A stretch of 61,839 bases of DNA. It comes from a virus. This document shows, piece by piece, positions 1 to 61,839 of this stretch (the first letter of the stretch is position 1; each line of letters starts with the position of its first letter). The position numbers and the translations under genes are program-made. The notes below the pieces were generated by a model. The model was not told where the DNA came from, searched no databases, and saw only the letters and a program-made list of their open reading frames with translations. The stretch lies in IMG/VR virus record IMGVR_UViG_3300029566_000017; one strand, given 5' to 3'.

Positions 1-99
1 AACGGAGTACAGCGTGACATTATGCAGACTGGCTATCAGCTTGGTAGCGAGATTGCACAAAATCGTTTCGCTGCTCAACAATGCTGCTGCGAGCAAAAA
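1..99. repeat. Terminal overlap: 1-99 is identical to 61741-61839 (circular contig closure)
   Basis: Direct comparison of the first and last 99 nt of the window. Confidence 0.9.
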
Positions 100-444
100 C
101 AAGCTATTGCTTCTCTTGGTTACGAAACTAACCGAAATATTGACGCAGTACGTTACGAAAATGCACAAAATACTTGCGCTATCGTAAACGCCGTAAAAGA
201 GGACGGCGAAAAGACTAGGGCAATTATGGTAGCTAATCAGATTCAAGATTTGAGAGATAAGCTTGCCGATAGAGATAGGGATTTACAGACCGCTAACTTC
301 CAATTAAGTCAGCAAGCACAGAGTGCTGCTCTCATCGGCACGTTAAGACCTTATCCTCAACCTGCTTATATTACGTCTAGTCCGTATCAAAGTGTCGCTG
401 CCAATGTAGCTGGTGCTTGTGGCTGCGCTTATAATGTAGGCTAA
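1..444 (+). CDS. Hypothetical protein, 3' part of a gene that starts at 61438 and wraps across the junction. The C-terminus is Cys-rich.
   Basis: The reading frame is continuous across the 99-bp overlap. The stop is at 442-444. Confidence 0.6.
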   Translation, partial: NGVQRDIMQTGYQLGSEIAQNRFAAQQCCCEQKQAIASLGYETNRNIDAVRYENAQNTCAIVNAVKEDGEKTRAIMVANQIQDLRDKLADRDRDLQTANFQLSQQAQSAALIGTLRPYPQPAYITSSPYQSVAANVAGACGCAYNVG

Positions 445-569
445 AAATAAGTTATGTGCATTAACTGCACTGTATTAGGGACGGTGCACGCCGTCCCTAT
501 TGCTTTAAAAAACGATAAAATTTAAAGGTATCAAGAAAATACCTTGATTGCGTAAAGAGGTGAAAATAA

Positions 570-1004
570 ATGATTTGCTACGAAAAATCTTCTTTGAACG
601 CTGCGGCTGTTGCTGCTCAGTCTGTTGCAGCTAATGCTTTTGTTAGCTTTCCTATAAATAATCTTTTGACTGGCGTTGCTATTAAGCATCCTGCTGGAAG
701 CTCTAGTGTTAGCCTTATTCGTGGTTTATACCTTGTCAGCGTAAATGCTGATGTTGTTCCTGCTGCTGCTGGCAATGTTGGCTTGCAGCTTCTGAGTACC
801 ACGGAAAGCACATCTTCTGTTATTAATGGTGCGGAAAGCATTGTTACTGGCGTTGCTGACACAGCTGTGAATATTTCCTTTACCACGTTGGTTCGTGTGC
901 GTCCGTCCTGCTGCGCTGTGAATAATACAACTAGCTTGCAGGTACAGGCAACGGCGGCAGCAACTATCAACAGAGCAGCTATTAGTGTTGTTAAATTGGC
1001 GTAA
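570..1004 (+). CDS. Hypothetical Ala/Val/Ser/Thr-rich beta-rich protein. It may resemble an exosporium or BclA C-terminal domain protein, recalled from memory only.
   Basis: RBS AAAGAGGTG before the ATG. The composition and C-terminal pattern resemble Bacillus ExsF/BxpB-type proteins. Confidence 0.55.
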   Translation: MICYEKSSLNAAAVAAQSVAANAFVSFPINNLLTGVAIKHPAGSSSVSLIRGLYLVSVNADVVPAAAGNVGLQLLSTTESTSSVINGAESIVTGVADTAVNISFTTLVRVRPSCCAVNNTTSLQVQATAAATINRAAISVVKLA

Positions 1005-1016
1005 GGGGGTGTTGTT

Positions 1017-1478
1017 ATGCACTCCTACAAAGATTATTGGAATAAGATTATAGGTGACGATACAAAAGAGAGAGCAATGGAAGAAATTGTTTGCAGTGCC
1101 CTCGAAAAGCTTAAAATGCACTGCCCAGACCTTTTTTATCGCACGTTGTATGACTTGCACTGTGTAGCTTATGGTCCTCATTTCGATGAAGCACTTGCAA
1201 AGTTGGCTGTCAGTAAGATGCAGAACACCGATGGCACTAATGGTGAGCATTGGACTTATGAGCAGACTACTCAGCTTGCAGAGCAACATAATATTAAACA
1301 TAAAGCAGATTGGTATTATGTGCTGAACATGGTGTACAGTGATTATGGTGCAGCGTTCAGCGGTGACACCGGAACACTTGTCAAGATTGCTAAAGCTTAT
1401 ATGTGTGACCCTGATGCTCCTAGCGGAAAGGTTCTTGATTTATGGGTAGCTCAAATGAGAGCAAAGGAAAGACAATAA
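1017..1478 (+). CDS. Hypothetical protein
   Basis: RBS GGGGGTG before the ATG. No recognisable motif. Confidence 0.55.
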   Translation: MHSYKDYWNKIIGDDTKERAMEEIVCSALEKLKMHCPDLFYRTLYDLHCVAYGPHFDEALAKLAVSKMQNTDGTNGEHWTYEQTTQLAEQHNIKHKADWYYVLNMVYSDYGAAFSGDTGTLVKIAKAYMCDPDAPSGKVLDLWVAQMRAKERQ

Positions 1479-1583
1479 TTATATTATTTGCGCCTGCTGT
1501 AAGGATATGCTATAATATATATGGTTTGAATTTGTTTCCATTTCGGTATCTCAATTATCTTCTTACTATTACATACGGCTAAA

Positions 1584-1616
1584 AAAAGCAGGTTTAGTCA
1601 GCCTGCTTTTTTGCTT
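1584..1616. terminator. Rho-independent terminator hairpin (AAAAAAGCAGG...CCTGCTTTTTT)
   Basis: Perfect GC-containing stem flanked by an A-run and a T-run. It could act in both directions. Confidence 0.6.
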
Positions 1617-1618
1617 GT

Positions 1619-1641
1619 GAGTTCCAAATGAGTTCCAAAAT
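1619..1641. repeat. Direct repeat TGAGTTCCAAATGAGTTCCAAAA. A second copy lies at 1809-1832. Candidate integrase arm or att-site repeats.
   Basis: Two near-identical 23-24 nt copies flank the int-proximal intergenic region. Confidence 0.5.
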
Positions 1642-1756
1642 AAAAGCAACTGAAAAAATAAAAAAAATAAGCGCAAAGATATTCACAGCGCAATAGAAAA
1701 CCGCTTGTAAAAAAGTAGTCGATTTAGTAGAATCAATATAGAGCATTGTAAATAAA

Positions 1757-1800
1757 AACCGCTAAACCATAGTATTTATGGGATTTAGCGGTTCTTTTTT
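1757..1800. terminator. Hairpin plus T-run (AAAACCGCTAAACC...GGATTTAGCGGTTCTTTTTTTT)
   Basis: Stem CCGCTAAA/TTTAGCGG followed by T8. Confidence 0.55.
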
Positions 1801-1808
1801 TTACTAGA

Positions 1809-1832
1809 TGAGTTCAAAATGAGTTCCGAAAA
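1809..1832. repeat. Second copy of the att-region direct repeat (TGAGTTCAAAATGAGTTCCGAAAA)
   Basis: Near-identical to 1619-1641. Confidence 0.5.
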
Positions 1833-2942
1833 TTAAAATTCACTATTTTTAGTTGAGTTATCAACGGTTAAACTCTCTAATTTGTCTACAGCTTTCCTAT
1901 TAGCTTCTGGCATCATGTGAGCGTAAAATTCAAAGGTTGTGTTTTTATCTGCGTGACCAATCTGTTTAGCGACTGCTAGAATATCTCCGGTAGCTGCGTA
2001 AAGCATTGAAGCATAGCTGTGCCGGAGAATGTGAGGACTAATTCTTGGCAAGCCTAACTTAGTACAGTGATATTGCATATATGTTCTGATAGCCGACGGT
2101 TTTATGCCATCAAAGATATAATCTTCTGGTTTAGCCTTATAAAGCGTGCCTATGTAGTTTATGATTTGATTATAGAGGTATTTCGGTATTTCAACATCAC
2201 GCACGGAGCTTCTTGTTTTTGGAGTGCTAATGACAAATTCATCTTTATTGTGTATCCTCATTAGTGATTTATTAACATGAATTTTATAGGGCGATATATC
2301 CTCGATTTTTAGAGCCATAACTTCACCTATGCGCAAGCCTGCCCAAAAGATGATATTGAACAGTACTCTATGTGAAGCTATCTTAATATCGTCATAGAAA
2401 ACCTTATACTGTTCTACTGTCCATAGTTTCGCACGTGTATCATTTGAATATGGCTTTACCCTGTCAGTAAGAGTAACAGGGTTATTTTTTGTCCCGCAAT
2501 TTCTTTTAGAGAATTCAAAGACCTGGCTTAATTCTGAACGTATCTGATTTAGCAGTCTGCTTGAGAGCCGTTCTTTTTTTGATTTCTCATTTTGAATGGC
2601 AAGCCAGCGCATAACTTGAAGCGGAGTAACCTTGTCGACGTTCATATTCTCAAAGAAAGGGAGGACATAATATTTTAATGCCTGGTTTTTCTTGTCGACA
2701 GTCGACTGCTTTAATTCTCCTAGCTTCAATTTGCTGTCCAGCTCTTGCTGGTATGCTGCAATAACTTCGCTAAATTTCGGATCATGTGTATGAGTTTTGT
2801 TTCTCATGTCGCTTTCATACTTTTCAGCATCACGCTTTTTGCCAAAACCTCTTTTTGTTGTATGCTTTCTTAAGCCTTGCCAATCTTTATACCAAAAAGA
2901 GCAGTCCCATTTTCCTGTTTTTGGATTTTTTGTTACTGTCAT
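1833..2942 (-). CDS. int: Tyrosine site-specific integrase
   Basis: C-terminal catalytic signature ...HILRHSYAS...GHADKNTTFEFYAH (R..HxxR..Y). The N-terminal part is SAM-like. Confidence 0.9.
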   Translation of the reverse strand: MTVTKNPKTGKWDCSFWYKDWQGLRKHTTKRGFGKKRDAEKYESDMRNKTHTHDPKFSEVIAAYQQELDSKLKLGELKQSTVDKKNQALKYYVLPFFENMNVDKVTPLQVMRWLAIQNEKSKKERLSSRLLNQIRSELSQVFEFSKRNCGTKNNPVTLTDRVKPYSNDTRAKLWTVEQYKVFYDDIKIASHRVLFNIIFWAGLRIGEVMALKIEDISPYKIHVNKSLMRIHNKDEFVISTPKTRSSVRDVEIPKYLYNQIINYIGTLYKAKPEDYIFDGIKPSAIRTYMQYHCTKLGLPRISPHILRHSYASMLYAATGDILAVAKQIGHADKNTTFEFYAHMMPEANRKAVDKLESLTVDNSTKNSEF

Positions 2943-3289
2943 GTTTTACCTCTCCCTTCATACAAATTTTGCCAAAAAACGCTGAAAAACCTCTTTAATA
3001 TTTAGCTTATAAGCAACTTTTTGATGCTTCCACTTATATTTATATTAGTAAAAATTAAATGCGCATATAAGCTAAATATGAAGCTCTGATAAGATTTTTA
3101 AACTATAAAAATAGTAATATAAACTGTATAAAAACACTGGCTTGAAAAGCAACCTGGAATTTAATGTTCAGACTGTTTTTCAAGCCTTTTTTTATTTTAA
3201 AAAGCACAAAAGCAGGCTTTAAGCCTGCTAGTGATTTTTTAACAGGCTAGGGAAGTAGTCTGTTACTGAATTCGCCTTATTGTTTTTGG

Positions 3290-4144
3290 TTACAAGCATC
3301 TTTGATTCCCAATGATTACGCTTGTAAGCTGTTTGCCGTCTGGCGTGTATTTGAGTTGGAAGCTTTGACGAACAGTATTGCCGAAACCGTTTTTGGATTC
3401 TACCCACGATTGGACAATAATTTCTTTTGGATTTTTTGCTGCTTTCCAATCACTGTACCAACCAAATTCAGCACTGTCCGGGTATTTTAAAAATCGTTTT
3501 ACATCTTCTCGCGCAAACGTGAGCAAATCCGATTCATGTTCAATGACAAAATCATATTTGCCTAAAACTGCTTTTCCGTCTACAAACATATCATAATTAT
3601 CATGACGAATAGCAGTTATCTTGTTGTCTGTGAGATAGATGATAACATTTACAATGCCGTCATCTGCGCAACGATAACCTTTTGTTTTCTGATTGTCTTT
3701 ATAGCCATCAAGCATTTCATCATGTTTAATTTTGAAGTTATCGGAAAATCTCATATCTGTTATGAGGATTTTTTCTAAAGAATTTGCTGCTTCAACTGGC
3801 AGACCGGTAACATCGCTAATATTTTTAGAAAATCTATCTTGCTCGATTTTCTTTCCCTGGGACTGTTTAGTTGTATTTGAAGCAACGTTTAATGATGAAC
3901 TATTGGAAGAGAAAGTTTGATAGCAAAAGAATAACGTGATTACGCTAAACAAAATCAATAGCTTCTTCTGCTTAGATTTTTCTTTTGCATCTGTAGCTCG
4001 AGAAAAATTCTTGTAGAAATTATAGGTAAACCATGCGAATATCAGTGTTAAATAATGTCCGCCAGTCATTCCAGCAGCACCAGCTACTGCTAAAACTCCG
4101 CATACGATTAATAGTCTTTGCCAGTTTTTCATTTTAGTGTCCAT
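3290..4144 (-). CDS. Membrane protein with three predicted TM segments and a C-terminal extracytoplasmic domain. Lysogeny-associated accessory gene.
   Basis: Hydrophobic N-terminal helices. It overlaps the upstream gene by 16 nt and sits between int and the repressor. Confidence 0.6.
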   Translation of the reverse strand: MDTKMKNWQRLLIVCGVLAVAGAAGMTGGHYLTLIFAWFTYNFYKNFSRATDAKEKSKQKKLLILFSVITLFFCYQTFSSNSSSLNVASNTTKQSQGKKIEQDRFSKNISDVTGLPVEAANSLEKILITDMRFSDNFKIKHDEMLDGYKDNQKTKGYRCADDGIVNVIIYLTDNKITAIRHDNYDMFVDGKAVLGKYDFVIEHESDLLTFAREDVKRFLKYPDSAEFGWYSDWKAAKNPKEIIVQSWVESKNGFGNTVRQSFQLKYTPDGKQLTSVIIGNQRCL

Positions 4145-5082
4145 ATTTCCTTTTGCAGCTGTTTAAATATTGTTTTTACACCAACTTTATCATTGAAAGA
4201 AAGCGCATTTTTATAAGCGTTGAGAGCTATTAGTTTATTTCCGCAGCGATATTGAATGTCGCCTATGCAACGATAAACGTTAGCCTTTTCTTTATCCATT
4301 AATACGTCTTGTAATGACCGTTGAAGTAAAGAAAGTACGTTGGAATAATCATTGATATTTGTAGAGTCTAAATTTTTAAGATGCTTTTTAGCTGCCATAA
4401 AAGCTTTTTTCCCTACGAGTGTAGATTCCGCAAAAACAGTGTACTTGTCCTCGTCCAAAAAAATTCCGCTAATACTGTATTTGTAACCTATATTATTTGA
4501 TGAGTTAATGGTAAAAATGTTCTTGTCTGTGTCAAAACTTACTATATTATCCGCATCCGCTATCGAAGGAAATGCAGCAGCTGTTGTAGTATCGTTCCTT
4601 AAATCAATGATAACAAGATTATTTGCAAGATAGCTTGGCCCATTACAAAGACTTACAGCTGCAAACAATCCGTTTTCCGAAAGAATAGATAGCATAATAT
4701 TTAATGGAAATTCATTTTGATAAATCAATTCACCGTCCAAAAATTTTATTGTTATTCTTCCACATAAAGCATCCCTGTTTAGCCATTCCTCTAACAAGAA
4801 ATATCCGTTGTCTGCGATGAAAGCTGTGTACAGATTTACACAACGGTGCCCACACGTTAGCAATCGCTCAGACTTGGCATCATATACATAATAATCATTT
4901 TGTCCCCACATTATTCTATAATGACCATTTGGCGAAAGTCTTGAATATAATAATATGGCTGCATAATGTTTGCCCCACTTTACAACGCAATTGTCAGTTA
5001 ACAATTCCTGCTTTGTTTTGATTGGATATTCTAGCACTTCGTACCGACTCCTTTCGATATATACGAAAAAGAGGACGGACAT
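4129..5082 (-). CDS. Hypothetical protein, beta-rich with a TPR-like C-terminus. Lysogeny-associated accessory gene.
   Basis: Long ORF on the same strand as int and cI. No recognisable catalytic motif. Confidence 0.6.
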   Translation of the reverse strand: MSVLFFVYIERSRYEVLEYPIKTKQELLTDNCVVKWGKHYAAILLYSRLSPNGHYRIMWGQNDYYVYDAKSERLLTCGHRCVNLYTAFIADNGYFLLEEWLNRDALCGRITIKFLDGELIYQNEFPLNIMLSILSENGLFAAVSLCNGPSYLANNLVIIDLRNDTTTAAAFPSIADADNIVSFDTDKNIFTINSSNNIGYKYSISGIFLDEDKYTVFAESTLVGKKAFMAAKKHLKNLDSTNINDYSNVLSLLQRSLQDVLMDKEKANVYRCIGDIQYRCGNKLIALNAYKNALSFNDKVGVKTIFKQLQKEIWTLK

Positions 5083-5360
5083 ATGCGCCCTCTTATCGCT
5101 GTAGTTCTTCTACAAAATGGCTCCCTAAAGGAATCCCCCTAACATCAAGTTGAATCATTAAATCCGTGTTTTACAGTTTCAGCTTGTTTTCTTTGCAACC
5201 AGTTGGTTGGCAATTTCTATGCAGAGTAGCAGGAAATACACATGCTCTGTTGTTAATTGTCGAATCAGCTGTGCATACTCGTTAGTGGTATGACATCGAC
5301 TTCGTTTTAACCTCCTTCCTTTAGATTGCAAGGTATTATGCCATGCTGGCGAAGGGGAAG

Positions 5361-5759
5361 TCAGGCCTTGCCTTTGCCTTGCAACAGCCCTTTTATAATT
5401 TGCTCGATAGCCATCTTTTGGGTGTCATCGAGCTTCTGAATCTGTTTAGCAATCTCAATAGCCTGTTCGTCGAGAAGCTGGGCGTTGAGCTGCTGTTTTA
5501 CTGCTTCGGTGTCTATGCCGAGGGACTTTGCTTGTTGTTCTGTTACACCGAGAGCGTAGTCTTTATCTTCATAAAAGTAACCTACTGGAACGTTAAAGTA
5601 ATCAGCTATTTTTTGAATTTTATCTGCTTTTGGTGTTGATTTACCATTTTTCCAGAAAGTAAACATTGAGGAAGATAAACCTGTGTCTTTACAGACTTTA
5701 TACGCAGATGTATTAGACTTTTCCAATAATGCTGCGAATTTGTCGTAGTTAAGGGACAT
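5361..5759 (-). CDS. CI-like repressor (XRE-family HTH)
   Basis: N-terminal HTH (SAYKVCKDTGLSSSMFTFWKNGKSTP). RBS GAGGTG before the ATG at 5759. It is divergent from the cro-like gene. Confidence 0.8.
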   Translation of the reverse strand: MSLNYDKFAALLEKSNTSAYKVCKDTGLSSSMFTFWKNGKSTPKADKIQKIADYFNVPVGYFYEDKDYALGVTEQQAKSLGIDTEAVKQQLNAQLLDEQAIEIAKQIQKLDDTQKMAIEQIIKGLLQGKGKA

Positions 5760-5943
5760 TATACACCTCAATTTTAAAAAAAATAAGCGAAAAAACACTT
5801 TACTTTTATAACTACATCTGTTATAATATAACTATAAAAATTAAACTAAAAAACGCTATAAAAATTAAACGCTCAGAAAAACGCTTTATTTTTATAACTA
5901 TTCTATCACGTTTTATTTTTAAAATCAAGAAAGGAGAGAATTT
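5760..5943. promoter_or_regulatory. Divergent switch region between cI-like and cro-like genes. It holds the palindrome TTATAACtacatctGTTATAA and three AAACGCT direct repeats.
   Basis: AT-rich 184-bp intergenic region with inverted and direct repeats, as in phage operator regions. Confidence 0.5.
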
Positions 5944-6129
5944 ATGTACAAAAAATATGCGATGCTGTTAAAAGAACGTAATGTAAGCAGCTATAAAGTA
6001 GCTAAAGATACTGGCATTTCGTCTTCTACATTTACTTTTTGGAAAAACGGCAAGTGTAAACCGAAGATTGATAAGCTTCAAAAACTTGCCGAATACTTCG
6101 GCGTAAGTGTTGATTATTTTTTAGATTAA
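5944..6129 (+). CDS. Cro-like XRE-family HTH regulator
   Basis: 61 aa with HTH SSYKVAKDTGISSSTFTFWKNGKCKP, a paralogue of the repressor N-terminus. RBS AAAGGAGAG. Confidence 0.75.
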   Translation: MYKKYAMLLKERNVSSYKVAKDTGISSSTFTFWKNGKCKPKIDKLQKLAEYFGVSVDYFLD

Positions 6130-6141
6130 GGAGTGAAAAAG

Positions 6142-6438
6142 ATGAAAAAGGTATTGCAAATCTGCGTATGCATTATCTTTGCATGGTGTTGTCTTAGCTT
6201 AGTTGGCGGATTTTCGGACAGCCAGGTGCAAAGGCATACAGTTACGCACATTGTACAAGAAGGCGAAACCATGTATGGAATCGCTGACAAATATTTTCTG
6301 CTTAACAAAACAAGGATTTGTTTTGACGAGTTTTGGTATAACGTATCCGAAGATAATAAGCACCTGACCGCCAACCGCCGTTATCTCCAGCCTGGAGATG
6401 TGGTCACTGTTAATTACTACACAGTGAAAGAACAATGA
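6142..6438 (+). CDS. Secreted LysM-domain protein
   Basis: N-terminal signal-like hydrophobic segment, then a LysM signature (HIVQEGETMYGIADKYF...LQPGDVVTVNY). Confidence 0.65.
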   Translation: MKKVLQICVCIIFAWCCLSLVGGFSDSQVQRHTVTHIVQEGETMYGIADKYFLLNKTRICFDEFWYNVSEDNKHLTANRRYLQPGDVVTVNYYTVKEQ

Positions 6439-6497
6439 TAGCAGGGCATAAAGCCTTCTCGCTATACATTAATTGTAACAGAAAGGAGTTGAGCATT

Positions 6498-6968
6498 ATG
6501 GCAGAAAGTAAAGCTAACATCTATAAGGCAGCTAGAGAATACGCACGAATTAGCCGTGTTGATGCTGCGGAAGCCTTTGCTATATCTGCTAGTTGTCTTA
6601 AGGATTACGAAACCGACGTGCGTGGTGTTCCGGATGTTACGGCATTGCAAATGTCTCGGTTGTATCGTACACCTTGGTTAAGGGTTCAGCACTTGCAAAG
6701 AAATGTAGTGTTTTGCGACGTTTTTGGACTTATTCCTCCGGCTGATGATTTGGCGGTGAATATGTTAAGGGCGCAAAAAGAAGTCGGTGAAGTGGTTGAG
6801 TTGTTTCCGCAAATGGTAGCGAAAACAGTACAAAAAAAGCACCTCGGCGACAGTCTTTTAAAAGAATGCCGGGAAGGTGCACAGGCTTTGCTTGTGTTGA
6901 TTGGTATTGAAGAAGAACAAAAAGAAAAGACCCCCCACGCTAATAGAGAGCCTTTAACCTATAAATAA
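6498..6968 (+). CDS. Hypothetical protein with an N-terminal HTH-like segment
   Basis: RBS AAAGGAG before the ATG at 6498. It begins with an XRE-like motif. Confidence 0.5.
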   Translation: MAESKANIYKAAREYARISRVDAAEAFAISASCLKDYETDVRGVPDVTALQMSRLYRTPWLRVQHLQRNVVFCDVFGLIPPADDLAVNMLRAQKEVGEVVELFPQMVAKTVQKKHLGDSLLKECREGAQALLVLIGIEEEQKEKTPHANREPLTYK

Positions 6969-7037
6969 AGTCGAAAGGAAATCGGTTTAAAAAATAGGTC
7001 ATATATAGTATAGCATACGGAAAAGAGGTTGTCAAAC

Positions 7038-7238
7038 ATGGAAAGCAGATTCTACACAGCTAAAGACATTGCCAACCTTTTAGGCGTAGGCGTTGGAAAA
7101 GGCTACTCGCTTATAAGGGAATGGAACAAAGAGCTTCAGCAAAAAGGCTATACAACTGCACAAGGCAGAGTAGTTAAAGCCTATGCTGATTTAAAACTTG
7201 GTTTCGGAATTCAAAAGGAGGATGTATATGGTAACTAA
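7038..7238 (+). CDS. Small DNA-binding protein, excisionase or MerR-like HTH
   Basis: Motif YTAKDIANLLGVGVGKGYSLIREW is typical of Xis/AlpA-type HTH proteins. Confidence 0.5.
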   Translation: MESRFYTAKDIANLLGVGVGKGYSLIREWNKELQQKGYTTAQGRVVKAYADLKLGFGIQKEDVYGN

Positions 7239-7599
7239 TGAACAGGTCAACGCCGTGTTAGCTCGCAGCGGACTTAGCATGGAAGGATTCGAAGCTTTTA
7301 GAAAAAGAAAGCATGGTGAGCATAAGCAGACGAAAGAGAGCTGGTTGAAAGACTTTAAGACTTGCTCACACTGTACCAGGGATGGCAAATGTAAGTATCA
7401 ACACTTCGGATACCACCAGGAAAAACAGGCTGTGCGTGAAGGTGATGTGTTAAGCTATAACGTTAACAGCTTGTCGGTAAATATGCAAACATATCCTAAA
7501 GTTGGCAGTTATCGCGAATGCTGTCACTGGGATGCTGAAACAACTCTTAAGCTTCACAGCAAACTCGAAGAGCTGGTTAAGGAAGGAAAGGTGATTTAA
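7228..7599 (+). CDS. Hypothetical Cys/His-containing protein
   Basis: RBS AAGGAGG 8 nt before the ATG. Confidence 0.5.
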   Translation: MVTNEQVNAVLARSGLSMEGFEAFRKRKHGEHKQTKESWLKDFKTCSHCTRDGKCKYQHFGYHQEKQAVREGDVLSYNVNSLSVNMQTYPKVGSYRECCHWDAETTLKLHSKLEELVKEGKVI

Positions 7600-8271
7600 A
7601 TGGAAATGAGCGAGAAAATCGACGCTTTGGCTGAAGCCTTAGCAAAGGCTCAGGGCGAAATGAAAAATGCTGTTAAAGGCTGTGACAATCCGTTTTTTAA
7701 AAGCAAATATGCGGATTTAGCGGAATGCCTGAACGTAGCACGTGAGCCGCTTAGCAAGAACGGCTTAAGCATATTCCAGGCTAACGAAGGAATTGTAGAA
7801 AGCAATAAGCTTGCTGTTACTACAATGATCATGCACAGCAGTGGACAATTTCTTAAAGTTACTAGCAGTTATCCTATTCAGAAAAATGATGCCCAGGGTT
7901 TTGGCAGTACGCTGACATACGCTAGAAGATATAGCCTTGCAGCAGCTCTTGGACTTGCGCAAGAGGACGATGACGGAAATTCAGCTTGTGCACCGGAACC
8001 GAAGCAAGATTTTAAAGCCAAAAACACAGAGCAGAAGCCTAAAGCTCAACCGCAATCTACCGGAAATAAATTTGTTAAGATTACCCCTCAAGGTGACATT
8101 GTTGTAACTGTTGCTAATGGTCACGATAAGAACGGCAGACCGCTTGCTGCCTACAAAAACATTAAGGACTTGACTATTGAAGAGCTTGAAAAAATGGTTA
8201 CGATTCCTCAATATGCGCTTGCTCATACAGCTATTAAGACCTTGCTTGAAGAAATGGGGCAGACAGCATGA
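7600..8271 (+). CDS. ERF-family single-strand annealing protein
   Basis: Motifs NPFFKSKYADLA and TYARRYSL are characteristic of ERF-superfamily recombinases. Confidence 0.7.
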   Translation: MEMSEKIDALAEALAKAQGEMKNAVKGCDNPFFKSKYADLAECLNVAREPLSKNGLSIFQANEGIVESNKLAVTTMIMHSSGQFLKVTSSYPIQKNDAQGFGSTLTYARRYSLAAALGLAQEDDDGNSACAPEPKQDFKAKNTEQKPKAQPQSTGNKFVKITPQGDIVVTVANGHDKNGRPLAAYKNIKDLTIEELEKMVTIPQYALAHTAIKTLLEEMGQTA

Positions 8272-8549
8272 GTAAGAAAAGCATATTACAGAGCGACAAG
8301 GAGTGCTTTATGTGTGGCACAACATGTAACCTTGAACGTCATCATGTGATATTCGGAACAGCCGGAAGGAAGATTTCCGACAAGCTTGGTTTAACAATCT
8401 GGCTATGCTACGAACATCATAAAGGCAGGCTCGGACCTCATTTGGACAGGGAAACAGACTTGCGGTTAAGGCGATTTGCTCAAACCTGCTATGAAGATAA
8501 ACATAGTAGGGAAGAATGGGTTGAAAGAATCGGAAGGAACTACTTATGA
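8268..8549 (+). CDS. Small HNH-like zinc-finger protein
   Basis: Motifs CFMCG...CNLERHHV...CYEHH. Confidence 0.45.
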   Translation: MSKKSILQSDKECFMCGTTCNLERHHVIFGTAGRKISDKLGLTIWLCYEHHKGRLGPHLDRETDLRLRRFAQTCYEDKHSREEWVERIGRNYL

Positions 8550-8626
8550 GAAAGAAAGCACTTATGAAGTATGTAAGGTTACTTAGACGGCAACCATTAT
8601 GGAAGAAGTTATTGTAGGAGGGCAAC

Positions 8627-9538
8627 ATGGAGAGCTGGTTCAAGGTTAGTGCCGATGTATTCGACAGCGAAAAAATTAAGATACTTCGTGCTGATATGAA
8701 GATTGGTGATAGCCTGGCATTAATGTGGTTCTTCCTGTTAGCTTTAGCTCGTAAAAAAAACGATGGTGGTTATGTATACGCTACCGAAGGTGTAGCGTAT
8801 ACACCTAAAACCTTAGCTGCTGTTGGTGGTTTTAAGCCTAAAATTGCGGAAACTGCTTTAGAAGTATTTCGGCAGTATAACATGATTGATATAGAGGATA
8901 ACGGCTATATCTATATTGTAGGCTGGGGTGAGTATCAGAACGCCGAAGAGCTTTCAAAGCTCAAGGAGCGTGAGCGGTGCAAGGAAGCAATGAGAGTTAA
9001 AAGGCAGCGTGAGAAGCAATCCAAAACCTGTAACAATGACGTAACAAACACAGATGTTACGAAATGTTACGAAGATGTTACGTGTAACAAAAGCGTAACA
9101 AGTCAAGATGTTACACGTAACAACGATGTAACAAACACAGATGTTACGGATAAGAATAAGAGTAAGAATAAGAAAGAGAATAAGAGTAAGAGTAACAACA
9201 ATAACTTTAGTAGTGGTTGTTACGATAAAAATGCTGCCGTTACGTGTAACAGTTACGAAAATGTTACGAGCGATAATAATCCTGTTGGCTTTTGGAATCA
9301 AAATGTTACGCCGATAACGCCATACATTGCAGAGCGGTTACAGGCTATTGCTAAGGAGCACGGCGAGCTGATAGCTATGCAGGCGGTTACGATAACAGCG
9401 CAGCAAGGCAAGAAGTCAATAGCCTATTGTGAGGGAGTTGCAAGAAACCTTGCGAGCGGTGACAATCAAAAACCGAAAAAGCCGCCGGATAGTTTTAAAC
9501 CGCCGGACGATCAAACAGACCTGGACAAATATTTTTAG
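8627..9538 (+). CDS. Phage replisome organiser with a DnaD-like C-terminal domain
   Basis: N-terminal replisome-organiser-like region, an internal low-complexity region encoded by the iterons, and a DnaD/DnaB_2-like C-terminal domain (YIAERLQAIAKEHGELIAMQAVTITAQQGKKSIAYCEGVARNL). Confidence 0.7.
   Translation: MESWFKVSADVFDSEKIKILRADMKIGDSLALMWFFLLALARKKNDGGYVYATEGVAYTPKTLAAVGGFKPKIAETALEVFRQYNMIDIEDNGYIYIVGWGEYQNAEELSKLKERERCKEAMRVKRQREKQSKTCNNDVTNTDVTKCYEDVTCNKSVTSQDVTRNNDVTNTDVTDKNKSKNKKENKSKSNNNNFSSGCYDKNAAVTCNSYENVTSDNNPVGFWNQNVTPITPYIAERLQAIAKEHGELIAMQAVTITAQQGKKSIAYCEGVARNLASGDNQKPKKPPDSFKPPDDQTDLDKYF
9030..9320. repeat. Putative origin of replication: at least 12 copies of the GATGTTACG / CGTAAC core and an A-rich AAGAATAAG tract
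   Basis: Iterated GTTAC(G) motifs in both orientations, plus a 20-bp direct repeat GA(C/T)GTAACAAACACAGATGTTACG, all inside the organiser gene. Confidence 0.55.
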
Positions 9539-9550
9539 TGAGGTGATAGC

Positions 9551-10408
9551 ATGGATGCGAATGATGTTCAGAATTCAATTACGCTTGCTGTAAATCACAT
9601 TGCTAAAAATGCTTCACAGCTTAATAAGCAAAACGCAAATGATTATTACGAAAACGGATTGCTTATGTGTGGTAAATGCCATACGCCGAAGCAATGCAGA
9701 GGTTTCTTGTTTGGCGTTGAACGAACTGTAACTTGTATCTGCAAGTGCAGAGCGGAAGAGCTTCAGGCAGAGCGTGAACGTGAGGAACAGGAAAAGCGGC
9801 TTGCCAGGGTGCAGGAGCTTAGAAAAGCTGGCTTCCCGGAGCGTGAGCTTCAATCGCAGACTTTCAGCCATGATGACGGCGCAGACGAGCGGACGATGCG
9901 AGCAATGAAGAATTTCGTTGAGCACTACGATGATTTTCGCAGGATGCATAAAGGATTGCTGCTTTACGGAAATTCCGGAAGCGGAAAGACGTTCGCCGCT
10001 GCGTGTGTTGTCAATGCGCTAATTGATAAAGGTGTAGCTTGCTTAATGACTAATTTTGGCAGAGTGTTTAATACCTTGTGGGGTACAGAGCAAAAGCAAG
10101 CATATCTTGACGGCTTTAATCAATTTGAGTTGTTAGTGCTTGATGATTTAGGAGCAGAACGGCGCACGGAGTTTGCTCAGGAGCTAGTGTTCCAGATCAT
10201 CGACAGCCGTTGCCGGAGCGGATTGCCTACAATCATCACAACAAATTTGCCGATTGAAACAATCAAAAAGCCGCAGACGATAACGGAAACAAGAATCTAT
10301 GACCGCATTTTACAGATGTGCCACCCGGTAGAGGTTACACACGCAAGCAGACGCAGGAAGAAGGTTGCAGAAGGCTTTGCTGCTACCAACAAATTATTAG
10401 GATTATAG
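9551..10408 (+). CDS. dnaC: DnaC/IstB-like AAA+ helicase loader
   Basis: Walker A GNSGSGKT, Walker B LLVLDDLG, sensor and arginine motifs. Confidence 0.85.
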   Translation: MDANDVQNSITLAVNHIAKNASQLNKQNANDYYENGLLMCGKCHTPKQCRGFLFGVERTVTCICKCRAEELQAEREREEQEKRLARVQELRKAGFPERELQSQTFSHDDGADERTMRAMKNFVEHYDDFRRMHKGLLLYGNSGSGKTFAAACVVNALIDKGVACLMTNFGRVFNTLWGTEQKQAYLDGFNQFELLVLDDLGAERRTEFAQELVFQIIDSRCRSGLPTIITTNLPIETIKKPQTITETRIYDRILQMCHPVEVTHASRRRKKVAEGFAATNKLLGL

Positions 10409-10417
10409 GAGGGAATT

Positions 10418-10642
10418 ATGGACGCTAAAGAGCTTACGAGAATCACTGAAAGTGCAAATCGTGATAAAGATAAGAGATATTTTACGACAATAGTAAATTT
10501 CTATATCAATATGTATCATGACAGCGGTGAGGTTTATTATCTGCATAAAGCTATTGCCGAAATCAAAGCAAAAATCAAAAAAGAAGGCGGCGAAATTTTC
10601 TGCCAGGACAATCCGTTAAAGAGAAAGGAACAAAAAGCATGA
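10418..10642 (+). CDS. Hypothetical protein
   Basis: RBS GGAGGGA before the ATG. Confidence 0.5.
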   Translation: MDAKELTRITESANRDKDKRYFTTIVNFYINMYHDSGEVYYLHKAIAEIKAKIKKEGGEIFCQDNPLKRKEQKA

Positions 10643-11049
10643 ACAAAATCATTTTATTAGGAAGATTAACAAAAGACCCGGAGGTAAGATACACTTCTAC
10701 AAGCAAGGTTGTTGCTCAGTTCACGCTTGCTGTGGACAGACCTTATTCCAAAGACAAACAGCGTGAAGCGGACTTTATTCCTGTGGTTATCTGGGGTAAA
10801 CAGGCTGAAATCTGTGGCAATTATCTTAGTAAGGGACAGCGTGTATTAGTTGAAGGCAGACTGCAAATTCGCAGCTATGACGCTAAAGACGGTCAAAAGA
10901 AATATGTAACCGAGGTTATCGCAGAGCATTTTGAATTCATTGAGCGTAGAGAGCAAGGCGGCGAATCTCAGCAGAAACCGGGAGAAGAAAGCCAGGACTT
11001 CCAAGGTTTTGGCAGCGCAGTACCTTTTAATGAGGAAATTCCGTTTTAA
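10639..11049 (+). CDS. ssb: Single-stranded DNA-binding protein
   Basis: OB-fold SSB signature (MNKIILLGRLTKDPEVRYT...IVIWGKQAE...) and an acidic C-terminal tail ending EEIPF. Confidence 0.9.
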   Translation: MNKIILLGRLTKDPEVRYTSTSKVVAQFTLAVDRPYSKDKQREADFIPVVIWGKQAEICGNYLSKGQRVLVEGRLQIRSYDAKDGQKKYVTEVIAEHFEFIERREQGGESQQKPGEESQDFQGFGSAVPFNEEIPF

Positions 11050-11061
11050 GCGAGGTGCAGA

Positions 11062-11346
11062 ATGAAGATTAAAGACGAAGTTAACCGCTTGCGTAAGCTG
11101 GCGTTCACTGAAATCGAATTAAAGAAAGATGATTTCAAGAAGATTTGCAGTGAATATTGTTTTTTGTACAAAACGATATATCACCAGACCTACAATCCTA
11201 GCATGAAGCTGATTAGCACGTGGGGAAGAAGCAAGGTGTATGTTGATAAGCTTGAATACATTGATGTGCTTCAGGACTTAGCTTATCTGAGGTACGCTTT
11301 CAGCAGAATGAAATTCAAGGGGTACAAGAAACATGAATCAGCTTAA
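11062..11346 (+). CDS. Hypothetical protein
   Basis: ORF with RBS AGGTG. Confidence 0.5.
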   Translation: MKIKDEVNRLRKLAFTEIELKKDDFKKICSEYCFLYKTIYHQTYNPSMKLISTWGRSKVYVDKLEYIDVLQDLAYLRYAFSRMKFKGYKKHESA

Positions 11347-11854
11347 AAGTATCCTCGTGGGCAAGCGTAGCAAGGCAAGCGGTTCGTTCTTTGAAAAGAT
11401 GATTGACGCAGGCTGCCAGTATTACGAGGAACATGGCATTGCGAAAATTGAGAAACAGAGTGAGCCTGTGCATTATATTCGTCCTTATGGAGCGCATGGA
11501 CAGTTCATTGCCAACTATGCAAAGAAAAGCGGCGTTGACTACAAGGGAACGCTTAGAGGTGGTTTAGCGGTGTGCTTTGAAGCGAAGCACACCGACGGCG
11601 ACAAGATGCTGCGAAACAGACTTGAACCGCACCAGCTCGAATACCTAAAGGTTCATCACTTTTTAGGAGCAAGGTGTTTTATCCTGGTATCGTTTAATCT
11701 GACAGATTTTTACAACGTGCCGTTCCTTGTATGGGAGAACATGAAGTCACTATATGGAAGGCAGTACCTGAAGCGTGATGACCTGGAAGAATACAGAATC
11801 AGTAATACAGGCAGAGTGTTAAAATTCCTGACTGTAACGGAGGGGCAACAGTGA
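11333..11854 (+). CDS. RecU-like Holliday junction resolvase (PD-(D/E)xK)
   Basis: Motifs GSFFEKMI and CFEAKHT (E.K) resemble RecU. Confidence 0.5.
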   Translation: MNQLKSILVGKRSKASGSFFEKMIDAGCQYYEEHGIAKIEKQSEPVHYIRPYGAHGQFIANYAKKSGVDYKGTLRGGLAVCFEAKHTDGDKMLRNRLEPHQLEYLKVHHFLGARCFILVSFNLTDFYNVPFLVWENMKSLYGRQYLKRDDLEEYRISNTGRVLKFLTVTEGQQ

Positions 11855-12035
11855 AATATCTACTTGGAACAACAGCCGAAGGCAAGCAATGCTGCCCTCA
11901 TTGTAAGCAGGAAAAAATAAAGCTTGTCTACGGCGCAAAGATTGTAGACAGAAAAGGTGCTGTAAAATGGGCGTTTAGATGCTCATCATGCTATGGCACA
12001 GTTTGGCTAAAGTAAAGCGAAAGGAAGTCGGTTTA

Positions 12036-12506
12036 ATGCAGAATAAGGATTGGAGCTATCTGCTAGGGCAGAAAATAGGTCTGCTGACGGTGCTTGAAAT
12101 TTATCCTCCAGGTGTTATCAGCATAAGACCTAAAAAGAAGGTTTCTGTTGCAAGATGTGTTTGCGAATGCGGCACAGAATGTTACAGAGATGTATCTAAC
12201 CTTGCACGGCGACAAGGAATGAGCTGCGGCGGCAAGGAGTGTAAGCACAAAATCATGAGCCTTGCACAAATAAGAAGGCAGGCAACCAATAAAAACAAGG
12301 CTACAGCTCAGAAGCCTGTCGAGAATTTTTCAAAAGATGAAGAACCGATAATCACGAAAAAACTGAAAAACAAATATGTCTGCCCTTTCCCGTTTCCCGG
12401 CTGCGTGAGAAGCGAGGTTTGCCACGTATGCTGCTGGGAGTGCGATAAGGAATGTAAACAGTGCAGTAATAATCCGCAACTGTGCGGAGCAAGGAGATTA
12501 AAATGA
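12036..12506 (+). CDS. Cys-rich hypothetical protein with multiple CxxC motifs
   Basis: Leader context GAAAGGAAGTCGGTTTA before the ATG. Confidence 0.5.
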   Translation: MQNKDWSYLLGQKIGLLTVLEIYPPGVISIRPKKKVSVARCVCECGTECYRDVSNLARRQGMSCGGKECKHKIMSLAQIRRQATNKNKATAQKPVENFSKDEEPIITKKLKNKYVCPFPFPGCVRSEVCHVCCWECDKECKQCSNNPQLCGARRLK

Positions 12507-12898
12507 GAAGTGTTAAGGAGATTTTAGTAAATGAAAAGTTTCAAGCCTACAAGAAAAATGATTTTGCTTTTGAAGGCTTGGTGTTAATAGGCTTCCTGCA
12601 TCTGCCGGGAATCAAAAAGAACTTGCAGTGTGTTGTAGGCGTTGAGCCTGATCAGGACGGCAACCAATGGGAGCACGTGAGCGTGAAATTTTGCGGCACG
12701 ACGAATAAAACACCTTCATGGGAGGTTATGTGCCAGGTTAAAGACGTGTTCTGGCTACCGGAAGAAGAAGTTCATCAGATTCACCCAAAAGAAAGCGAGT
12801 ATTTACACGGCGTAGGCGGGATATACGATGTTTTGCATCTGTATCGTCCTGTAGGTGGCTGGAAGCAGAATCCGAATAGAGGTGAAAGTAATGGCTGA
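12503..12898 (+). CDS. Hypothetical protein
   Basis: RBS AAGGAG before the ATG at 12503. Confidence 0.5.
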   Translation: MRSVKEILVNEKFQAYKKNDFAFEGLVLIGFLHLPGIKKNLQCVVGVEPDQDGNQWEHVSVKFCGTTNKTPSWEVMCQVKDVFWLPEEEVHQIHPKESEYLHGVGGIYDVLHLYRPVGGWKQNPNRGESNG

Positions 12899-13136
12899 TT
12901 TTTCATTAAAGACAAAGTTCACAGATGGTGGTGAAGTCTACTTGTTGTCGACTGTTAGATTGCATTTTTACAATTTCGCTCCGTATGAAACAATGCTCTT
13001 TAGAATTGACAAAAACGGAGTTAGCTACAAGGATTTGTATTGTCAACGCTATTACACGCAGCAAGAAGCCGAAGAAGGACACAAAGATTTACTCTTACGT
13101 GTTGAGCGAGGAGAAATGTTTTGGGAAACAATATGA
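12891..13136 (+). CDS. Hypothetical protein
   Basis: RBS GAGGTGA before the ATG. Confidence 0.45.
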   Translation: MADFSLKTKFTDGGEVYLLSTVRLHFYNFAPYETMLFRIDKNGVSYKDLYCQRYYTQQEAEEGHKDLLLRVERGEMFWETI

Positions 13137-13165
13137 CGCACAGACATCGGTATGAGGTGATATAA

Positions 13166-13288
13166 ATGAGTAAATTACTAAATGGAATTATCGACATGAT
13201 CATGGTTATATTAATCATCGGTATTCCTGCTATGTTTGGTGCTCTGCTGGGTGCTGCGATTGGGTGGTTGATATGGATGGCATGGTAA
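13166..13288 (+). CDS. Small hydrophobic peptide, 40 aa, single TM
   Basis: RBS GAGGTGA before the ATG. The sequence is entirely hydrophobic (MSKLLNGIIDMIMVILIIGIPAMFGALLGAAIGWLIWMAW). Confidence 0.35.
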   Translation: MSKLLNGIIDMIMVILIIGIPAMFGALLGAAIGWLIWMAW

Positions 13289-13399
13289 AGCGTAGACAGC
13301 AAAAACTGAAATATTATCGTTACTGCCTGCGTAAAGCACATCCGCTGTTCCGGGTGAGCGTTGTAGACTATGAAGTGCGTATGGAAATGAGGAAAAAAT

Positions 13400-13627
13400 A
13401 TGGTAAATAGAGATTTAGACGGAATTTATTTTAGAGTTAAACGTAACAATCGTTGGGAAAGCGTTTGCTTCTCGGACTTGACCGACGAAGAAATGGACAA
13501 GGTACTGGAAGGACATAGCGTTCAATGGCTCAAAAGCACTTGCAAAATCCTGGGACACACCATTAGATGTATCGGCGATGAGCTGAAGATTGTCGGCGGC
13601 AAGGAGGAAGAGCGAAAGAAATGTTAA
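13400..13627 (+). CDS. Hypothetical protein
   Basis: ORF with RBS. Confidence 0.45.
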   Translation: MVNRDLDGIYFRVKRNNRWESVCFSDLTDEEMDKVLEGHSVQWLKSTCKILGHTIRCIGDELKIVGGKEEERKKC

Positions 13628-13848
13628 TTAAGCTTAAGAATGGCACGTGGCAAGATATGAGCAATGTTGTTGGCTTAACAGTGACGCTGTGTAAAGGTAT
13701 GAATCGCTGCTATTATACAATCCTCGTAAGCATGAAAAACGGAGAAGAATTCGGCTATAAAGAATGTAGCGATTATGAAGAAGCAGAGAAAGCTATGGAT
13801 GAGCTTGCTAAAAAAATCAATGCATCGCAAGGAGGCAATAATGGATAA
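13621..13848 (+). CDS. Hypothetical protein
   Basis: ORF overlapping its neighbours by a few nt, consistent with translational coupling. Confidence 0.45.
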   Translation: MLIKLKNGTWQDMSNVVGLTVTLCKGMNRCYYTILVSMKNGEEFGYKECSDYEEAEKAMDELAKKINASQGGNNG

Positions 13849-14314
13849 GCCGTTTATTTTAGATCCGTGCTGTGGAAGCAAGATGTTCTACCATGACAAA
13901 GAGAGCGACGCTGTTATGTTTTGTGACATACGAGAGCTGCATACAAAGCTCTGCGACGGAAGAGAATTACATATTCAGCCAGACAAGATAATTGATGTAA
14001 CCAACATGGAGAATATAGCAGATGAAGCATTTAGCTACATCATTTTTGACCCGCCGCACCTGGTAAAAGTTGGCGAGAGCAGTTGGTTGGCACAGAAGTA
14101 TGGGCAACTTCCGGTGCTATGGGAAGAGTGGATGACAAAGGCGTTTGCTGAGTGCTTTAGAGTGCTTAAACCTGGTGGGATGCTGCTGTTTAAATGGAGC
14201 GACGAGGACATTCCGCATAAGGATGTGCTGAGGTGTGCGTTACCTTATCTTCCGCTTGCCGGAGATAAGCAAGGGAAAACACGTTGGACGTTTTTTGTAA
14301 AAATAGAGAGGTGA
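13841..14314 (+). CDS. DNA methyltransferase-like protein
   Basis: Motif I-like ILDPCCGS and motif IV-like IIFDPPH. Confidence 0.5.
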   Translation: MDKPFILDPCCGSKMFYHDKESDAVMFCDIRELHTKLCDGRELHIQPDKIIDVTNMENIADEAFSYIIFDPPHLVKVGESSWLAQKYGQLPVLWEEWMTKAFAECFRVLKPGGMLLFKWSDEDIPHKDVLRCALPYLPLAGDKQGKTRWTFFVKIER

Positions 14315-14319
14315 TAATA

Positions 14320-14487
14320 ATGACCGTCGAAGAGTTTTATAAATGGGCAGTCAAACATGACTGCGAAGGAATGGAAATAACAGTCAAATGCTATGACGAA
14401 AATGGTAAAGAAGATGAATGCTGGCTCATTAACGACCGGTGCATCGAAGAACGTCAAGGCAAGGAAGTGGTTATTAATTTGAGATAA
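14320..14487 (+). CDS. Small hypothetical protein, paralogue A1 (MTVEEFYKWAVKHDCE...)
   Basis: Paralogue of 15992-16159 (MTIEEFYKWAVKNDCE...). About 75% nucleotide identity at the start. Confidence 0.5.
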   Translation: MTVEEFYKWAVKHDCEGMEITVKCYDENGKEDECWLINDRCIEERQGKEVVINLR

Positions 14488-14515
14488 AAGTTGAAAGGAA
14501 GCGGAGGTAGTAGCA

Positions 14516-14956
14516 GTGAGCAAAAATCTTATTCCGGCAGTCGCTGAAATGCTGGGGCTAAAATTGAGAGAAAAATTTAGGATTGACAGGTATGACGAAG
14601 TATATTTTTTCACCGAGGAAAATTTAGAAGTAAACAAGGCATATCCTCAAAATATACCATTACTTGCATCGCCTGATGTGTTGGAAGCATTAATCAAGGG
14701 AGAATGCGAGATTATTAAAATTCCCTGGCTGCCGAATCGTGACGAAGATTATTGGACGTTTGGATTGTATTGTGATAAATCTTCAAAGCTGAAGTGGATT
14801 GCAACTAGGATGACTTGGAACGGCGAGCCTGACGATTATGCAGCCTATAAAGCTGGGTGGGTGTTCGCGACGCAAGATGATGCGGAAAAAGCATTGTCGA
14901 ATGTAGCTAAAGAGCTAAAGACGCCATATATATTAAGGGGGCAATTAAATGGCTAA
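14516..14956 (+). CDS. Hypothetical protein, paralogue B1 (MSKNLIPAVAEMLGL...)
   Basis: GTG start with RBS GGAGGTAG. Paralogue of 16524-16931. Confidence 0.55.
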   Translation: MSKNLIPAVAEMLGLKLREKFRIDRYDEVYFFTEENLEVNKAYPQNIPLLASPDVLEALIKGECEIIKIPWLPNRDEDYWTFGLYCDKSSKLKWIATRMTWNGEPDDYAAYKAGWVFATQDDAEKALSNVAKELKTPYILRGQLNG

Positions 14957-15224
14957 AAGATTATGTTGTGGTTTTCGTGGAAAAATTTATTATACCGATG
15001 TCAACGAAAAAGAAGGCATTATGGTAGGTCAAAGAGTAGAGGTTACAGATTCAGCCGTTGAAGCTGTTATGGAAAAGCTATGTTATATGGCTGAAAGCAA
15101 GAAACCGTTTGACGGCAAGGCTGAAATTGAAATCAACGGCTTTAAATTGAGCATTGATGGTACAGGCAATCCGAGATTTATGGAAAAATACGGAGGTAAT
15201 AAAAATGAACGAACCAATTGTTAG
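14949..15224 (+). CDS. Hypothetical protein
   Basis: ORF. Confidence 0.45.
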   Translation: MAKRLCCGFRGKIYYTDVNEKEGIMVGQRVEVTDSAVEAVMEKLCYMAESKKPFDGKAEIEINGFKLSIDGTGNPRFMEKYGGNKNERTNC

Positions 15225-15567
15225 CCCGTGGCTGATTTACTGGGCAGGAAGAATAGACATGATACAAGGGATTTGCTGCATAGTAGGTTTTTTTGTAACT
15301 ATATATGCCGTGTTTGTTGCATTAGCAGCTATGACAGCCTTTAATAATAATGATAAAGACGTTAAGGCAGCTAAAATAATTGTTTGTACGGCTTTGATTT
15401 TAGATATGTTGGGGGCATTTCTCCCGACAGAAAAAGAAATATACGCTATGTATGCTGCAGAACATATAACACCTGCCAACATCCAAGCTACAGGTGAGTT
15501 TGCGGACAAGGCTGTAGATAAGCTGATTGAGAAGATTTTAAAGGCTAGTAAAGCTGAGAAGGAGTGA
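15205..15567 (+). CDS. Membrane protein with two TM segments
   Basis: RBS GGAGGT before the ATG. Two hydrophobic helices. Confidence 0.5.
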   Translation: MNEPIVSPWLIYWAGRIDMIQGICCIVGFFVTIYAVFVALAAMTAFNNNDKDVKAAKIIVCTALILDMLGAFLPTEKEIYAMYAAEHITPANIQATGEFADKAVDKLIEKILKASKAEKE

Positions 15568-15572
15568 TAACA

Positions 15573-15704
15573 ATGACGTTAGATGAATTTGTAGCGGTCG
15601 TGTTGATTGTGGCGCTCGTCCCGGTAGCCATTATCCAATGGATGGGCTTAATCGTGGCGATTATTGACAAGGTGAGTGACTGGAGAGGTGATAAAAATGA
15701 TTGA
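15573..15704 (+). CDS. Small hydrophobic peptide, 43 aa
   Basis: RBS GGAGTGA. TM segment. Confidence 0.3.
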   Translation: MTLDEFVAVVLIVALVPVAIIQWMGLIVAIIDKVSDWRGDKND

Positions 15705-15783
15705 CTATAAAAAGGCAGAACAGGCAAAAAGATTGCTCGATGAAAGCGGTGTAGATTATGTGCTCGCTATGGAGGGATTATAA
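15697..15783 (+). CDS. Small peptide (MIDYKKAEQAKRLLDESG...), paralogue of the N-terminus of 18656-18937
   Basis: RBS GGAGAGGTGA. The YKKAEQAK.LL.E.G motif is shared with 18656. Confidence 0.35.
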   Translation: MIDYKKAEQAKRLLDESGVDYVLAMEGL

Positions 15784-15785
15784 AT

Positions 15786-15950
15786 ATGTTAGATAGAGAA
15801 AATTTCGATAAAGAGATGACTATTTTAAAAGAAAAATTAAATGAGCTTGGGTACAAAAGAGTGAAGATAACGCGTACTGTAATCTCTAGTGATAGTAGCG
15901 CTGTTGCAATTCATTTAGCAGTAATGAAAAATTTCAAACAAAAGTATTAA
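15786..15950 (+). CDS. Small hypothetical protein, 54 aa
   Basis: RBS GGAGGGA. Tightly packed with its neighbours. Confidence 0.3.
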   Translation: MLDRENFDKEMTILKEKLNELGYKRVKITRTVISSDSSAVAIHLAVMKNFKQKY

Positions 15951-15991
15951 TAAAAACTTTTTTGTTAACAAGTGGAGCAGAGGTGTTAATA

Positions 15992-16159
15992 ATGACAATT
16001 GAAGAATTTTATAAGTGGGCGGTTAAAAATGACTGTGAAGACAAGCAAGTTGTTATTTATGCTCACGATAACATTGGAAATGAAGTTGAAAACTGGCTGG
16101 ATGAAGATTATTTAACAGAAGGTAAAGAATGCGTAAGCATTGATTGTATATGGGAGTGA
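15992..16159 (+). CDS. Small hypothetical protein, paralogue A2
   Basis: Paralogue of 14320-14487. Confidence 0.5.
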   Translation: MTIEEFYKWAVKNDCEDKQVVIYAHDNIGNEVENWLDEDYLTEGKECVSIDCIWE

Positions 16160-16165
16160 TAACTG

Positions 16166-16363
16166 ATGAAAAAATACATTGTTTCCGGTAAAACAACAGC
16201 TTTTATCTCAGTAGAAATAGAAGCAGAAAGTAAAGAAGAAGCCATTAAAAAGGCTTACGAAGAGTGTTCTTTTGTCAACAACAGTGGATGGGACAAATTA
16301 ATTAGAACAAGCATTGTATGTGACAATGAAGTTGAATATACCCAAGCTGAAGAAATTAACTAA
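16166..16363 (+). CDS. Hypothetical protein
   Basis: RBS GGGAGTGA. Confidence 0.45.
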   Translation: MKKYIVSGKTTAFISVEIEAESKEEAIKKAYEECSFVNNSGWDKLIRTSIVCDNEVEYTQAEEIN

Positions 16364-16523
16364 ATAGGGAGTGATAATGATAACATGGCAGAATTATTAT
16401 TAACCGCTGGTACTGACGAAGAATTTTTCGCTATCATTGGTCTTACGATGTTTATGGTGTTTTTAGTATATATAGGTTTTGAGGTTTACGACAAACACTG
16501 CGAAAAGAAATGGAGGAAAGAAG

Positions 16524-16931
16524 ATGAGCAAAAATCTAATCCCCGAAATAGCTAAGATGCTCGGCGTGGAGCTGGGAGAAGAATTTAAAATTAAGGGTTA
16601 TGACGGATTGACTTATAAGCTTACCTATAATGGGCTAGAATTAACTACTGTTGATGGTCAGAAAACGAAATGGTTCGACCACGGAGCATTAAACAGCTTG
16701 CTGAAAGGCAAAATGGAAATCGTTAAATTGCCGTGGAAGCCGAAGAAAGGCGATGTTTATTCTACCTTTGGGCGTTTGGGCGATAAGTGGGTTGTTCGCT
16801 CGTTGTGGTGGGGCGGATTCCCGGAAGAGTATGCCCTGCTAGACAAAGGCTGGATTTACCGCACGAGGGCAGAAGCAGAAGCAGCATTGCCTGCCGTGGC
16901 TAAAGAGTTAGGCGTGGAGTACGAGTTATGA
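16524..16931 (+). CDS. Hypothetical protein, paralogue B2 (MSKNLIPEIAKMLGV...)
   Basis: RBS AAATGGAGGAAAG. Paralogue of 14516-14956. Confidence 0.55.
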   Translation: MSKNLIPEIAKMLGVELGEEFKIKGYDGLTYKLTYNGLELTTVDGQKTKWFDHGALNSLLKGKMEIVKLPWKPKKGDVYSTFGRLGDKWVVRSLWWGGFPEEYALLDKGWIYRTRAEAEAALPAVAKELGVEYEL

Positions 16932-17365
16932 CTATAATTCCGATTACTTTGAAGCAGGCGAACGCTTTTGTAACAGACAATCACAGACATCATGGCAGGG
17001 TTGCCGGATGTAAATTTGCATTAGGATTAACAAATAACGATACATTGATTGGCGTTGCAATCTGTGGGCGTCCGGTCAGCAGATTTTTGGACGATGGGCT
17101 AACGTTGGAAGTTAATCGACTGTGTACGGATGGCACACGCAATGCTTGCTCTATGCTTTACGCTGCTTGCGTAAGAACTGCGAGGGCTATGGGATATAAA
17201 AGGGTTATTACATACACGCTAGAATCTGAAAATGGCGCAAGCCTAAAGGCAAGCAATTTTATCTACGATGGCATTGCAGGCGGAGCGATGTGGACAGGAA
17301 AGCGGAGCGGTAGGGATAACGGTGTTCCGCAAGAAATGAAACGTCGGTGGGTATACAGGTTATAA
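16928..17365 (+). CDS. Hypothetical protein, possibly with an acetyltransferase-like fold (unverified)
   Basis: ORF coupled to the upstream gene. Confidence 0.45.
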   Translation: MTIIPITLKQANAFVTDNHRHHGRVAGCKFALGLTNNDTLIGVAICGRPVSRFLDDGLTLEVNRLCTDGTRNACSMLYAACVRTARAMGYKRVITYTLESENGASLKASNFIYDGIAGGAMWTGKRSGRDNGVPQEMKRRWVYRL

Positions 17366-17458
17366 GAGAAAACTGCAACATGTTGCAAAAATCCCTTGTA
17401 ACTGTTGCAAAAAACGCAACAGCTCAAAGCCCTTTGAAAAAGTTAAGGAGATGAAAGA

Positions 17459-17671
17459 ATGAACAACAAACCTATATGCGGTGAATGGCATGGTTATGAC
17501 GTTATGCCAGTAGAAGAGGAATCTTGCGTTTTTAAAATCAGCGTTGATGATAACGAAGAAGTATTGATTGGCTACCGGCGAAAAAATGAAATTATCAAAT
17601 TAAACGGCTATCTTGACTATGTTTGCGATACAGATGCCGTTATTCGCTGGTGCTACATTGATTTGAATTAA
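17459..17671 (+). CDS. Hypothetical protein
   Basis: RBS AAGGAGATGA. Confidence 0.45.
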   Translation: MNNKPICGEWHGYDVMPVEEESCVFKISVDDNEEVLIGYRRKNEIIKLNGYLDYVCDTDAVIRWCYIDLN

Positions 17672-17676
17672 GCCCT

Positions 17677-17750
17677 AGGGTGCGGCGGCTGGGTTGGCGA
17701 AGCCAGCCTGCGTAAAATCCAAGAATTCCCGCGCCGCCGCTTTTTATAAG
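17677..17750. other. GC-rich nested stem-loop (GCGGCGGCTGGG...CCAGCC...GCGCCGCCGCTTTTT), a terminator or structured RNA
   Basis: Outer stem GCGGCGGC/GCCGCCGC and inner stem GGCTGG/CCAGCC, followed by TTTTT. The local GC is far above the genome average. Confidence 0.45.
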
Positions 17751-17759
17751 GAGGTAAAA

Positions 17760-17918
17760 ATGAAAAAAATAAAAACTATAGAAGCTATAGAAGCTGCCCG
17801 GCTCATAAAAGAAATGTGCAGCAAGCGGAAACGCTGCAAAGGTTGCATCTTTCACGATGCTAAAACCGTTTCGCCTTGCAAATTGACAATTTTTCCCGAT
17901 ATATGGGAGGTTGATTAA
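17760..17918 (+). CDS. Small Cys-containing hypothetical protein
   Basis: RBS AAGGAGGTAAAA before the ATG. Confidence 0.4.
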   Translation: MKKIKTIEAIEAARLIKEMCSKRKRCKGCIFHDAKTVSPCKLTIFPDIWEVD

Positions 17919-18227
17919 ATGATTAACAAAGACCAAATAAGACGTATGCTGGACATTGCAGATATTAAGACATCGGCACGGCTGATGTTACTTGTTGTCG
18001 AGATTGTAGAACTGCAGGCGGACTTAAAAGCGTTAGAGTCGCTTGTACAGATGCAGTATGATAGTCACGCAGTAGATGCTGCTAAAAATCATGTACGGCA
18101 ACAGCCTGAGTATATGGAGATTAACAACGAACTAAAGAAAGCTACAGAAGCTGTAGTAAAGGCTATGAGCGACCCAGAAGCACGTTTGAGAGCTATGTTT
18201 AATGCTAAATTACGTGGAGATATGTAA
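17919..18227 (+). CDS. Hypothetical protein
   Basis: ORF. Confidence 0.5.
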   Translation: MINKDQIRRMLDIADIKTSARLMLLVVEIVELQADLKALESLVQMQYDSHAVDAAKNHVRQQPEYMEINNELKKATEAVVKAMSDPEARLRAMFNAKLRGDM

Positions 18228-18242
18228 ATTGGAGCAAAAACA

Positions 18243-18659
18243 ATGAAGATATTAAAATTCTCACCGATTAAACGTGAGCAAGGCAGGAATACTTGCCATT
18301 GCTATAAAGAAACAGACATTTATGGTGGCAGTAAAAAGCCTATCAGTTTTACAGTCGACCCGGATACAAAAATCTGCTTCTGCAATCACTGCGGCAACAT
18401 GGTTGAACCTATCGTTGTGCTGGAGCTGATGTGTAACGACTGGCAAGCAATAGCAAAGGACTATGATAGAGCTAGGAAACAGACGTTAAGATGCTATGAG
18501 ATTGGTATAAAGTTTAGGCCTTATAAGCGTGTGTTAAAGATGCTGCAAGAACATATGGGACGGAAAAATGATATGATGCCGATTTGTCCGCATTGCCGGG
18601 AGAAAATAGATTTGGAAAAGTTAGCTAATGGCGTTTGGATAAGAAAGGAGGAAAAATGA
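18243..18659 (+). CDS. Zinc-ribbon hypothetical protein
   Basis: Motifs CHCY...CNHCGN...CPHCREK. Confidence 0.5.
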   Translation: MKILKFSPIKREQGRNTCHCYKETDIYGGSKKPISFTVDPDTKICFCNHCGNMVEPIVVLELMCNDWQAIAKDYDRARKQTLRCYEIGIKFRPYKRVLKMLQEHMGRKNDMMPICPHCREKIDLEKLANGVWIRKEEK

Positions 18660-18937
18660 TGATTAATTACAAGAAAGCCGAACAGGCGAAAGAACTGCTA
18701 CAAGAATGTGGAGCATCTTTTATAATTGCCTATAATAACAGCAATAACGATGATGTTGTTTGTGCATCAGGTAATTATATTATCCTTAAAAGTTTGATCA
18801 TTGGTACGATGGCGCAGGCAGCATTAGGTGTGCGTGGCAAATATGGTGAAGAAATGGCTATGCAAGAATTAATGAGCATGATGACAGAAGCGGCAAAATT
18901 AGTTCATTACAATAAGGAGCAAAAAAATGAAACGTGA
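18656..18937 (+). CDS. Hypothetical protein. Its N-terminus is paralogous to 15697-15783.
   Basis: RBS AAGGAGG before the ATGATG. Confidence 0.5.
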   Translation: MMINYKKAEQAKELLQECGASFIIAYNNSNNDDVVCASGNYIILKSLIIGTMAQAALGVRGKYGEEMAMQELMSMMTEAAKLVHYNKEQKNET

Positions 18938-19244
18938 AAAATTAATTGTCCTGCTGTTTGCATTCAGATATGCAGTACATCGTTTAGGTACACAGGCGTT
19001 AGTAGACATTGAAAACGAGCTTATCGCCAATATGGAAAAATTCCCGGATTGGATGTTACAGCAAATGCAAATTTCGCTTGAAGGCAATTTTGAGTATATG
19101 CAATACAAACTAGAGGAAACCGGAAGAATCGCTTTAGACGATGATTGCCGCTTTCAAAAGCCGCTGCTTGATGCAGTAAAAGCACAAAGAGCAAAGTTAG
19201 CAGAGATTGCCAGAGGTGCAACCAATGGAAATATGCTTAATTGA
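18927..19244 (+). CDS. Hypothetical protein
   Basis: ORF. Confidence 0.5.
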   Translation: MKREKLIVLLFAFRYAVHRLGTQALVDIENELIANMEKFPDWMLQQMQISLEGNFEYMQYKLEETGRIALDDDCRFQKPLLDAVKAQRAKLAEIARGATNGNMLN

Positions 19245-19427
19245 TATTGTCAGTTGCACACTGCTTGACGTAGCTGTTATGTGTGTAGCTTTATGGATGT
19301 TAAACAGGGAGTGGTAATTTGAAATATTTACATCTTGTTGCAAGTATTTGTATGGAAATTCTTGCTATTATGGGTACTATTGGAATCCTGGTTATAATCT
19401 GGAGAGATATTTTAGGAGGTTTTTAAG

Positions 19428-19868
19428 ATGATTAAATTTTTTCCGACGATTGACGCACCAGCGAACACGAAGCTTCCGCAGCGTAGCACACAGTTTTCTG
19501 CTGGCTATGATTTTTACGCACCGACAGATATTTTTGTTCCAGCTGGCGGTGAAAGCGTACTTATTCCGCTGAACATTAAAGCTATTATGCCTGGCGATAT
19601 GGTTCTGATGCTGTTCATCCGCAGCAGTCTTGCGGTTAAGTTCAATTTGTCGCTAGTTAACAGCGTAGGCATTATTGATAGCGATTATGCTAACAACCAG
19701 GACAATGACGGCAATATAGGTGTTAAATTCAGAAACAACGGCAGCGAAACTATCATTATCAGAGAAGGTGAACGCTGTGCACAGGGAATCTTCGTGCGTT
19801 ACTGCGTAACCTCGGACGATGAAGCAAGTGCTGTTCGTGGTGGCGGTTATGGCTCAACAGGACGCTAA
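19428..19868 (+). CDS. dut: dUTP diphosphatase
   Basis: dUTPase motifs AGYDF, GIIDSDY and RGGGYGSTG. Confidence 0.9.
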   Translation: MIKFFPTIDAPANTKLPQRSTQFSAGYDFYAPTDIFVPAGGESVLIPLNIKAIMPGDMVLMLFIRSSLAVKFNLSLVNSVGIIDSDYANNQDNDGNIGVKFRNNGSETIIIREGERCAQGIFVRYCVTSDDEASAVRGGGYGSTGR

Positions 19869-20028
19869 GCTTTATCTTATTAGCTGGCGCAGTTTGTTTT
19901 CGGGCGAAGTTGATTTTCGTGAAAAAGTGTTAGCTGCTTCGCCTGAAGAAGCTATAAAGATAGCCAGCGAGGGAGAAAGTTCAGAATTTATTGAGCTGAT
20001 GTATTACCCGGAAGCAAAAGAAATGTAG
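19849..20028 (+). CDS. Hypothetical small protein with an uncertain start, overlapping the dut 3' end
   Basis: Open frame ending at 20028. No clear RBS. Confidence 0.25.
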   Translation: MAQQDAKLYLISWRSLFSGEVDFREKVLAASPEEAIKIASEGESSEFIELMYYPEAKEM

Positions 20029-20040
20029 GGAGTGTATAAA

Positions 20041-20406
20041 ATGCCAAAAAGAGAAAAAAGCATTGAAGAACAAATCAAAGAAGAAACAGCAATGCTTATA
20101 GACAGTTTTTTGCGGTGGGAACATATCCGGTCCTATGGATGCCAAGACCCTTTTTATCCTGACGGCGAAAACATGAATTTAATAAGGAATCATATAATTT
20201 ACGGAAAGAGCAGACTTGAAGAGCTGTGCACTGATATTCCTTTACCAGCGCAGTATTATATGCCGACACCTGATGAAGTTGACGCAAACTATATGGCTGC
20301 CGATGGAAAGTATTACGATTACCGGATAAAAAAGTTTGCAGGATCATATCCCGGCATTACCACTAAAACACCGAATGATATAAGCAACCAACAAGAATTA
20401 TTTTAG
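20041..20406 (+). CDS. Hypothetical protein
   Basis: RBS GGGAGTG before the ATG. Confidence 0.5.
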   Translation: MPKREKSIEEQIKEETAMLIDSFLRWEHIRSYGCQDPFYPDGENMNLIRNHIIYGKSRLEELCTDIPLPAQYYMPTPDEVDANYMAADGKYYDYRIKKFAGSYPGITTKTPNDISNQQELF

Positions 20407-20415
20407 AGGTGCTAC

Positions 20416-20601
20416 ATGAAAACACCATGCAGAGGATGCACAGAAAGAAAAATAGGCTGTCACGCTAACTGTAAAGCTTTTAACGAATGGAAAACCCAGC
20501 AGTGCGAGGTACTGAAAGCTATGTATCTTGAAACGCTAAAGGCTTCGCCTACAGCTGGAGCAGTTGCCAGACACAAAAAATGGATAAAGGAGCATAGATA
20601 A
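20416..20601 (+). CDS. Small Cys-rich protein
   Basis: Motif CRGC...C..C. Confidence 0.4.
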   Translation: MKTPCRGCTERKIGCHANCKAFNEWKTQQCEVLKAMYLETLKASPTAGAVARHKKWIKEHR

Positions 20602-20906
20602 TGAAAGTAACCAAAACGCCGCTTGAAAGCGTAGAAGCGCACAGTAAGAATCAATATGTTGCATATAACAGCACATTCACAATGCCGTTGCCTGAGAATA
20701 ACGTAAATCATCCGAAACACTACACCAAAGGCGGTATTGAGTGTATAGATGCCCTAAAGGCTGCTACCGTTGGCAAAACAGGCATTGAAGCTGTCTGCGT
20801 TGCCAACATTATTAAATATTTATGGCGTTACGAAGAGAAGAACGGCGTAGAAGATTGCCTAAAAGCAAAGTGGTATCTTGACCGCCTTATCGAAGAACTT
20901 AAATAA
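20601..20906 (+). CDS. DUF3310-like phage protein
   Basis: Motif HPKHYTKGGIECIDA...KYLWRY...KAKWYLDRLI is recalled as the DUF3310 signature. Confidence 0.5.
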   Translation: MKVTKTPLESVEAHSKNQYVAYNSTFTMPLPENNVNHPKHYTKGGIECIDALKAATVGKTGIEAVCVANIIKYLWRYEEKNGVEDCLKAKWYLDRLIEELK

Positions 20907-20923
20907 CAGAAGGGAGTAAGCGC

Positions 20924-21613
20924 ATGGAAGATATGACTGTAAATGAAAATCAAAGCACGATAACCGTTCCGCTGGCGTATTTCGAAGAACTTATCGAACG
21001 TGTGGCAGAGCAGACCGCCAAAAAAACCTCTAAAAAGCTGTGTGATGATCTGTACAGCAAAGAAGCACAGCGGAGGGATTTCGACAAGCGACTGTATAAC
21101 GTGCGCTTGCTGCTAAAGAATTACAGAAGCCTTCAAGAACACGCAGCGTTAAAGACTAGCGAGGTTGTCAATATCGACGATGAGCAGATTTCTGCTATTG
21201 AGATTCTTGATTCGTTCCAAAACCTGAAAAGCATGGGAGCTAATGAGCTAAAGCTTGAAAGCATCATAAGCTCAACCATGCGAACGAAAGTGCTGATAAA
21301 CTACATGGACGATATGATAGCACTTTACAAGCAGACCAGGTATAACAGCGGCAAGCAGGAAGATTTGCGCCGGGCAGATGTACTTGACGTGCTGTTCCTT
21401 AAACCTTGTCCGCCGGAAGCGTATGTCACTGATATAGTCGCAAGCCTTGCGCAAAAATGGTCAGTAAGCGAAAGGCAGATATGGCGTGATACAAACGATG
21501 CTGTCGAGCAACTAACCGCTTTGCTGTTTGGCGTGGACGGCGTGAACCTGCTGGAAGATAAAAAGCGCAGAAGGGCAGCTCGCCTTGCTGAAGAAAAAAA
21601 TATCGAAAAATAA
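20924..21613 (+). CDS. Hypothetical protein, possibly a transcription regulator with a C-terminal HTH-like segment
   Basis: RBS AAGGGAG. It ends immediately upstream of the repeated promoter cassette. Confidence 0.5.
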   Translation: MEDMTVNENQSTITVPLAYFEELIERVAEQTAKKTSKKLCDDLYSKEAQRRDFDKRLYNVRLLLKNYRSLQEHAALKTSEVVNIDDEQISAIEILDSFQNLKSMGANELKLESIISSTMRTKVLINYMDDMIALYKQTRYNSGKQEDLRRADVLDVLFLKPCPPEAYVTDIVASLAQKWSVSERQIWRDTNDAVEQLTALLFGVDGVNLLEDKKRRRAARLAEEKNIEK

Positions 21614-21617
21614 TAAG

Positions 21618-21664
21618 AAAAACTCACCTTTTATAAAGAAAACTCTTTACAAAAGGTGAGTTTT
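21618..21664. terminator. 14-bp perfect hairpin AAAACTCACCTTTT...AAAAGGTGAGTTTT followed by a T-run
   Basis: Inverted repeat seen directly. The -35 box of promoter P1 lies in its loop. Confidence 0.55.
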
Positions 21665-21674
21665 ATAGTATAAT
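21646..21674 (+). promoter_or_regulatory. Promoter P1, TTTACA-17 nt-TATAAT. First copy of the repeated promoter-leader cassette.
   Basis: Consensus -35 and -10 boxes with 17-nt spacing. The downstream leader hairpin GTAGG...CCTAC and RBS GAAAGGAAGTCG are shared with 26686-26760. Confidence 0.55.
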
Positions 21675-21722
21675 ATAAGTGTAGGGAAGATAGAGTAACC
21701 TACAAGAAAGGAAGTCGTAAAA

Positions 21723-21899
21723 ATGACACAAGAAAAAATAACATTAGCATTAAGAGAAGCACTGCTAGATTGGTTCGACCTTAAAAAAATTGAAGACAAA
21801 TTCCCTAAAAGCAGCGTTGCTAGAAATAAAGCGCAACGAAAATGGAATGAGGTTGAAAAGCTTGCAAATATGCTGCAAGCAATCGAAGAAGCTAAATAA
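21723..21899 (+). CDS. Small hypothetical protein, 58 aa
   Basis: Leader GAAAGGAAGTCGTAAAA before the ATG. Confidence 0.4.
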   Translation: MTQEKITLALREALLDWFDLKKIEDKFPKSSVARNKAQRKWNEVEKLANMLQAIEEAK

Positions 21900-21962
21900 A
21901 AGCTGATGACAAGGGCAATAGCCCTTGTAAAGCTGGCAGGCAGACAGTTCAAACCCTGTGCC
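21898..21962 (+). ncRNA. Candidate structured RNA element, copy A: two hairpins, CUGAUGA-CAAGGGC-AAUA-GCCCUUG-UAAAGCU-GGC(AG)ACAG-UUCAAACC-CUGUGCC
   Basis: About 65 nt, 75% identical to 22647-22711. Every difference in the stems is compensatory. Confidence 0.45.
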
Positions 21963-21992
21963 TAAAGCTTAAACTTTAAGGAGGACTTAAAA

Positions 21993-22244
21993 ATGACTTA
22001 TCAAGAAAAGCAAGAAATGAAAAAGCTTGCCTGCAAATGCCTGGAAAAATACTTCGGCTTTGCTCCGGCTATGAAGCAGATTGTTCTGCTTGAAAGCGCA
22101 AGCAATGGATATACAGTTGATTATCTTCTGTTCAGCATCGGCTATAACGGAAGAGAATTTCAGCTCAGAAGAACCTTTACCTGGGGTAAAGATACAGTGG
22201 AATATAAATATTGCCGCTACGATGTTACCATGATTGAGCAATAG
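21993..22244 (+). CDS. Hypothetical protein
   Basis: RBS AAGGAGG. Confidence 0.5.
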   Translation: MTYQEKQEMKKLACKCLEKYFGFAPAMKQIVLLESASNGYTVDYLLFSIGYNGREFQLRRTFTWGKDTVEYKYCRYDVTMIEQ

Positions 22245-22260
22245 AAAGGAGTAGAGCACA

Positions 22261-22473
22261 ATGAAATTAACTATTAACCAATGGAAAAAGTTACTGGAAT
22301 TAGCAGAACGTGATTATTGCGAGAAAAAGAAAACTTACGATGAAGGACGTAAGCTTTGGGCATCACTAGGACATGATGACTGGGAGATTAACGAAAAATA
22401 TTTGCTCGTTGAAAAAGAGCGTAAGCAAGCAGCATATGATCTGTTGCAAGCGTTAAAGACTCAAACAATTTAA
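22261..22473 (+). CDS. Hypothetical protein
   Basis: RBS AAAGGAG. Confidence 0.5.
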   Translation: MKLTINQWKKLLELAERDYCEKKKTYDEGRKLWASLGHDDWEINEKYLLVEKERKQAAYDLLQALKTQTI

Positions 22474-22486
22474 GGAGGAAAAACCA

Positions 22487-22648
22487 ATGAAAGAACCTAA
22501 AGACATGACTAACGAAGAATTAAAGCAGGAAAACGCTAGGCTGATTAAGATTTACAACAGCTCGTGCGACCCATGGCATCATCAATGCTTGAATGAGCAC
22601 TTTGAAGAGCTGGAAGAAATTGCAGCGGAAAGAGGTATAGAGCTTTAA
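22487..22648 (+). CDS. Small hypothetical protein, 53 aa
   Basis: RBS AAGGAGG before the ATG. Confidence 0.4.
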   Translation: MKEPKDMTNEELKQENARLIKIYNSSCDPWHHQCLNEHFEELEEIAAERGIEL

Positions 22649-22711
22649 AAGCTGATGACAGGAGCTTAAGCTCCTGTAAAGCTACCGGGCAGAAGGTTCA
22701 AAGTCCTTGCC
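22647..22711 (+). ncRNA. Candidate structured RNA element, copy B: CUGAUGA-CAGGAGC-UUAA-GCUCCUG-UAAAGCU-GGC(AG)AAGG-UUCAAAGU-CCUUGCC
   Basis: Paralogue of 21898-21962 with compensatory substitutions in both stems. Confidence 0.45.
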
Positions 22712-22738
22712 AATAGTTTTAGAAAGGAAGTCGATTTT

Positions 22739-23203
22739 ATGAACTATGCAATTTTACTGAAAACTGTGGTTGATGCCAATGGCAAAACCAATTCTGTGGA
22801 GAAAGTACCATACGAGGGAGCTATCACGCTTAAGTCAATGTATGAACTGTGCGAATGCGAGTACGTCGACATTAAAGAAGTTCCGCTTCAGCTGGTAGAG
22901 TTCGACGGACAACTCGGAATCATTCCCGGTGTTACACTGATTTTCGATGAAGAATTTCTTCTGAAAAATGAAAACCCGGTGGCCAATGAGCTGGCAAGTG
23001 CTATTTATGGTTACGGCAGATTACATGACCAATGCTTGTGCGGTAACGTGCTTCTGTGCTACACAAACGAAGAAGGCGAATGTATGCCGTTCAGTGAGAG
23101 TGAAGCAAACATTGTTGTAAAGTGCTTAACAAGAATCAACAAGCATATTGGAGATATGGAATTTAAGGTCCAAAAACCAATGATGAAATTTATGACTTTT
23201 TAG
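22739..23203 (+). CDS. Hypothetical protein
   Basis: Leader GAAAGGAAGTCGATTTT before the ATG. Confidence 0.5.
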   Translation: MNYAILLKTVVDANGKTNSVEKVPYEGAITLKSMYELCECEYVDIKEVPLQLVEFDGQLGIIPGVTLIFDEEFLLKNENPVANELASAIYGYGRLHDQCLCGNVLLCYTNEEGECMPFSESEANIVVKCLTRINKHIGDMEFKVQKPMMKFMTF

Positions 23204-23215
23204 GAGGGATACATA

Positions 23216-23662
23216 ATGTTGAAATACAAAGATTACTCAACCTTGGTCAACGAACAGCAAAAGGAATACGAAAGCTTTACCAAAGATAAAATGTTCTTTG
23301 CTTTTACTGAAGAACAGTTCAACGAAGGCATGAAAAGATTTGGGTTAGCTCCTAATGATACCGACAAGGTTTATCAAATCGGCTTCGGAGGATATATCCT
23401 TCGTGCCCAGGCTAAGGCTCATAATGATTTAGTAAAACGCCTGAACATCGAAAAGAAGGAGCACATGAAAGATTTCGACTTCTTGAAATCAGCCTTCCGT
23501 TACGAACTTGCTAACCATGAGTTTTGTATAACTTATGAGCTTGACGATACGCTAGATGCTCTGCTTTTGACTTATGAGCAAGTTAACTCTGACCCGGTTA
23601 TAAAAAAAGCTTTACTTGAAGCCAAGAAAGAATATCTTAAGAATTGCGAAGATTGGATGTGA
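23216..23662 (+). CDS. Hypothetical protein
   Basis: RBS GGAGGGA. Confidence 0.5.
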   Translation: MLKYKDYSTLVNEQQKEYESFTKDKMFFAFTEEQFNEGMKRFGLAPNDTDKVYQIGFGGYILRAQAKAHNDLVKRLNIEKKEHMKDFDFLKSAFRYELANHEFCITYELDDTLDALLLTYEQVNSDPVIKKALLEAKKEYLKNCEDWM

Positions 23663-23838
23663 TTGATGTGAGAACAAGACAACTTATAAAGTATGTGCTG
23701 ATGCTGGAAACGCTCCCTCTTGCCGGAGATGAATTCCATGAACTCATGGAAAATACTAAACGCCGCGAAAAGAGAATCAATGTACTGCGTGAAAAGCTTC
23801 TGATGCCGAGAAGCTACTACCCCTACAAACAGCCATAA
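23644..23838 (+). CDS. Hypothetical small protein with an uncertain, non-ATG start
   Basis: Open frame only. Confidence 0.25.
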   Translation: MRRLDVIDVRTRQLIKYVLMLETLPLAGDEFHELMENTKRREKRINVLREKLLMPRSYYPYKQP

Positions 23839-23901
23839 ATAAAAGAAAGAACCAGCGTACACCGAAAGGTGTGCGCTGGAAAAAAGATTGGAGTGAAAGT
23901 C

Positions 23902-24495
23902 ATGTGTAAAGTAGCAGATAAAAGTTACAAAGAGTTATGCGAAGCGTTGCTCGGAAAAGAAGCTTATAAGGTTTCTGAACTAACGGCACAGAAATTGTAT
24001 CGACTGGAAGATACCGACGAGCTGAAAGCATATGGATTAGACAAACAGAAAGCAGAAGCGTTCCTGTGTGGTGTAGAGTTAGGCAAAAGAGCTTTCACCG
24101 AAACCAAAGCTGAGGAAAAAAGATACTGCTGTGCTCCGCAAGACTTAGCTGAATATATGATGCCGAAGCTGCGGTATTTAAATCATGAAGAATTCTGGGT
24201 AATTGCAGCAGACAGCAAGAACAGAATAATTGAGGCAAGAGCTATACTGAAAGGAACGCTAACTAACTGTTATGTTCATCCTAGAGAGATTTTCAAGTAT
24301 GCCATCATGAAAAATGCTGCCGCAATTTTTGTAGCACATAATCATCCTTCAGGTCTTGCAACACCTAGCGCTGACGATAAAAAGTTAACCAGGGATATTG
24401 TTAAAGCCGGGGCAATAATGGGAATACCTTGCTATGATCATATCATTATAGGTGACGGCAGTTATTACAGTTTCCAGGAAGATGAACAAATGTAA
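23902..24495 (+). CDS. radC: RadC-like JAB/MPN domain protein
   Basis: JAMM motif HNHPSG...S.DD and a RadC-like N-terminal region. Confidence 0.8.
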   Translation: MCKVADKSYKELCEALLGKEAYKVSELTAQKLYRLEDTDELKAYGLDKQKAEAFLCGVELGKRAFTETKAEEKRYCCAPQDLAEYMMPKLRYLNHEEFWVIAADSKNRIIEARAILKGTLTNCYVHPREIFKYAIMKNAAAIFVAHNHPSGLATPSADDKKLTRDIVKAGAIMGIPCYDHIIIGDGSYYSFQEDEQM

Positions 24496-24508
24496 GGAGG
24501 AAAGAAAA

Positions 24509-24793
24509 ATGAACGCTTATGAAATTATGTACGTTATGCGCCCGGAGCAGGAAATAGTCGAGGATGTTATCTTGAAGTTCAATAACTTAATCGTTTCTAA
24601 TGGTGGCGTAGTTGAAAAGACAGAACGCTGGGGAGAAAGAAGGATGCCTTACGTGATTCAGGACTACGAGAACGGTATTTATGTCCTGGTTACGTTTCAT
24701 GCAAGCAAGAGGTGTGTACTCGAGCTTCACAAAGCAATGGAGATTACCGAAGAAGTGCTCCGGCATATGATTATCAGAAAGGGGGTATGCTAA
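24509..24793 (+). CDS. rpsF: Ribosomal protein bS6 homologue
   Basis: It aligns along the full length of E. coli S6 from memory. The query is MNAYEIMYVMRPEQ...ERWGERRMPY...YVLV...EVLRHMIIRK and E. coli has MRHYEIVFMVHPDQ...DWGRRQLAY...YVLM...AVIRSMVMRT. RBS AAGGAGG at 8 nt. Confidence 0.65.
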   Translation: MNAYEIMYVMRPEQEIVEDVILKFNNLIVSNGGVVEKTERWGERRMPYVIQDYENGIYVLVTFHASKRCVLELHKAMEITEEVLRHMIIRKGVC

Positions 24794-24794
24794 T

Positions 24795-25070
24795 ATGACA
24801 CCTTTTGATAAATTCAAGGAAACTGCTGCGCTGGTTAATCTTTGGACAATAGAAGAAAAACCTAAAATTGAAAGATTTGGTTGTAGAAATTGCCAGTACG
24901 CTCATTCAACATTTGAGAGCTTCGACAGGTTTTTCACTGACCAATACGGAATTTGTAACTGCTTGCCAAACTGGTACACTCCGATAGCTCGCATTGATGA
25001 ATGTCCTAAAAAGAATAATCCTAGAGTTGGCAAACTCAGTTCGATTTGCAAAGTTAACACGGAGGTGTGA
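24795..25070 (+). CDS. Cys-rich hypothetical protein
   Basis: ORF. Confidence 0.45.
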   Translation: MTPFDKFKETAALVNLWTIEEKPKIERFGCRNCQYAHSTFESFDRFFTDQYGICNCLPNWYTPIARIDECPKKNNPRVGKLSSICKVNTEV

Positions 25071-25071
25071 A

Positions 25072-25665
25072 ATGGCTAATATCTGTTTCAATGACATTAC
25101 AATGGTTGGAGATAAAACAATACTGCAAAGGCTGCGAGATGATATTGAACGTTACCTAGATGAAAATGATGGCAGCATTTATAGATACGGTAATGAGCTT
25201 TACCCTGGCAGTAACTATGAAGGATGGTTCGACGATGTTGGAGAAGTAGCTAAAGCCAACGAAGAAGAATATTTCTTGCGGTTTACCGTAGACACCAAAT
25301 GGACCCCGGCAATGGACTTTTTCGTAAGACTTGCAAAAGATAAAGGCTTAAAACTTTACTATGCTGCCGAAGAACCTGGCTGCGAGCTTTATCAAACGAA
25401 TGATGTTAACGGTGAGTTCTACGATGAAAGATATGTCTTGTATTGCAGCTGGGGCGAAATAACCTATTATAGTTCAAAGGAAGATTTAGTTGACGGAATA
25501 GCGTTTATGTTCAAAAGACAAGGTTATAAGGTTTTCAACAAAGAAAGCGCAATGGAATGCAGCATAAAGGAACTTGAAAAAATCGGCAGAATATTCCTGG
25601 TAGACGGAACTAACACATGGTTTGACATAGGAGAATTTGAAATAGTTCCTACCGATGAGCAATAG
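25072..25665 (+). CDS. Hypothetical protein
   Basis: RBS GGAGGTG before the ATG. Confidence 0.5.
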   Translation: MANICFNDITMVGDKTILQRLRDDIERYLDENDGSIYRYGNELYPGSNYEGWFDDVGEVAKANEEEYFLRFTVDTKWTPAMDFFVRLAKDKGLKLYYAAEEPGCELYQTNDVNGEFYDERYVLYCSWGEITYYSSKEDLVDGIAFMFKRQGYKVFNKESAMECSIKELEKIGRIFLVDGTNTWFDIGEFEIVPTDEQ

Positions 25666-26320
25666 AAAGGTAGTGGTTAACGTGAAAACATTGTATTTTG
25701 AAGGTGCTGGATGGGAAAAGGCAGAGCGCAGCATCAACACCATAGGCAACTGCCGTGTTAGAACAGCATTTCACCTCGATAACGGCAAGGGCGTTTATCT
25801 TGAAATTGTTTGCGGTGAAATGCTTGGCGAAAGAAAGAAACTTTATGGCGGCTTACAGTATGTAGGCTTCGTAGACTTCTTATTCTACATCACGGACGAA
25901 GAGCCGAACGATGACTGCAATAAGTATAAATTACCCGGTATGCGTAACACTCATTTTGCTTATGACTTCGATTCGATTCTTGATTTTGTGAATAGCCTGG
26001 GAGCGTCGTTTGATAAAATATGTGTGCTGCCAAACCTTGCCGGATACAGAGTACATTCAGATAATAGGGCAAAGCAATACAACTATGCTGATGAGTTTAC
26101 GCTAGACTGGGAGGTTATAAAGAGAGCGAAAGAAATTCACGAATACTTTTACCAGCTGGAGCAATCAGAAGGCAAGAAGTTCCCTAACTTATCTCTGTAC
26201 AATGACGAAGGCAACAAGACAAAGCTTTACTTGATCAGGCATTATAACGGCTATAATAAGAAATGGCTCATTGATGCGTCAAGCGATTCGTGGTTAAAAA
26301 CGATGATTGAAGTATCTTAA
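25655..26320 (+). CDS. Hypothetical protein
   Basis: ORF. Confidence 0.5.
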   Translation: MSNRKVVVNVKTLYFEGAGWEKAERSINTIGNCRVRTAFHLDNGKGVYLEIVCGEMLGERKKLYGGLQYVGFVDFLFYITDEEPNDDCNKYKLPGMRNTHFAYDFDSILDFVNSLGASFDKICVLPNLAGYRVHSDNRAKQYNYADEFTLDWEVIKRAKEIHEYFYQLEQSEGKKFPNLSLYNDEGNKTKLYLIRHYNGYNKKWLIDASSDSWLKTMIEVS

Positions 26321-26321
26321 C

Positions 26322-26357
26322 AAAAAGCCTGCGGGAAATCTCGCAGGCAATATTTTT
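26322..26357. terminator. Rho-independent terminator (AAAAAGCCTGCG...CGCAGGCAATATTTTT)
   Basis: Stem CCTGCG/CGCAGG followed by a T-run. Confidence 0.6.
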
Positions 26358-26370
26358 ATAAAAGATTATA

Positions 26371-26399
26371 TTGATTACATAAAGAGAACGCTGTATAAT
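26371..26399 (+). promoter_or_regulatory. Promoter TTGATT-17 nt-TATAAT for 26433
   Basis: Near-consensus boxes. Confidence 0.5.
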
Positions 26400-26432
26400 G
26401 ATAAGAGATATAATAATTAAGGTGGTGCTACT

Positions 26433-26666
26433 ATGTCAATAGAAAACAAAATCAAGGTATTAATCGCTTCAACAGGAAAAAACCAGGCTACATTAGCTAG
26501 GGAAATGGGCATTACGCCAATGTCCCTGAACTACAAGGTTAAAAAATGCAAATCACTTAAGCTTCTGCTGGAGCTTGCAACTGCCTGTGACTTTGAGGTA
26601 GTTCTGCGCAAGCGTGACGGCAGTATTGAGTATGAGGTAACTAGAGAAGATTTAGAAGAAAACTAA
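26433..26666 (+). CDS. Small HTH DNA-binding protein
   Basis: HTH-like segment NQATLAREMGITPMSLNYKV. RBS AAGGTGGTG. Confidence 0.5.
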   Translation: MSIENKIKVLIASTGKNQATLAREMGITPMSLNYKVKKCKSLKLLLELATACDFEVVLRKRDGSIEYEVTREDLEEN

Positions 26667-26685
26667 CATTTCATAAAGAAAACTC

Positions 26686-26714
26686 TTTACAAAAGCAGAG
26701 AAATACAGTATAAT
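26686..26714 (+). promoter_or_regulatory. Promoter P2, TTTACA-17 nt-TATAAT. Second copy of the promoter-leader cassette.
   Basis: A 90-bp region near-identical to 21640-21722. Confidence 0.55.
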
Positions 26715-26762
26715 ATAATTGTAGGGAAGATAGAAAGCCTACAAGAAAGGAAGTCGGTTATA

Positions 26763-26930
26763 ATGCTGGAAAAGAAAATTGCTGCTTTAAAAAATATGAG
26801 TAAAGAGGAATTAGTTGGTGAGTTTGAAAAAATTGTGCTGTATAATACGCAGCACCTGGAAGCTTGCTTGGGTAAATCTGGTCAGTATGAAGAAGCAATT
26901 AAGGCGGAAATTCTCAGCCGCATGAATTAA
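26763..26930 (+). CDS. Small hypothetical protein, 55 aa
   Basis: Leader GAAAGGAAGTCGGTTATA before the ATG. Confidence 0.4.
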   Translation: MLEKKIAALKNMSKEELVGEFEKIVLYNTQHLEACLGKSGQYEEAIKAEILSRMN

Positions 26931-26944
26931 GGAGGGAGGAAATC

Positions 26945-27397
26945 ATGAAGATAGGTCAAGTCGAGTTCACCTGGCGTGCACATCGTCAGGCGTGTGTTGT
27001 AAAAATCGGCGGTGAACAAAGAGTTTTCCGCTTCAATAAGAAAACGACTCGTAAGGAGCTGTTTGCGAAAATTCGCTCCTTAATTGCAGAAGCAGCTGGT
27101 ACCCAAAAGGTTTGCCAGCATTGCGGTAAGCATTACTTCGGTGTAAACTCGCACAACTTCCTGTGCGGTGACTGTGCTCAGAAAGCTGCTGACATCCATC
27201 GTGAAGGTGTTGGCAATATTAAGGAGTTTTCCTTCAGCGAAGCTTTGCAGTACATTCCTGAAGGCGTTAACCCAATCGAATATGAGCGTAAAATCGACGC
27301 AGAAATTCGTGCGGAACGTCAAGCGTTGGTAGACTTGTGGAAACAAGATGACCAAGCGTGGAATTTGTACTGCTACGGAAAGAGGGCGAGCAAATGA
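26945..27397 (+). CDS. Zinc-ribbon hypothetical protein
   Basis: Motif CQHCGK...CGDC. RBS GGAGGGAGG. Confidence 0.5.
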   Translation: MKIGQVEFTWRAHRQACVVKIGGEQRVFRFNKKTTRKELFAKIRSLIAEAAGTQKVCQHCGKHYFGVNSHNFLCGDCAQKAADIHREGVGNIKEFSFSEALQYIPEGVNPIEYERKIDAEIRAERQALVDLWKQDDQAWNLYCYGKRASK

Positions 27398-27861
27398 AGT
27401 ACGAAGTAACTTTTTCATGCGGTCACACCGGAACGGTACAGCTGTACGGCAAAGGTGATGAGCGTGAACGTAAGATTCGTTATTTTGAAGAATATGGCGT
27501 ATGCTCCGAGTGTTACAAAGAGCGCCGTGCTATAGAAGCAGAAATTGGCTGCAAACATGTAACAATGTTCTACAGGACATATAAAACTGATTATAGTTTC
27601 TGCGACGTTTTAAACGATTCTTACGATAAGCAGGAAAAAACTATTACGGTGTTAGTTCCGGAAGCGTTGGCAGATTTTATAGATGCTAAAAATGAGGGCG
27701 GTGCTACACTGTTTAATGCAGCTATTAAGATTGCTACCAATAACAAAAACAAGGAAGGAAAGCATTACGCAGAGTGCTATGAGATAGTCAAAGCCTATAT
27801 CAAGGAACACGCAGACTTTGCCAAAGAATTACAGGCGTATATGCAACAACAATATAGATAA
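27394..27861 (+). CDS. Hypothetical protein
   Basis: RBS AGAGGG. Motif CGH...CSEC. Confidence 0.5.
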   Translation: MKYEVTFSCGHTGTVQLYGKGDERERKIRYFEEYGVCSECYKERRAIEAEIGCKHVTMFYRTYKTDYSFCDVLNDSYDKQEKTITVLVPEALADFIDAKNEGGATLFNAAIKIATNNKNKEGKHYAECYEIVKAYIKEHADFAKELQAYMQQQYR

Positions 27862-27884
27862 GCAAACCGAAAGGGCGTGATCAT

Positions 27885-28196
27885 TTGAAGCCGGAAGATA
27901 TTATCAAGTCTTACAATGCCGAAGGCAGCATTAAAAAAGTAGCTGCACTGTTTCGCGTTTCAGAGCAGAAAGTCAGAAAGGTTCTCATTGATGCCGGAGC
28001 ATATGAAAGTGATATGTCCATACAGGTCAATGATTTGTATGAGCAAGGTTACAGCGTGGAGAATATAGCCGAAAAATTGCGTGTAAGCAAGAGCACTGTT
28101 TCAGCATATCTGCCATACACCAAAGGCGTGTATCTTGGCGAAAATCCTTCCAGCAATGCTCTTAAAATAAGAAAGTGCAGAGCTAAAAATGGATAA
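27885..28196 (+). CDS. HTH DNA-binding protein (resolvase or sigma region 4-like HTH)
   Basis: HTH segment YSVENIAEKLRVSKSTVSAY. Probable TTG start. Confidence 0.45.
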   Translation: MKPEDIIKSYNAEGSIKKVAALFRVSEQKVRKVLIDAGAYESDMSIQVNDLYEQGYSVENIAEKLRVSKSTVSAYLPYTKGVYLGENPSSNALKIRKCRAKNG

Positions 28197-28458
28197 ACCT
28201 TTACATGATTTGCTAAATGAGTATATAGCAGCTTATAGCAAAGGTGAAGATAACCTAAGAGCGTTTTGGGAGTATGTTATAAGCATAGGAGCTTATGAAC
28301 AGATGCGCCAGCTTGCTGTATACCAGGATGTTATTTTTAGCTACAAGAAAGACCAAACAAAGCCTGCCTGTAATGGCTACTGTGAAAAAGTCTACACAGC
28401 CGAAGATGCAGAGTTCGCCAGGGTACAAATAGAGCACCTTTTAAAATCATGTCAGTAA
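28189..28458 (+). CDS. Hypothetical protein
   Basis: ORF. Confidence 0.45.
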   Translation: MDKPLHDLLNEYIAAYSKGEDNLRAFWEYVISIGAYEQMRQLAVYQDVIFSYKKDQTKPACNGYCEKVYTAEDAEFARVQIEHLLKSCQ

Positions 28459-28551
28459 GGTGTCATTTACAAGGCAATTAAAGGAATGATATAATTAAGA
28501 TGCAACAGTTGGATGATAAATCCTTCTCCTAAAAATATGTTGTGTACTCAA

Positions 28552-28590
28552 AAAGCCGCCTACAAATGTAGACGGCTTTTTAAATGCGTA
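28552..28590. terminator. Hairpin plus T-run (AAGCCGCCTACAAATGTAGACGGCTTTTT)
   Basis: Imperfect 9-bp stem followed by TTTTT. Confidence 0.5.
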
Positions 28591-28610
28591 AAATATAACT
28601 AATTATTTTT

Positions 28611-28639
28611 GAAAAAACACTTTACAAATAAACAAAAAT
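28611..28639 (+). promoter_or_regulatory. Promoter P3, TTTACA-17 nt-TATAAT. Third and most diverged copy of the cassette.
   Basis: Shares CTTTACAAA...GTAGTATAATATAAGT with P1 and P2. Confidence 0.5.
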
Positions 28640-28675
28640 GTAGTATAATATAAGTATAGAAAGGAGGTACAAAAC

Positions 28676-28828
28676 GTGGATGAGGATTTTAAAAATGCAG
28701 CTGAAACTGTTTATTTCCTGGTAAACGCTATATTGGTAGCAATGCAAATACAGGAAAAAATTAAAAAACAGCAAAAAAAAGCAGCAAAAAAGCCCCCTGT
28801 AAATCGCAAGAGCAAGAAGCGTAAATAA
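28676..28828 (+). CDS. Small Lys-rich peptide, GTG start
   Basis: RBS AAAGGAGGT before the GTG. Confidence 0.3.
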   Translation: MDEDFKNAAETVYFLVNAILVAMQIQEKIKKQQKKAAKKPPVNRKSKKRK

Positions 28829-28831
28829 AGA

Positions 28832-28870
28832 GGGCAGCAGGTAGGACGAGCAATCGTCCTCCTGCCTATA
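28832..28870. terminator. Rho-independent terminator (GGCAGCAGGTAGGACG...CGTCCTCCTGCC)
   Basis: Long GC-rich stem followed by TATATTCT. Confidence 0.55.
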
Positions 28871-28891
28871 TTCTACCACGTTTTAACAAAA

Positions 28892-29041
28892 ATGAAAATA
28901 CTAATTTGGTTGTTCACTATTGGCATTGTAGTCGAAGCAGTAAGAAATTTTCCTCAAATGAGCCTGCATGAATGGGTATTGTGGGCGCATGGCTTAGCTA
29001 GTGGAATTGTAATGTTGTATTGGTGGATAAGTAGGGATTAA
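28892..29041 (+). CDS. Small membrane peptide, 49 aa
   Basis: Two hydrophobic segments. No good RBS. Confidence 0.25.
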   Translation: MKILIWLFTIGIVVEAVRNFPQMSLHEWVLWAHGLASGIVMLYWWISRD

Positions 29042-29042
29042 C

Positions 29043-29228
29043 ATGGAAAGTAAAAAATGGGGCGGTGTTCGTGAGGGAGCAGGCAGACCGAAAGGAAAGA
29101 CTGCTGCTGGCGAACGCAAGGGACGCAATATTAGAGCGTTCGATGATGAATGGGAGCTTATAAAGCAATTCGCAAAAATCGTCAAAACTGACCGTCAGCG
29201 AGCGGAAGAGTTGCTAAAATTATTATAG
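29043..29228 (+). CDS. Small basic protein with a GAGRPKG motif, possibly a terminase small-subunit-like DNA-binding protein
   Basis: KWGGVREGAGRPKGKT resembles the N-terminal HTH motif of some TerS proteins. Confidence 0.4.
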   Translation: MESKKWGGVREGAGRPKGKTAAGERKGRNIRAFDDEWELIKQFAKIVKTDRQRAEELLKLL

Positions 29229-29290
29229 TTTTATTGGACAGTGTAAAAAAAGCACTGTCCTTTTTTATTGTAAAAAGATGGAGGTACATC

Positions 29291-29782
29291 ATGGATTTAA
29301 GAAACAAAATTACATTAATGGCGTTATCAGACATTACGCCGTATGAAAACAACCCAAGAAACAACGAAGAAGCTGTTGAAAAGGTTGCCAACTCCATTAA
29401 AGAGTTCGGCTTTAATCAGCCTATTGTAGTTGACAAAGATAATGTTATCATTGTTGGTCATACACGCTATCTTGCTGCTCAGGAGTTAGGGTTAACTGAA
29501 GCTCCGGTAATTGTTGCTGAAAACTTATCAGAAGAACAGGCGAGGGCTTATCGCCTAGCGGATAACAAAACCGGGGAACTTGCTGGCTGGGATTTTGAAA
29601 AACTGGCGTTGGAGCTGGAACAAGTAGAAAGTATTGATATGGGTGAGTTCGGTTTTGAAACACATGATTTAGATAGCGGCAACATTGATGAGTTCTTTGA
29701 GGATGCTAACACCTCATCCGAGCATGAGCAGAAGCCTAAAACTGTAACTTGTCCACATTGCGGCGAAGAATTTGAAATATGA
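29291..29782 (+). CDS. ParB-like nuclease domain protein
   Basis: ParB/Srx motifs PYENNPR and IVVDKDNVIIVGHTRY. C-terminal CPHCG zinc ribbon. Confidence 0.8.
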   Translation: MDLRNKITLMALSDITPYENNPRNNEEAVEKVANSIKEFGFNQPIVVDKDNVIIVGHTRYLAAQELGLTEAPVIVAENLSEEQARAYRLADNKTGELAGWDFEKLALELEQVESIDMGEFGFETHDLDSGNIDEFFEDANTSSEHEQKPKTVTCPHCGEEFEI

Positions 29783-29922
29783 AACTGTATTTAGCTGGCG
29801 GTATGAGCTACCGTGAGATGCTATTTGGGGGGCAATAATGGATTTATATCTTGCAATAGGCGGTGGACAATGGAATAAATATGTTGCTCCTACGTTAAAA
29901 GAAATGGGAGGGGTAAAACGTA

Positions 29923-30762
29923 ATGAAAATCTTTCTGGCAGCAGCCGGTGGCGGATGGAACTGGTTCCAAAGAGCATTTTGGCCAGATCAAGAGAACATA
30001 AAAGCAAAGGAGAGCATCCCTAAAATGAAAATTCATCTTGCAGGGGGAGAAAGCAGAGCCGAAATTTTGGCTGAAGAATCAAAAGTTCTTCGACCGTATA
30101 TCCTTGAATCTTTCCTTATGACAACGCCGAAATCAGTACAATACTTGCCGCTGTATAGTGATTATATGCTCGATTCTGGAGCATTCAGCATGTTGATGGG
30201 CAATGCGAAAAAAGTTGATTTAAAAACTTATGTAGATTCTTATATTGCGTATATCCAAAAATACAATGTGCAGAAATTTTTTGAGCTTGACATTGACCCT
30301 ATTGTAGGCTACGAAGAAGTTTTGAAAATCAGAAAATACATTGCTGAAAAAGTTGGAAGGTCACCGATTCCTGTATGGCATAAAAGCCGTGGCATGAAAG
30401 ATTTTATTGAAATGTGCAAGCGGTATAAGTATGTTGCAATAGGCGGTTATGTTAGCGGCGAATTTACAAAAGGTGAAGTTGAAAAATTTCCTTTGCTTAT
30501 CAAAGAAGCACACTCGCATGGAGCTAAAATTCACGGTTTGGGATTTACTCAATTAAAATATTTGCCGCGCTTTCATTTTGACAGTGTAGATTCTACTGCG
30601 TGGGTATCTGGAAATAGATTCGGGGCAGTATATAAGTTCGATGGAAAAACGATGGTTAAATATAATAAGCCTACTGGTATGCGAGTAAAAAATAAAGAAG
30701 TAGCTATTAATAATTTTGTAGAATGGGTAAAATTCCAAGAGTATGCAAAGACTCATTTTTGA
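29923..30762 (+). CDS. dpdA: DpdA-like (tRNA-guanine transglycosylase-like) DNA 7-deazaguanine transglycosylase. The assignment rests mainly on synteny.
   Basis: About 280 aa, immediately upstream of queC, queD, queE and folE, the canonical phage dpdA context. The start is uncertain; an alternative is the MKIHLAGG codon near 30025. Confidence 0.55.
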   Translation: MKIFLAAAGGGWNWFQRAFWPDQENIKAKESIPKMKIHLAGGESRAEILAEESKVLRPYILESFLMTTPKSVQYLPLYSDYMLDSGAFSMLMGNAKKVDLKTYVDSYIAYIQKYNVQKFFELDIDPIVGYEEVLKIRKYIAEKVGRSPIPVWHKSRGMKDFIEMCKRYKYVAIGGYVSGEFTKGEVEKFPLLIKEAHSHGAKIHGLGFTQLKYLPRFHFDSVDSTAWVSGNRFGAVYKFDGKTMVKYNKPTGMRVKNKEVAINNFVEWVKFQEYAKTHF

Positions 30763-30778
30763 AAAGAGGTAATAACAA

Positions 30779-31468
30779 ATGAAAAAAGCAGTTGTTTTAT
30801 TAAGCGGCGGTGTAGATAGCACTACTTGTTTAGCTATTGCAGTCAAAAAATATGGTACAGAAAAAGTTTTGGCCTTATCTGCTTTTTATGGACAAAGGCA
30901 CAAAAGAGAAATTGAAAGCGCAAAAAAAGTCGCTGCTTTTTATGGCGTAGACCATAAAGAAACTGATTTGTCGCTGGCGTTCTCTATGAGCGATTGCCCA
31001 TTGCTGGCTAAAAGCAAGCATGATATTAAACATGAATCCTATGCAGAACAACTTAAAGAGCTTGGCGGTGAAGGTACTGTTGATACCTATGTGCCGTTCA
31101 GAAACGGTCTGTTACTTTCTTATGCGGCCGCTGTTGCTGTAAGCGTAGAAGCAGAAGCTATTTATTATGGTGCTCATGCTGACGATGCAGCAGGGCGAGC
31201 ATATCCTGATTGTACGCCTGAATTCGTTGATTATATGAATAAAGCGATTTTTGAGGGTAGCGGACGAACCACACATCTTGAAGCACCGCTTATCAATCTA
31301 AATAAAGCAGGCGTTGTTAAGCTTGGATTAGAGCTTAACGCACCATATCAGTTTACATGGAGCTGCTACGAGGGCGGAGAAAAGCCTTGCGGAACTTGCG
31401 GAACGTGTATTGACCGTGCGATGGCATTTGAAGCTAACGGCGTGAAAGACCCTGCGTTGGAGGATTAA
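30779..31468 (+). CDS. queC: 7-cyano-7-deazaguanine synthase
   Basis: PP-loop SGGVDS. C-terminal CGTCGTC zinc motif. Confidence 0.85.
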   Translation: MKKAVVLLSGGVDSTTCLAIAVKKYGTEKVLALSAFYGQRHKREIESAKKVAAFYGVDHKETDLSLAFSMSDCPLLAKSKHDIKHESYAEQLKELGGEGTVDTYVPFRNGLLLSYAAAVAVSVEAEAIYYGAHADDAAGRAYPDCTPEFVDYMNKAIFEGSGRTTHLEAPLINLNKAGVVKLGLELNAPYQFTWSCYEGGEKPCGTCGTCIDRAMAFEANGVKDPALED

Positions 31469-31469
31469 T

Positions 31470-31799
31470 ATGTATACAGTAACAAAACGATTAGAAATTT
31501 CGGCAGCACACCAACTTTCTTTAAATTATGAAAGTAAGTGCAAAAATTTACATGGACATAATTGGATTATCTGCGTAACTTGCCAAAGCGAAACCTTAGA
31601 CGCTAACGGCATGGTAGTAGATTTCAAGCATATTAAAAACCTTGTTTCTGATATGCTTGACCATCAATATTTAAACGACGTTTTACAATGCAATCCGACA
31701 GCAGAAAACATTGCTCGTTGGATTTGCGAAAAAGTCCCGCACTGCGTTAAGGTGTCAGTGCAGGAAAGCGAAGGGAATGTTGCCGTGTATGAAATATAA
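31470..31799 (+). CDS. queD: 6-carboxy-5,6,7,8-tetrahydropterin synthase
   Basis: Motif CKNLHGHNW. Confidence 0.85.
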   Translation: MYTVTKRLEISAAHQLSLNYESKCKNLHGHNWIICVTCQSETLDANGMVVDFKHIKNLVSDMLDHQYLNDVLQCNPTAENIARWICEKVPHCVKVSVQESEGNVAVYEI

Positions 31800-32442
31800 T
31801 GTAGTGGAAATTTTTAAAAGTATCGAAGGAGAAGGAAAGCGAACTGGCTATCCTTCTGTATTTGTTCGTTTGGCTGGCTGCAACCTGCGTTGTAGCTATT
31901 GCGATACAATCTATGCTCAACAATTCGCAGATGCTGCCAGCAGTTATAATGAGCAGGAGCTTATGGATGAGATAAGCGAGTATAACTGCAAGCGTGTAAC
32001 TATTACCGGCGGTGAACCACTCCTGCACGACTTGCAGCCACTTCTTGAACTGCTGCACAAAGCCAAATATGAGGTAAATATCGAAACAAATGGTGCTGTA
32101 CCGCTTTACAAAAAAAGGTTAAGCGGTATTTTTTATACCATTGATTACAAGTGCGGCACGTCTGGCGAATCTAATAAAATGCTAATGGATAATTACAAGC
32201 ACCTTAACGCAAAGGACGTTATAAAATTTGTAGTTGGCAGCAAAGAAGATTTTAACGACGTAGACCGGGTGCTTGACTATTGCAAAAAAATCAAATGCCA
32301 GGCAAAAGTTTACATCTCGCCAGTGTGGGACGCAATCGAACCTGCGGAGCTTGTAGAGTACGCAAAAAATTCGCTGTATAACATCTGCGTACAAGTGCAG
32401 CTTCATAAAATTATTTGGGATAAAGATAAAAGGGGCGTGTAA
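31789..32442 (+). CDS. queE: 7-carboxy-7-deazaguanine synthase (radical SAM)
   Basis: Start MKYNVVEIFKSIEGEG. Cluster CNLRCSYCDT. Confidence 0.85.
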   Translation: MKYNVVEIFKSIEGEGKRTGYPSVFVRLAGCNLRCSYCDTIYAQQFADAASSYNEQELMDEISEYNCKRVTITGGEPLLHDLQPLLELLHKAKYEVNIETNGAVPLYKKRLSGIFYTIDYKCGTSGESNKMLMDNYKHLNAKDVIKFVVGSKEDFNDVDRVLDYCKKIKCQAKVYISPVWDAIEPAELVEYAKNSLYNICVQVQLHKIIWDKDKRGV

Positions 32443-32443
32443 C

Positions 32444-33010
32444 ATGGACGCTAAAAAGCTAGAACAAGCCGCAAGGCTTATTATTGAGGGCATCGGCGAA
32501 AACCCGAACCGAGAGGGACTTCTTGAAACTCCTAAACGGTTCGCAAAAATGCTAATGGAGCAATTAGAGTACGCAAGTGTCAGCAACGATGAAATCGCAA
32601 AGAAATTCAACAAGTGCTTTTCCTGTGATAACGATGATATGGTGGTGTTAAAAGGCATCAACTGCTTTTCTTATTGCGAGCACCATATCGCACTCATGTA
32701 TAACATGACTGTTGATGTAGGCTATATCCCTAACGGTAAAGTTATCGGCATTAGCAAGATTGCACGTATTGCTGACGCAGTAACAAAACGTCTGCAAATT
32801 CAAGAGCGTATCGGCAAGGAAATTCGCGACATTCTTACAAAAATTTTAGGGACAGAGGACGTTATTGTAGTTATTCAGGGCGAACACTCTTGTATGACTG
32901 CTAGAGGAATTAAAAAGCCAGGAGTAAAAACAAAGACTGCTTCTTGTGGTGGACAATTCTTGGTAAACGCAGAGCTGCGAAAAGAATTTTACCTTGTAGA
33001 CAGCAAATAA
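32444..33010 (+). CDS. folE: GTP cyclohydrolase I
   Basis: Motifs CEHHI and GEHSCMTARG. Confidence 0.85.
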   Translation: MDAKKLEQAARLIIEGIGENPNREGLLETPKRFAKMLMEQLEYASVSNDEIAKKFNKCFSCDNDDMVVLKGINCFSYCEHHIALMYNMTVDVGYIPNGKVIGISKIARIADAVTKRLQIQERIGKEIRDILTKILGTEDVIVVIQGEHSCMTARGIKKPGVKTKTASCGGQFLVNAELRKEFYLVDSK

Positions 33011-33038
33011 AATCTAAAGAAAGGACAGGTGTTTTAAT

Positions 33039-34817
33039 GTGCCAGCACGAGGAAATGTTAGCAATTTAAGGCCTGTCCGAAGCAAGGATGAAGCAAGAAA
33101 AAGAGGAACTGTTGGCGGCAAAAAATCCGGTGAAATAAGACGGGCAAAAAAAAACTTACAGCAGATAGCAAAAACCATACTTGAATCACAAGTACACGAT
33201 GATAAAGCAAAAAGCTTTTTACACGCTTTCGGCTTAGACGAGCAAGATCAAAACTATCAAGCCTTAATGATAGCGAAGTTGCTTAACAAAGCTTTAAAAG
33301 AAAGTGATGTTAATGCAATTCGCACTCTTGTTACATTGGCAGGAGCTGACGGAGGTATATTGTCGCTGGCGGAAGATGCAAGCGTTGAAACAATAGACGC
33401 TTACCAATCTATCTACATTCCAAATAACGGCAGAGATACATTTGAGCCGCTGTATCTAACTCCGCAACCAGGACCGCAAACAGCTTTTATGTGTTCTTCT
33501 GCTGATATAGTAATTTATGGTGGAGCAGCTGGCGGCGGAAAAACTTTTGCACTTCTCCTGGAAGGATTAAGGCATAAAGATATAGCAGGATTTAGCGGCG
33601 TTGTGTTTCGAAAAAATTATACTCAAATCACAGCTTCAGGCGGATTGTGGGATGCTGCTAACAAAATATATGGACAAGTGCAAGGAGCCAGACCTAAGAA
33701 AACGCCAAAACTACATTGGTTTTTTAGTCCTAGCGGAGCAAGAATTCATTTTGCGCATTTGGAGCGTGACGAAGATTTACAAGGCTGGCAAGGCTCAGAA
33801 ATTTGCTATCTAGCTTTTGACGAGCTGACGCATTTTAGCCGTCACCAATTCTTATATATGCTTTCTCGTAACCGTTCAACGTGCGGTATCCGTCCTTATG
33901 TAAGAGCGACGTGCAACCCGGACAGCGATAGTTGGGTAGCTGATTTTATTTCTTGGTGGATAAATCAAGATACAGGCTATCCAATCTACGAGCGTAGCGG
34001 TGTTGTGCGTTATATGTGCGTCCTGAATGATACGATTTATTGGGGAAGTAATCCGCATGAACTCGCAAAGGAACACGGCGTAAATGTTGAAGAATGCAAG
34101 TCGGTTACGTTTATAGCGTCTAAACTGACAGACAACAAAGTTTTAATGGCTAAAGACCCTTCGTATATGGCTAACCTTAAAGCTTTGGCAGAGATTGACA
34201 AAGAACGTCTTTTATATGGCAACTGGAAAATCCGTCCTGCTGCTGGTATGTACTTTAAAACAGAAAACTTCACCTTTGTTGATGCTGTACCGAAAAATAT
34301 CGTTGCTTATGCACGTTCCTGGGACTTGGCAGCAACAGAGCCTACGCCGCTTAACCCAGATCCTGATGCAACAGCAGGCGTGTTAATGGGACTGCTTGAC
34401 GATGGCAGAGTAATCGTCCTTGATGTAAAACGCAAGCAGATAAAGGCGAATGACGCTAGAAATCTTCTGCGTAACATGGCAGCAATAGACCAGGGCAAAT
34501 ACAAATTTGTACAAATCACGATACCGCAAGACCCAGGACAGGCAGGCAAGGCGCAAGCTCAAAGTCTTGTATCAATGCTTGCAGGATATTCGGTAGAGAT
34601 TGTATCGCCGACAGGCAGCAAAGAGGTTCGTGCTACTCCATTTGCTTCACAGGTGCAGGCAGGAAACGTCCTTATCCTTAAAGGTGAATGGAATGATATG
34701 TATCTGTCAGAACTTGAATCGTTCCCGGAAAGCAAGCATGATGATATGGTGGATGCGTCAAGTGATGCGTTTAACAAGCTCATGAACTCCCGCAGCTGGG
34801 GCGGCTTAACGAGCTAG
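33039..34817 (+). CDS. terL: Terminase large subunit with a roughly 100-aa basic N-terminal extension
   Basis: Walker A IYGGAAGGGKTF. C-terminal nuclease acidic residues. GTG start. The N-terminus, RPVRSKDEARKRGTVGGKKSGEIRR, resembles a TerS-like motif. Confidence 0.85.
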   Translation: MPARGNVSNLRPVRSKDEARKRGTVGGKKSGEIRRAKKNLQQIAKTILESQVHDDKAKSFLHAFGLDEQDQNYQALMIAKLLNKALKESDVNAIRTLVTLAGADGGILSLAEDASVETIDAYQSIYIPNNGRDTFEPLYLTPQPGPQTAFMCSSADIVIYGGAAGGGKTFALLLEGLRHKDIAGFSGVVFRKNYTQITASGGLWDAANKIYGQVQGARPKKTPKLHWFFSPSGARIHFAHLERDEDLQGWQGSEICYLAFDELTHFSRHQFLYMLSRNRSTCGIRPYVRATCNPDSDSWVADFISWWINQDTGYPIYERSGVVRYMCVLNDTIYWGSNPHELAKEHGVNVEECKSVTFIASKLTDNKVLMAKDPSYMANLKALAEIDKERLLYGNWKIRPAAGMYFKTENFTFVDAVPKNIVAYARSWDLAATEPTPLNPDPDATAGVLMGLLDDGRVIVLDVKRKQIKANDARNLLRNMAAIDQGKYKFVQITIPQDPGQAGKAQAQSLVSMLAGYSVEIVSPTGSKEVRATPFASQVQAGNVLILKGEWNDMYLSELESFPESKHDDMVDASSDAFNKLMNSRSWGGLTS

Positions 34818-34825
34818 GAGGAATA

Positions 34826-36154
34826 ATGGTAAAAAGAAAAGATAATTCAATTCGTGCAGACAGCGGATTTAAAGATGCTTTTATTGCACGTAAAGCTCGC
34901 AATTATGAAGGTCTGTTAAATGAGCGAAAACTCACAGACCAGGCTTTAGCTACAATGTACAGAAATGCTCTTGTGCGTAGAATTGTTACAATGGCTGCCG
35001 ATGATGCTATGAAGAATTTTATAGAAATCGAAGGCGATTCTGACGATTGTATCTTGCAGGAGCTTGAAACGCTGTTTGTGCAGGAAAAGCTTACAGAGGC
35101 TTTATATTGGGACAGACTGTTCGGTATGTCTTGTGCTCTTATCCTTGCTGACGATGGCCAGGAGTTAAGCGAGCCTATTAATATCAATCGTTTACGCAGG
35201 ATTAACGGATTAGAAGTTTTTGATAAGCGTGATATTTACCCGGACACAACTTCAATTTATCTTGATACAGATATTCGAGATGCGAACTTTGGTAAGCCGG
35301 AGTTTTACATGATTTCGCCACCAAACGGAAATCAGTTTAAAGTGCACAGAAGCAGACTGCTTATTTTTGACGGCGAAATGCTGCCGAAGATAGAGCGTGT
35401 TGCTAATAATGGTGCTGGCTTATCATGTATGGATGGTGTTCCGGCTGCGCTAAACCGTGTAAAAACTGCAATGAATAAAACAATCGACATAATGGACAAG
35501 GTTAGCACGTCGCTGTTAAAGCTTGAAGGTTTAAGCAATTTGCTGGCAAGAGAAGACGGCACGCAAGCTGTTATTCGGCGTTTAGAGCTGATAGACTACT
35601 CACGCAGAATTAATGGCAGTGTAGCCGTTGACAAGGAAGATGAATACGGCATTTTTAACATTCCGCTCACAGGCTTGACTGATATTATTCAAGAGTTTGA
35701 GCAGGCTTTATGTGCTGTTACCGGGTATCCTTTTACTGTTTTGTTTGGGCGTTCTCCAGCTGGCATGAACAGCACAGGCAAGAGTGACTTGCAGATTTAC
35801 TACGATACAGTCAGACGTATTCAACGCAGGAAAATTCGTCCTGCGTTAGAGTATCTTGTGAGACTTATTCAGCTTGCGAAAGAAGGGCCGACCAACGGCA
35901 AGGAACTTGAAAAGTGGAGCATTAAGTTTAAGGCAATCGAACCGCTAAATGATCTGGAGCAAGCCAATGTTGACAAGACACAGGCGGAAGTAAGAGCTGC
36001 CGTTGTTAAGCTTGTTTTTGACTTGGTTGATAATCAACTGTTAGACACAACGCAAGCACGCCAATACCTTAAAGAGCGTGGGGATATTCCAGTTACAGAA
36101 AGTGAGCTGGATTTAGATGATGAAGAAACAGAAGAAATCGATACGCTACCTTAA
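34826..36154 (+). CDS. Portal protein
   Basis: About 440 aa, immediately after terL. Acidic C-terminal tail. Confidence 0.6.
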   Translation: MVKRKDNSIRADSGFKDAFIARKARNYEGLLNERKLTDQALATMYRNALVRRIVTMAADDAMKNFIEIEGDSDDCILQELETLFVQEKLTEALYWDRLFGMSCALILADDGQELSEPININRLRRINGLEVFDKRDIYPDTTSIYLDTDIRDANFGKPEFYMISPPNGNQFKVHRSRLLIFDGEMLPKIERVANNGAGLSCMDGVPAALNRVKTAMNKTIDIMDKVSTSLLKLEGLSNLLAREDGTQAVIRRLELIDYSRRINGSVAVDKEDEYGIFNIPLTGLTDIIQEFEQALCAVTGYPFTVLFGRSPAGMNSTGKSDLQIYYDTVRRIQRRKIRPALEYLVRLIQLAKEGPTNGKELEKWSIKFKAIEPLNDLEQANVDKTQAEVRAAVVKLVFDLVDNQLLDTTQARQYLKERGDIPVTESELDLDDEETEEIDTLP

Positions 36155-36995
36155 AGTAAAGAAGCGTCCGAAATATCCAAAGAATTTTGAGCGTGATTAT
36201 TATCGCGTCCTCAGAGCCGTTGTAAGACGTTTAAAAAGTGCCACGAACAACAATATACCTATGCTGGCATATTCGTTGCGCCAGGACGATGATAGCACCG
36301 TTACGGATGCTTTCGTTCAGGCGATACTTGTCGAGCTTTTAAAGAGCATGACTATCGAGGATGCTATAAGCGAATTAGAGCTTATTCTTGCTGGCGTGTC
36401 CAGCGTTGTCGATGCTAATGTTATTAGTGCTTTTGCAGAAGCAGTCAGCGTTGATGTGTTTCTGAATGATTCAGCCTTACTTGATACAGTAAAAGCAGAA
36501 TGGAAAGCGCAGCAGAGCAGGCTTGTGGACAGCATAGTAAATACCTACATCGAAAAACTGCAAATTATTGTTAGCAATGCTGTTCAGCGTGGCACTGCTA
36601 TGAGTGAAGTTAAAGAAGAAATTAAGGTGCTGCTTAATACTACCGACAAGCGGGCGAAATTTATCGCAAGGAACGAGGTAGGCAATCTGAACGGCATTAT
36701 AACAATGCGTAGGCAGGTTGATTGCGGTATAAGCGTGTACCAATGGTCATCGTCACATGATGAACGTGTAAGACCTTCTCATGCTGAGATGGATGGGAAA
36801 TACTTCTATTGGAACAGCGACAAGGTTGGTGAAATTAACGGCATCAAGGTTTATCCTTCTCCGAAATATCATCCGTGTATGGATTATAACTGCCGTTGCG
36901 TAGCATTACCTGTTATTGACCTGGAGCAATGGAACATGACAACAGCAGTTCCAATGGGTAGGGTGGATGTAAAGAAAAGTAAAGAATTAAGTTAG
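36117..36995 (+). CDS. Head morphogenesis protein (SPP1 gp7 / Mu F-like)
   Basis: Motif RPSHAEMDGKYF is the family signature. Confidence 0.75.
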   Translation: MMKKQKKSIRYLKVKKRPKYPKNFERDYYRVLRAVVRRLKSATNNNIPMLAYSLRQDDDSTVTDAFVQAILVELLKSMTIEDAISELELILAGVSSVVDANVISAFAEAVSVDVFLNDSALLDTVKAEWKAQQSRLVDSIVNTYIEKLQIIVSNAVQRGTAMSEVKEEIKVLLNTTDKRAKFIARNEVGNLNGIITMRRQVDCGISVYQWSSSHDERVRPSHAEMDGKYFYWNSDKVGEINGIKVYPSPKYHPCMDYNCRCVALPVIDLEQWNMTTAVPMGRVDVKKSKELS

Positions 36996-37002
36996 AAGGC
37001 AT

Positions 37003-37031
37003 ATGTAATTTGTCGCATATGCTTTTTATAT
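37003..37031. terminator. Hairpin GCATATG...CATATGC followed by TTTTT
   Basis: Seen directly. Confidence 0.5.
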
Positions 37032-37047
37032 ACCCCAAAATAAGGAG

Positions 37048-38214
37048 GTGAATTTTTTGGGAAGTGTACAACGATATGAACGCATTGATTCATGGATGTT
37101 TGTTAGCGGTGCAGTTACTGACGCTGACGGCTTCTTGCGTGATTCTCCGATTGTGGCACGTACTGGCATCTATATCTACCAACAGCCAGACGGGACTATT
37201 AGACGAGAGTACAGACCGCCGGAGGAAGTATTTGACACTGACAGTGAAGCAAGTTTTGTCGGCAAGCCTATTGTGGTAGGACATCCTGCCAGCGGTATTG
37301 TAAACAGTGATACCGCACAAGATTTAGCCATTGGCACGATTTTGTCCAGCGGTTATCCGAAGGACGAAACAAACATTGCCTGTGACATTGTTATCCATAA
37401 TCCCTCTGCTATCGGCGAAAAGCGTGGCTTGTCTTTAGGTTACAGAGTAGATGTTGAAGAAACGCCAGGCACTACACCGGACGGACAGCAATATGATGCT
37501 ATCCAACGTAACATTCGTATCAATCATTTAGCCGTTGTTGATAGGGCACGTGCCGGAGCAAAAGCACGGCTTAATCTTGACGGTGACGAAATTATCGAAG
37601 GAGTAGAAACGAAAATGAAAATTAAAATTGATTCTGTTGATTTTGAAGTTGACGAAAAAATTGCCAACTACGTCAACTCTTTGCAAAGCAAAGAAGAAAA
37701 CGCTCGTGTAAAGCTTGATACTGCTAACACTGAGCTTAAAACTGTAAAAGAACAAAATACCACTCTTAAAGCTGATGCTGACGCTTTGAAAGCTAAAGCT
37801 GATGCAATGACCGCAGAGCGTGATGCTTTGAAAGCTAAAGTTGATGCTGCTGACGCTGAAAAAGAGAAAGCTGTAAAAGAAGCTGTTGAAGCTGTAAAGG
37901 CTGATATGCAGGAACGTGCGGAGTTGGAAGAAACCGCTAAAATTGCAAAGGTTGAAAAAACCGATGGCTTGACCAACGCTGAGTTGAAAGCTGGCATTGT
38001 TAAAGCTGCTTTCGGCGAAAAATTTAAACTTGACGGTGCATCTGATGCTTATCTTGACGGTGCATATTCTGCTGCGAAAGAGATGCTTCGCAATGATAAC
38101 GCAAAAAATCAAGCCTTAAAAGCTAAAGGCGGTGCTGAAAAGCAAGAAACTAAGAATGATTCTGCTAACGATGCACGTAGCCGCATGATTGCACGTATGC
38201 GTGGCGAAGAATAA
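37048..38214 (+). CDS. Scaffolding protein (DUF2213-like N-terminal domain plus an Ala/Lys-rich coiled coil)
   Basis: Non-ATG start after RBS AAGGAGGTG. The C-terminal half is a repetitive coiled coil (LKAKADA...). Confidence 0.6.
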   Translation: MNFLGSVQRYERIDSWMFVSGAVTDADGFLRDSPIVARTGIYIYQQPDGTIRREYRPPEEVFDTDSEASFVGKPIVVGHPASGIVNSDTAQDLAIGTILSSGYPKDETNIACDIVIHNPSAIGEKRGLSLGYRVDVEETPGTTPDGQQYDAIQRNIRINHLAVVDRARAGAKARLNLDGDEIIEGVETKMKIKIDSVDFEVDEKIANYVNSLQSKEENARVKLDTANTELKTVKEQNTTLKADADALKAKADAMTAERDALKAKVDAADAEKEKAVKEAVEAVKADMQERAELEETAKIAKVEKTDGLTNAELKAGIVKAAFGEKFKLDGASDAYLDGAYSAAKEMLRNDNAKNQALKAKGGAEKQETKNDSANDARSRMIARMRGEE

Positions 38215-38231
38215 AGAAAGAGGTGAATACA

Positions 38232-38699
38232 ATGGCAATTACTAATTATGCATTAACCATGGAAAAATCTTTTGCTGGTGCGCTGTATGACTTGTCCTCT
38301 CATACCGTGGATTCCTTTGCTGTTGAAGAAGCTGATGGTATTGGTGTTGCTTGCGCTGTTATCCGTGGCACTGACGCAGAACATCAAGTGAAATCTCCGT
38401 CCGCATCCGGCGACGGTGCGAAAGTTATCGGCGTAACTCTGCATACTCATATTGAGCCGCCTGAAGCTGGCAAGAAGTATTATCCGCAAAACTACACTGT
38501 TCCTGTTGTAACTAAAGGTCGTGTATGGGTAACTACCGGAGGTGCGGTTAACGCAGGTGATGAAGCGCATCTGAAGCTTGCTGACGGCACTTTTGTTAAA
38601 GATGCTGTTGCTGCTGGCACCATTGAAGCTCTTGGCTGCGGTGCTAAATTTATTACTTCCTGCGATAAAGCAGGCTTGGCAGTTATTGAAATTGGTTGA
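38232..38699 (+). CDS. Head decoration or DUF2190-like protein
   Basis: About 155 aa, Gly/Ala/Val-rich, between the scaffold and the capsid gene. RBS AAGAGGTGA. Confidence 0.5.
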   Translation: MAITNYALTMEKSFAGALYDLSSHTVDSFAVEEADGIGVACAVIRGTDAEHQVKSPSASGDGAKVIGVTLHTHIEPPEAGKKYYPQNYTVPVVTKGRVWVTTGGAVNAGDEAHLKLADGTFVKDAVAAGTIEALGCGAKFITSCDKAGLAVIEIG

Positions 38700-38724
38700 T
38701 TAAAAAAGAAGAGGTGAAATAGTA

Positions 38725-39690
38725 ATGACTCAAATGCACTATGATGAATTAGACTTGAATGTTATTGAGCGTTGCGACGGCTTGCGCAAAGACGCAGGCG
38801 ATACCATTTTTGTTGCAAAAGAACTCGAAGCTGTAAAGGCAAAAACCTATGATCAGAAATTTGCTAATCTTAATGCGCTGAAACTGTTTGATATGTCCTC
38901 TGACGTTGACCCCGGCGCTGACACTATCAGCTATCAGTCCTTGGGTTCTGTCGGCATGGCAAAGACTATCGCCAACTATGCAACCGACTTTACTCGTGTA
39001 GATGTACTGGCCGAAGAACACATTGCTAAAGTTATTGCTGGCGGTGCAGCATACGGCTACACCATGCAGGACTTGCGCCGTGCTGCTATGGCAAGAAAAC
39101 CGCTGACCGCTCGCAAAGCTATTGCTGTTCGCCGTGCTCTCGACGAATATATTAACCGCATTGCTTTTCATGGTGATGCAAAATATGGCGTTGTCGGTAT
39201 CCTGGATAATCCGAACATCGGCAACTATACCGTTCCTAGTGACGGCTCCGGTTCTTCTACTAAATTCAAAGATAAAACCGCTGTTCAGATTCTGCGTGAT
39301 ATGAATGGCATTATTAATTCTGTTAGCAAGCAGACTAATGACGTAGAAAATCCTAATACCTTGGTACTGCCGCCGGATCAATACAACTACATTGCTTCCA
39401 CACCTTATTCTGATGTAGTCGCAGATTCCATCCTGTCTGTGTTTAAACGCAATAACCCGGATGTAACTGTATTGAAAGCCAATGAGCTGGCTGGCGCAGG
39501 TGTAGGCGGCTTGGATATGATGATTGCATACGTTAAGGACGCAGACCATCAGACCCTGGAAGTTCCTTTGCCGTTTACTCAGCACACTATTCAGCAAAAA
39601 GGCTTGGAATTTGAAGTTCCTTGCGAGGTTCGTACCGCTGGCGTGTTGATTTACTATCCGCTGTCCATGAACAAAGCTTCTGGCATCTAA
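38725..39690 (+). CDS. Major capsid protein
   Basis: About 320 aa. RBS AAGAGGTGAAA. A strong terminator follows. The position is canonical. Confidence 0.7.
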   Translation: MTQMHYDELDLNVIERCDGLRKDAGDTIFVAKELEAVKAKTYDQKFANLNALKLFDMSSDVDPGADTISYQSLGSVGMAKTIANYATDFTRVDVLAEEHIAKVIAGGAAYGYTMQDLRRAAMARKPLTARKAIAVRRALDEYINRIAFHGDAKYGVVGILDNPNIGNYTVPSDGSGSSTKFKDKTAVQILRDMNGIINSVSKQTNDVENPNTLVLPPDQYNYIASTPYSDVVADSILSVFKRNNPDVTVLKANELAGAGVGGLDMMIAYVKDADHQTLEVPLPFTQHTIQQKGLEFEVPCEVRTAGVLIYYPLSMNKASGI

Positions 39691-39698
39691 TCTGACCA

Positions 39699-39738
39699 TA
39701 TACTGCCCTTTCGCATGAGAGGGCATTTTCTTTTTTAG
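39699..39738. terminator. Rho-independent terminator (GCCCTTTCGCATGAGAGGGCATTTTCTTTTTT)
   Basis: Stem GCCCT/AGGGC followed by a T-run. Confidence 0.65.
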
Positions 39739-39749
39739 GAGGAAAGTGA

Positions 39750-40094
39750 ATGAAAGTTAAAAACATCTCTAAAGCTGTAATTAATATCGACGGCAAATAT
39801 ATTATGCCTGATCAGTGTGGCATCGTTGGTGATGAATGGGGCGAAAATCTTATTGTAAAAGCTTATATCAAAGAACAAATGATTACTGTCGAGAAAGGCA
39901 ATGCCAAAGAAGCAAATGTTGATGATATGACAGCAGACCTTGCAGGACTTTCCGCTGAATCTAGCAAGCGTTCTTTGACTGCTTTCGCTAAGAAATACAA
40001 TATTAATGTAGAGGGCGCAGAAACCGCTGAAGATATTTATTCCGTTATTTTTGCTTTTGTAAACATGGCAAAGAAAAATGTTAACGGAAACTAA
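39750..40094 (+). CDS. Hypothetical head-tail protein
   Basis: RBS GGAGGAAAG. Confidence 0.5.
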   Translation: MKVKNISKAVINIDGKYIMPDQCGIVGDEWGENLIVKAYIKEQMITVEKGNAKEANVDDMTADLAGLSAESSKRSLTAFAKKYNINVEGAETAEDIYSVIFAFVNMAKKNVNGN

Positions 40095-40476
40095 AGATAA
40101 AATAAAGCAAGCTTTTTCTGTTATCTGCCCCGAACTGATTCTTACTGATGAAGAATTAGAAGTCTACATTAATCTTGTTTCGCCTATGCTGTCAGAAAGT
40201 GTTTTTGGCAATATGTATATAACAGCATTTGTTTATCTCATGGCGCATCACGTTGTCCTGCGTCAGCTTATTGCGCAGTATGGAGAAAACGGCTCATCTG
40301 ATGTTGGGATTACAGGCTCTGTAACGTCGGAAAAAGAAGGTGACTTGCAACGTTCATATGGTGACAAGTCAGCTTCTTTCGATATGTTGGACAAGACGTA
40401 CTATGGCATTGAATTTAAACGTCTGCGCTCTATGTGCGTTGTTCCGATAGTAACAAGATTGGATAATGCGTTATGA
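40078..40476 (+). CDS. Head-tail connector or adaptor-like protein
   Basis: Assigned by position. Confidence 0.45.
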   Translation: MLTETKDKIKQAFSVICPELILTDEELEVYINLVSPMLSESVFGNMYITAFVYLMAHHVVLRQLIAQYGENGSSDVGITGSVTSEKEGDLQRSYGDKSASFDMLDKTYYGIEFKRLRSMCVVPIVTRLDNAL

Positions 40477-40967
40477 GTAGAGTAGAGGATAAAGATTTAG
40501 GTTTAAATCGTATCATACGAACGCTAAACAAAGACCTTGACGGCGTTGTGGTTAAGGTTGGTGTACAAGCTAAAGACAAAGCTGTACGGCGAGGGAAAGG
40601 TGGAAGCATTCGTAACACAGACCAGCCGTTGGCTGTTATTGCGGCGATACATGAATTTGGGCTGGGCGATATGCCCCAACGTTCTTTCCTGCGTTCTGCA
40701 TATGATGAAAATCTGCCCGTGATTGACAAAATGATTCAACGTGTTGCCAATGGTGCTGTATTTGGATTAGGAACAAACGCTGCTCTTAATCAGTTGGGCA
40801 ATGTTGTGCAAGGTATGGTTCAAAGAAAAATTGTCGACGGACCATTTACTCCGAACTCTCCTGCGACAATAAAGCGCAAAAAAAGCTCCAGACCATTAAT
40901 CGATACCGGGCATCTGCGACAATCAATCCGCTATGTCATTGAAAGAAAAGGTGGTAATCATGAGTAG
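40473..40967 (+). CDS. Virion morphogenesis / head-tail joining protein
   Basis: Assigned by position. Ends with LIDTGHLRQSI. Confidence 0.45.
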   Translation: MSRVEDKDLGLNRIIRTLNKDLDGVVVKVGVQAKDKAVRRGKGGSIRNTDQPLAVIAAIHEFGLGDMPQRSFLRSAYDENLPVIDKMIQRVANGAVFGLGTNAALNQLGNVVQGMVQRKIVDGPFTPNSPATIKRKKSSRPLIDTGHLRQSIRYVIERKGGNHE

Positions 40968-41307
40968 TTTTCGCAAGCTGATAACTGTCCTGCGTTACAA
41001 CGGCAGTCCCGAACTGCTTGCCAACGGAACCTATATGTATCCTACACCACAAGAATTTAAAGTGTTAGCCAGTGTGCAGCCGCTTAAAGCTAATGAAATG
41101 ATGTTACTTCCTGAAGGTAGCAGGACGGCTAGAGCGGTAAAAGTCTATACCGACAAGGAACTTTATGTTGATGACCAACGAACAAATACAATGGCTGACC
41201 GCTTTAAATGGCGTGAAAAGCTTTTTGAAGTAGTTGCCAGCGATATTTTTCAAAGTGATGTTATTAACCATTACCGTGCATATGCAGTAGAGGTGAGCGA
41301 ATTTTGA
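40960..41307 (+). CDS. Hypothetical tail-associated protein
   Basis: RBS AAAGGTGGT. Confidence 0.45.
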   Translation: MSSFRKLITVLRYNGSPELLANGTYMYPTPQEFKVLASVQPLKANEMMLLPEGSRTARAVKVYTDKELYVDDQRTNTMADRFKWREKLFEVVASDIFQSDVINHYRAYAVEVSEF

Positions 41308-41873
41308 AAGAAGCTAATACTCGTACTGACGTATTGAATTTTTTTATTTCAGTATTGCAAAAAATATATTATCCGATTCCGATTCGCAGAGCAAAAATGA
41401 AACCTCCGGCGGTGAGTGAACTAAATATTGTCGTTGACCTTCTGTCTGAACGCAGTATAGGTAACGAGGTTGTGTTTTTAGCTGAAACAGAACAGTACAG
41501 CAATGCAGGTATCGTTGAAGCTACGTTAAACATACAAGCTCTTGGCGATGGTGCTGTTGAACTTCTGTCGAAGCTTAAACTTTACCTTGAAATGCCTGAT
41601 ATGATTAATCTGTATGATTCTGCAAATGTGGCTATAAACAGTGTCGAGCAAGTGCAAGACATTACAACCTTATTGGATGGCAGAACGTGGCAGAAACGAG
41701 CATCGGTTGATTTGACTGTTTCGTACTGCCGTGAGCTGCTTAACCAGGGGGCAGAATGGTTCAACAAATTAGAAATAAACGGCACTACGAATAACGGCAA
41801 GGATAACAACGAACATCCTGCTGACGGCGATACCATTGTAAAAGTTGAAATCATGGGAGAATTAGAAAATTAA
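41304..41873 (+). CDS. Hypothetical tail-associated protein
   Basis: ORF. Confidence 0.45.
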   Translation: MKEANTRTDVLNFFISVLQKIYYPIPIRRAKMKPPAVSELNIVVDLLSERSIGNEVVFLAETEQYSNAGIVEATLNIQALGDGAVELLSKLKLYLEMPDMINLYDSANVAINSVEQVQDITTLLDGRTWQKRASVDLTVSYCRELLNQGAEWFNKLEINGTTNNGKDNNEHPADGDTIVKVEIMGELEN

Positions 41874-41885
41874 GGAGATGAAAAT

Positions 41886-42968
41886 ATGGCAAATATCGAC
41901 AGATTAGTCAATGTGCAGATTGCTTTAAACACCACAGGTATTTCGTCCAATGGCTTTAATACACTTATGATTGTATCTGCACATGAGCACGCTGCTCCGG
42001 CGTATGTATTGACCATTACGGACGCTGACCAGCTTTTAGATTTAGGTTGGAATGCTGAGGATGCTGTGTATAAAGCTGCATTACAGGCTTTCAGCCAGAT
42101 TCCGCATTATGAAAAGGTTAAAATCGGCAGAATGAACTCTGATAGCTCCGTTGCTGATAATATGAATAAGATTTGTGCTGCTGACAATGATTGGTATGGC
42201 TTGTGCTATGCTGACCGCACATCTGCCAAAATTATGGAAATGGCAGAATGGGTTGAAGCTCATACAAAACTGTATGGCACATCTGTTGCCGAAGCTGATG
42301 CATTGCAAGCTGGCGTTGCAACAGATACAGGCAGCAAACTGAAAGCGAAAAATTATTATCGCACTTTTATTTTTTATCATAAGGAAGCAGAAAAGGAATT
42401 TCCTGAAGCCGCTGTAATGTCCAGATGCTTTACTGTATATCCCGGTGGTGAAACATGGGCAAATAAAAAGCTTTCCGGCATTACAAACGATGATTTAACC
42501 GAAACAGAATATCTTGCATTGACTGCCAAAAACTACAACACCTTTGAAAACTTCTCGGAGAATGTCAGCATTACTCAAAATGGCAAGACTTGTGCTGGTG
42601 AATGGATTGACGTTATCCGTTTCCGTGACTGGCTCGTCGAAACTATTAAAACCGAAGAATTTGCAATGCTTATTAATCGTGAGAAATTGCCGTACACTGA
42701 TGCTGGCATTGCGCTTGTCGAAGGTGTGCTGAACAAAGTGTTAAAGCTTGGTCAAGACCGTGGCGGTATCGCTCCGACTGAATATGATGATGGCAATAGA
42801 AATCTTGGCTACACCATTACAGTTCCTAAAGCTGCTAATATTAGCGCAAACAAGAAAGCGCAAAGAGTTCTTGACGATGTAAAGTTTACTGCTCGTCTGG
42901 CAGGTGCTATCCATGCTGTCAACATTAAAGGTTCTTTGACATATGAGAATCTTATTCAGAAAGCTTAA
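41886..42968 (+). CDS. Putative tail sheath protein (DUF3383-like)
   Basis: 360 aa, directly upstream of a tube-sized protein. Assigned from size and position. Confidence 0.45.
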   Translation: MANIDRLVNVQIALNTTGISSNGFNTLMIVSAHEHAAPAYVLTITDADQLLDLGWNAEDAVYKAALQAFSQIPHYEKVKIGRMNSDSSVADNMNKICAADNDWYGLCYADRTSAKIMEMAEWVEAHTKLYGTSVAEADALQAGVATDTGSKLKAKNYYRTFIFYHKEAEKEFPEAAVMSRCFTVYPGGETWANKKLSGITNDDLTETEYLALTAKNYNTFENFSENVSITQNGKTCAGEWIDVIRFRDWLVETIKTEEFAMLINREKLPYTDAGIALVEGVLNKVLKLGQDRGGIAPTEYDDGNRNLGYTITVPKAANISANKKAQRVLDDVKFTARLAGAIHAVNIKGSLTYENLIQKA

Positions 42969-42981
42969 AGGAGGGTAACAA

Positions 42982-43425
42982 ATGGCAAGAGTAAAAACAT
43001 ACGACCCGAAGAAAGTTAAGGTACTGTTCGGCTCTCTTATCTTAACAGGCGTTGACGAAGGTACTTTTATTAATATCGAAACGCAAGGTGACGGAATTTC
43101 CGCTATTGTCGGCTGTGACCAGGAAATTGTCCGCAGTATTGACCCGTCCTCTGTCTTAAAGCAAATCACTGTTACTCTGTTGCAGTCCAGCTCCAGCAAT
43201 GCAGCATTAAGCTTGATTCAAGATGCAGACAATCAAAACGGCGCTGGCTTGCTGCCGTTAACTATTAAAGATTTGAGCGGTGACAGCGTTATGGTTAGTG
43301 ATCAGGCATGGATTGTCAAGAAACCTAATTTCCAACGTGGTAAATCTGCTTCTGACGGAAAATGTGAGTGGGTTTTTATGGCTGTTGTTCCCGATGAAGC
43401 ATTTTTAGTTGGCGGTCACAGCTAA
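42982..43425 (+). CDS. Putative tail tube protein
   Basis: 147 aa, beta-rich, following the sheath candidate. Confidence 0.45.
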   Translation: MARVKTYDPKKVKVLFGSLILTGVDEGTFINIETQGDGISAIVGCDQEIVRSIDPSSVLKQITVTLLQSSSSNAALSLIQDADNQNGAGLLPLTIKDLSGDSVMVSDQAWIVKKPNFQRGKSASDGKCEWVFMAVVPDEAFLVGGHS

Positions 43426-43435
43426 GAGGTAAAAA

Positions 43436-43909
43436 ATGAGACAAGCAAAGTTTGAAGTAAAGAACAGAAAAATCGGTGCGAACACCTTTTATGTTCGTGC
43501 TCTTCCGCCGTTGCAAGGCTTGAAACTGTATGGTGACTTACAGAAAGCTATTACTGCCGCTTTAAAAGGCGGCTTAACATCTAACGGCGAAACGGAAGAT
43601 ATGAAAGAAGTATTGTTAGGTGCTCAAATCAATATCGGTGCTATCCTTGCGCAGTTAGGTGAAAGCTTTAATGGTGAAGTGCTGGCACAGTTCTCTGAAC
43701 GTCTGCTTGATGCTGAATATGTCAGCGTTAAGATTAAGGGTGAAGAAGAAGCTATTATGCTTACAGAAGATGTTATCAATGAGCTTTTTACTGGCAAGCT
43801 TGTTGAATTGCTTAAACTTGAAAAATTTATTATTGAGGTAAATTTTGGAGATTTTTTCGCTTTAATTCCCAACCTCTCTGGAGTCCGCGAGATGTTGGTG
43901 AGCAAGTAG
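43436..43909 (+). CDS. Tail assembly chaperone (gpG-like)
   Basis: Lies directly before the tape measure. Contains the slippery heptamer TTTTTTC near its 3' end. Confidence 0.6.
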   Translation: MRQAKFEVKNRKIGANTFYVRALPPLQGLKLYGDLQKAITAALKGGLTSNGETEDMKEVLLGAQINIGAILAQLGESFNGEVLAQFSERLLDAEYVSVKIKGEEEAIMLTEDVINELFTGKLVELLKLEKFIIEVNFGDFFALIPNLSGVREMLVSK

Positions 43910-44124
43910 AAATTCCCGGCACCTTATCACCAACGCTAACCGCTGAATCTTTTATTTGGCGGCCAGTGTTGGCTAAGGTAGTTACTGTTACGGAGATAAA
44001 AGAAGGTACTGTTACATTAAGCGATTTATGTAAAATAAACGCTCTGCTTGACATGCAGAGTGATGTACAAAGATATTATCTTGACCACCCTAAAAAGAAA
44101 GGAGCTGATGCGCCGTGGACGTAA
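43852..44124 (+). CDS. Putative -1 frameshift extension of the tail assembly chaperone (gpGT-like)
   Basis: Slippery site T TTT TTC at 43852-43858. The -1 frame stays open to a TAA at 44122-44124. Confidence 0.5.
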   Translation, partial: FFRFNSQPLWSPRDVGEQVEIPGTLSPTLTAESFIWRPVLAKVVTVTEIKEGTVTLSDLCKINALLDMQSDVQRYYLDHPKKKGADAPWT

Positions 44125-45950
44125 GAAGTTTAGCTATTGCGATTGGCTTCAAAGTAAATAACTCAAATGTTAAGCAAGTAGAGCAGACAACCAAAAAAGT
44201 TAAAACAGGCCTTGAACGTGTTGGCGATTCTGCTGATAAAGCTGGCAATAAAGTAGACAGTTTGTTTTCGAAGTTAAGTGGTCTTGCTATGTTCGCTGGC
44301 GTTTCGCTAACTCTTGGAAGTATCGTTAAAACGATTGACGAATGGAAGGTTATTGAAGGTCAGGTAAATAACGTAACCAAAAGCCAGCAGGAATCAAAAG
44401 CTGTTCAGAAAGAAATTTACAACATTGCCAGCCGTACTCGTCAGCAATACGGTTCTACCGCCGAGCTTTTTACTTCTGTTGCACGTAATGCGCAGGAGTT
44501 AAAGAAAAGCACAAAAGACATCCTGCTGTTTACCGAGGATGTTTCAAACGCAATGCTGCTCGGTGGCGGTTCTGCTGCATCCCAGGAAGCTGCGCTTGTA
44601 CAGTTAGGACAGGCGTTGGGTTCTGGCACATTACGTGGTGATGAATTGAACTCCATTATGGAGCAAGCACCTAGACTTGCCAAAGCTATTGCCGAAGGCA
44701 TGGGCACTACAATCGGACAGTTAAGGCAGATGGGCAGTGAAGGCAAATTAACTGCACAGGATGTTTTTAATGCTATTCGCGGACAATCTGACCGCTTAAA
44801 AATGGAGTTAGGTAAAATGCCTTGGACAGTTGGCCAGGCAACAAACAAGATGCAAAATGCGCTTGGAAAGTTTTTCAAAGAATTTGAGGATAAGACGGGC
44901 ATAGTTGATGGCATAGCGAAACGCATGGCAAAATTTGCAGACTACATCGAGAACATTAACCTTGATAACTTTATTTCTGGGTTGAAAATTGCAGCGATTT
45001 ATGCAGGCATTCTTTTCGGCATGGCAAAATGGAGCAGTTTTGTAATGATGCTCGGAACTGCTGTGAAGTGGATTGTTGCTGTACGAGATGCTTTATTCTT
45101 GGCAACCGGGGCGCAAATAGCATTCAATAGCCAAACACGAAGGGGAGCGGCTATGCAGATGCTGTTAATGGGTAAATTCCTTCTGATTGCAGCTGCGATT
45201 GCTCTTGTTGTTTTGCTTATACAGGATTTTTATAAGTGGGTAACTGACCCGAAGGCAGACACCATGATGAAACGCTGGTTTGGAGATTTTGAACCTATAA
45301 AAAATAAATTCATAGACTTCAAAGACAGTGTTATTCAATGGTTTAGCGATATTGGAACAGCTATCGCTTTTGTGCCTAAGCTTATCTATGAGTTATTTAA
45401 ATTGGCGTTCGAAGGTATTTGGAATTTAACTTCTTGGCTGTGGGAAGGAATAGGCAATGCTTTTGTTTCCGGACTTGCTGCAATAGGCTATGTTATAGCT
45501 GGAGTTATTATGCTGTTTGTTAACGCTTTCAAGTTTATACAAGATAGTTTGACAGTTTTGGCCACATTCTTTGCTGATACCATAAATTCGGGATGGCAGC
45601 TAATAACCGGCTTCTTTGACAATATGATTAAATGGGTAAAAGACGCTATTAAGTGGGTTGACAACTTAATCAGCAAGCTGAACATCATGCAAGGCGTGAA
45701 AGATTTTGTGAACAGCAATATTATTGACCCTATTTCTAATTTTGGCAGCACTGCCGTAAACCGCTTGTTAGGCAATCCGACTACCACAAACACTTCATCC
45801 AGCATTTCTAATAGTGGCAACACAACGAATTATATCCAGGTTACAACCGCCAGCACTTCTCCAGAAGCGACAGCAACTGCGGTGGGCAATGTTGTTAGTC
45901 GCAATAACGGCTGGCCAGTTGATAGCTACTTTCCTTTAAGCGAGGTATAG
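44115..45950 (+). CDS. Tail tape measure protein
   Basis: TMP N-terminal motif LGQALGSGTLRGDELNSIMEQAPRLAKAIAEGMG. Hydrophobic central segments. GTG start after AAAGGAG. Confidence 0.85.
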   Translation: MDVRSLAIAIGFKVNNSNVKQVEQTTKKVKTGLERVGDSADKAGNKVDSLFSKLSGLAMFAGVSLTLGSIVKTIDEWKVIEGQVNNVTKSQQESKAVQKEIYNIASRTRQQYGSTAELFTSVARNAQELKKSTKDILLFTEDVSNAMLLGGGSAASQEAALVQLGQALGSGTLRGDELNSIMEQAPRLAKAIAEGMGTTIGQLRQMGSEGKLTAQDVFNAIRGQSDRLKMELGKMPWTVGQATNKMQNALGKFFKEFEDKTGIVDGIAKRMAKFADYIENINLDNFISGLKIAAIYAGILFGMAKWSSFVMMLGTAVKWIVAVRDALFLATGAQIAFNSQTRRGAAMQMLLMGKFLLIAAAIALVVLLIQDFYKWVTDPKADTMMKRWFGDFEPIKNKFIDFKDSVIQWFSDIGTAIAFVPKLIYELFKLAFEGIWNLTSWLWEGIGNAFVSGLAAIGYVIAGVIMLFVNAFKFIQDSLTVLATFFADTINSGWQLITGFFDNMIKWVKDAIKWVDNLISKLNIMQGVKDFVNSNIIDPISNFGSTAVNRLLGNPTTTNTSSSISNSGNTTNYIQVTTASTSPEATATAVGNVVSRNNGWPVDSYFPLSEV

Positions 45951-45954
45951 TAAT

Positions 45955-46623
45955 ATGCTTGCAGACATTTTAGGTTACAACATTAAAAATCCTACGCAGG
46001 TTGGTTCTCTTAAGGTTGATATAGTAAAATCTTTTGAATACACCTATGATCAGGATGTAACAGGACACCCGGTAGAAACAGGTTTTGAAATTGCGGACCA
46101 TATTGTCAACAAGCCTTTAAAACTGACAATGACTGTCGGCATTTCGTCTACTCCTGTAACGTGGTTCTATAAGAATGGGTGGGGAGAAAAGAAATTTGCT
46201 AACGGTTTGCAGCTTTTAGAGGAAATCAGAGATAAGAAGGAGCCTGTAACTATCATTCGTCCCGAGAAGAAGTATGACAACATGGTTATGACTTCTTGCC
46301 GAGTAAGCAAACAGGATTCGTCGAAAAGCATTATTTATGCTGACTTAGCTTTTCAGCAGATTGTAAAAGTAACTACGCAGACAACGGCAATTCCCGAAAA
46401 CGTTGTAACAGCGTCGCAGGAAGAAAATGCGGGAGAAACTGCGGCAAACGCTGGCGCAGGAAAAACATCTTCTGTTGACGTTGGCGGAGGTTCTGCTAAT
46501 ATTCCTGGCAGTGACGGTTTTGGTGGCATTAGTGATTCTCTAGGAAGCGAAACCGCAACAAATAAAAGCTGGCTTGCTGGCGGAGTTGACAGCGTTAAAA
46601 GCGGATTAGGCTTGCTGTTTTAG
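45955..46623 (+). CDS. Tail/baseplate protein
   Basis: Assigned by position. Confidence 0.45.
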   Translation: MLADILGYNIKNPTQVGSLKVDIVKSFEYTYDQDVTGHPVETGFEIADHIVNKPLKLTMTVGISSTPVTWFYKNGWGEKKFANGLQLLEEIRDKKEPVTIIRPEKKYDNMVMTSCRVSKQDSSKSIIYADLAFQQIVKVTTQTTAIPENVVTASQEENAGETAANAGAGKTSSVDVGGGSANIPGSDGFGGISDSLGSETATNKSWLAGGVDSVKSGLGLLF

Positions 46624-46632
46624 GAGGATACC

Positions 46633-46953
46633 ATGTTTACGATTAATTTTGCCGATGGTAACGATGTTGTTTTCAGCATTCCTTTTGACGGCAAGAAATA
46701 TAAAGTAAGAATGTGCTGGAACCATGAAGGGCAATTCTGGGCATTGCACCTTTGGAACGCTAATAACAATGTAATCCTTGCTAACGCTTGCGTTGTACCG
46801 AAATTTCCCTTGCTGATGAATCACCATAAAAGTAATGCTCCTAGAGGGGAATTACTTGTCTTGACGGACAAAGAAAGCGTCGGCAGAAATGATTTTCAGA
46901 GCGGTGCTGCGACGCTCGTGTATTGCACGGAAAATGAATTTTATGGAGGTTAG
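46633..46953 (+). CDS. Tail/baseplate protein
   Basis: Assigned by position. Confidence 0.45.
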   Translation: MFTINFADGNDVVFSIPFDGKKYKVRMCWNHEGQFWALHLWNANNNVILANACVVPKFPLLMNHHKSNAPRGELLVLTDKESVGRNDFQSGAATLVYCTENEFYGG

Positions 46954-46955
46954 CT

Positions 46956-47858
46956 ATGGCACAATTTGACCGCATCTATAAAATTACTCTAGGCGTACAA
47001 GGTTCTGACGGCGTTGTTATTGAAGCAAAGGCGAAAGAACAGGGATTAGAGATTGAGTTCGACATTGCAAAAAGTCTTGCTAAGCAAAGCAATTCCTGTT
47101 CACTGAAAATTTATAACTTGTCAAAAGCGACAGCCGATAAATTGGAAAGAGCAGATACAATCTGCATCCTTGAAGTGGGGTACAGCGAGGACGCTGGATT
47201 AAAGAGAATTTTCATCGGCTGGGTAACTGACTGTTATTCCTACATGAGCGGTTCTGACAAAGTAACAGAGATGAAGCTTTATGATGGGCACGTTGCTATC
47301 CGTGATAGTATCGTGTCCTTGTCTTACGCTAAAGATGTTAGCAGAAAGAAAGCTATTGACGATGTTGCAGCAGATATGGGACTTGTAGTAACGTATGCTG
47401 ATGATTGCGAATTTACGACGTTTGCCAATGGCTTTTCTTTTGTTGGTGCAGGACGTGAGTGCCTTGATAAAGTGTGTGCTGGTACTGATTTGGAATGGAG
47501 TATTCAAAACAACACCTTGCAGATTATTAAGCAAGGCGGTAATACCAATGTACAAGCTATCAAGCTTACTCCCGAAAGCGGATTAATTGGTTTTGTTGAA
47601 AAACTTCTTAAAGGTCCGACAAAAGCAGCAAAACAAACAACAAGCAAAAAGACTACACAACCTAAAAGGGATAAAAAAGCAGGCTGGAATGTTAAGTGCC
47701 TTTTACAGCCTGTATTAAACCCAGGAGATTTGGTCTACATTGATTCACAGGAAGTAAAAGGCTGGTTCAAAATAGAAAGTTTAAAGCATAACGGCTCGTA
47801 TAGCGGACAGAATTGGTATACGGAGCTTGAAGTGTATGAGATTGTACCGAAGGAGTGA
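46956..47858 (+). CDS. Baseplate hub-like protein
   Basis: Assigned by position. Confidence 0.45.
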   Translation: MAQFDRIYKITLGVQGSDGVVIEAKAKEQGLEIEFDIAKSLAKQSNSCSLKIYNLSKATADKLERADTICILEVGYSEDAGLKRIFIGWVTDCYSYMSGSDKVTEMKLYDGHVAIRDSIVSLSYAKDVSRKKAIDDVAADMGLVVTYADDCEFTTFANGFSFVGAGRECLDKVCAGTDLEWSIQNNTLQIIKQGGNTNVQAIKLTPESGLIGFVEKLLKGPTKAAKQTTSKKTTQPKRDKKAGWNVKCLLQPVLNPGDLVYIDSQEVKGWFKIESLKHNGSYSGQNWYTELEVYEIVPKE

Positions 47859-47864
47859 TTATGT

Positions 47865-48449
47865 ATGAGCCTTGATGCAACAGCGGACACGCTAGAGGGA
47901 TTAGAAAATCTTATGAAGCAGAAAATAGGCAATATTCACACCTGCTTGCCAGGTACGATTTTGTCTTTCGATGCTGCAACCTGCCTTGCCAGTGTAAAGG
48001 CAACGCTAAAGAAATACACCTCCGATAGCAGAGTTCTTGAATACCCGGTTATTGACGGTGTTCCTGTTTTTATGCCACACGCAGGAGCGGCTCAGATTAC
48101 ATATCCTGTAAAGTCTGGTGATGGTTGCTTAATTGTTTTTTCTGAGCGTAGTATTGATGAATGGTTAGGCGCAGGGAGTGACGACAACCACGACCCACGG
48201 CAATATGATTTGACTGATGGCTTCTGTTTTGTCGGAATGATGCCCTCGCAGTCAATATCTGCTGAAAATGTTGAAGTTATTAACGGCAGTACAAAAATTA
48301 GCCTTACGCCTGGTAACACGATTAATGTTGTCGGGAATATTAATGTTCAAGGGACAATAACTTGCACAGGTGATGTACAGGGTGGCGGTATTAGCCTTAT
48401 AGGACATACACATTCGTACCATCATGGAACTACGAGTTCGTCACAGTAA
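47865..48449 (+). CDS. Baseplate assembly protein V / spike-like
   Basis: gpV-like OB region (GDGCLIVFSE). Short C-terminal region. RBS AAGGAGTGA. Confidence 0.5.
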   Translation: MSLDATADTLEGLENLMKQKIGNIHTCLPGTILSFDAATCLASVKATLKKYTSDSRVLEYPVIDGVPVFMPHAGAAQITYPVKSGDGCLIVFSERSIDEWLGAGSDDNHDPRQYDLTDGFCFVGMMPSQSISAENVEVINGSTKISLTPGNTINVVGNINVQGTITCTGDVQGGGISLIGHTHSYHHGTTSSSQ

Positions 48450-48461
48450 AGGAGGGACGCT

Positions 48462-49124
48462 ATGAAGAAAGAAGATGTTTTGAGAGCCTACCAGGAACAA
48501 AAAGCGGCTTGTATTGTGGCGTTTCCTACACTAACAAGCTCATGGACGTATTTTGTCCAGCTTGAAAAAGCTATTGATAGTTATTTTAGCAATGCTGATA
48601 GTGTATCTGATTCTGTTCGTGCTGTTATTCGTGGTGCTTATGTATCGCAGACAAAAGCGGCATTAAAGTGCAAAGATGACGAAAAGTATGGCATTGAATA
48701 CAATAGTGAGGTAGGCAGTATTGATTTAACACCATATTGGTATACATGGGAATGGCTGAAAGAAAATCTTGCCGATAAAATCAGATATACTACATCTGAG
48801 GCATCGGGGCAGGCAGAAGGCAGTGCTGGCGAAAAGATTGTTGATGCTGAACAGCCGGAGCTTGATTTTGTTATCAAGGATATTTCGACAGCTAGGGTTA
48901 CTGAAGCTGCACAGATTAATGATTATGCGGAATCGTTTTGGCAAGGTAACAGCAAGGTGGATTTTATTTGCCTTGTAGAGGATAGAGGTAATGTTGTAAA
49001 AACACCCGATAAGAAAGCGATTGTAAAAAAACTTTATATTGATTGTGGTTTGCTTACACAAATTCAAGAAAACGGCTTGGATATATATGTTCCTAGTTAT
49101 TTAGGAGGTGTCGGCAATGCTTGA
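48462..49124 (+). CDS. Baseplate-associated hypothetical protein
   Basis: RBS AAGGAGGGA. Confidence 0.45.
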   Translation: MKKEDVLRAYQEQKAACIVAFPTLTSSWTYFVQLEKAIDSYFSNADSVSDSVRAVIRGAYVSQTKAALKCKDDEKYGIEYNSEVGSIDLTPYWYTWEWLKENLADKIRYTTSEASGQAEGSAGEKIVDAEQPELDFVIKDISTARVTEAAQINDYAESFWQGNSKVDFICLVEDRGNVVKTPDKKAIVKKLYIDCGLLTQIQENGLDIYVPSYLGGVGNA

Positions 49125-49494
49125 CCTTGCTTTAAACGCAAAGACACACGACCTTGCACTTAATGGAGACGTAATGTTTATTGATGATGTTGAGCGTGTA
49201 GCACAGCAGATAAAAATACAGTTGCTTACTTTTCTTGGCGAATGGTTTTTGGACGTTACGCATGGCGTACCTTATCTCGATTATGTGCTTGTTAAAAATC
49301 CTAATTTTACGCTAATTAGAGAGCTTTTCCGTGAGCAGATTTTAAAGGTTGACGGAGTGAGTAATTTAGTCAGCATTGATATTGATTTTGAATCTGCTAC
49401 ACGAAAAATGTTATTAAGCTATGAAGCGGAAACTGAATACGGCATGATTGTAAGGAAGGAGGTTTTAGGCTATGGAGTACGGAGTAACAGTTAA
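49108..49494 (+). CDS. Baseplate wedge protein W / gp25-like
   Basis: GPW-like pattern Q.IKIQLLTFLGEWFLD...GVPY. Confidence 0.55.
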   Translation: MSAMLDLALNAKTHDLALNGDVMFIDDVERVAQQIKIQLLTFLGEWFLDVTHGVPYLDYVLVKNPNFTLIRELFREQILKVDGVSNLVSIDIDFESATRKMLLSYEAETEYGMIVRKEVLGYGVRSNS

Positions 49495-50887
49495 CGGTTT
49501 TGTTAGAAAGCGTTTGCCGGAGATTCGAGAAGATATTTTTAAAAGATTGGAGCAAAATTTAGGCTCAACAGTTAGCCGTCAACCTAACAGCATGATAGGC
49601 GTTCTCGTTGGCGTGTATGCTGCTGAACTTGACAGAATGTGGCAACTTTTAGAGCGTGATTATTATGACCGCTCGCCGATTAGTGCCAGCGAAGGCAGTT
49701 TAGATAATACGCTTGCTTACACCAATGTGCAGCGCAAGAAAGCTCAGGCAAGCTATCTCTATGCTGTATGTTATGGACGCAGCGGAATGGTTCTTCCTGC
49801 TAACTGCCAGATTAAAGATGTTTCCGGCTACAAATGGAATATCATTGAAGAAAGTACAATCACTCTTAATGACTGTGTGCATGTAACGCTAGAAGTTGAA
49901 ACGCCGATTAAAGGAAAGGTTTATAGTGTACAGTTTGATAATGATGCAGTTATAAAATACACGGCACAGGAAAATGATACTGCGTTGATTGTCGCTGTTG
50001 CCTTGGCTTCTCAAAGCGTTCCTAAATGGCAAGGCAGTATTGTTGAAGGCAAACTGGTTTTTGAACGCTCTGACAGGCGATATGGAGCTGTGGTTGTGCC
50101 TAACGAATCATTTGTAGTGACGCAGGTCGGCAGTCCTATTCGTTTTGATTGTGAGGAATACGGAGAAATCGAGCCTTTGCTAAACAGCGTAAATTATATC
50201 AACACAAATTATGACGGCTGGTTTTCTGTTAGCAATGAATCTGAAACATATGTAGGGCGTGACTATGAAACAGCATCAGAAGTCCGTCAGCGTTATGCGT
50301 CTGCTGTATTCAGAAACAGCATAGGGATGAAAGAAAGTATTAAGGCTGCCTTGCTTGAATTGCAGGATGTCACCAGCGTAACTATTTATGAAAACCGCAC
50401 TGATGAAACAGTTGCTGGCTTAAAACCTCATTCTTTCCAAGCTATTGTTTTCGGTGGTGATGAAGAAGCTATTGCTCGCACTATCTTAAATGTTGCACCG
50501 TTAGGCATTGATACGAACGGCGATATTTGCGTTCGCATTGAGGATAGCGAAGGTGCAGCGCAAGATGTATGCTTTAGCCGTCCGCATGAGGTGCAGATTT
50601 ATGTCAAGGTTATTATCAAAGAATATAACGAAGAAATTTTACCCGGTGATGCAATCGATAAAATTAAAAATATCGTTTTTGAACAGATTAGCAAGCTGTC
50701 GATGGGCAATGATGTTATTTATCAGCGTTTGCTTGGTCCTATTTACAGCGGCGTTGACGGCATTAGCTATATTGAGTGCAGCGTGTCTAAAGACGGTCAA
50801 ACGTATAAGCAGGAAAACATTTCGATTGAACGTAATGAGCTGGCAGTAACAAAGCTTGCTAATGTTACTGTAGCTTTGGAGTTATGA
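49472..50887 (+). CDS. Baseplate J-like protein
   Basis: About 470 aa, following the W-like protein. Confidence 0.5.
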   Translation: MEYGVTVNGFVRKRLPEIREDIFKRLEQNLGSTVSRQPNSMIGVLVGVYAAELDRMWQLLERDYYDRSPISASEGSLDNTLAYTNVQRKKAQASYLYAVCYGRSGMVLPANCQIKDVSGYKWNIIEESTITLNDCVHVTLEVETPIKGKVYSVQFDNDAVIKYTAQENDTALIVAVALASQSVPKWQGSIVEGKLVFERSDRRYGAVVVPNESFVVTQVGSPIRFDCEEYGEIEPLLNSVNYINTNYDGWFSVSNESETYVGRDYETASEVRQRYASAVFRNSIGMKESIKAALLELQDVTSVTIYENRTDETVAGLKPHSFQAIVFGGDEEAIARTILNVAPLGIDTNGDICVRIEDSEGAAQDVCFSRPHEVQIYVKVIIKEYNEEILPGDAIDKIKNIVFEQISKLSMGNDVIYQRLLGPIYSGVDGISYIECSVSKDGQTYKQENISIERNELAVTKLANVTVALEL

Positions 50888-51576
50888 TTATGGCTACAAG
50901 CGAAAGAATGTATAACCATTTGTTAAGTCAGTTTCGCAACAAGCCTAACATTAAAGCTTTTCTTAATGCCGTCGGAAACGAACTCGACAGCATAGATAAA
51001 GTAAGGGAGCAGATAAGAACACAGATATGGCCAGATACGGCAGTTGGTAAGCAGCTTGATATGTGCGGTGAAGTCGCTGATATTTCTCGCCGTGTTGAAA
51101 ATGCTATTGCAATGGATTTTTTTGGTTTTCCTGATCATGGCAACATGGGATTCGGACAAGCTCCGTTTAGACGTATGTATGATAATTATCTTACATCCAG
51201 CGATTTAAACGACCGTTATTATCGTCTTGCTGTTATCTCGAAGATTGAGAAAAATACAACTGACTGTTCTCGTGTTAGTACCATACATAGTATAAAGAAT
51301 GTTTTTAACGTTGAACGTGTTTCTGCTGTAAATGCCGGAAATGCTAAAATGCGCATAGGAATAGGGCGTTTGGTAACCAGTAAAGAAAGCCGTTTAATTG
51401 ATGCACTGAACCTTATTATCCGTGGCGCAGGTATCGGCGTTATTTATGTTTATTCTTTTGATGCTGCAAATACGTTCGGTTTCAGCAGAAGCGGAGAAAA
51501 TCCCTATAGGTTTAAAGGTTTTAACCAAGGAACATTCGCAAGGATTATAAAAGTGAAAGGGGGACTTGTTGAATAA
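50884..51576 (+). CDS. Tail protein I-like (DUF2313-like)
   Basis: Assigned by position after J. Confidence 0.45.
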   Translation: MIMATSERMYNHLLSQFRNKPNIKAFLNAVGNELDSIDKVREQIRTQIWPDTAVGKQLDMCGEVADISRRVENAIAMDFFGFPDHGNMGFGQAPFRRMYDNYLTSSDLNDRYYRLAVISKIEKNTTDCSRVSTIHSIKNVFNVERVSAVNAGNAKMRIGIGRLVTSKESRLIDALNLIIRGAGIGVIYVYSFDAANTFGFSRSGENPYRFKGFNQGTFARIIKVKGGLVE

Positions 51577-52025
51577 TGGTAATGAAACAGCCTACTTTTG
51601 ATTTGATTTTTGGTAGTAGCGCAAGCATTGGTGAGATGATTGATTCTTGGCCTGAGCTTGATTACCTTCGTGGTTGGGGTTATCTTGACAAAGGAGAAGC
51701 GCCGCCGCTTGAATACTTTAACAAATTGCAAAATGTTAGCGATTTAAAAAGTCAATACCTTTTTAACAGCTTAAACATTCGTAAGAACAATACATCTTAT
51801 GTTAATGGCGATATTGTATTGTCACCTAACTTGCCTAAAAGTCTTGTGTTAGCATGTACTGTTGGCGGCGATACAGCTGTGAGTGAGCCAGATTTTCGAG
51901 AAGCTGTGCTCGGAGCAACTTATACTGATGGCTCAGTGACATGGGAGGTTATTCCGAGAGCTTACAAATTGAAGACGGCAACTGAATCTGAAATTCAGAA
52001 TTTGATTACAAAGGAGCTGGCATAA
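51576..52025 (+). CDS. Hypothetical tail fibre-associated protein
   Basis: ORF. Confidence 0.45.
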   Translation: MVMKQPTFDLIFGSSASIGEMIDSWPELDYLRGWGYLDKGEAPPLEYFNKLQNVSDLKSQYLFNSLNIRKNNTSYVNGDIVLSPNLPKSLVLACTVGGDTAVSEPDFREAVLGATYTDGSVTWEVIPRAYKLKTATESEIQNLITKELA

Positions 52026-52447
52026 TGGCTAACTTTCAAAAATTAATTGACCTTGACGGATTAAACTATTTTTTAGGGCAGATTAAAGCAAAATTTGTTC
52101 GTTCGGTTAACGGCGCAAAACCCGATTCTAAAGGAAATGTTAACATTGCTAATATGGAAGGTGCAACATCTAACGCTGCTGGCAAGGCAGGACTTGTTCC
52201 AGTTCCGGCAGCAGGAAAGCAGGATATGGCATTGTGTGGTGATGCTACATATAAAGTTCTTCCTATTGCTGGTGGTGGCACTGGGCAAACAACTGTTGCC
52301 GGTATTCGCAATGTTTTGGGTTTAGGCAACACGAGCGGCGCATTGCCTATTGCTAATGGTGGTACAGGAGCTACAACTCCTGAAGCTGCAAGAAAAAATC
52401 TTGGCATTGATAGTATAGGCGTAACAATGATTACCTATACAGAATAA
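52025..52447 (+). CDS. Tail fibre protein with an N-terminal module
   Basis: Motifs IAGGGTGQTTVAGIRNVLGLGNTSGALPIANGGTGATTPEAARKNLGI are typical of fibre N-termini in Firmicute prophages. Confidence 0.55.
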   Translation: MANFQKLIDLDGLNYFLGQIKAKFVRSVNGAKPDSKGNVNIANMEGATSNAAGKAGLVPVPAAGKQDMALCGDATYKVLPIAGGGTGQTTVAGIRNVLGLGNTSGALPIANGGTGATTPEAARKNLGIDSIGVTMITYTE

Positions 52448-52457
52448 GAGGTATATT

Positions 52458-52646
52458 ATGGCTGATAAAGTAGATGTAGTTACATCGTGGAGTAATGCTG
52501 GAACTTATACCTTCACCGTTCCGGAAGGTGTTACTGAAATTACTGTAGAGATTTCAGGAGCTGGAGCTGGCGGTTACGGAAGAAATTACAACAATAGTGG
52601 TAGCGGTGGTAGCGCTGGCGAAGGAAGCGGCGGTGAAGGTAACTAA
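52458..52646 (+). CDS. 62-aa Gly-rich peptide: a truncated glycine-rich domain, and a candidate substrate or precursor for the adjacent radical SAM enzyme
   Basis: Sequence ...TYTFTVPEGVTEITVEISGAGAGGYGRNYNNSGSGGSAGEGSGGEGN. It resembles the start of the Gly-rich domains in 53721-55487. RBS AAGAGGT. Confidence 0.45.
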   Translation: MADKVDVVTSWSNAGTYTFTVPEGVTEITVEISGAGAGGYGRNYNNSGSGGSAGEGSGGEGN

Positions 52647-52653
52647 AACGATC

Positions 52654-53718
52654 ATGAAAAACTTTAGTGAAGAAATACATAAGCTTAATGACCTTGGAGC
52701 TATTTACCTTCTTCTTGGTGCTACCTGTAATATGTCATGTAGGCATTGCGTTCAGACCCCTATAAAAAGCTGCTTTAACCTTTCTCCGCAAGGGGAAAAC
52801 TTATCGCAAGAGGTTAAAGACTTTATAGTTGCGTGGAGTAACCTGCCTTGGAAATACGCTGAAAATAATCCGCGCCGATTATATTTTTGGGGTGGAGAAC
52901 CTTTGCTTTATTGGGAAACCATTAAGAAGCTTGTGCTTGAATTTAAACAAAGCGGCGTAAAGAATGTCAGCTATAGAATTTTTAGCAATGGATTGCTTTT
53001 AAATGATGAAATAGTTGACTTCTGTAATGAGAATGATATTTGGTTTATTATGAGCTATGATGCACCAAATGCAAGAGCGGCGAGAAATGCAGTACCTAGT
53101 AAAGAAGCCTGCAAGAAGTTTTTACGTATAAGAAAAAGAACTGTCAATACTGTTTTTAATGCTATTAATGATAATATGGCAGAAGCTTTTGATTGGCTAC
53201 ATTATACGTTTCCTGAAACAGAAATTACTTGCGGTTTTATTAATGTATTAAGTGAGAATACTCCATTGGATTTGTATGAGTTTAAACCGAGTGCAGTAAA
53301 AAAAGCGGTTAAGAATTTGTGGCTGATCGCAAAATCTGATAGTAAGATTGCTCCATATATTCGACATTGGTTCTACTCAAAAATTTTGCGTGTAAGGAAT
53401 TTTGATAAAGAAGAATTTTATGAATATCCTTATCCGCCTTGCCGTCCTGCCGTTGTAAGCCTTAGCGTAAATTTTAACGGAGAAGTTATGCTGTGTCATA
53501 ATACTGATAGAATTGTTGGGCATATTACAGATAACTTTGTAGAGTTACAAGAAAAGCATAGAAAAATTTTCAATGAACTTCTGCCTGTTAAATGTAAAAC
53601 TTGTGAGCATTTGGATATTTGCCGTTGCATTTGTCCTATTGCGGTGCAAAAAGATGGCGAATTATGTTATTGTGAATATTTGCGGGAATTTTGGGGAGCA
53701 GTAAAAGAGGTGATGTAG
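52654..53718 (+). CDS. Radical SAM enzyme with a SPASM-like C-terminal Cys cluster
   Basis: Motifs CNMSCRHC (CxxxCxxC), GGEPLL, and C-terminal CRPA...C..C.....C.C.C...C.C. Confidence 0.75.
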   Translation: MKNFSEEIHKLNDLGAIYLLLGATCNMSCRHCVQTPIKSCFNLSPQGENLSQEVKDFIVAWSNLPWKYAENNPRRLYFWGGEPLLYWETIKKLVLEFKQSGVKNVSYRIFSNGLLLNDEIVDFCNENDIWFIMSYDAPNARAARNAVPSKEACKKFLRIRKRTVNTVFNAINDNMAEAFDWLHYTFPETEITCGFINVLSENTPLDLYEFKPSAVKKAVKNLWLIAKSDSKIAPYIRHWFYSKILRVRNFDKEEFYEYPYPPCRPAVVSLSVNFNGEVMLCHNTDRIVGHITDNFVELQEKHRKIFNELLPVKCKTCEHLDICRCICPIAVQKDGELCYCEYLREFWGAVKEVM

Positions 53719-53720
53719 AA

Positions 53721-55487
53721 ATGGCTACAGTAGGTTATGGCGAACGTGTAACAAGAACTATCAGTGTTACCCCTGGCACGCAGTACACTGTTACTATTGG
53801 TGCTGGTGGAAAAGGTGGCGAAGGTATAACAGCACACAATTCTAATTATATTTATGGTACAGCCGGAGAAGCTTCTTCTGCGTTAGGCGTGACTGCCAGA
53901 GGTGGCGTTTATAATGGCAGCAGTAACACTAATTACTCTAACGGCGGTTCTCCTGCTGGCAAGTCGAGCGGAAGTCAAGGTAGTACAGGTGGTAATGGTG
54001 TAGACGGATTTTGTATTTTATCCTATAAGGTTGATAAAGATAAGTATTCCCAAAAAATGAGTAGCATTCCAAAAACTGTTTTTGAGATGCAAAAAAAGGA
54101 CGGCTCGAAGTATCTGCTGTATAAAGATGTAGTTACGTTGAAGCGTGTAAGGCTTATATATAAAACTGTAGGTACATACAGTTTAAGAATCCCGGCTGGC
54201 ATTACAAAAATATATGTTACTGGTTGCGGTGGTGGTGCAGGCGGCATCACTGTTGGTGCTTATAATTCCTGCCCCACGTTGGATATGCAAGCAGGAAACG
54301 GCGGAGATACAAAAGTTGGCAGCTATGTTATTCCTGGCGGACAAGGTGCAACTGCTACTTTAAGAAGTGGTAATGTAATGACTGTTAATCAGCCTGCTGC
54401 TTCTAAAAATGGCGTAAGAGGTCAATATGTTACCGCTAGGAACAGAGATTTTTCTGTACATGGATATGGTTTTTTACTTAACAAGAATGGTGTTGCTACT
54501 TTAGCAGACGTAATGGGTAAGGTTGGATATTATTATGCTAATGTGCTTGGAACTAAAGACAGCGTAACCTATGCATCTACAGGAACGTTTGAATCGTTTA
54601 ATATCTATGGTGCAGGCGGTGGCTCTTATCATTTCTTTGACTCTGATGGCACTTCTAATCAAATTGGTGTTGCAGGAAATAGCGGTGCTTATGTTGCTGA
54701 TGCAGAAGTTGAAGTAATTCCAAACAGCACGATTCAGATTGTTGTAGGTGCAGGAGGTAAAAACACCTTTTATAGTAATGACGGCGACCGTGCAGGACGT
54801 TTTAGAGTGAGTGACGGAACACAAGGTTTTCTTATTATTGAATACGGTGGAACAACACCCTATATGCCTACAGTAAATAAAGAAGCTGAATTGACGTGTA
54901 GATGCTATTTAGATGATAGTGTTATTATGGGAAGCACAGTTACAGTTAATGGGGAAACACATCATACTAATCAATTAGGAGTATTCTCTTTATTAAATAA
55001 AACATGGGGTAGAAAAGAGAAGCTTACATTTGAATATATTGATAGTAGTGGAGTTTTGCATACTGCTGCATATAACGTGCAATACGGGGCAATAGAAGTG
55101 CTAGAAGTGAAATTTATATCTGTAATAACAGGAGAAAAACACTTTAGTTCTTCTGAAACCACGGCATCTTTTACTGTTCCGATTGGTATTACAAAAATTA
55201 AAGTTGATGCAGATTGCCTAATAGCTGATGCACCATTTGAAGAGGATGTTAGCTATGCAATTTCTGTTATAAATAACAGTACAAAAAAAGTATGGGGCAG
55301 TGGATATAGTTACTCCAACCTTGAGGATGAAGGTAACACCGACCACCAAGACATGCACAGTATAGTTGCAGTTACAGCTGGGAAAACGTATACTCTGACA
55401 CTTAATATTTCTGATTCTGTTGATGGAGTTACATTTAGTTGGGGCACTGATATTAATGAGTTGACTGCAACGGTGAGTGATTTATAA
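53721..55487 (+). CDS. Tail fibre protein with at least three glycine-rich domains and a C-terminal receptor-binding-like region
   Basis: Repeated pattern (Y.V/L.I/V..G.GG.GG ... G..G...I.Y). RBS AAGAGGTGA before the ATG. Confidence 0.6.
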   Translation: MATVGYGERVTRTISVTPGTQYTVTIGAGGKGGEGITAHNSNYIYGTAGEASSALGVTARGGVYNGSSNTNYSNGGSPAGKSSGSQGSTGGNGVDGFCILSYKVDKDKYSQKMSSIPKTVFEMQKKDGSKYLLYKDVVTLKRVRLIYKTVGTYSLRIPAGITKIYVTGCGGGAGGITVGAYNSCPTLDMQAGNGGDTKVGSYVIPGGQGATATLRSGNVMTVNQPAASKNGVRGQYVTARNRDFSVHGYGFLLNKNGVATLADVMGKVGYYYANVLGTKDSVTYASTGTFESFNIYGAGGGSYHFFDSDGTSNQIGVAGNSGAYVADAEVEVIPNSTIQIVVGAGGKNTFYSNDGDRAGRFRVSDGTQGFLIIEYGGTTPYMPTVNKEAELTCRCYLDDSVIMGSTVTVNGETHHTNQLGVFSLLNKTWGRKEKLTFEYIDSSGVLHTAAYNVQYGAIEVLEVKFISVITGEKHFSSSETTASFTVPIGITKIKVDADCLIADAPFEEDVSYAISVINNSTKKVWGSGYSYSNLEDEGNTDHQDMHSIVAVTAGKTYTLTLNISDSVDGVTFSWGTDINELTATVSDL

Positions 55488-55498
55488 GGAGGTAAAAA

Positions 55499-56083
55499 AT
55501 GGCAAGTACAACAGGTAAATTAGAGAAAATTCATGTATTCCCTAGTTATAACAGCTTCAATAAAAATATCTCTAGTGTAGGGAGTGATGATTTTGCTTTT
55601 GTTAAGACAGATTTGTTAGATAAACTGGCAGGAAATACTACACCTACCCTTGTAGCGTTGATTGACTGGGATACCATGAAAACAAGAAACGGTGGAACAG
55701 ATGTAAGAAACATTAACAATACTTCCACAGGCATTAAAGCTTATGGTGGCGATTCTTCTTTTCCAACAACATCGGGTGGAAGTGACAGTAGAAAAGGCAC
55801 GATAATGCTTAAAGAATCTTATACGCTGTATGATAAGATTTTGGTAGTTAGCTCAAGTGATAGCGGAAATATAGAAAAATACACTATTTTTAATGTTTGG
55901 GAGTTACAAAAGGCGTTTTCTGAAGGCTATAGGTTTTATCTTAGCTACGACGATGCTGAATATTGGGTAGTTTTTTCAGGAGTTCAAGTAGGAACGACTT
56001 CTCACCCTCTTTCTACCGATACCATTTGGTATACCGAAGTTCAAAACAGCTCTATCGTTGAAATTTATGGCGTTAAGTATTGA
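55499..56083 (+). CDS. Hypothetical tail fibre-associated protein
   Basis: RBS AAGGAGGT. Confidence 0.5.
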   Translation: MASTTGKLEKIHVFPSYNSFNKNISSVGSDDFAFVKTDLLDKLAGNTTPTLVALIDWDTMKTRNGGTDVRNINNTSTGIKAYGGDSSFPTTSGGSDSRKGTIMLKESYTLYDKILVVSSSDSGNIEKYTIFNVWELQKAFSEGYRFYLSYDDAEYWVVFSGVQVGTTSHPLSTDTIWYTEVQNSSIVEIYGVKY

Positions 56084-56096
56084 GGGGTGAATAATA

Positions 56097-56675
56097 ATGT
56101 TTTATTTGTTTAAAAACAAAAAAGGTATTGCTATTAGTATTTCCGAAGATTCTTTAAAAAACTACATTGCAGGCATGGATAACGGCGTTGATGAGTATGT
56201 TATTAAGAATATTAATTCTTCTGCTACTCCTACCGATTTTTTACTTGATGAAAATGGTAATGTGATTTTCCCGAAGGATGATGAGGCTTTAGTTTTAGCG
56301 TTCCAAAAGAAACTCAAACTGAAAGAGATTGACGAGTGGACTGAAAGTAAGATTACTGGTGGTTTTGTTAGTGAAGCAAGCGGAGAAAAAGTCACCTATG
56401 ATAGCGATTTGGAAACACAGATAACAATGCAAGGTATAGCCCTCAATGTCAGCACGCCGCTTTTTGCTGCAAAGTATCCTAACGGCTGCCCTGTGCGTGG
56501 CGTGGCTGAGGGTGCAGAAAGCAAAACTGTATATTGGCTCACGCCCGAACAGGTTATGCAGTGGATGGCGGATTTGTCGATGCATATCGGCACCTGCAAA
56601 CAAGCAGGCTGGGCAAAGCAGGCAGAAGTAGATGCTTGCAAAACAGTTTTTGAACTCGACAACATAGAATTGTAA
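56097..56675 (+). CDS. Hypothetical protein, possibly a fibre assembly or chaperone
   Basis: RBS GAGGGGTGA. Confidence 0.45.
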   Translation: MFYLFKNKKGIAISISEDSLKNYIAGMDNGVDEYVIKNINSSATPTDFLLDENGNVIFPKDDEALVLAFQKKLKLKEIDEWTESKITGGFVSEASGEKVTYDSDLETQITMQGIALNVSTPLFAAKYPNGCPVRGVAEGAESKTVYWLTPEQVMQWMADLSMHIGTCKQAGWAKQAEVDACKTVFELDNIEL

Positions 56676-56687
56676 TAGGTTAAAACA

Positions 56688-57323
56688 ATGCAAATTAAAA
56701 TTATTATAAAAACACAACGCCTTACTTTAAGCAGCAATAAAATTGTGTGTGGAACTAATAATTTTATTGAATGTTTGTTTGATTTTCAGTCTTCTGACTG
56801 GACCGAACTTGAAAAATGGGCATTATTTAAGGATGGGCAAAATACCTATGAAATGTATATCCAAGATAACAAATGTATCATTCCTGCCCAATGCATTTCT
56901 GATCAAGGCGAAGTTATTATGTCTGTTGTTGGACGAAACAACGGTAAGAATATAACGGCAACAGCAGAAGACAAATTGTTACTTATCTCCGGTCGAGCTT
57001 TTGACAATCCTGACGAAGAACGATTAACGCCGACTTATCTGGAAGAAGTTCTTGGCAAAGTACGCGATGAGAGCTTAAAGGCCGCTACAAGCGAAGCCAA
57101 CGCCGCTCAGAGCGCACAGGAAGCAGCAGACAGTGCGGCAGCAGCATTACAGTCCGAAAAGAACGCTAAGGCGAGCGAACAAGATTCTGAAGCCAGCAAG
57201 AACGCGGCGGCGCAGAGTGAAGCCAACAGCAAAACTAGCGAGAATGCGGCTAAGGGCTATGCTGATGATGCAGCGGAAGTAGAGATATTCCGAACATCAG
57301 TGAGTTGTTGGCAGAACTGCTGA
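56688..57323 (+). CDS. Tail fibre-like protein with Ala/Ser/Glu-rich heptad repeats
   Basis: Repeats SEANAAQSAQEAADSAAAALQSEKNAKASE... are typical of fibre shaft or collar segments. Confidence 0.45.
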   Translation: MQIKIIIKTQRLTLSSNKIVCGTNNFIECLFDFQSSDWTELEKWALFKDGQNTYEMYIQDNKCIIPAQCISDQGEVIMSVVGRNNGKNITATAEDKLLLISGRAFDNPDEERLTPTYLEEVLGKVRDESLKAATSEANAAQSAQEAADSAAAALQSEKNAKASEQDSEASKNAAAQSEANSKTSENAAKGYADDAAEVEIFRTSVSCWQNC

Positions 57324-57345
57324 AATTGGAGTGGTGAGGTGTTTT

Positions 57346-57672
57346 ATGATTGAATCAACTGTACAAACTGTAATAAATATTATTGTCGGTGCTGTTATTT
57401 CTTATCTTTTTGCCTCGTACTGTGCGAAGAAGAAGGAAAACAATGCTTTAAAAGCAGGTCTACAAGCCTTGCTGAGAGACAGAATTATCCAGGCGTATAA
57501 TCACTACGTCCAGGATAAAGGCTGGATACCAATCTATGCAAAAGAAAGCATTGATGCCTGCTACAAAAGTTATGAAGCGCTGGGCGATAATGGCGTGATT
57601 GACAATCTTATGCAGCAGATTAATGAGCTGCAGAACTATCCGCCAAAGAATCGAGGTGATGAAGATGCGTAA
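57346..57672 (+). CDS. Membrane protein, one N-terminal TM, possibly a holin-like or lysis-associated protein
   Basis: RBS GGTGAGGTG. Hydrophobic N-terminus. It precedes a two-TM holin candidate. Confidence 0.45.
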   Translation: MIESTVQTVINIIVGAVISYLFASYCAKKKENNALKAGLQALLRDRIIQAYNHYVQDKGWIPIYAKESIDACYKSYEALGDNGVIDNLMQQINELQNYPPKNRGDEDA

Positions 57673-57898
57673 ATTGCTTAATATGTTAAAAAAAGACGAG
57701 AACACGTTGAGTATCGGTAGACTGTGTGCCGTGCTTGCGTTTATTTTGTTTAGTGGAATTTCTCTTTACCTTGCGTTTTTCGTTAAGACGTGGGGCAACT
57801 ACGAAGCCTTTGCTATGGCTTGCGTATCGTTTATGTTGGCACAGCTTGGCAACAAGTATGTTGAAACTAAAGCAATGAAAGTGAAGAATGACGAGTAA
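57665..57898 (+). CDS. Putative holin with two TM segments
   Basis: 77 aa with two hydrophobic helices and a charged C-terminus. RBS GAGGTGA. Confidence 0.5.
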   Translation: MRKLLNMLKKDENTLSIGRLCAVLAFILFSGISLYLAFFVKTWGNYEAFAMACVSFMLAQLGNKYVETKAMKVKNDE

Positions 57899-58125
57899 AT
57901 TTTGAGTAACGCCACTTGACTTTTTTACAAAAATGCACTTGACTAATTTTCGCTAAAAACGCTGAAAGCTAGATATAGCAATGGTTTCAAGGCGTAATAA
58001 TGTTGCTTCAAAAAGTCAAGTGACACATATTTGACACACATTTTAGAAGATAAGTAACAACTTAACAAGTGAAATGTGAAATTAAGAAGTTAAATTAAAG
58101 AAGTTAAATTAAAGGAGTGATAATA

Positions 58126-58416
58126 ATGATTATTACAGGTATGGCGCATTTTGAATCGGTGTGCAAAAACAAATTAGTAGAGTGGTATAACCAATCTAAC
58201 AACATCCATCATGGCCCGAATGATGTTCAGCCTATTACATTAGAAAACGTCTATGTTGTATGGGCGTGCAAAACATTGCAAAATTATAAGGCGTTGCTGT
58301 CTACGACCGTAAGCGGTGATGGTATCTATGCGGAGTATACATACAACGGCGACAAGCAAGAAATGTATGAGGACGTATACAAAAAAGTTTCTAACCGCTG
58401 CTTAAAAAGTGAGTGA
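58126..58416 (+). CDS. Hypothetical protein
   Basis: RBS AAAGGAGTGA before the ATG. Confidence 0.45.
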   Translation: MIITGMAHFESVCKNKLVEWYNQSNNIHHGPNDVQPITLENVYVVWACKTLQNYKALLSTTVSGDGIYAEYTYNGDKQEMYEDVYKKVSNRCLKSE

Positions 58417-58426
58417 GGTGATAGTT

Positions 58427-59044
58427 ATGGACTGGAACAAAAGTCTTGCAAAAGAAATTGCAAAAGGACTGATTTATACAGGCATTGAAGGCGGTTATGA
58501 TAGCGTAGCCAAAAGCACAGCTTACGCATATCCTTCAATCGGTGTGAGCCAATGGGAAGGCAACAGAGCCAATGAGCTTTTGAGAGCTATTCCCGGCGGC
58601 GCAGAATTTGCGGACCGTACTTATATTGATATTAAAGCAAGCGGCGAACTGCCGATGCTTAAAGAGCTTTTGAGAAGCGAAGCAGGACAACAGGCGCAAT
58701 TAGATCAGTTGTCACGTGACTGCCTGAAATACGTCGAAGTCTTGCAGCAAGTACCGACGTTGGATGATACACGCTGCTTGATTTATGCTGGTATGTGGTG
58801 CCCGACTAGCACTTATGTTGTAAAGCGCTTCTTGGAGAATCGCTTTGAGCGTGTCGACCTGCGTAGCCTGGAAGCACTCTATAACCTGTTTAAAAGCTAT
58901 TATTGGATTGCGGCCGACGTTGGCGAAATATACAGACCTGGTTACGCCAACAGGGCGCAGACTACTTATGAGTATGTAGCAGGTATTGACCTGACTACTC
59001 CTTATGGTATTCCTGCCTACGGCAAAGCAGGAAACGGAAGATGA
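58427..59044 (+). CDS. Hypothetical protein, possibly a cell-wall hydrolase or endolysin (unverified)
   Basis: Placement after the holins. No recognised catalytic motif. Confidence 0.35.
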   Translation: MDWNKSLAKEIAKGLIYTGIEGGYDSVAKSTAYAYPSIGVSQWEGNRANELLRAIPGGAEFADRTYIDIKASGELPMLKELLRSEAGQQAQLDQLSRDCLKYVEVLQQVPTLDDTRCLIYAGMWCPTSTYVVKRFLENRFERVDLRSLEALYNLFKSYYWIAADVGEIYRPGYANRAQTTYEYVAGIDLTTPYGIPAYGKAGNGR

Positions 59045-59187
59045 TTTAACCTGGTCGATTTCGACCGTGTTAGATATAGTCACCGGCAAGAGGTTTAGTT
59101 ATTCCCTCTCCTATACGTGTAGCATTTTCTGTAATTTTTTTGCGTAAACAATCGGTGACACATTTTATAATGATTGGAGGTGATACA

Positions 59188-59286
59188 ATGGAAGAACTGA
59201 AAGCATTTGTTATTGACAAGAAATTTGTTGTTGGTCTGGTTGCAGGTTTTGTACTGGGTGCGCTGCATCATTATTTTGCACTCTAA
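59188..59286 (+). CDS. 32-aa hydrophobic peptide (MEELKAFVIDKKFVVGLVAGFVLGALHHYFAL)
   Basis: Strong RBS GGAGGTGA at 7 nt. Single TM. Toxin-like or holin-like. Confidence 0.35.
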   Translation: MEELKAFVIDKKFVVGLVAGFVLGALHHYFAL

Positions 59287-59495
59287 AATCATTCTGAATA
59301 TCTATCTTACAAGTAGGCTATAATTTAACGGTTTTGGGCAAAAATCACACACAAATTGCATCGTCTACAAGCGTTTAAAAAATAGTGCCGCTTATGATTT
59401 ATCGTGGCGGAATCTAAAATCGCTTGTAGGCGAAATTTGTGCGTCTGACAAGGTTTATTATATTTTACAAATATCAGTATTGCTAAGAGGTTATA

Positions 59496-59903
59496 ATGGA
59501 GAATGAAAAAACAAGCAAAACTAAAATTGTCGTTGCTTTTGTCGCTGGTGTGTGTGTTGCTTGCGGTATTTATGCCGCTCAACGCTTCGGCTGGGTCACC
59601 CCGGTATTCGGACGATGTGACAGAATATATTCTGACGGAAAGTCAATATCAGAAGTTAAGCAACAACTTGACGGAGCTAAAGACAATCAACGAAAATTAC
59701 AAAAAACTGCTGATGCAATCGAAGGGACAGTTGGGAACATCCGACAAGAAGTTAGCGGAGCTAGAGAAGAAGTCGGACGAGCTGAACAGTCTTTGTCTGA
59801 CGCTGAAAATCAAAGTCAAAGAGCAGGAGAGCTTATTGACGAGTGTCAATCAATCCTTAGCGGAGCTAGAAAAAGAGTACAAGCTAAAACAGAAGCGCAT
59901 TAA
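59496..59903 (+). CDS. Membrane-anchored coiled-coil protein. The frame was chosen over the overlapping 59503-59967 by codon usage.
   Basis: RBS AAGAGGT. N-terminal TM followed by a coiled coil. A-ending and T-ending codons predominate, as in the rest of the genome. Confidence 0.4.
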   Translation: MENEKTSKTKIVVAFVAGVCVACGIYAAQRFGWVTPVFGRCDRIYSDGKSISEVKQQLDGAKDNQRKLQKTADAIEGTVGNIRQEVSGAREEVGRAEQSLSDAENQSQRAGELIDECQSILSGARKRVQAKTEAH

Positions 59904-60198
59904 AAAACAGCGCAACATAGCCTACGTTATAGCAGGATGTGCGCTTTATGCTGCAATGAAGAATTAAGGCAAAGTTTGTCTTTCCTTATTTTGTTGCAAA
60001 AAAAATTCCCTTGTGTTATAATTATATCGTTAATAAAACCTTCATGTTTAAAACTGTTGATTGGTGGATTTCATTCGATATCCATTAAAGCGTTCTGTAT
60101 AAAGCAGGACGCTTTTATTTTGCTTAAATTATTTAGTGACTGACTGTTTGTTGATGTGATATAATATATCAAAAAGATATATTATATGAGGTGATAGG

Positions 60199-60366
60199 AT
60201 GAATGATAACGAAAATGTTAAGCAGGAAGTTTTGCCTGCTGGCATGGTAACAATGTTGTTTGCTGAAAACAAAAGAATTATTGATAAGCAGTTTTATATC
60301 ATGGCCGGAATGTTGATCGCTAACATTGGTCTGATTGCGCTGCTTGCTTATGTTTTGAAAAGGTGA
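60199..60366 (+). CDS. Small membrane protein, 55 aa
   Basis: RBS GAGGTGA before the ATG. C-terminal TM. Confidence 0.35.
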   Translation: MNDNENVKQEVLPAGMVTMLFAENKRIIDKQFYIMAGMLIANIGLIALLAYVLKR

Positions 60367-60370
60367 TTTA

Positions 60371-60604
60371 ATGAAAGAACTGCAAAAGAGCGTAAGAGCC
60401 TGGCTGACAGAAAGTTCCAGACGCTCATTTTATGCAGTGCTTCAGGAAGCGAAAATAACGCCTAGACAAATGCAAATCTGTGAGATGAAATTTGTTGAAG
60501 GCAAGATGAATTATCAAATCGCAATGGAGCTAAACATCTCCACTAAAACTGTTGACCGAGAAATAAGCACTGCTTACAAAGCTATTAATCGAGTGCTAAT
60601 GTGA
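60371..60604 (+). CDS. Sigma-70 region 4 / LuxR-type HTH regulator
   Basis: QMQICEMKFVEGKMNYQIAMELNISTKTVDREISTAYKAINRVL is a classic region-4 HTH. Confidence 0.5.
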   Translation: MKELQKSVRAWLTESSRRSFYAVLQEAKITPRQMQICEMKFVEGKMNYQIAMELNISTKTVDREISTAYKAINRVLM

Positions 60605-60607
60605 TAA

Positions 60608-60658
60608 TACAGCCATCTAAAAGGTTACATTTTGTAACAGTTTAGATGGCTGTATTTT
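60608..60658. terminator. Strong terminator: 13-bp stem ACAGCCATCTAAA...TTTAGATGGCTGT followed by T7
   Basis: Seen directly. An inner GTTAC...GTAAC palindrome lies in the loop. Confidence 0.65.
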
Positions 60659-60761
60659 TTTGCCCATTTTTATTAAATGTCTGTTTTTGTAGGCTTTTTT
60701 GTCTGTTTGTTTAGGGATTTTTTATATTATGCTCATTTAAAATATAGGTGAGGTGATAAGA

Positions 60762-61259
60762 ATGTACGGACAATATGGACCTTATAACCCTTATGCCGGG
60801 GCGACACAGCAAATGCAGCAACGGCTGAATTATTTGCAACAACAGCAACAAATGTATCAACCTGCATATCAGCAATCTATGCAGCAAGCTCCTGTACAGC
60901 TAAAAGGAAGGATAGTTACAAGCATCGATGAAGCAAAAGCAGCTCAGGTTGACCTTGACGGAAGCAGTACATATTTCCCGGCTCCTGCTGAAGGAAAGGT
61001 TTATGAAAAGCTTATAGGCATGGACGGCTTACCTGTATTTAGGGTATATACCTTGCAGGAAAGCGGAGGGCAAAAACAACCTGTATATGCTGACAATAAT
61101 GTTGTTATAGCCTTGCAACGAAGAATCGAAAAGATTGAAGAGCAGATTGGAGGAATGACGAATGATGAACATATTTCAGATGATGCAGATGGTGCAGCAG
61201 GCAGGAAATCCAATGGGACTAATGGAGCAGTTCGCAGGACAAAATCCGCTAATGAGTAG
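60762..61259 (+). CDS. Q/Y-rich hypothetical protein with a spore-coat-like composition
   Basis: RBS GGTGAGGTG. N-terminal MYGQYGPYNPY...QQQQQMYQPAYQQSMQQ. The 3' end overlaps the next ORF. Confidence 0.45.
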   Translation: MYGQYGPYNPYAGATQQMQQRLNYLQQQQQMYQPAYQQSMQQAPVQLKGRIVTSIDEAKAAQVDLDGSSTYFPAPAEGKVYEKLIGMDGLPVFRVYTLQESGGQKQPVYADNNVVIALQRRIEKIEEQIGGMTNDEHISDDADGAAGRKSNGTNGAVRRTKSANE

Positions 61260-61392
61260 GGCAATGCAGATGGGGCAAGGCAAGTCACCTGAACAGATTC
61301 AAAATATTGTAAGGAATCTTGCCAAACAAAAAGGCATGAATGATGAACAGCTTAATCAGTTTTTAAATCAATTTGGCTTAAAGCTTCAATAG
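61162..61392 (+). CDS. M/Q-rich small protein
   Basis: RBS GGAGG before the ATGATG. It overlaps the previous ORF by about 100 nt in another frame. Confidence 0.4.
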   Translation: MMNIFQMMQMVQQAGNPMGLMEQFAGQNPLMSRAMQMGQGKSPEQIQNIVRNLAKQKGMNDEQLNQFLNQFGLKLQ

Positions 61393-61437
61393 GCGCGCAA
61401 TGAAGCTTTGCATATATTTCTCGGAGGTGAAAAAATT

Positions 61438-61839
61438 ATGGAAGGTACAAACATTGTTCCGGTAATGGATATGAATCGAAACAACAACTATGGTGACTGC
61501 TGGGGCGGCGGTATGTGGTTTATGTGGATTATTGTCCTGTTTGCTCTTATGGGTGGCTGGGGCGGTAATTGGAATAACCGTGGTAACATGGGTGCTGAAA
61601 TTTTTGCTAATGGCAGCATGACACGTGATCAGATTGCAGACCAATTTTCCATGCAGGATATTAAAGACGGTATTCGTGGTGTGCAGAATGGCTTATGTGA
61701 TGGTTTTTACGCTCAGAACAGCACTATGCTGAATGGTTTTAACGGAGTACAGCGTGACATTATGCAGACTGGCTATCAGCTTGGTAGCGAGATTGCACAA
61801 AATCGTTTCGCTGCTCAACAATGCTGCTGCGAGCAAAAA
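61438..61839 (+). CDS. Hypothetical membrane-associated Gly/Trp/Asn-rich protein, 5' part. It continues as 1-444 across the junction.
   Basis: RBS GGAGGTGA. TM segment FMWIIVLFALMGGW. The frame is contiguous with 22-444. Confidence 0.55.
   Translation, partial: MEGTNIVPVMDMNRNNNYGDCWGGGMWFMWIIVLFALMGGWGGNWNNRGNMGAEIFANGSMTRDQIADQFSMQDIKDGIRGVQNGLCDGFYAQNSTMLNGFNGVQRDIMQTGYQLGSEIAQNRFAAQQCCCEQK

Follow-up and report, generated by a model that had tools for sequence, protein, structure and literature searches.

The closest described systems include radical SAM enzymes with a SPASM domain such as the PapB/ranthipeptide maturases (NF047865) and QhpD (TIGR03906), along with anSME (TIGR03942; PDB 4K36-4K39), the TigE/TvgB cyclopropyl synthases and the SCIFF maturase CteB. 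QhpD is the maturase of the quinohemoprotein amine dehydrogenase gamma subunit, its target being a protein subunit and not a free peptide, and anSME acts directly on a protein substrate in which the target residue is Ser or Cys. Among genes in pieces, nrdA of Aeromonas phage Aeh1 stays functional although the homing endonuclease gene mobE interrupts it. The Gly_rich_2 domain (PF21722, a profile of 226 positions) of phage minor tail and tail-fibre proteins is normally contiguous. PapB crosslinks repeatedly, also at the C-terminal carboxylate, and the geometry that it crosslinks is a Cys two or three residues before an Asp or Glu (PMC12373016). TigE and TvgB act on short, tandemly repeated substrate motifs (PMC10878394, PMC9062424), and all cyclopropyl synthases use a Gly-Tyr-Trp motif as a ligand of auxiliary cluster I (PMC10878394).

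Here we analyzed a window of 61,839 nucleotides, that is the whole stretch of DNA of IMG/VR virus record IMGVR_UViG_3300029566_000017, which represents a gut myovirus of ~62 kb. Its tail module holds a 62-aa ORF, a radical SAM (rSAM)/SPASM gene and a 588-aa fibre gene, separated by spacers of 7 and 2 nt. The features are given below:

52025..52447, + strand: upstream tail-fibre-like protein of 140 aa with the C-terminus ..GIDSIGVTMITYTE, matching PHROG tail-fibre families (phrog_5481, 1.4e-7, and others)
52446..52451, + strand: Shine-Dalgarno-like AAGAGG, 6 nt 5' of the ATG of the 62-aa ORF, read from the sequence
52458-52646, + strand: 62-aa ORF with stop TAA, then 7 nt to the rSAM ATG; by PF21722 its protein comprises the N-terminal part of a split Gly_rich_2 domain with three predicted strands (..TYTFTVPEGVTEITVEISGAGAGG..) and a C-terminal tail
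52611..52643, + strand: proposed substrate tag S52-A-G-E55-G-S57-G-G-E60-G-N62, two S-x-x-E units at the C-terminus, from tail conservation
52654-53718, + strand: rSAM/SPASM ORF of 354 aa, proposed maturase, with start ATG at 52654, then 2 nt to the fibre ATG
52726..52749, + strand: CxxxCxxC (CNMSCRHC), ligands of the radical SAM [4Fe-4S] cluster, invariant in 35/35 homologues
53440..53673, + strand: SPASM region with seven conserved Cys (C263, C281, C314, C317, C323, C327, C340)
53706..53710, + strand: Shine-Dalgarno-like AGAGG within the end of the rSAM gene, 10 nt 5' of the fibre ATG, read from the sequence
53721-55487, + strand: fibre ORF of 588 aa with start ATG at 53721
53721..54035, + strand: fibre N-terminal ~105 aa, by PF21722 the C-terminal part of the split Gly_rich_2 domain (..ISVTPGTQYTVTIGAGGKGG ... 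GVDGFCILSYKV)
54036..55487, + strand: remainder of the fibre, comprising one complete Gly_rich_2 copy and, distally, a degenerate FTVPxG start, from phmmer with P0087
55499..56083, + strand: 194-aa protein (..KIHVFPS..), homologues of which follow the cassette in related loci L088, L157, L160 and L024

The coordinates and spacings agree with the original prediction, which had counted 589 aa for the fibre where there are 588. Going by its PHROG matches, the 140-aa gene places the cassette within the fibre module, and its C-terminus also precedes the peptide gene in L086 and L157. The 194-aa protein, which gave no match in Pfam, PHROG or PADLOC, may be an accessory or fibre component. Spacing is tight or overlapping in all lineages, and promoter-like and terminator-like sites at the cassette showed no excess over shuffled sequence. 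Public gene calls start the rSAM gene at GTG 52597 (373 aa); this start was rejected in favour of ATG 52654, as the N-terminal extension results from reading the Gly-rich tail in a different frame and is not conserved.

The rSAM motifs noticed earlier were recovered at aa 25-32 (CNMSCRHC) and aa 80-85 (GGEPLL), and the SPASM-like cluster turned out to be a full seven-Cys motif (C263-x12-G276-x4-C281 ... C314-x2-C317-x5-C323-x3-C327 ... C340), all seven being kept in 30/30 phage-type homologues, as against the eight used by anSME in this region. The HMM matches to PF04055 (30.8 bits, cut-off 29.5) and TIGR04085 SPASM (27.1 bits, cut-off 27) were above threshold and that to PF13186 was below it (15.1 bits, cut-off 21.5); PHROG also gave matches for the enzyme. 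The best NCBIfam matches are peptide and protein maturases, namely CcpM, QhpD, PapB (full length, enzyme aa 15-328 on profile positions 3-317 of 330), SCIFF and anSME, and the closest relatives do not include QueE, which had been named as a possible assignment. All curated family cut-offs were missed widely (PapB 50.7 bits vs 340; QhpD 51 vs 453; anSME 35.3 vs 349), so the reaction is not transferable by homology. In Foldseek the AF2 model of the enzyme (pLDDT 91.9) was matched best by anSMEcpe, CteB, ChlB and TigE, with anSME as the top predicted structural match (E 1e-12, TM ~0.6); anSME was missed by the sequence profile search of PDB, where TigE (9e-29) and CteB (4e-22) are the best sequence relatives with solved structures. 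The phage enzyme and anSME are similar in size and both are without a leader-binding domain, whereas TigE and CteB have ~90-100 extra N-terminal residues; the CxxxCxxC of the phage enzyme begins at aa 25, with no RRE domain before it. The Gly-Tyr-Trp motif of the cyclopropyl synthases is absent, the aligned region being ..RHWFYSK...

The 62-aa ORF had been described as only the start of a glycine-rich domain, and it does match PF21722 at profile positions 3-43 (E 7e-5), with fibre aa 6-96 matching positions 41-129. As phrog_11737 agrees (62-aa ORF at positions 7-54 and fibre at 53-162, of 195), the profiles indicate that a single Gly_rich_2 domain is divided between the 62-aa ORF and the start of the fibre, with the cut at profile position ~41-43. 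The nearest relative that is contiguous, P0087, gives an unbroken alignment over the two-ORF junction and has no rSAM gene within 8 kb. When the two halves were joined and modelled with AF2 from the single sequence, the model was poor (pLDDT 45.6). For the fibre, the earlier claim was of three or more complete domain copies, but phmmer with P0087 found the split-domain remainder (aa 1-105), one complete copy (aa ~145-385) and, in a Gly-poor stretch, only the domain start FTVPxGITKIKV (aa ~479). Distal to the split domain the fibre varies among close relatives, with lengths of 386-588 aa, and in L088 and L157 the second half of the domain stands alone as a 129-aa or 145-aa ORF.

All three genes are under selection. 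The 62-aa ORF is intact in 14/14 close relatives, the 15 genes (that of the window included) representing 11 distinct DNA sequences, and a 65-aa version is present at 71% and 83% enzyme identity. Its dN/dS of 0.12 (tail alone 0.145; rSAM gene 0.09 among close relatives) indicates a real gene under purifying selection and not a pseudogenised 5' end.

The comparison then covered relatives whose enzymes are 35-98% identical, in myo-, podo- and siphovirus-like tail modules. The arrangement is kept in homologous phages, and the constant partner of the enzyme is not the fibre but a C-terminal tail, ...S-x-G-E-G-S-G-G-E-G(x)-stop, on the upstream protein. With the tail defined as an ORF end carrying at least two [SC]xx[ED] units within a Gly-rich tail, the co-occurrence is near-universal: in phage-borne relatives of at least 35% identity with usable upstream DNA (about 50 loci, at least 12 distinct arrangements), a tail-bearing ORF lies 0-630 nt upstream of the enzyme, the sole exception being L168, whose 5.5-kb contig carries the enzyme and the second half of the domain and lacks a tail-bearing ORF. 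As background, 57 of the 5314 ORFs of at least 60 aa in all fetched loci have the tail, and about 46 of these 57 adjoin the enzyme. A reverse scan found the GEGSGGEG DNA motif also in many unrelated, mostly low-complexity places; where an ORF of at least 60 aa ends within 3 residues after the motif and its downstream DNA is checkable, the enzyme follows in 7/9 cases and is absent in 2/9. Co-occurrence of enzyme and tail is by itself no proof of a substrate relation.

The tail carriers are unrelated proteins of 56-624 aa, and in an alignment of 15 diverse, otherwise unrelated carriers only the tail positions are conserved (E60 invariant; S52, G58 and G59 in at least 90%). The Gly, Glu and Ser codons of the tail differ synonymously between lineages, including Ser AGY versus TCN, a pattern that points to selection on the tail at protein level; the GAA-GGN codons at its end resemble the ribosome-binding site of the next gene, and part of the conservation could therefore serve translation. 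One lineage (35-40% enzyme identity) swaps Ser for Cys, as C-G-S-E-G-G-C-G-G-G-E-G or C-S-V-D-S-S-G-C-G-G-E-G-G, and these Cys stand two or three residues N-terminal of Asp/Glu, as in the crosslinks made by PapB.

The cut recurs as well. Gly_rich_2 is cut at profile ~40-43 in the window, L159 and L166. In L014 it is cut right after a ..SGGEGA tail, the second half being a separate 164-aa ORF (Pfam gave no match on the two split-domain ORFs there), and in L166 it is spread over three ORFs, two of them with tails; in both loci the enzyme gene comes after the second half and not in the gap. In the podovirus L159, the cassette splits the phrog_376 nozzle protein into profile positions 3-198 and 162-711. 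On these comparisons the split tracks the tail and not the position of the rSAM gene. Of the earlier reading that the rSAM gene inserted into a fibre gene and split it, the domain split at exactly this place stands, but the split is no neutral accident, with the same cut after the same tail found in L014, L166 and the L159 nozzle gene.

The enzyme most likely modifies the tail proteins of its own phage chemically, because it adjoins a tail protein with the same tag in all related phages but one. We consider it reasonably probable that the locus is a portable tag-plus-maturase cassette of the late tail operon, whose enzyme modifies the C-terminal tail of the upstream protein. In the window the rSAM/SPASM enzyme would act after translation on the Ser/Gly/Glu tail (..S-A-G-E-G-S-G-G-E-G-N) of the 62-aa protein, which may then dock onto the fibre and complete the Gly_rich_2 domain. 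The cut would turn an internal Gly-rich loop into the free C-terminus that the enzyme presumably requires; compared with the normal domain, the first Gly-rich loop is here a free, acidic, conserved C-terminal tail. A Ser/Cys side chain could be crosslinked to the carbon beside the Glu/Asp carboxylate three residues downstream, giving an ether or thioether like those made by PapB and QhpD from Cys, or Ser/Cys could be oxidised to formylglycine in the manner of anSME. The window peptide has no Cys, so the known thioether chemistry cannot apply there, and we know of no Ser-Glu ether made by an rSAM enzyme. The benefit to the phage may be stability or host recognition at the tail tip. No published precedent was found for modification of a phage's own tail proteins by an rSAM enzyme.

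In comparison with PapB and QhpD, the phage tails are [S/C]-x-x(-x)-[E/D] repeats that end at the C-terminus, the proposed substrates are phage tail proteins, and the system is phage-encoded within a structural operon; where PapA and QhpC use Cys, most phage-tail lineages, including the window, have Ser. The acceptance of Ser or Cys by anSME is paralleled by the Ser-type and Cys-type tails, while its sulfatase motif (C/S)-x-(P/A)-x-R is absent from them, and as a difference from the TigE/TvgB and CteB systems the tails contain no Val or Ile. As in Aeh1, a conserved domain lies in two co-transcribed, presumably reassembling ORFs around an unrelated ORF. Here, however, the inserted ORF is an rSAM maturase and not a nuclease, and the same loop is cut in different host genes (fibre, nozzle and others), also where that ORF is not in the gap, always leaving the same conserved tail. 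The original prediction that the phage may modify its own fibre or a fibre-derived peptide is narrowed by comparative genomics to the tail of the upstream ORF, the downstream fibre not being a conserved partner. The pairing of a Gly-rich ORF with an rSAM/SPASM gene, which it had likened to a RiPP locus, is likewise backed by comparative genomics; since the tail is carried by proteins of 56-624 aa, the arrangement amounts to protein tagging and not to a classic leader/core peptide, and no RRE domain, protease or exporter is present at the locus.

Under a selfish or neutral insertion, the rSAM gene would serve some other purpose (such as nucleotide or cofactor chemistry, anti-defence or host takeover) and would have entered a fibre gene whose pieces still assemble, the tail being a scar, linker or ribosome-binding region. 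The domain is indeed split precisely at the rSAM gene, whose GC (0.33-0.36) is slightly below that of the flanks (0.40-0.44), GAAGG at the tail end can act as a Shine-Dalgarno sequence, the N-terminal core resembles viperins (PADLOC pVip 2e-13, aa 19-144 only) and split-yet-functional phage genes such as Aeh1 nrdA/mobE are known. We nevertheless hold it unlikely, as the tail is kept at protein level despite the synonymous and Ser codon-family changes, it also ends unrelated proteins that are not split at all (L160, L161, L090, L016, L089), and L014 and L166 keep the cut with the rSAM gene outside the gap. Moreover, Pfam, NCBIfam and PHROG searches found no nuclease or mobility domain in the rSAM ORF, which carries the SPASM domain typical of peptide and protein maturases and no viperin C-terminal domain. 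That another virion protein is modified, with the tail merely recruiting or positioning the enzyme or being irrelevant, appears decidedly unlikely. Candidates would be the downstream fibre, the 194-aa ORF or the C-part of the split domain: rSAM thioether enzymes need the Cys that the window's tail lacks, the window, L157 and P0087 retain a Cys in the fibre C-part, within ..G(F/Y/W)CI(L/I).Y.., and the 194-aa family follows the cassette in several lineages. Yet the tail alone is universal and no downstream gene is conserved across the enzyme family, the cassette being followed directly by a holin in L090, L020 and L161, an unrelated 800-aa protein in L016 and the nozzle in L159; the Cys next to the Gly runs of the fibre, proposed earlier, are no conserved partner, the fibre C-part being absent in many lineages.

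It seems quite improbable that this is a true RiPP, whose carrier would serve as a very long leader, the modified tail being cleaved off as the core and set free at lysis as a small bioactive peptide. The gene order is the classic one for RiPPs, with the C-terminal core on an ORF ahead of the rSAM/SPASM gene, and the nearest non-phage relatives (L013) belong to a RiPP-like cluster that also has an ATP-grasp gene and a Cys-rich peptide of 53 aa; against this, genes for a protease, exporter or immunity protein are missing from the late operon of the window, the carriers are large tail proteins, among them an essential nozzle, and the enzyme has no leader-binding domain. It is hardly credible that the fibre pieces are rejoined through RNA or translation (intron, intein, frameshift, bypass or readthrough), the stop of the 62-aa ORF being no real protein end. 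The 62-aa and fibre ORFs do share a frame in the window and most close relatives, and the rSAM frame is open through the tail region, but open alternative frames are expected in GGN/GAR-rich DNA and the frames keep no constant relation: that of the fibre differs in L003 and L087, and the enzyme is in the +1, -1 or same frame as the tail ORF depending on lineage. The rSAM ORF also occupies the entire gap except 7 and 2 nt, every ORF begins with an ATG of its own, Shine-Dalgarno-like motifs stand before the peptide and fibre ORFs, the rSAM ATG 7 nt past the peptide stop is consistent with coupled re-initiation, and no Rfam family matched at E<=1 in 51500-56200. For the preferred modification of the upstream tail, the C-terminal peptide of the 62-aa protein, NYNNSGSGGSAGEGSGGEGN, has a computed unmodified monoisotopic mass of 1770.668 Da.

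By its PHROG matches the window is a contractile-tailed phage of about 62 kb, and the radical SAM (rSAM) gene is placed downstream of the baseplate genes in the following layout.

Start 33039: terminase (PHROG)
Start 34826: portal (PHROG)
Start 37048: head protease (PHROG)
Start 38725: major head protein (PHROG)
Start 41886: sheath (PHROG)
Start 44115: tape measure (PHROG)
Start 46956: baseplate hub (PHROG)
Start 49472: baseplate wedge (PHROG)
52025-52447: fibre-like protein of 140 aa, downstream of the baseplate genes
52458-52646: 62-aa ORF, with a gap of 7 nt to the rSAM ORF
52654-53718: rSAM ORF of 354 aa, with a gap of 2 nt to the fibre ORF
53721-55487: Gly-rich fibre ORF of 588 aa

The coordinates and motifs of the original prediction were correct when the sequence was read again. 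The fibre protein is of 588 aa and not 589, and in place of three or more complete domain copies it has what is left of one domain, a single complete copy and a degenerate start. AAGAGG is found upstream of the 62-aa ORF and AGAGG upstream of the fibre ORF. Before the rSAM ATG a clear Shine-Dalgarno motif is missing at the usual distance, and translation may start there by re-initiation 7 nt past the stop of the 62-aa ORF. Public gene calls (e.g. P0001, 373 aa) place the rSAM start at GTG 52597, within the 62-aa ORF. The resulting extension (52597-52653) is the Gly-rich tail of that ORF in another frame and is without conservation; gene callers are misled here because the GGN/GAR-rich DNA leaves all three frames open. 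A scan for promoter-like and terminator-like sites remained at chance level, with no excess over shuffled sequence, and Rfam gave zero matches at E<=1 in 51500-56200.

Further downstream, a 194-aa ORF (55499-56083; MASTTGKLEKIHVFPS...) has zero matches in Pfam, PHROG and PADLOC. Its homologues lie 3' of the cassette in fetched loci of enzyme relatives (L088 6894-7472, L157 6540-7124, L160 6104-6562, L024 7010-7423), the arrangements of which otherwise differ, and it may act as an accessory to the system or form a fibre tip. A DUF4376 protein (56097-56675), of a kind common beside tail fibres, is also present in loci L014 and L160, and a DUF6275 protein (58117-58416) and a 77-aa GerE/sigma-70 region 4-like regulator (60371-60604) are located downstream of the cassette.

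The enzyme is a rSAM/SPASM protein of the peptide- or protein-maturase kind. Its CxxxCxxC motif (CNMSCRHC, aa 25-32) is invariant in 35/35 homologues, the GGE motif (G80-G81-E82) is invariant as well, and the PF04055 score of 30.8 bits against a gathering threshold of 29.5 places it in the radical SAM superfamily. The SPASM arrangement, defined as CX9-15GX4C - gap - CX2CX5CX3C - gap - C with seven Cys for two auxiliary [4Fe-4S] clusters, is present as C263-x12-G276-x4-C281 ... C314-x2-C317-x5-C323-x3-C327 ... C340 and is kept in 30/30 phage-type members; the TIGR04085 profile barely passes (27.1 against a cut-off of 27) and PF13186 stays below threshold (15.1 against 21.5). The AlphaFold model made from 35 homologues (pLDDT 91.9) is a single compact rSAM and SPASM fold, closest in structure to anSMEcpe, CteB, ChlB and TigE, and a profile search against the PDB gave TigE (9e-29) and CteB (4e-22) as the closest entries. 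The top NCBIfam matches are peptide or protein maturases, all far under their family cut-offs; the CcpM and QhpD profiles cover the N-terminal half of the enzyme, and the PapB and anSME profiles its full length. A PqqD-like leader-recognition domain (RRE) is absent from the Pfam and NCBIfam matches, and the rSAM motif is already reached at residue 25. Among GenBank phages there was no DNA match to the region, and the protein matches of the enzyme were distant only (<31%).

Other identities of the inserted ORF were rejected. The PADLOC and NCBIfam matches to prokaryotic viperin (pVip) span only the rSAM core (aa 19-144), while the C-terminal half is SPASM, and the matches behind a QueE or defence role are likewise limited to the generic rSAM core. 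A free-standing homing endonuclease was rejected since the ORF has no HNH-, GIY-YIG- or LAGLIDADG-like domain and matches rSAM, Fer4_12 and SPASM only.

For the analysis of the small ORF, 14 close relatives with enzymes 89-98% identical to that of the window were taken from IMG/VR and two gut MAGs. The triplet of small ORF, enzyme and fibre is kept in 14/14 of them, with the small ORF intact at 62-67 aa, and also in lineages at 83% and 71% enzyme identity, where the triplet is 65 aa, enzyme and 145 aa or 129 aa, these downstream ORFs being nothing but the remainder of the domain. The window and its relatives have 11 distinct DNA sequences of the small ORF among 15 genes, and in pairwise comparison the small ORF has a dN/dS of 0.12, the enzyme one of 0.09 and the fibre one of 0.20. 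A pseudogenised 5' fragment was therefore rejected on this dN/dS and on the intact ORFs found down to 71% enzyme identity.

Collections of viral, metagenomic and genomic sequence were used to trace the enzyme family to 35% identity. Its constant neighbour is a C-terminal tail on the upstream protein, S-x-G-E-G-S-G-G-E-G followed by 0-2 residues and the stop, which holds at least two S-x-x-E units. The Cys-beside-Gly runs of the downstream fibre, which had been put forward as a partner, did not hold up as a conserved substrate, the downstream gene being variable between relatives. The tail is carried by the following proteins.

Half-domain protein of 62-65 aa: the window, L088, L157
Front part of a podovirus nozzle protein, 227 aa: L159
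Proteins ending in the N-part of the Gly_rich_2 domain (PF21722): 268 aa (L014), 286 aa (L166)
Proteins without any Gly_rich_2 part, 193-624 aa: L160, L161, L090, L016, L089, L194

These carriers are otherwise unrelated, and an alignment of 15 of them has conserved columns in the tail only, with E60 invariant and S52, G58 and G59 (numbering of the 62-aa ORF) present in at least 90%. The tail codons vary by lineage (GGN, GAA/GAG, Ser AGY versus TCN), so the constraint acts on the protein; an element working at the DNA level only was rejected as the codons differ, even in the Ser codon family, and a ribosome-binding-site role may contribute to the conservation. In the lineage at 35-40% identity Cys is found for Ser, as C-G-S-E-G-G-C-G-G-G-E-G and C-S-V-D-S-S-G-C-G-G-E-G-G. 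Over all fetched loci such a tail is present in 57/5314 ORFs of at least 60 aa, and about 46 of the 57 adjoin the enzyme. The sole exception found is L168: this contig, 5.5 kb long, encodes the second domain half and the enzyme, and a tail-bearing ORF is nowhere seen on it, be it upstream or elsewhere. A reverse scan of the tail DNA motif in IMG/VR gave 69 stretches, mostly low-complexity or in non-coding frames; the enzyme was present for 7/9 assessable terminal motifs, a noisy result giving modest support at most. By these comparisons the tail is under protein-level constraint, and the enzyme and tail move jointly between unrelated tail genes. The enzyme is also co-transcribed, and in most lineages translationally coupled, with the tail-bearing tail protein.

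The Gly_rich_2 profile (226 positions) is shared out in the window over two polypeptides, and neither matches the whole of it: the 62-aa ORF covers positions 3-43 (23.4 bits against 24.3) and the fibre positions 41-129 (39.4 bits). The same division is found with phrog_11737 (7-54 in the 62-aa ORF, 53-162 in the fibre), and the contiguous relative P0087 (264 aa), with no rSAM gene within 8 kb of it, aligns without a break over the junction of the two ORFs. The rSAM gene is thus placed exactly inside one domain. Single-sequence AF2 of the joined halves was poor (pLDDT 45.6), with strands on either side and disorder over the tail and junction. As a side observation, P0087 lies two genes past a reverse transcriptase gene (RVT_1) in the tail module of L156 (5813-8795) and L157 (223-3838) has two Mtd_N proteins; both look like diversity-generating retroelement contexts in related tail modules.

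In every locus where the tail is on the N-part of Gly_rich_2, the polypeptide ends directly after the tail. The gap between the domain halves is occupied by the enzyme gene in the window, L088 and L157. In L159 (4312-8175), a T7-like podovirus contig, the phrog_376 nozzle is in two ORFs (227 aa, profile 3-198; 699 aa, profile 162-711) and the gap between them holds the rSAM gene along with a split Gly_rich_2 domain; two pieces thus make up an essential tail protein. In L014 the second half of the domain comes immediately after the tail ORF and is followed by the enzyme gene, and in L166 (2441-5020) Gly_rich_2 extends over three consecutive ORFs, the first (286 aa) with the end ..SSDGSSGGEA, the second (56 aa) with ..SSGEGSGGEGG and the third a C-part of 107 aa, and then comes the rSAM gene, so that one locus has two tagged C-termini. 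A cut recurring in this way is hard to explain by accidental insertion and fits an enzyme which requires the tag as a free C-terminal end.

We propose, with comparative genomics as the basis for all functional claims, that the enzyme would abstract a hydrogen atom inside the [S/C]-x-x-[E/D] units of the tail. A first candidate outcome would join the Ser/Cys side chain to the carbon beside the Glu/Asp carboxylate. This type of link is made by PapB and QhpD from Cys, and PapB also acts at the C-terminal carboxylate with little need of sequence context (PMC12373016). In geometry the Cys-type tails correspond exactly to PapB; the Ser tail of the window differs from the Cys-x3-Asp type substrates of PapB, C-x2-3-[ED] being present only in the L024 and L030 lineages, and the enzyme has 50.7 bits against a cut-off of 340 for the PapB-type ranthipeptide maturase model (NF047865). 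Another candidate outcome is the oxidation of Ser/Cys to formylglycine as by anSME, the best structural match of the enzyme model. Ser and Cys are both accepted by anSME; the enzyme has 35.3 bits against a cut-off of 349.45 (TIGR03942), and the sulfatase motif (C/S)-x-(P/A)-x-R is in none of the tails. On Ser-type tails each site would become 2 Da lighter by either reaction; unmodified, the C-terminal peptide of the 62-aa protein (NYNNSGSGGSAGEGSGGEGN) is of 1770.668 Da, and that of the 441-aa protein of L090 (..IVGYYDEYEGSSGEGSGGEGSGGE) is of 2340.914 Da. The split would turn an internal loop into a free end acceptable to the enzyme, and the 62-aa protein, once modified, would make the Gly_rich_2 domain whole at the fibre N-terminus. 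The phage could gain from this a more stable flexible tip, protection against gut proteases or a function in binding the host.

Two further systems were compared. Cyclopropyl synthases (TigE/TvgB) are defined by a Gly-Tyr-Trp motif, in which Tyr is a ligand of auxiliary cluster I (PMC10878394). This motif is missing at the aligned position of the enzyme, and the repeated substrate motif of TigE/TvgB has Val/Ile whereas the tails here are without both. The GRRM system combines a rSAM enzyme with a Gly-rich repeat protein (TIGRFAMs); its rSAM/SPASM model was not among the best 25 of the 32 NCBIfam families matched by the enzyme, and the 62-aa ORF and the fibre gave zero NCBIfam matches.

In its full form the proposal is that a gut-phage rSAM enzyme does covalent chemistry on its own virion by modifying an exposed SxxE-repeat tag and, at its boldest, that the tag stitches together the halves of deliberately split tail proteins (fibre, nozzle) or joins another virion or host-surface partner, which would be a radical-mediated protein ligation in a cassette hopping between tail genes of unrelated phages; taken with this ligation step, we hold the reading speculative and improbable. 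A selfish or neutral insertion of an enzyme with an unrelated job is unlikely too, for the tail is also borne by unsplit and unrelated proteins and the cut is kept where the rSAM gene is not in the gap. Action of the enzyme on a different virion protein is likewise improbable, the downstream gene not being conserved.

A released RiPP has the classic layout on its side, with the adjacent short ORF present in the window, but there is little chance of it: an RRE is lacking, no protease or transporter/exporter is found in 51000-61800, the carriers include essential proteins, and in relatives the tag is on tail proteins of 193-624 aa. Rejoining of the pieces by a self-splicing intron, an intein or recoding is very improbable and was rejected. 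Rfam is empty over 51500-56200 at E<=1, and every ORF starts with an ATG of its own. The intervening ORF uses another frame, lies between stop and start codons and fills the gap but for 7 and 2 nt. The fibre frame differs from that of the small ORF in two close relatives and the enzyme frame relative to the tail ORF is +1, -1 or the same by lineage, so there is no conserved recoding or splicing device.

Neither the enzyme class nor the notion of a substrate encoded beside its enzyme is new. New are the motif of the substrate, its setting in virion proteins, the ability of the pair to be carried between tail genes, and the splitting of domains that goes with it. In the searchable full-text literature no rSAM/SPASM enzyme in a phage tail module is described as acting on tail proteins, and if the tail is truly modified this would be, by that literature, the first rSAM/SPASM maturase acting on phage virion proteins. 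Behind the C-terminal (S/C)-x-x-(E/D) repeats there could be a new reaction, giving a crosslink or aldehyde from Ser, in an enzyme class prized for peptide engineering. The need for a free end would also account for the odd architecture in which conserved tail domains, even the essential nozzle, are encoded in pieces, and as the tag is on distal tail components its modification may affect host recognition or virion survival in the gut. The family is testable, being sizeable (321 clusters at 50% identity with E<=1e-30) and having one member in the prophage of a cultured strain.

This member, L090 (46% identical), belongs to a prophage carried by the isolate Succiniclasticum ruminis DSM 9236, beside holin, lysin and recombinase genes. 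The close relatives are from human-gut assemblies, and one is on a contig binned with Phascolarctobacterium, a MAG bin being weak host evidence. Succiniclasticum and Phascolarctobacterium are both members of the Acidaminococcaceae and strictly anaerobic, a way of life that suits an enzyme sensitive to oxygen.

Related genes were also seen in other contexts. L014 (8950-9957; also L015) has a second, different rSAM/SPASM gene (335 aa) after a 573-aa fibre ending ..VGSYDDYGGDS, and this phage may carry two enzyme-tail pairs. Phage rSAM/SPASM genes of about 25% identity (L042/L095 5695-7161, L060 5384-7095, L103 3753-7122, L044 5992-7980) adjoin tail-fibre-like proteins with Cys-rich C-terminal tails, e.g. 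..CPDCKDYPCSDSGDSCCNECDSG and ..CSGNCSSNCSTSCGGSCSTACGSGG; pairs of an enzyme and a tagged tail protein may thus be a broader theme. L013 (7515-18241), a bacterial-looking contig with rnpA and rpmH nearby, has six or seven tandem paralogues with 32-37% identity to the window enzyme. They are accompanied by an ATP-grasp gene, by a 53-aa peptide that ends ..GCPEQVPGCCCGCGSQ and by a further Cys-rich protein. The whole resembles a cluster of RiPP type, and of the non-phage relatives seen it is the closest. The Sutterellaceae-associated loci (L091-L093, L173-L180) have 3-5 rSAM paralogues in tandem, with about 28% identity to the window enzyme, and a neighbour of the tail type was not seen in them. 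Homologues of 663-800 aa from the representative search (P0095, P0110, P0119) are double-rSAM fusions from these loci and not fusions of substrate and enzyme. In L173-L175 and L180 the minus strand, opposite to that of the 28%-identity rSAM genes, has at a few kb from them an ORF of 122-127 aa (e.g. L173 331-699) with a terminal Ser/Phe/Gly/Asp repeat (..SSSFGDSFSSSSFGDSFGSGFDSGFSSGSSFGSDF).
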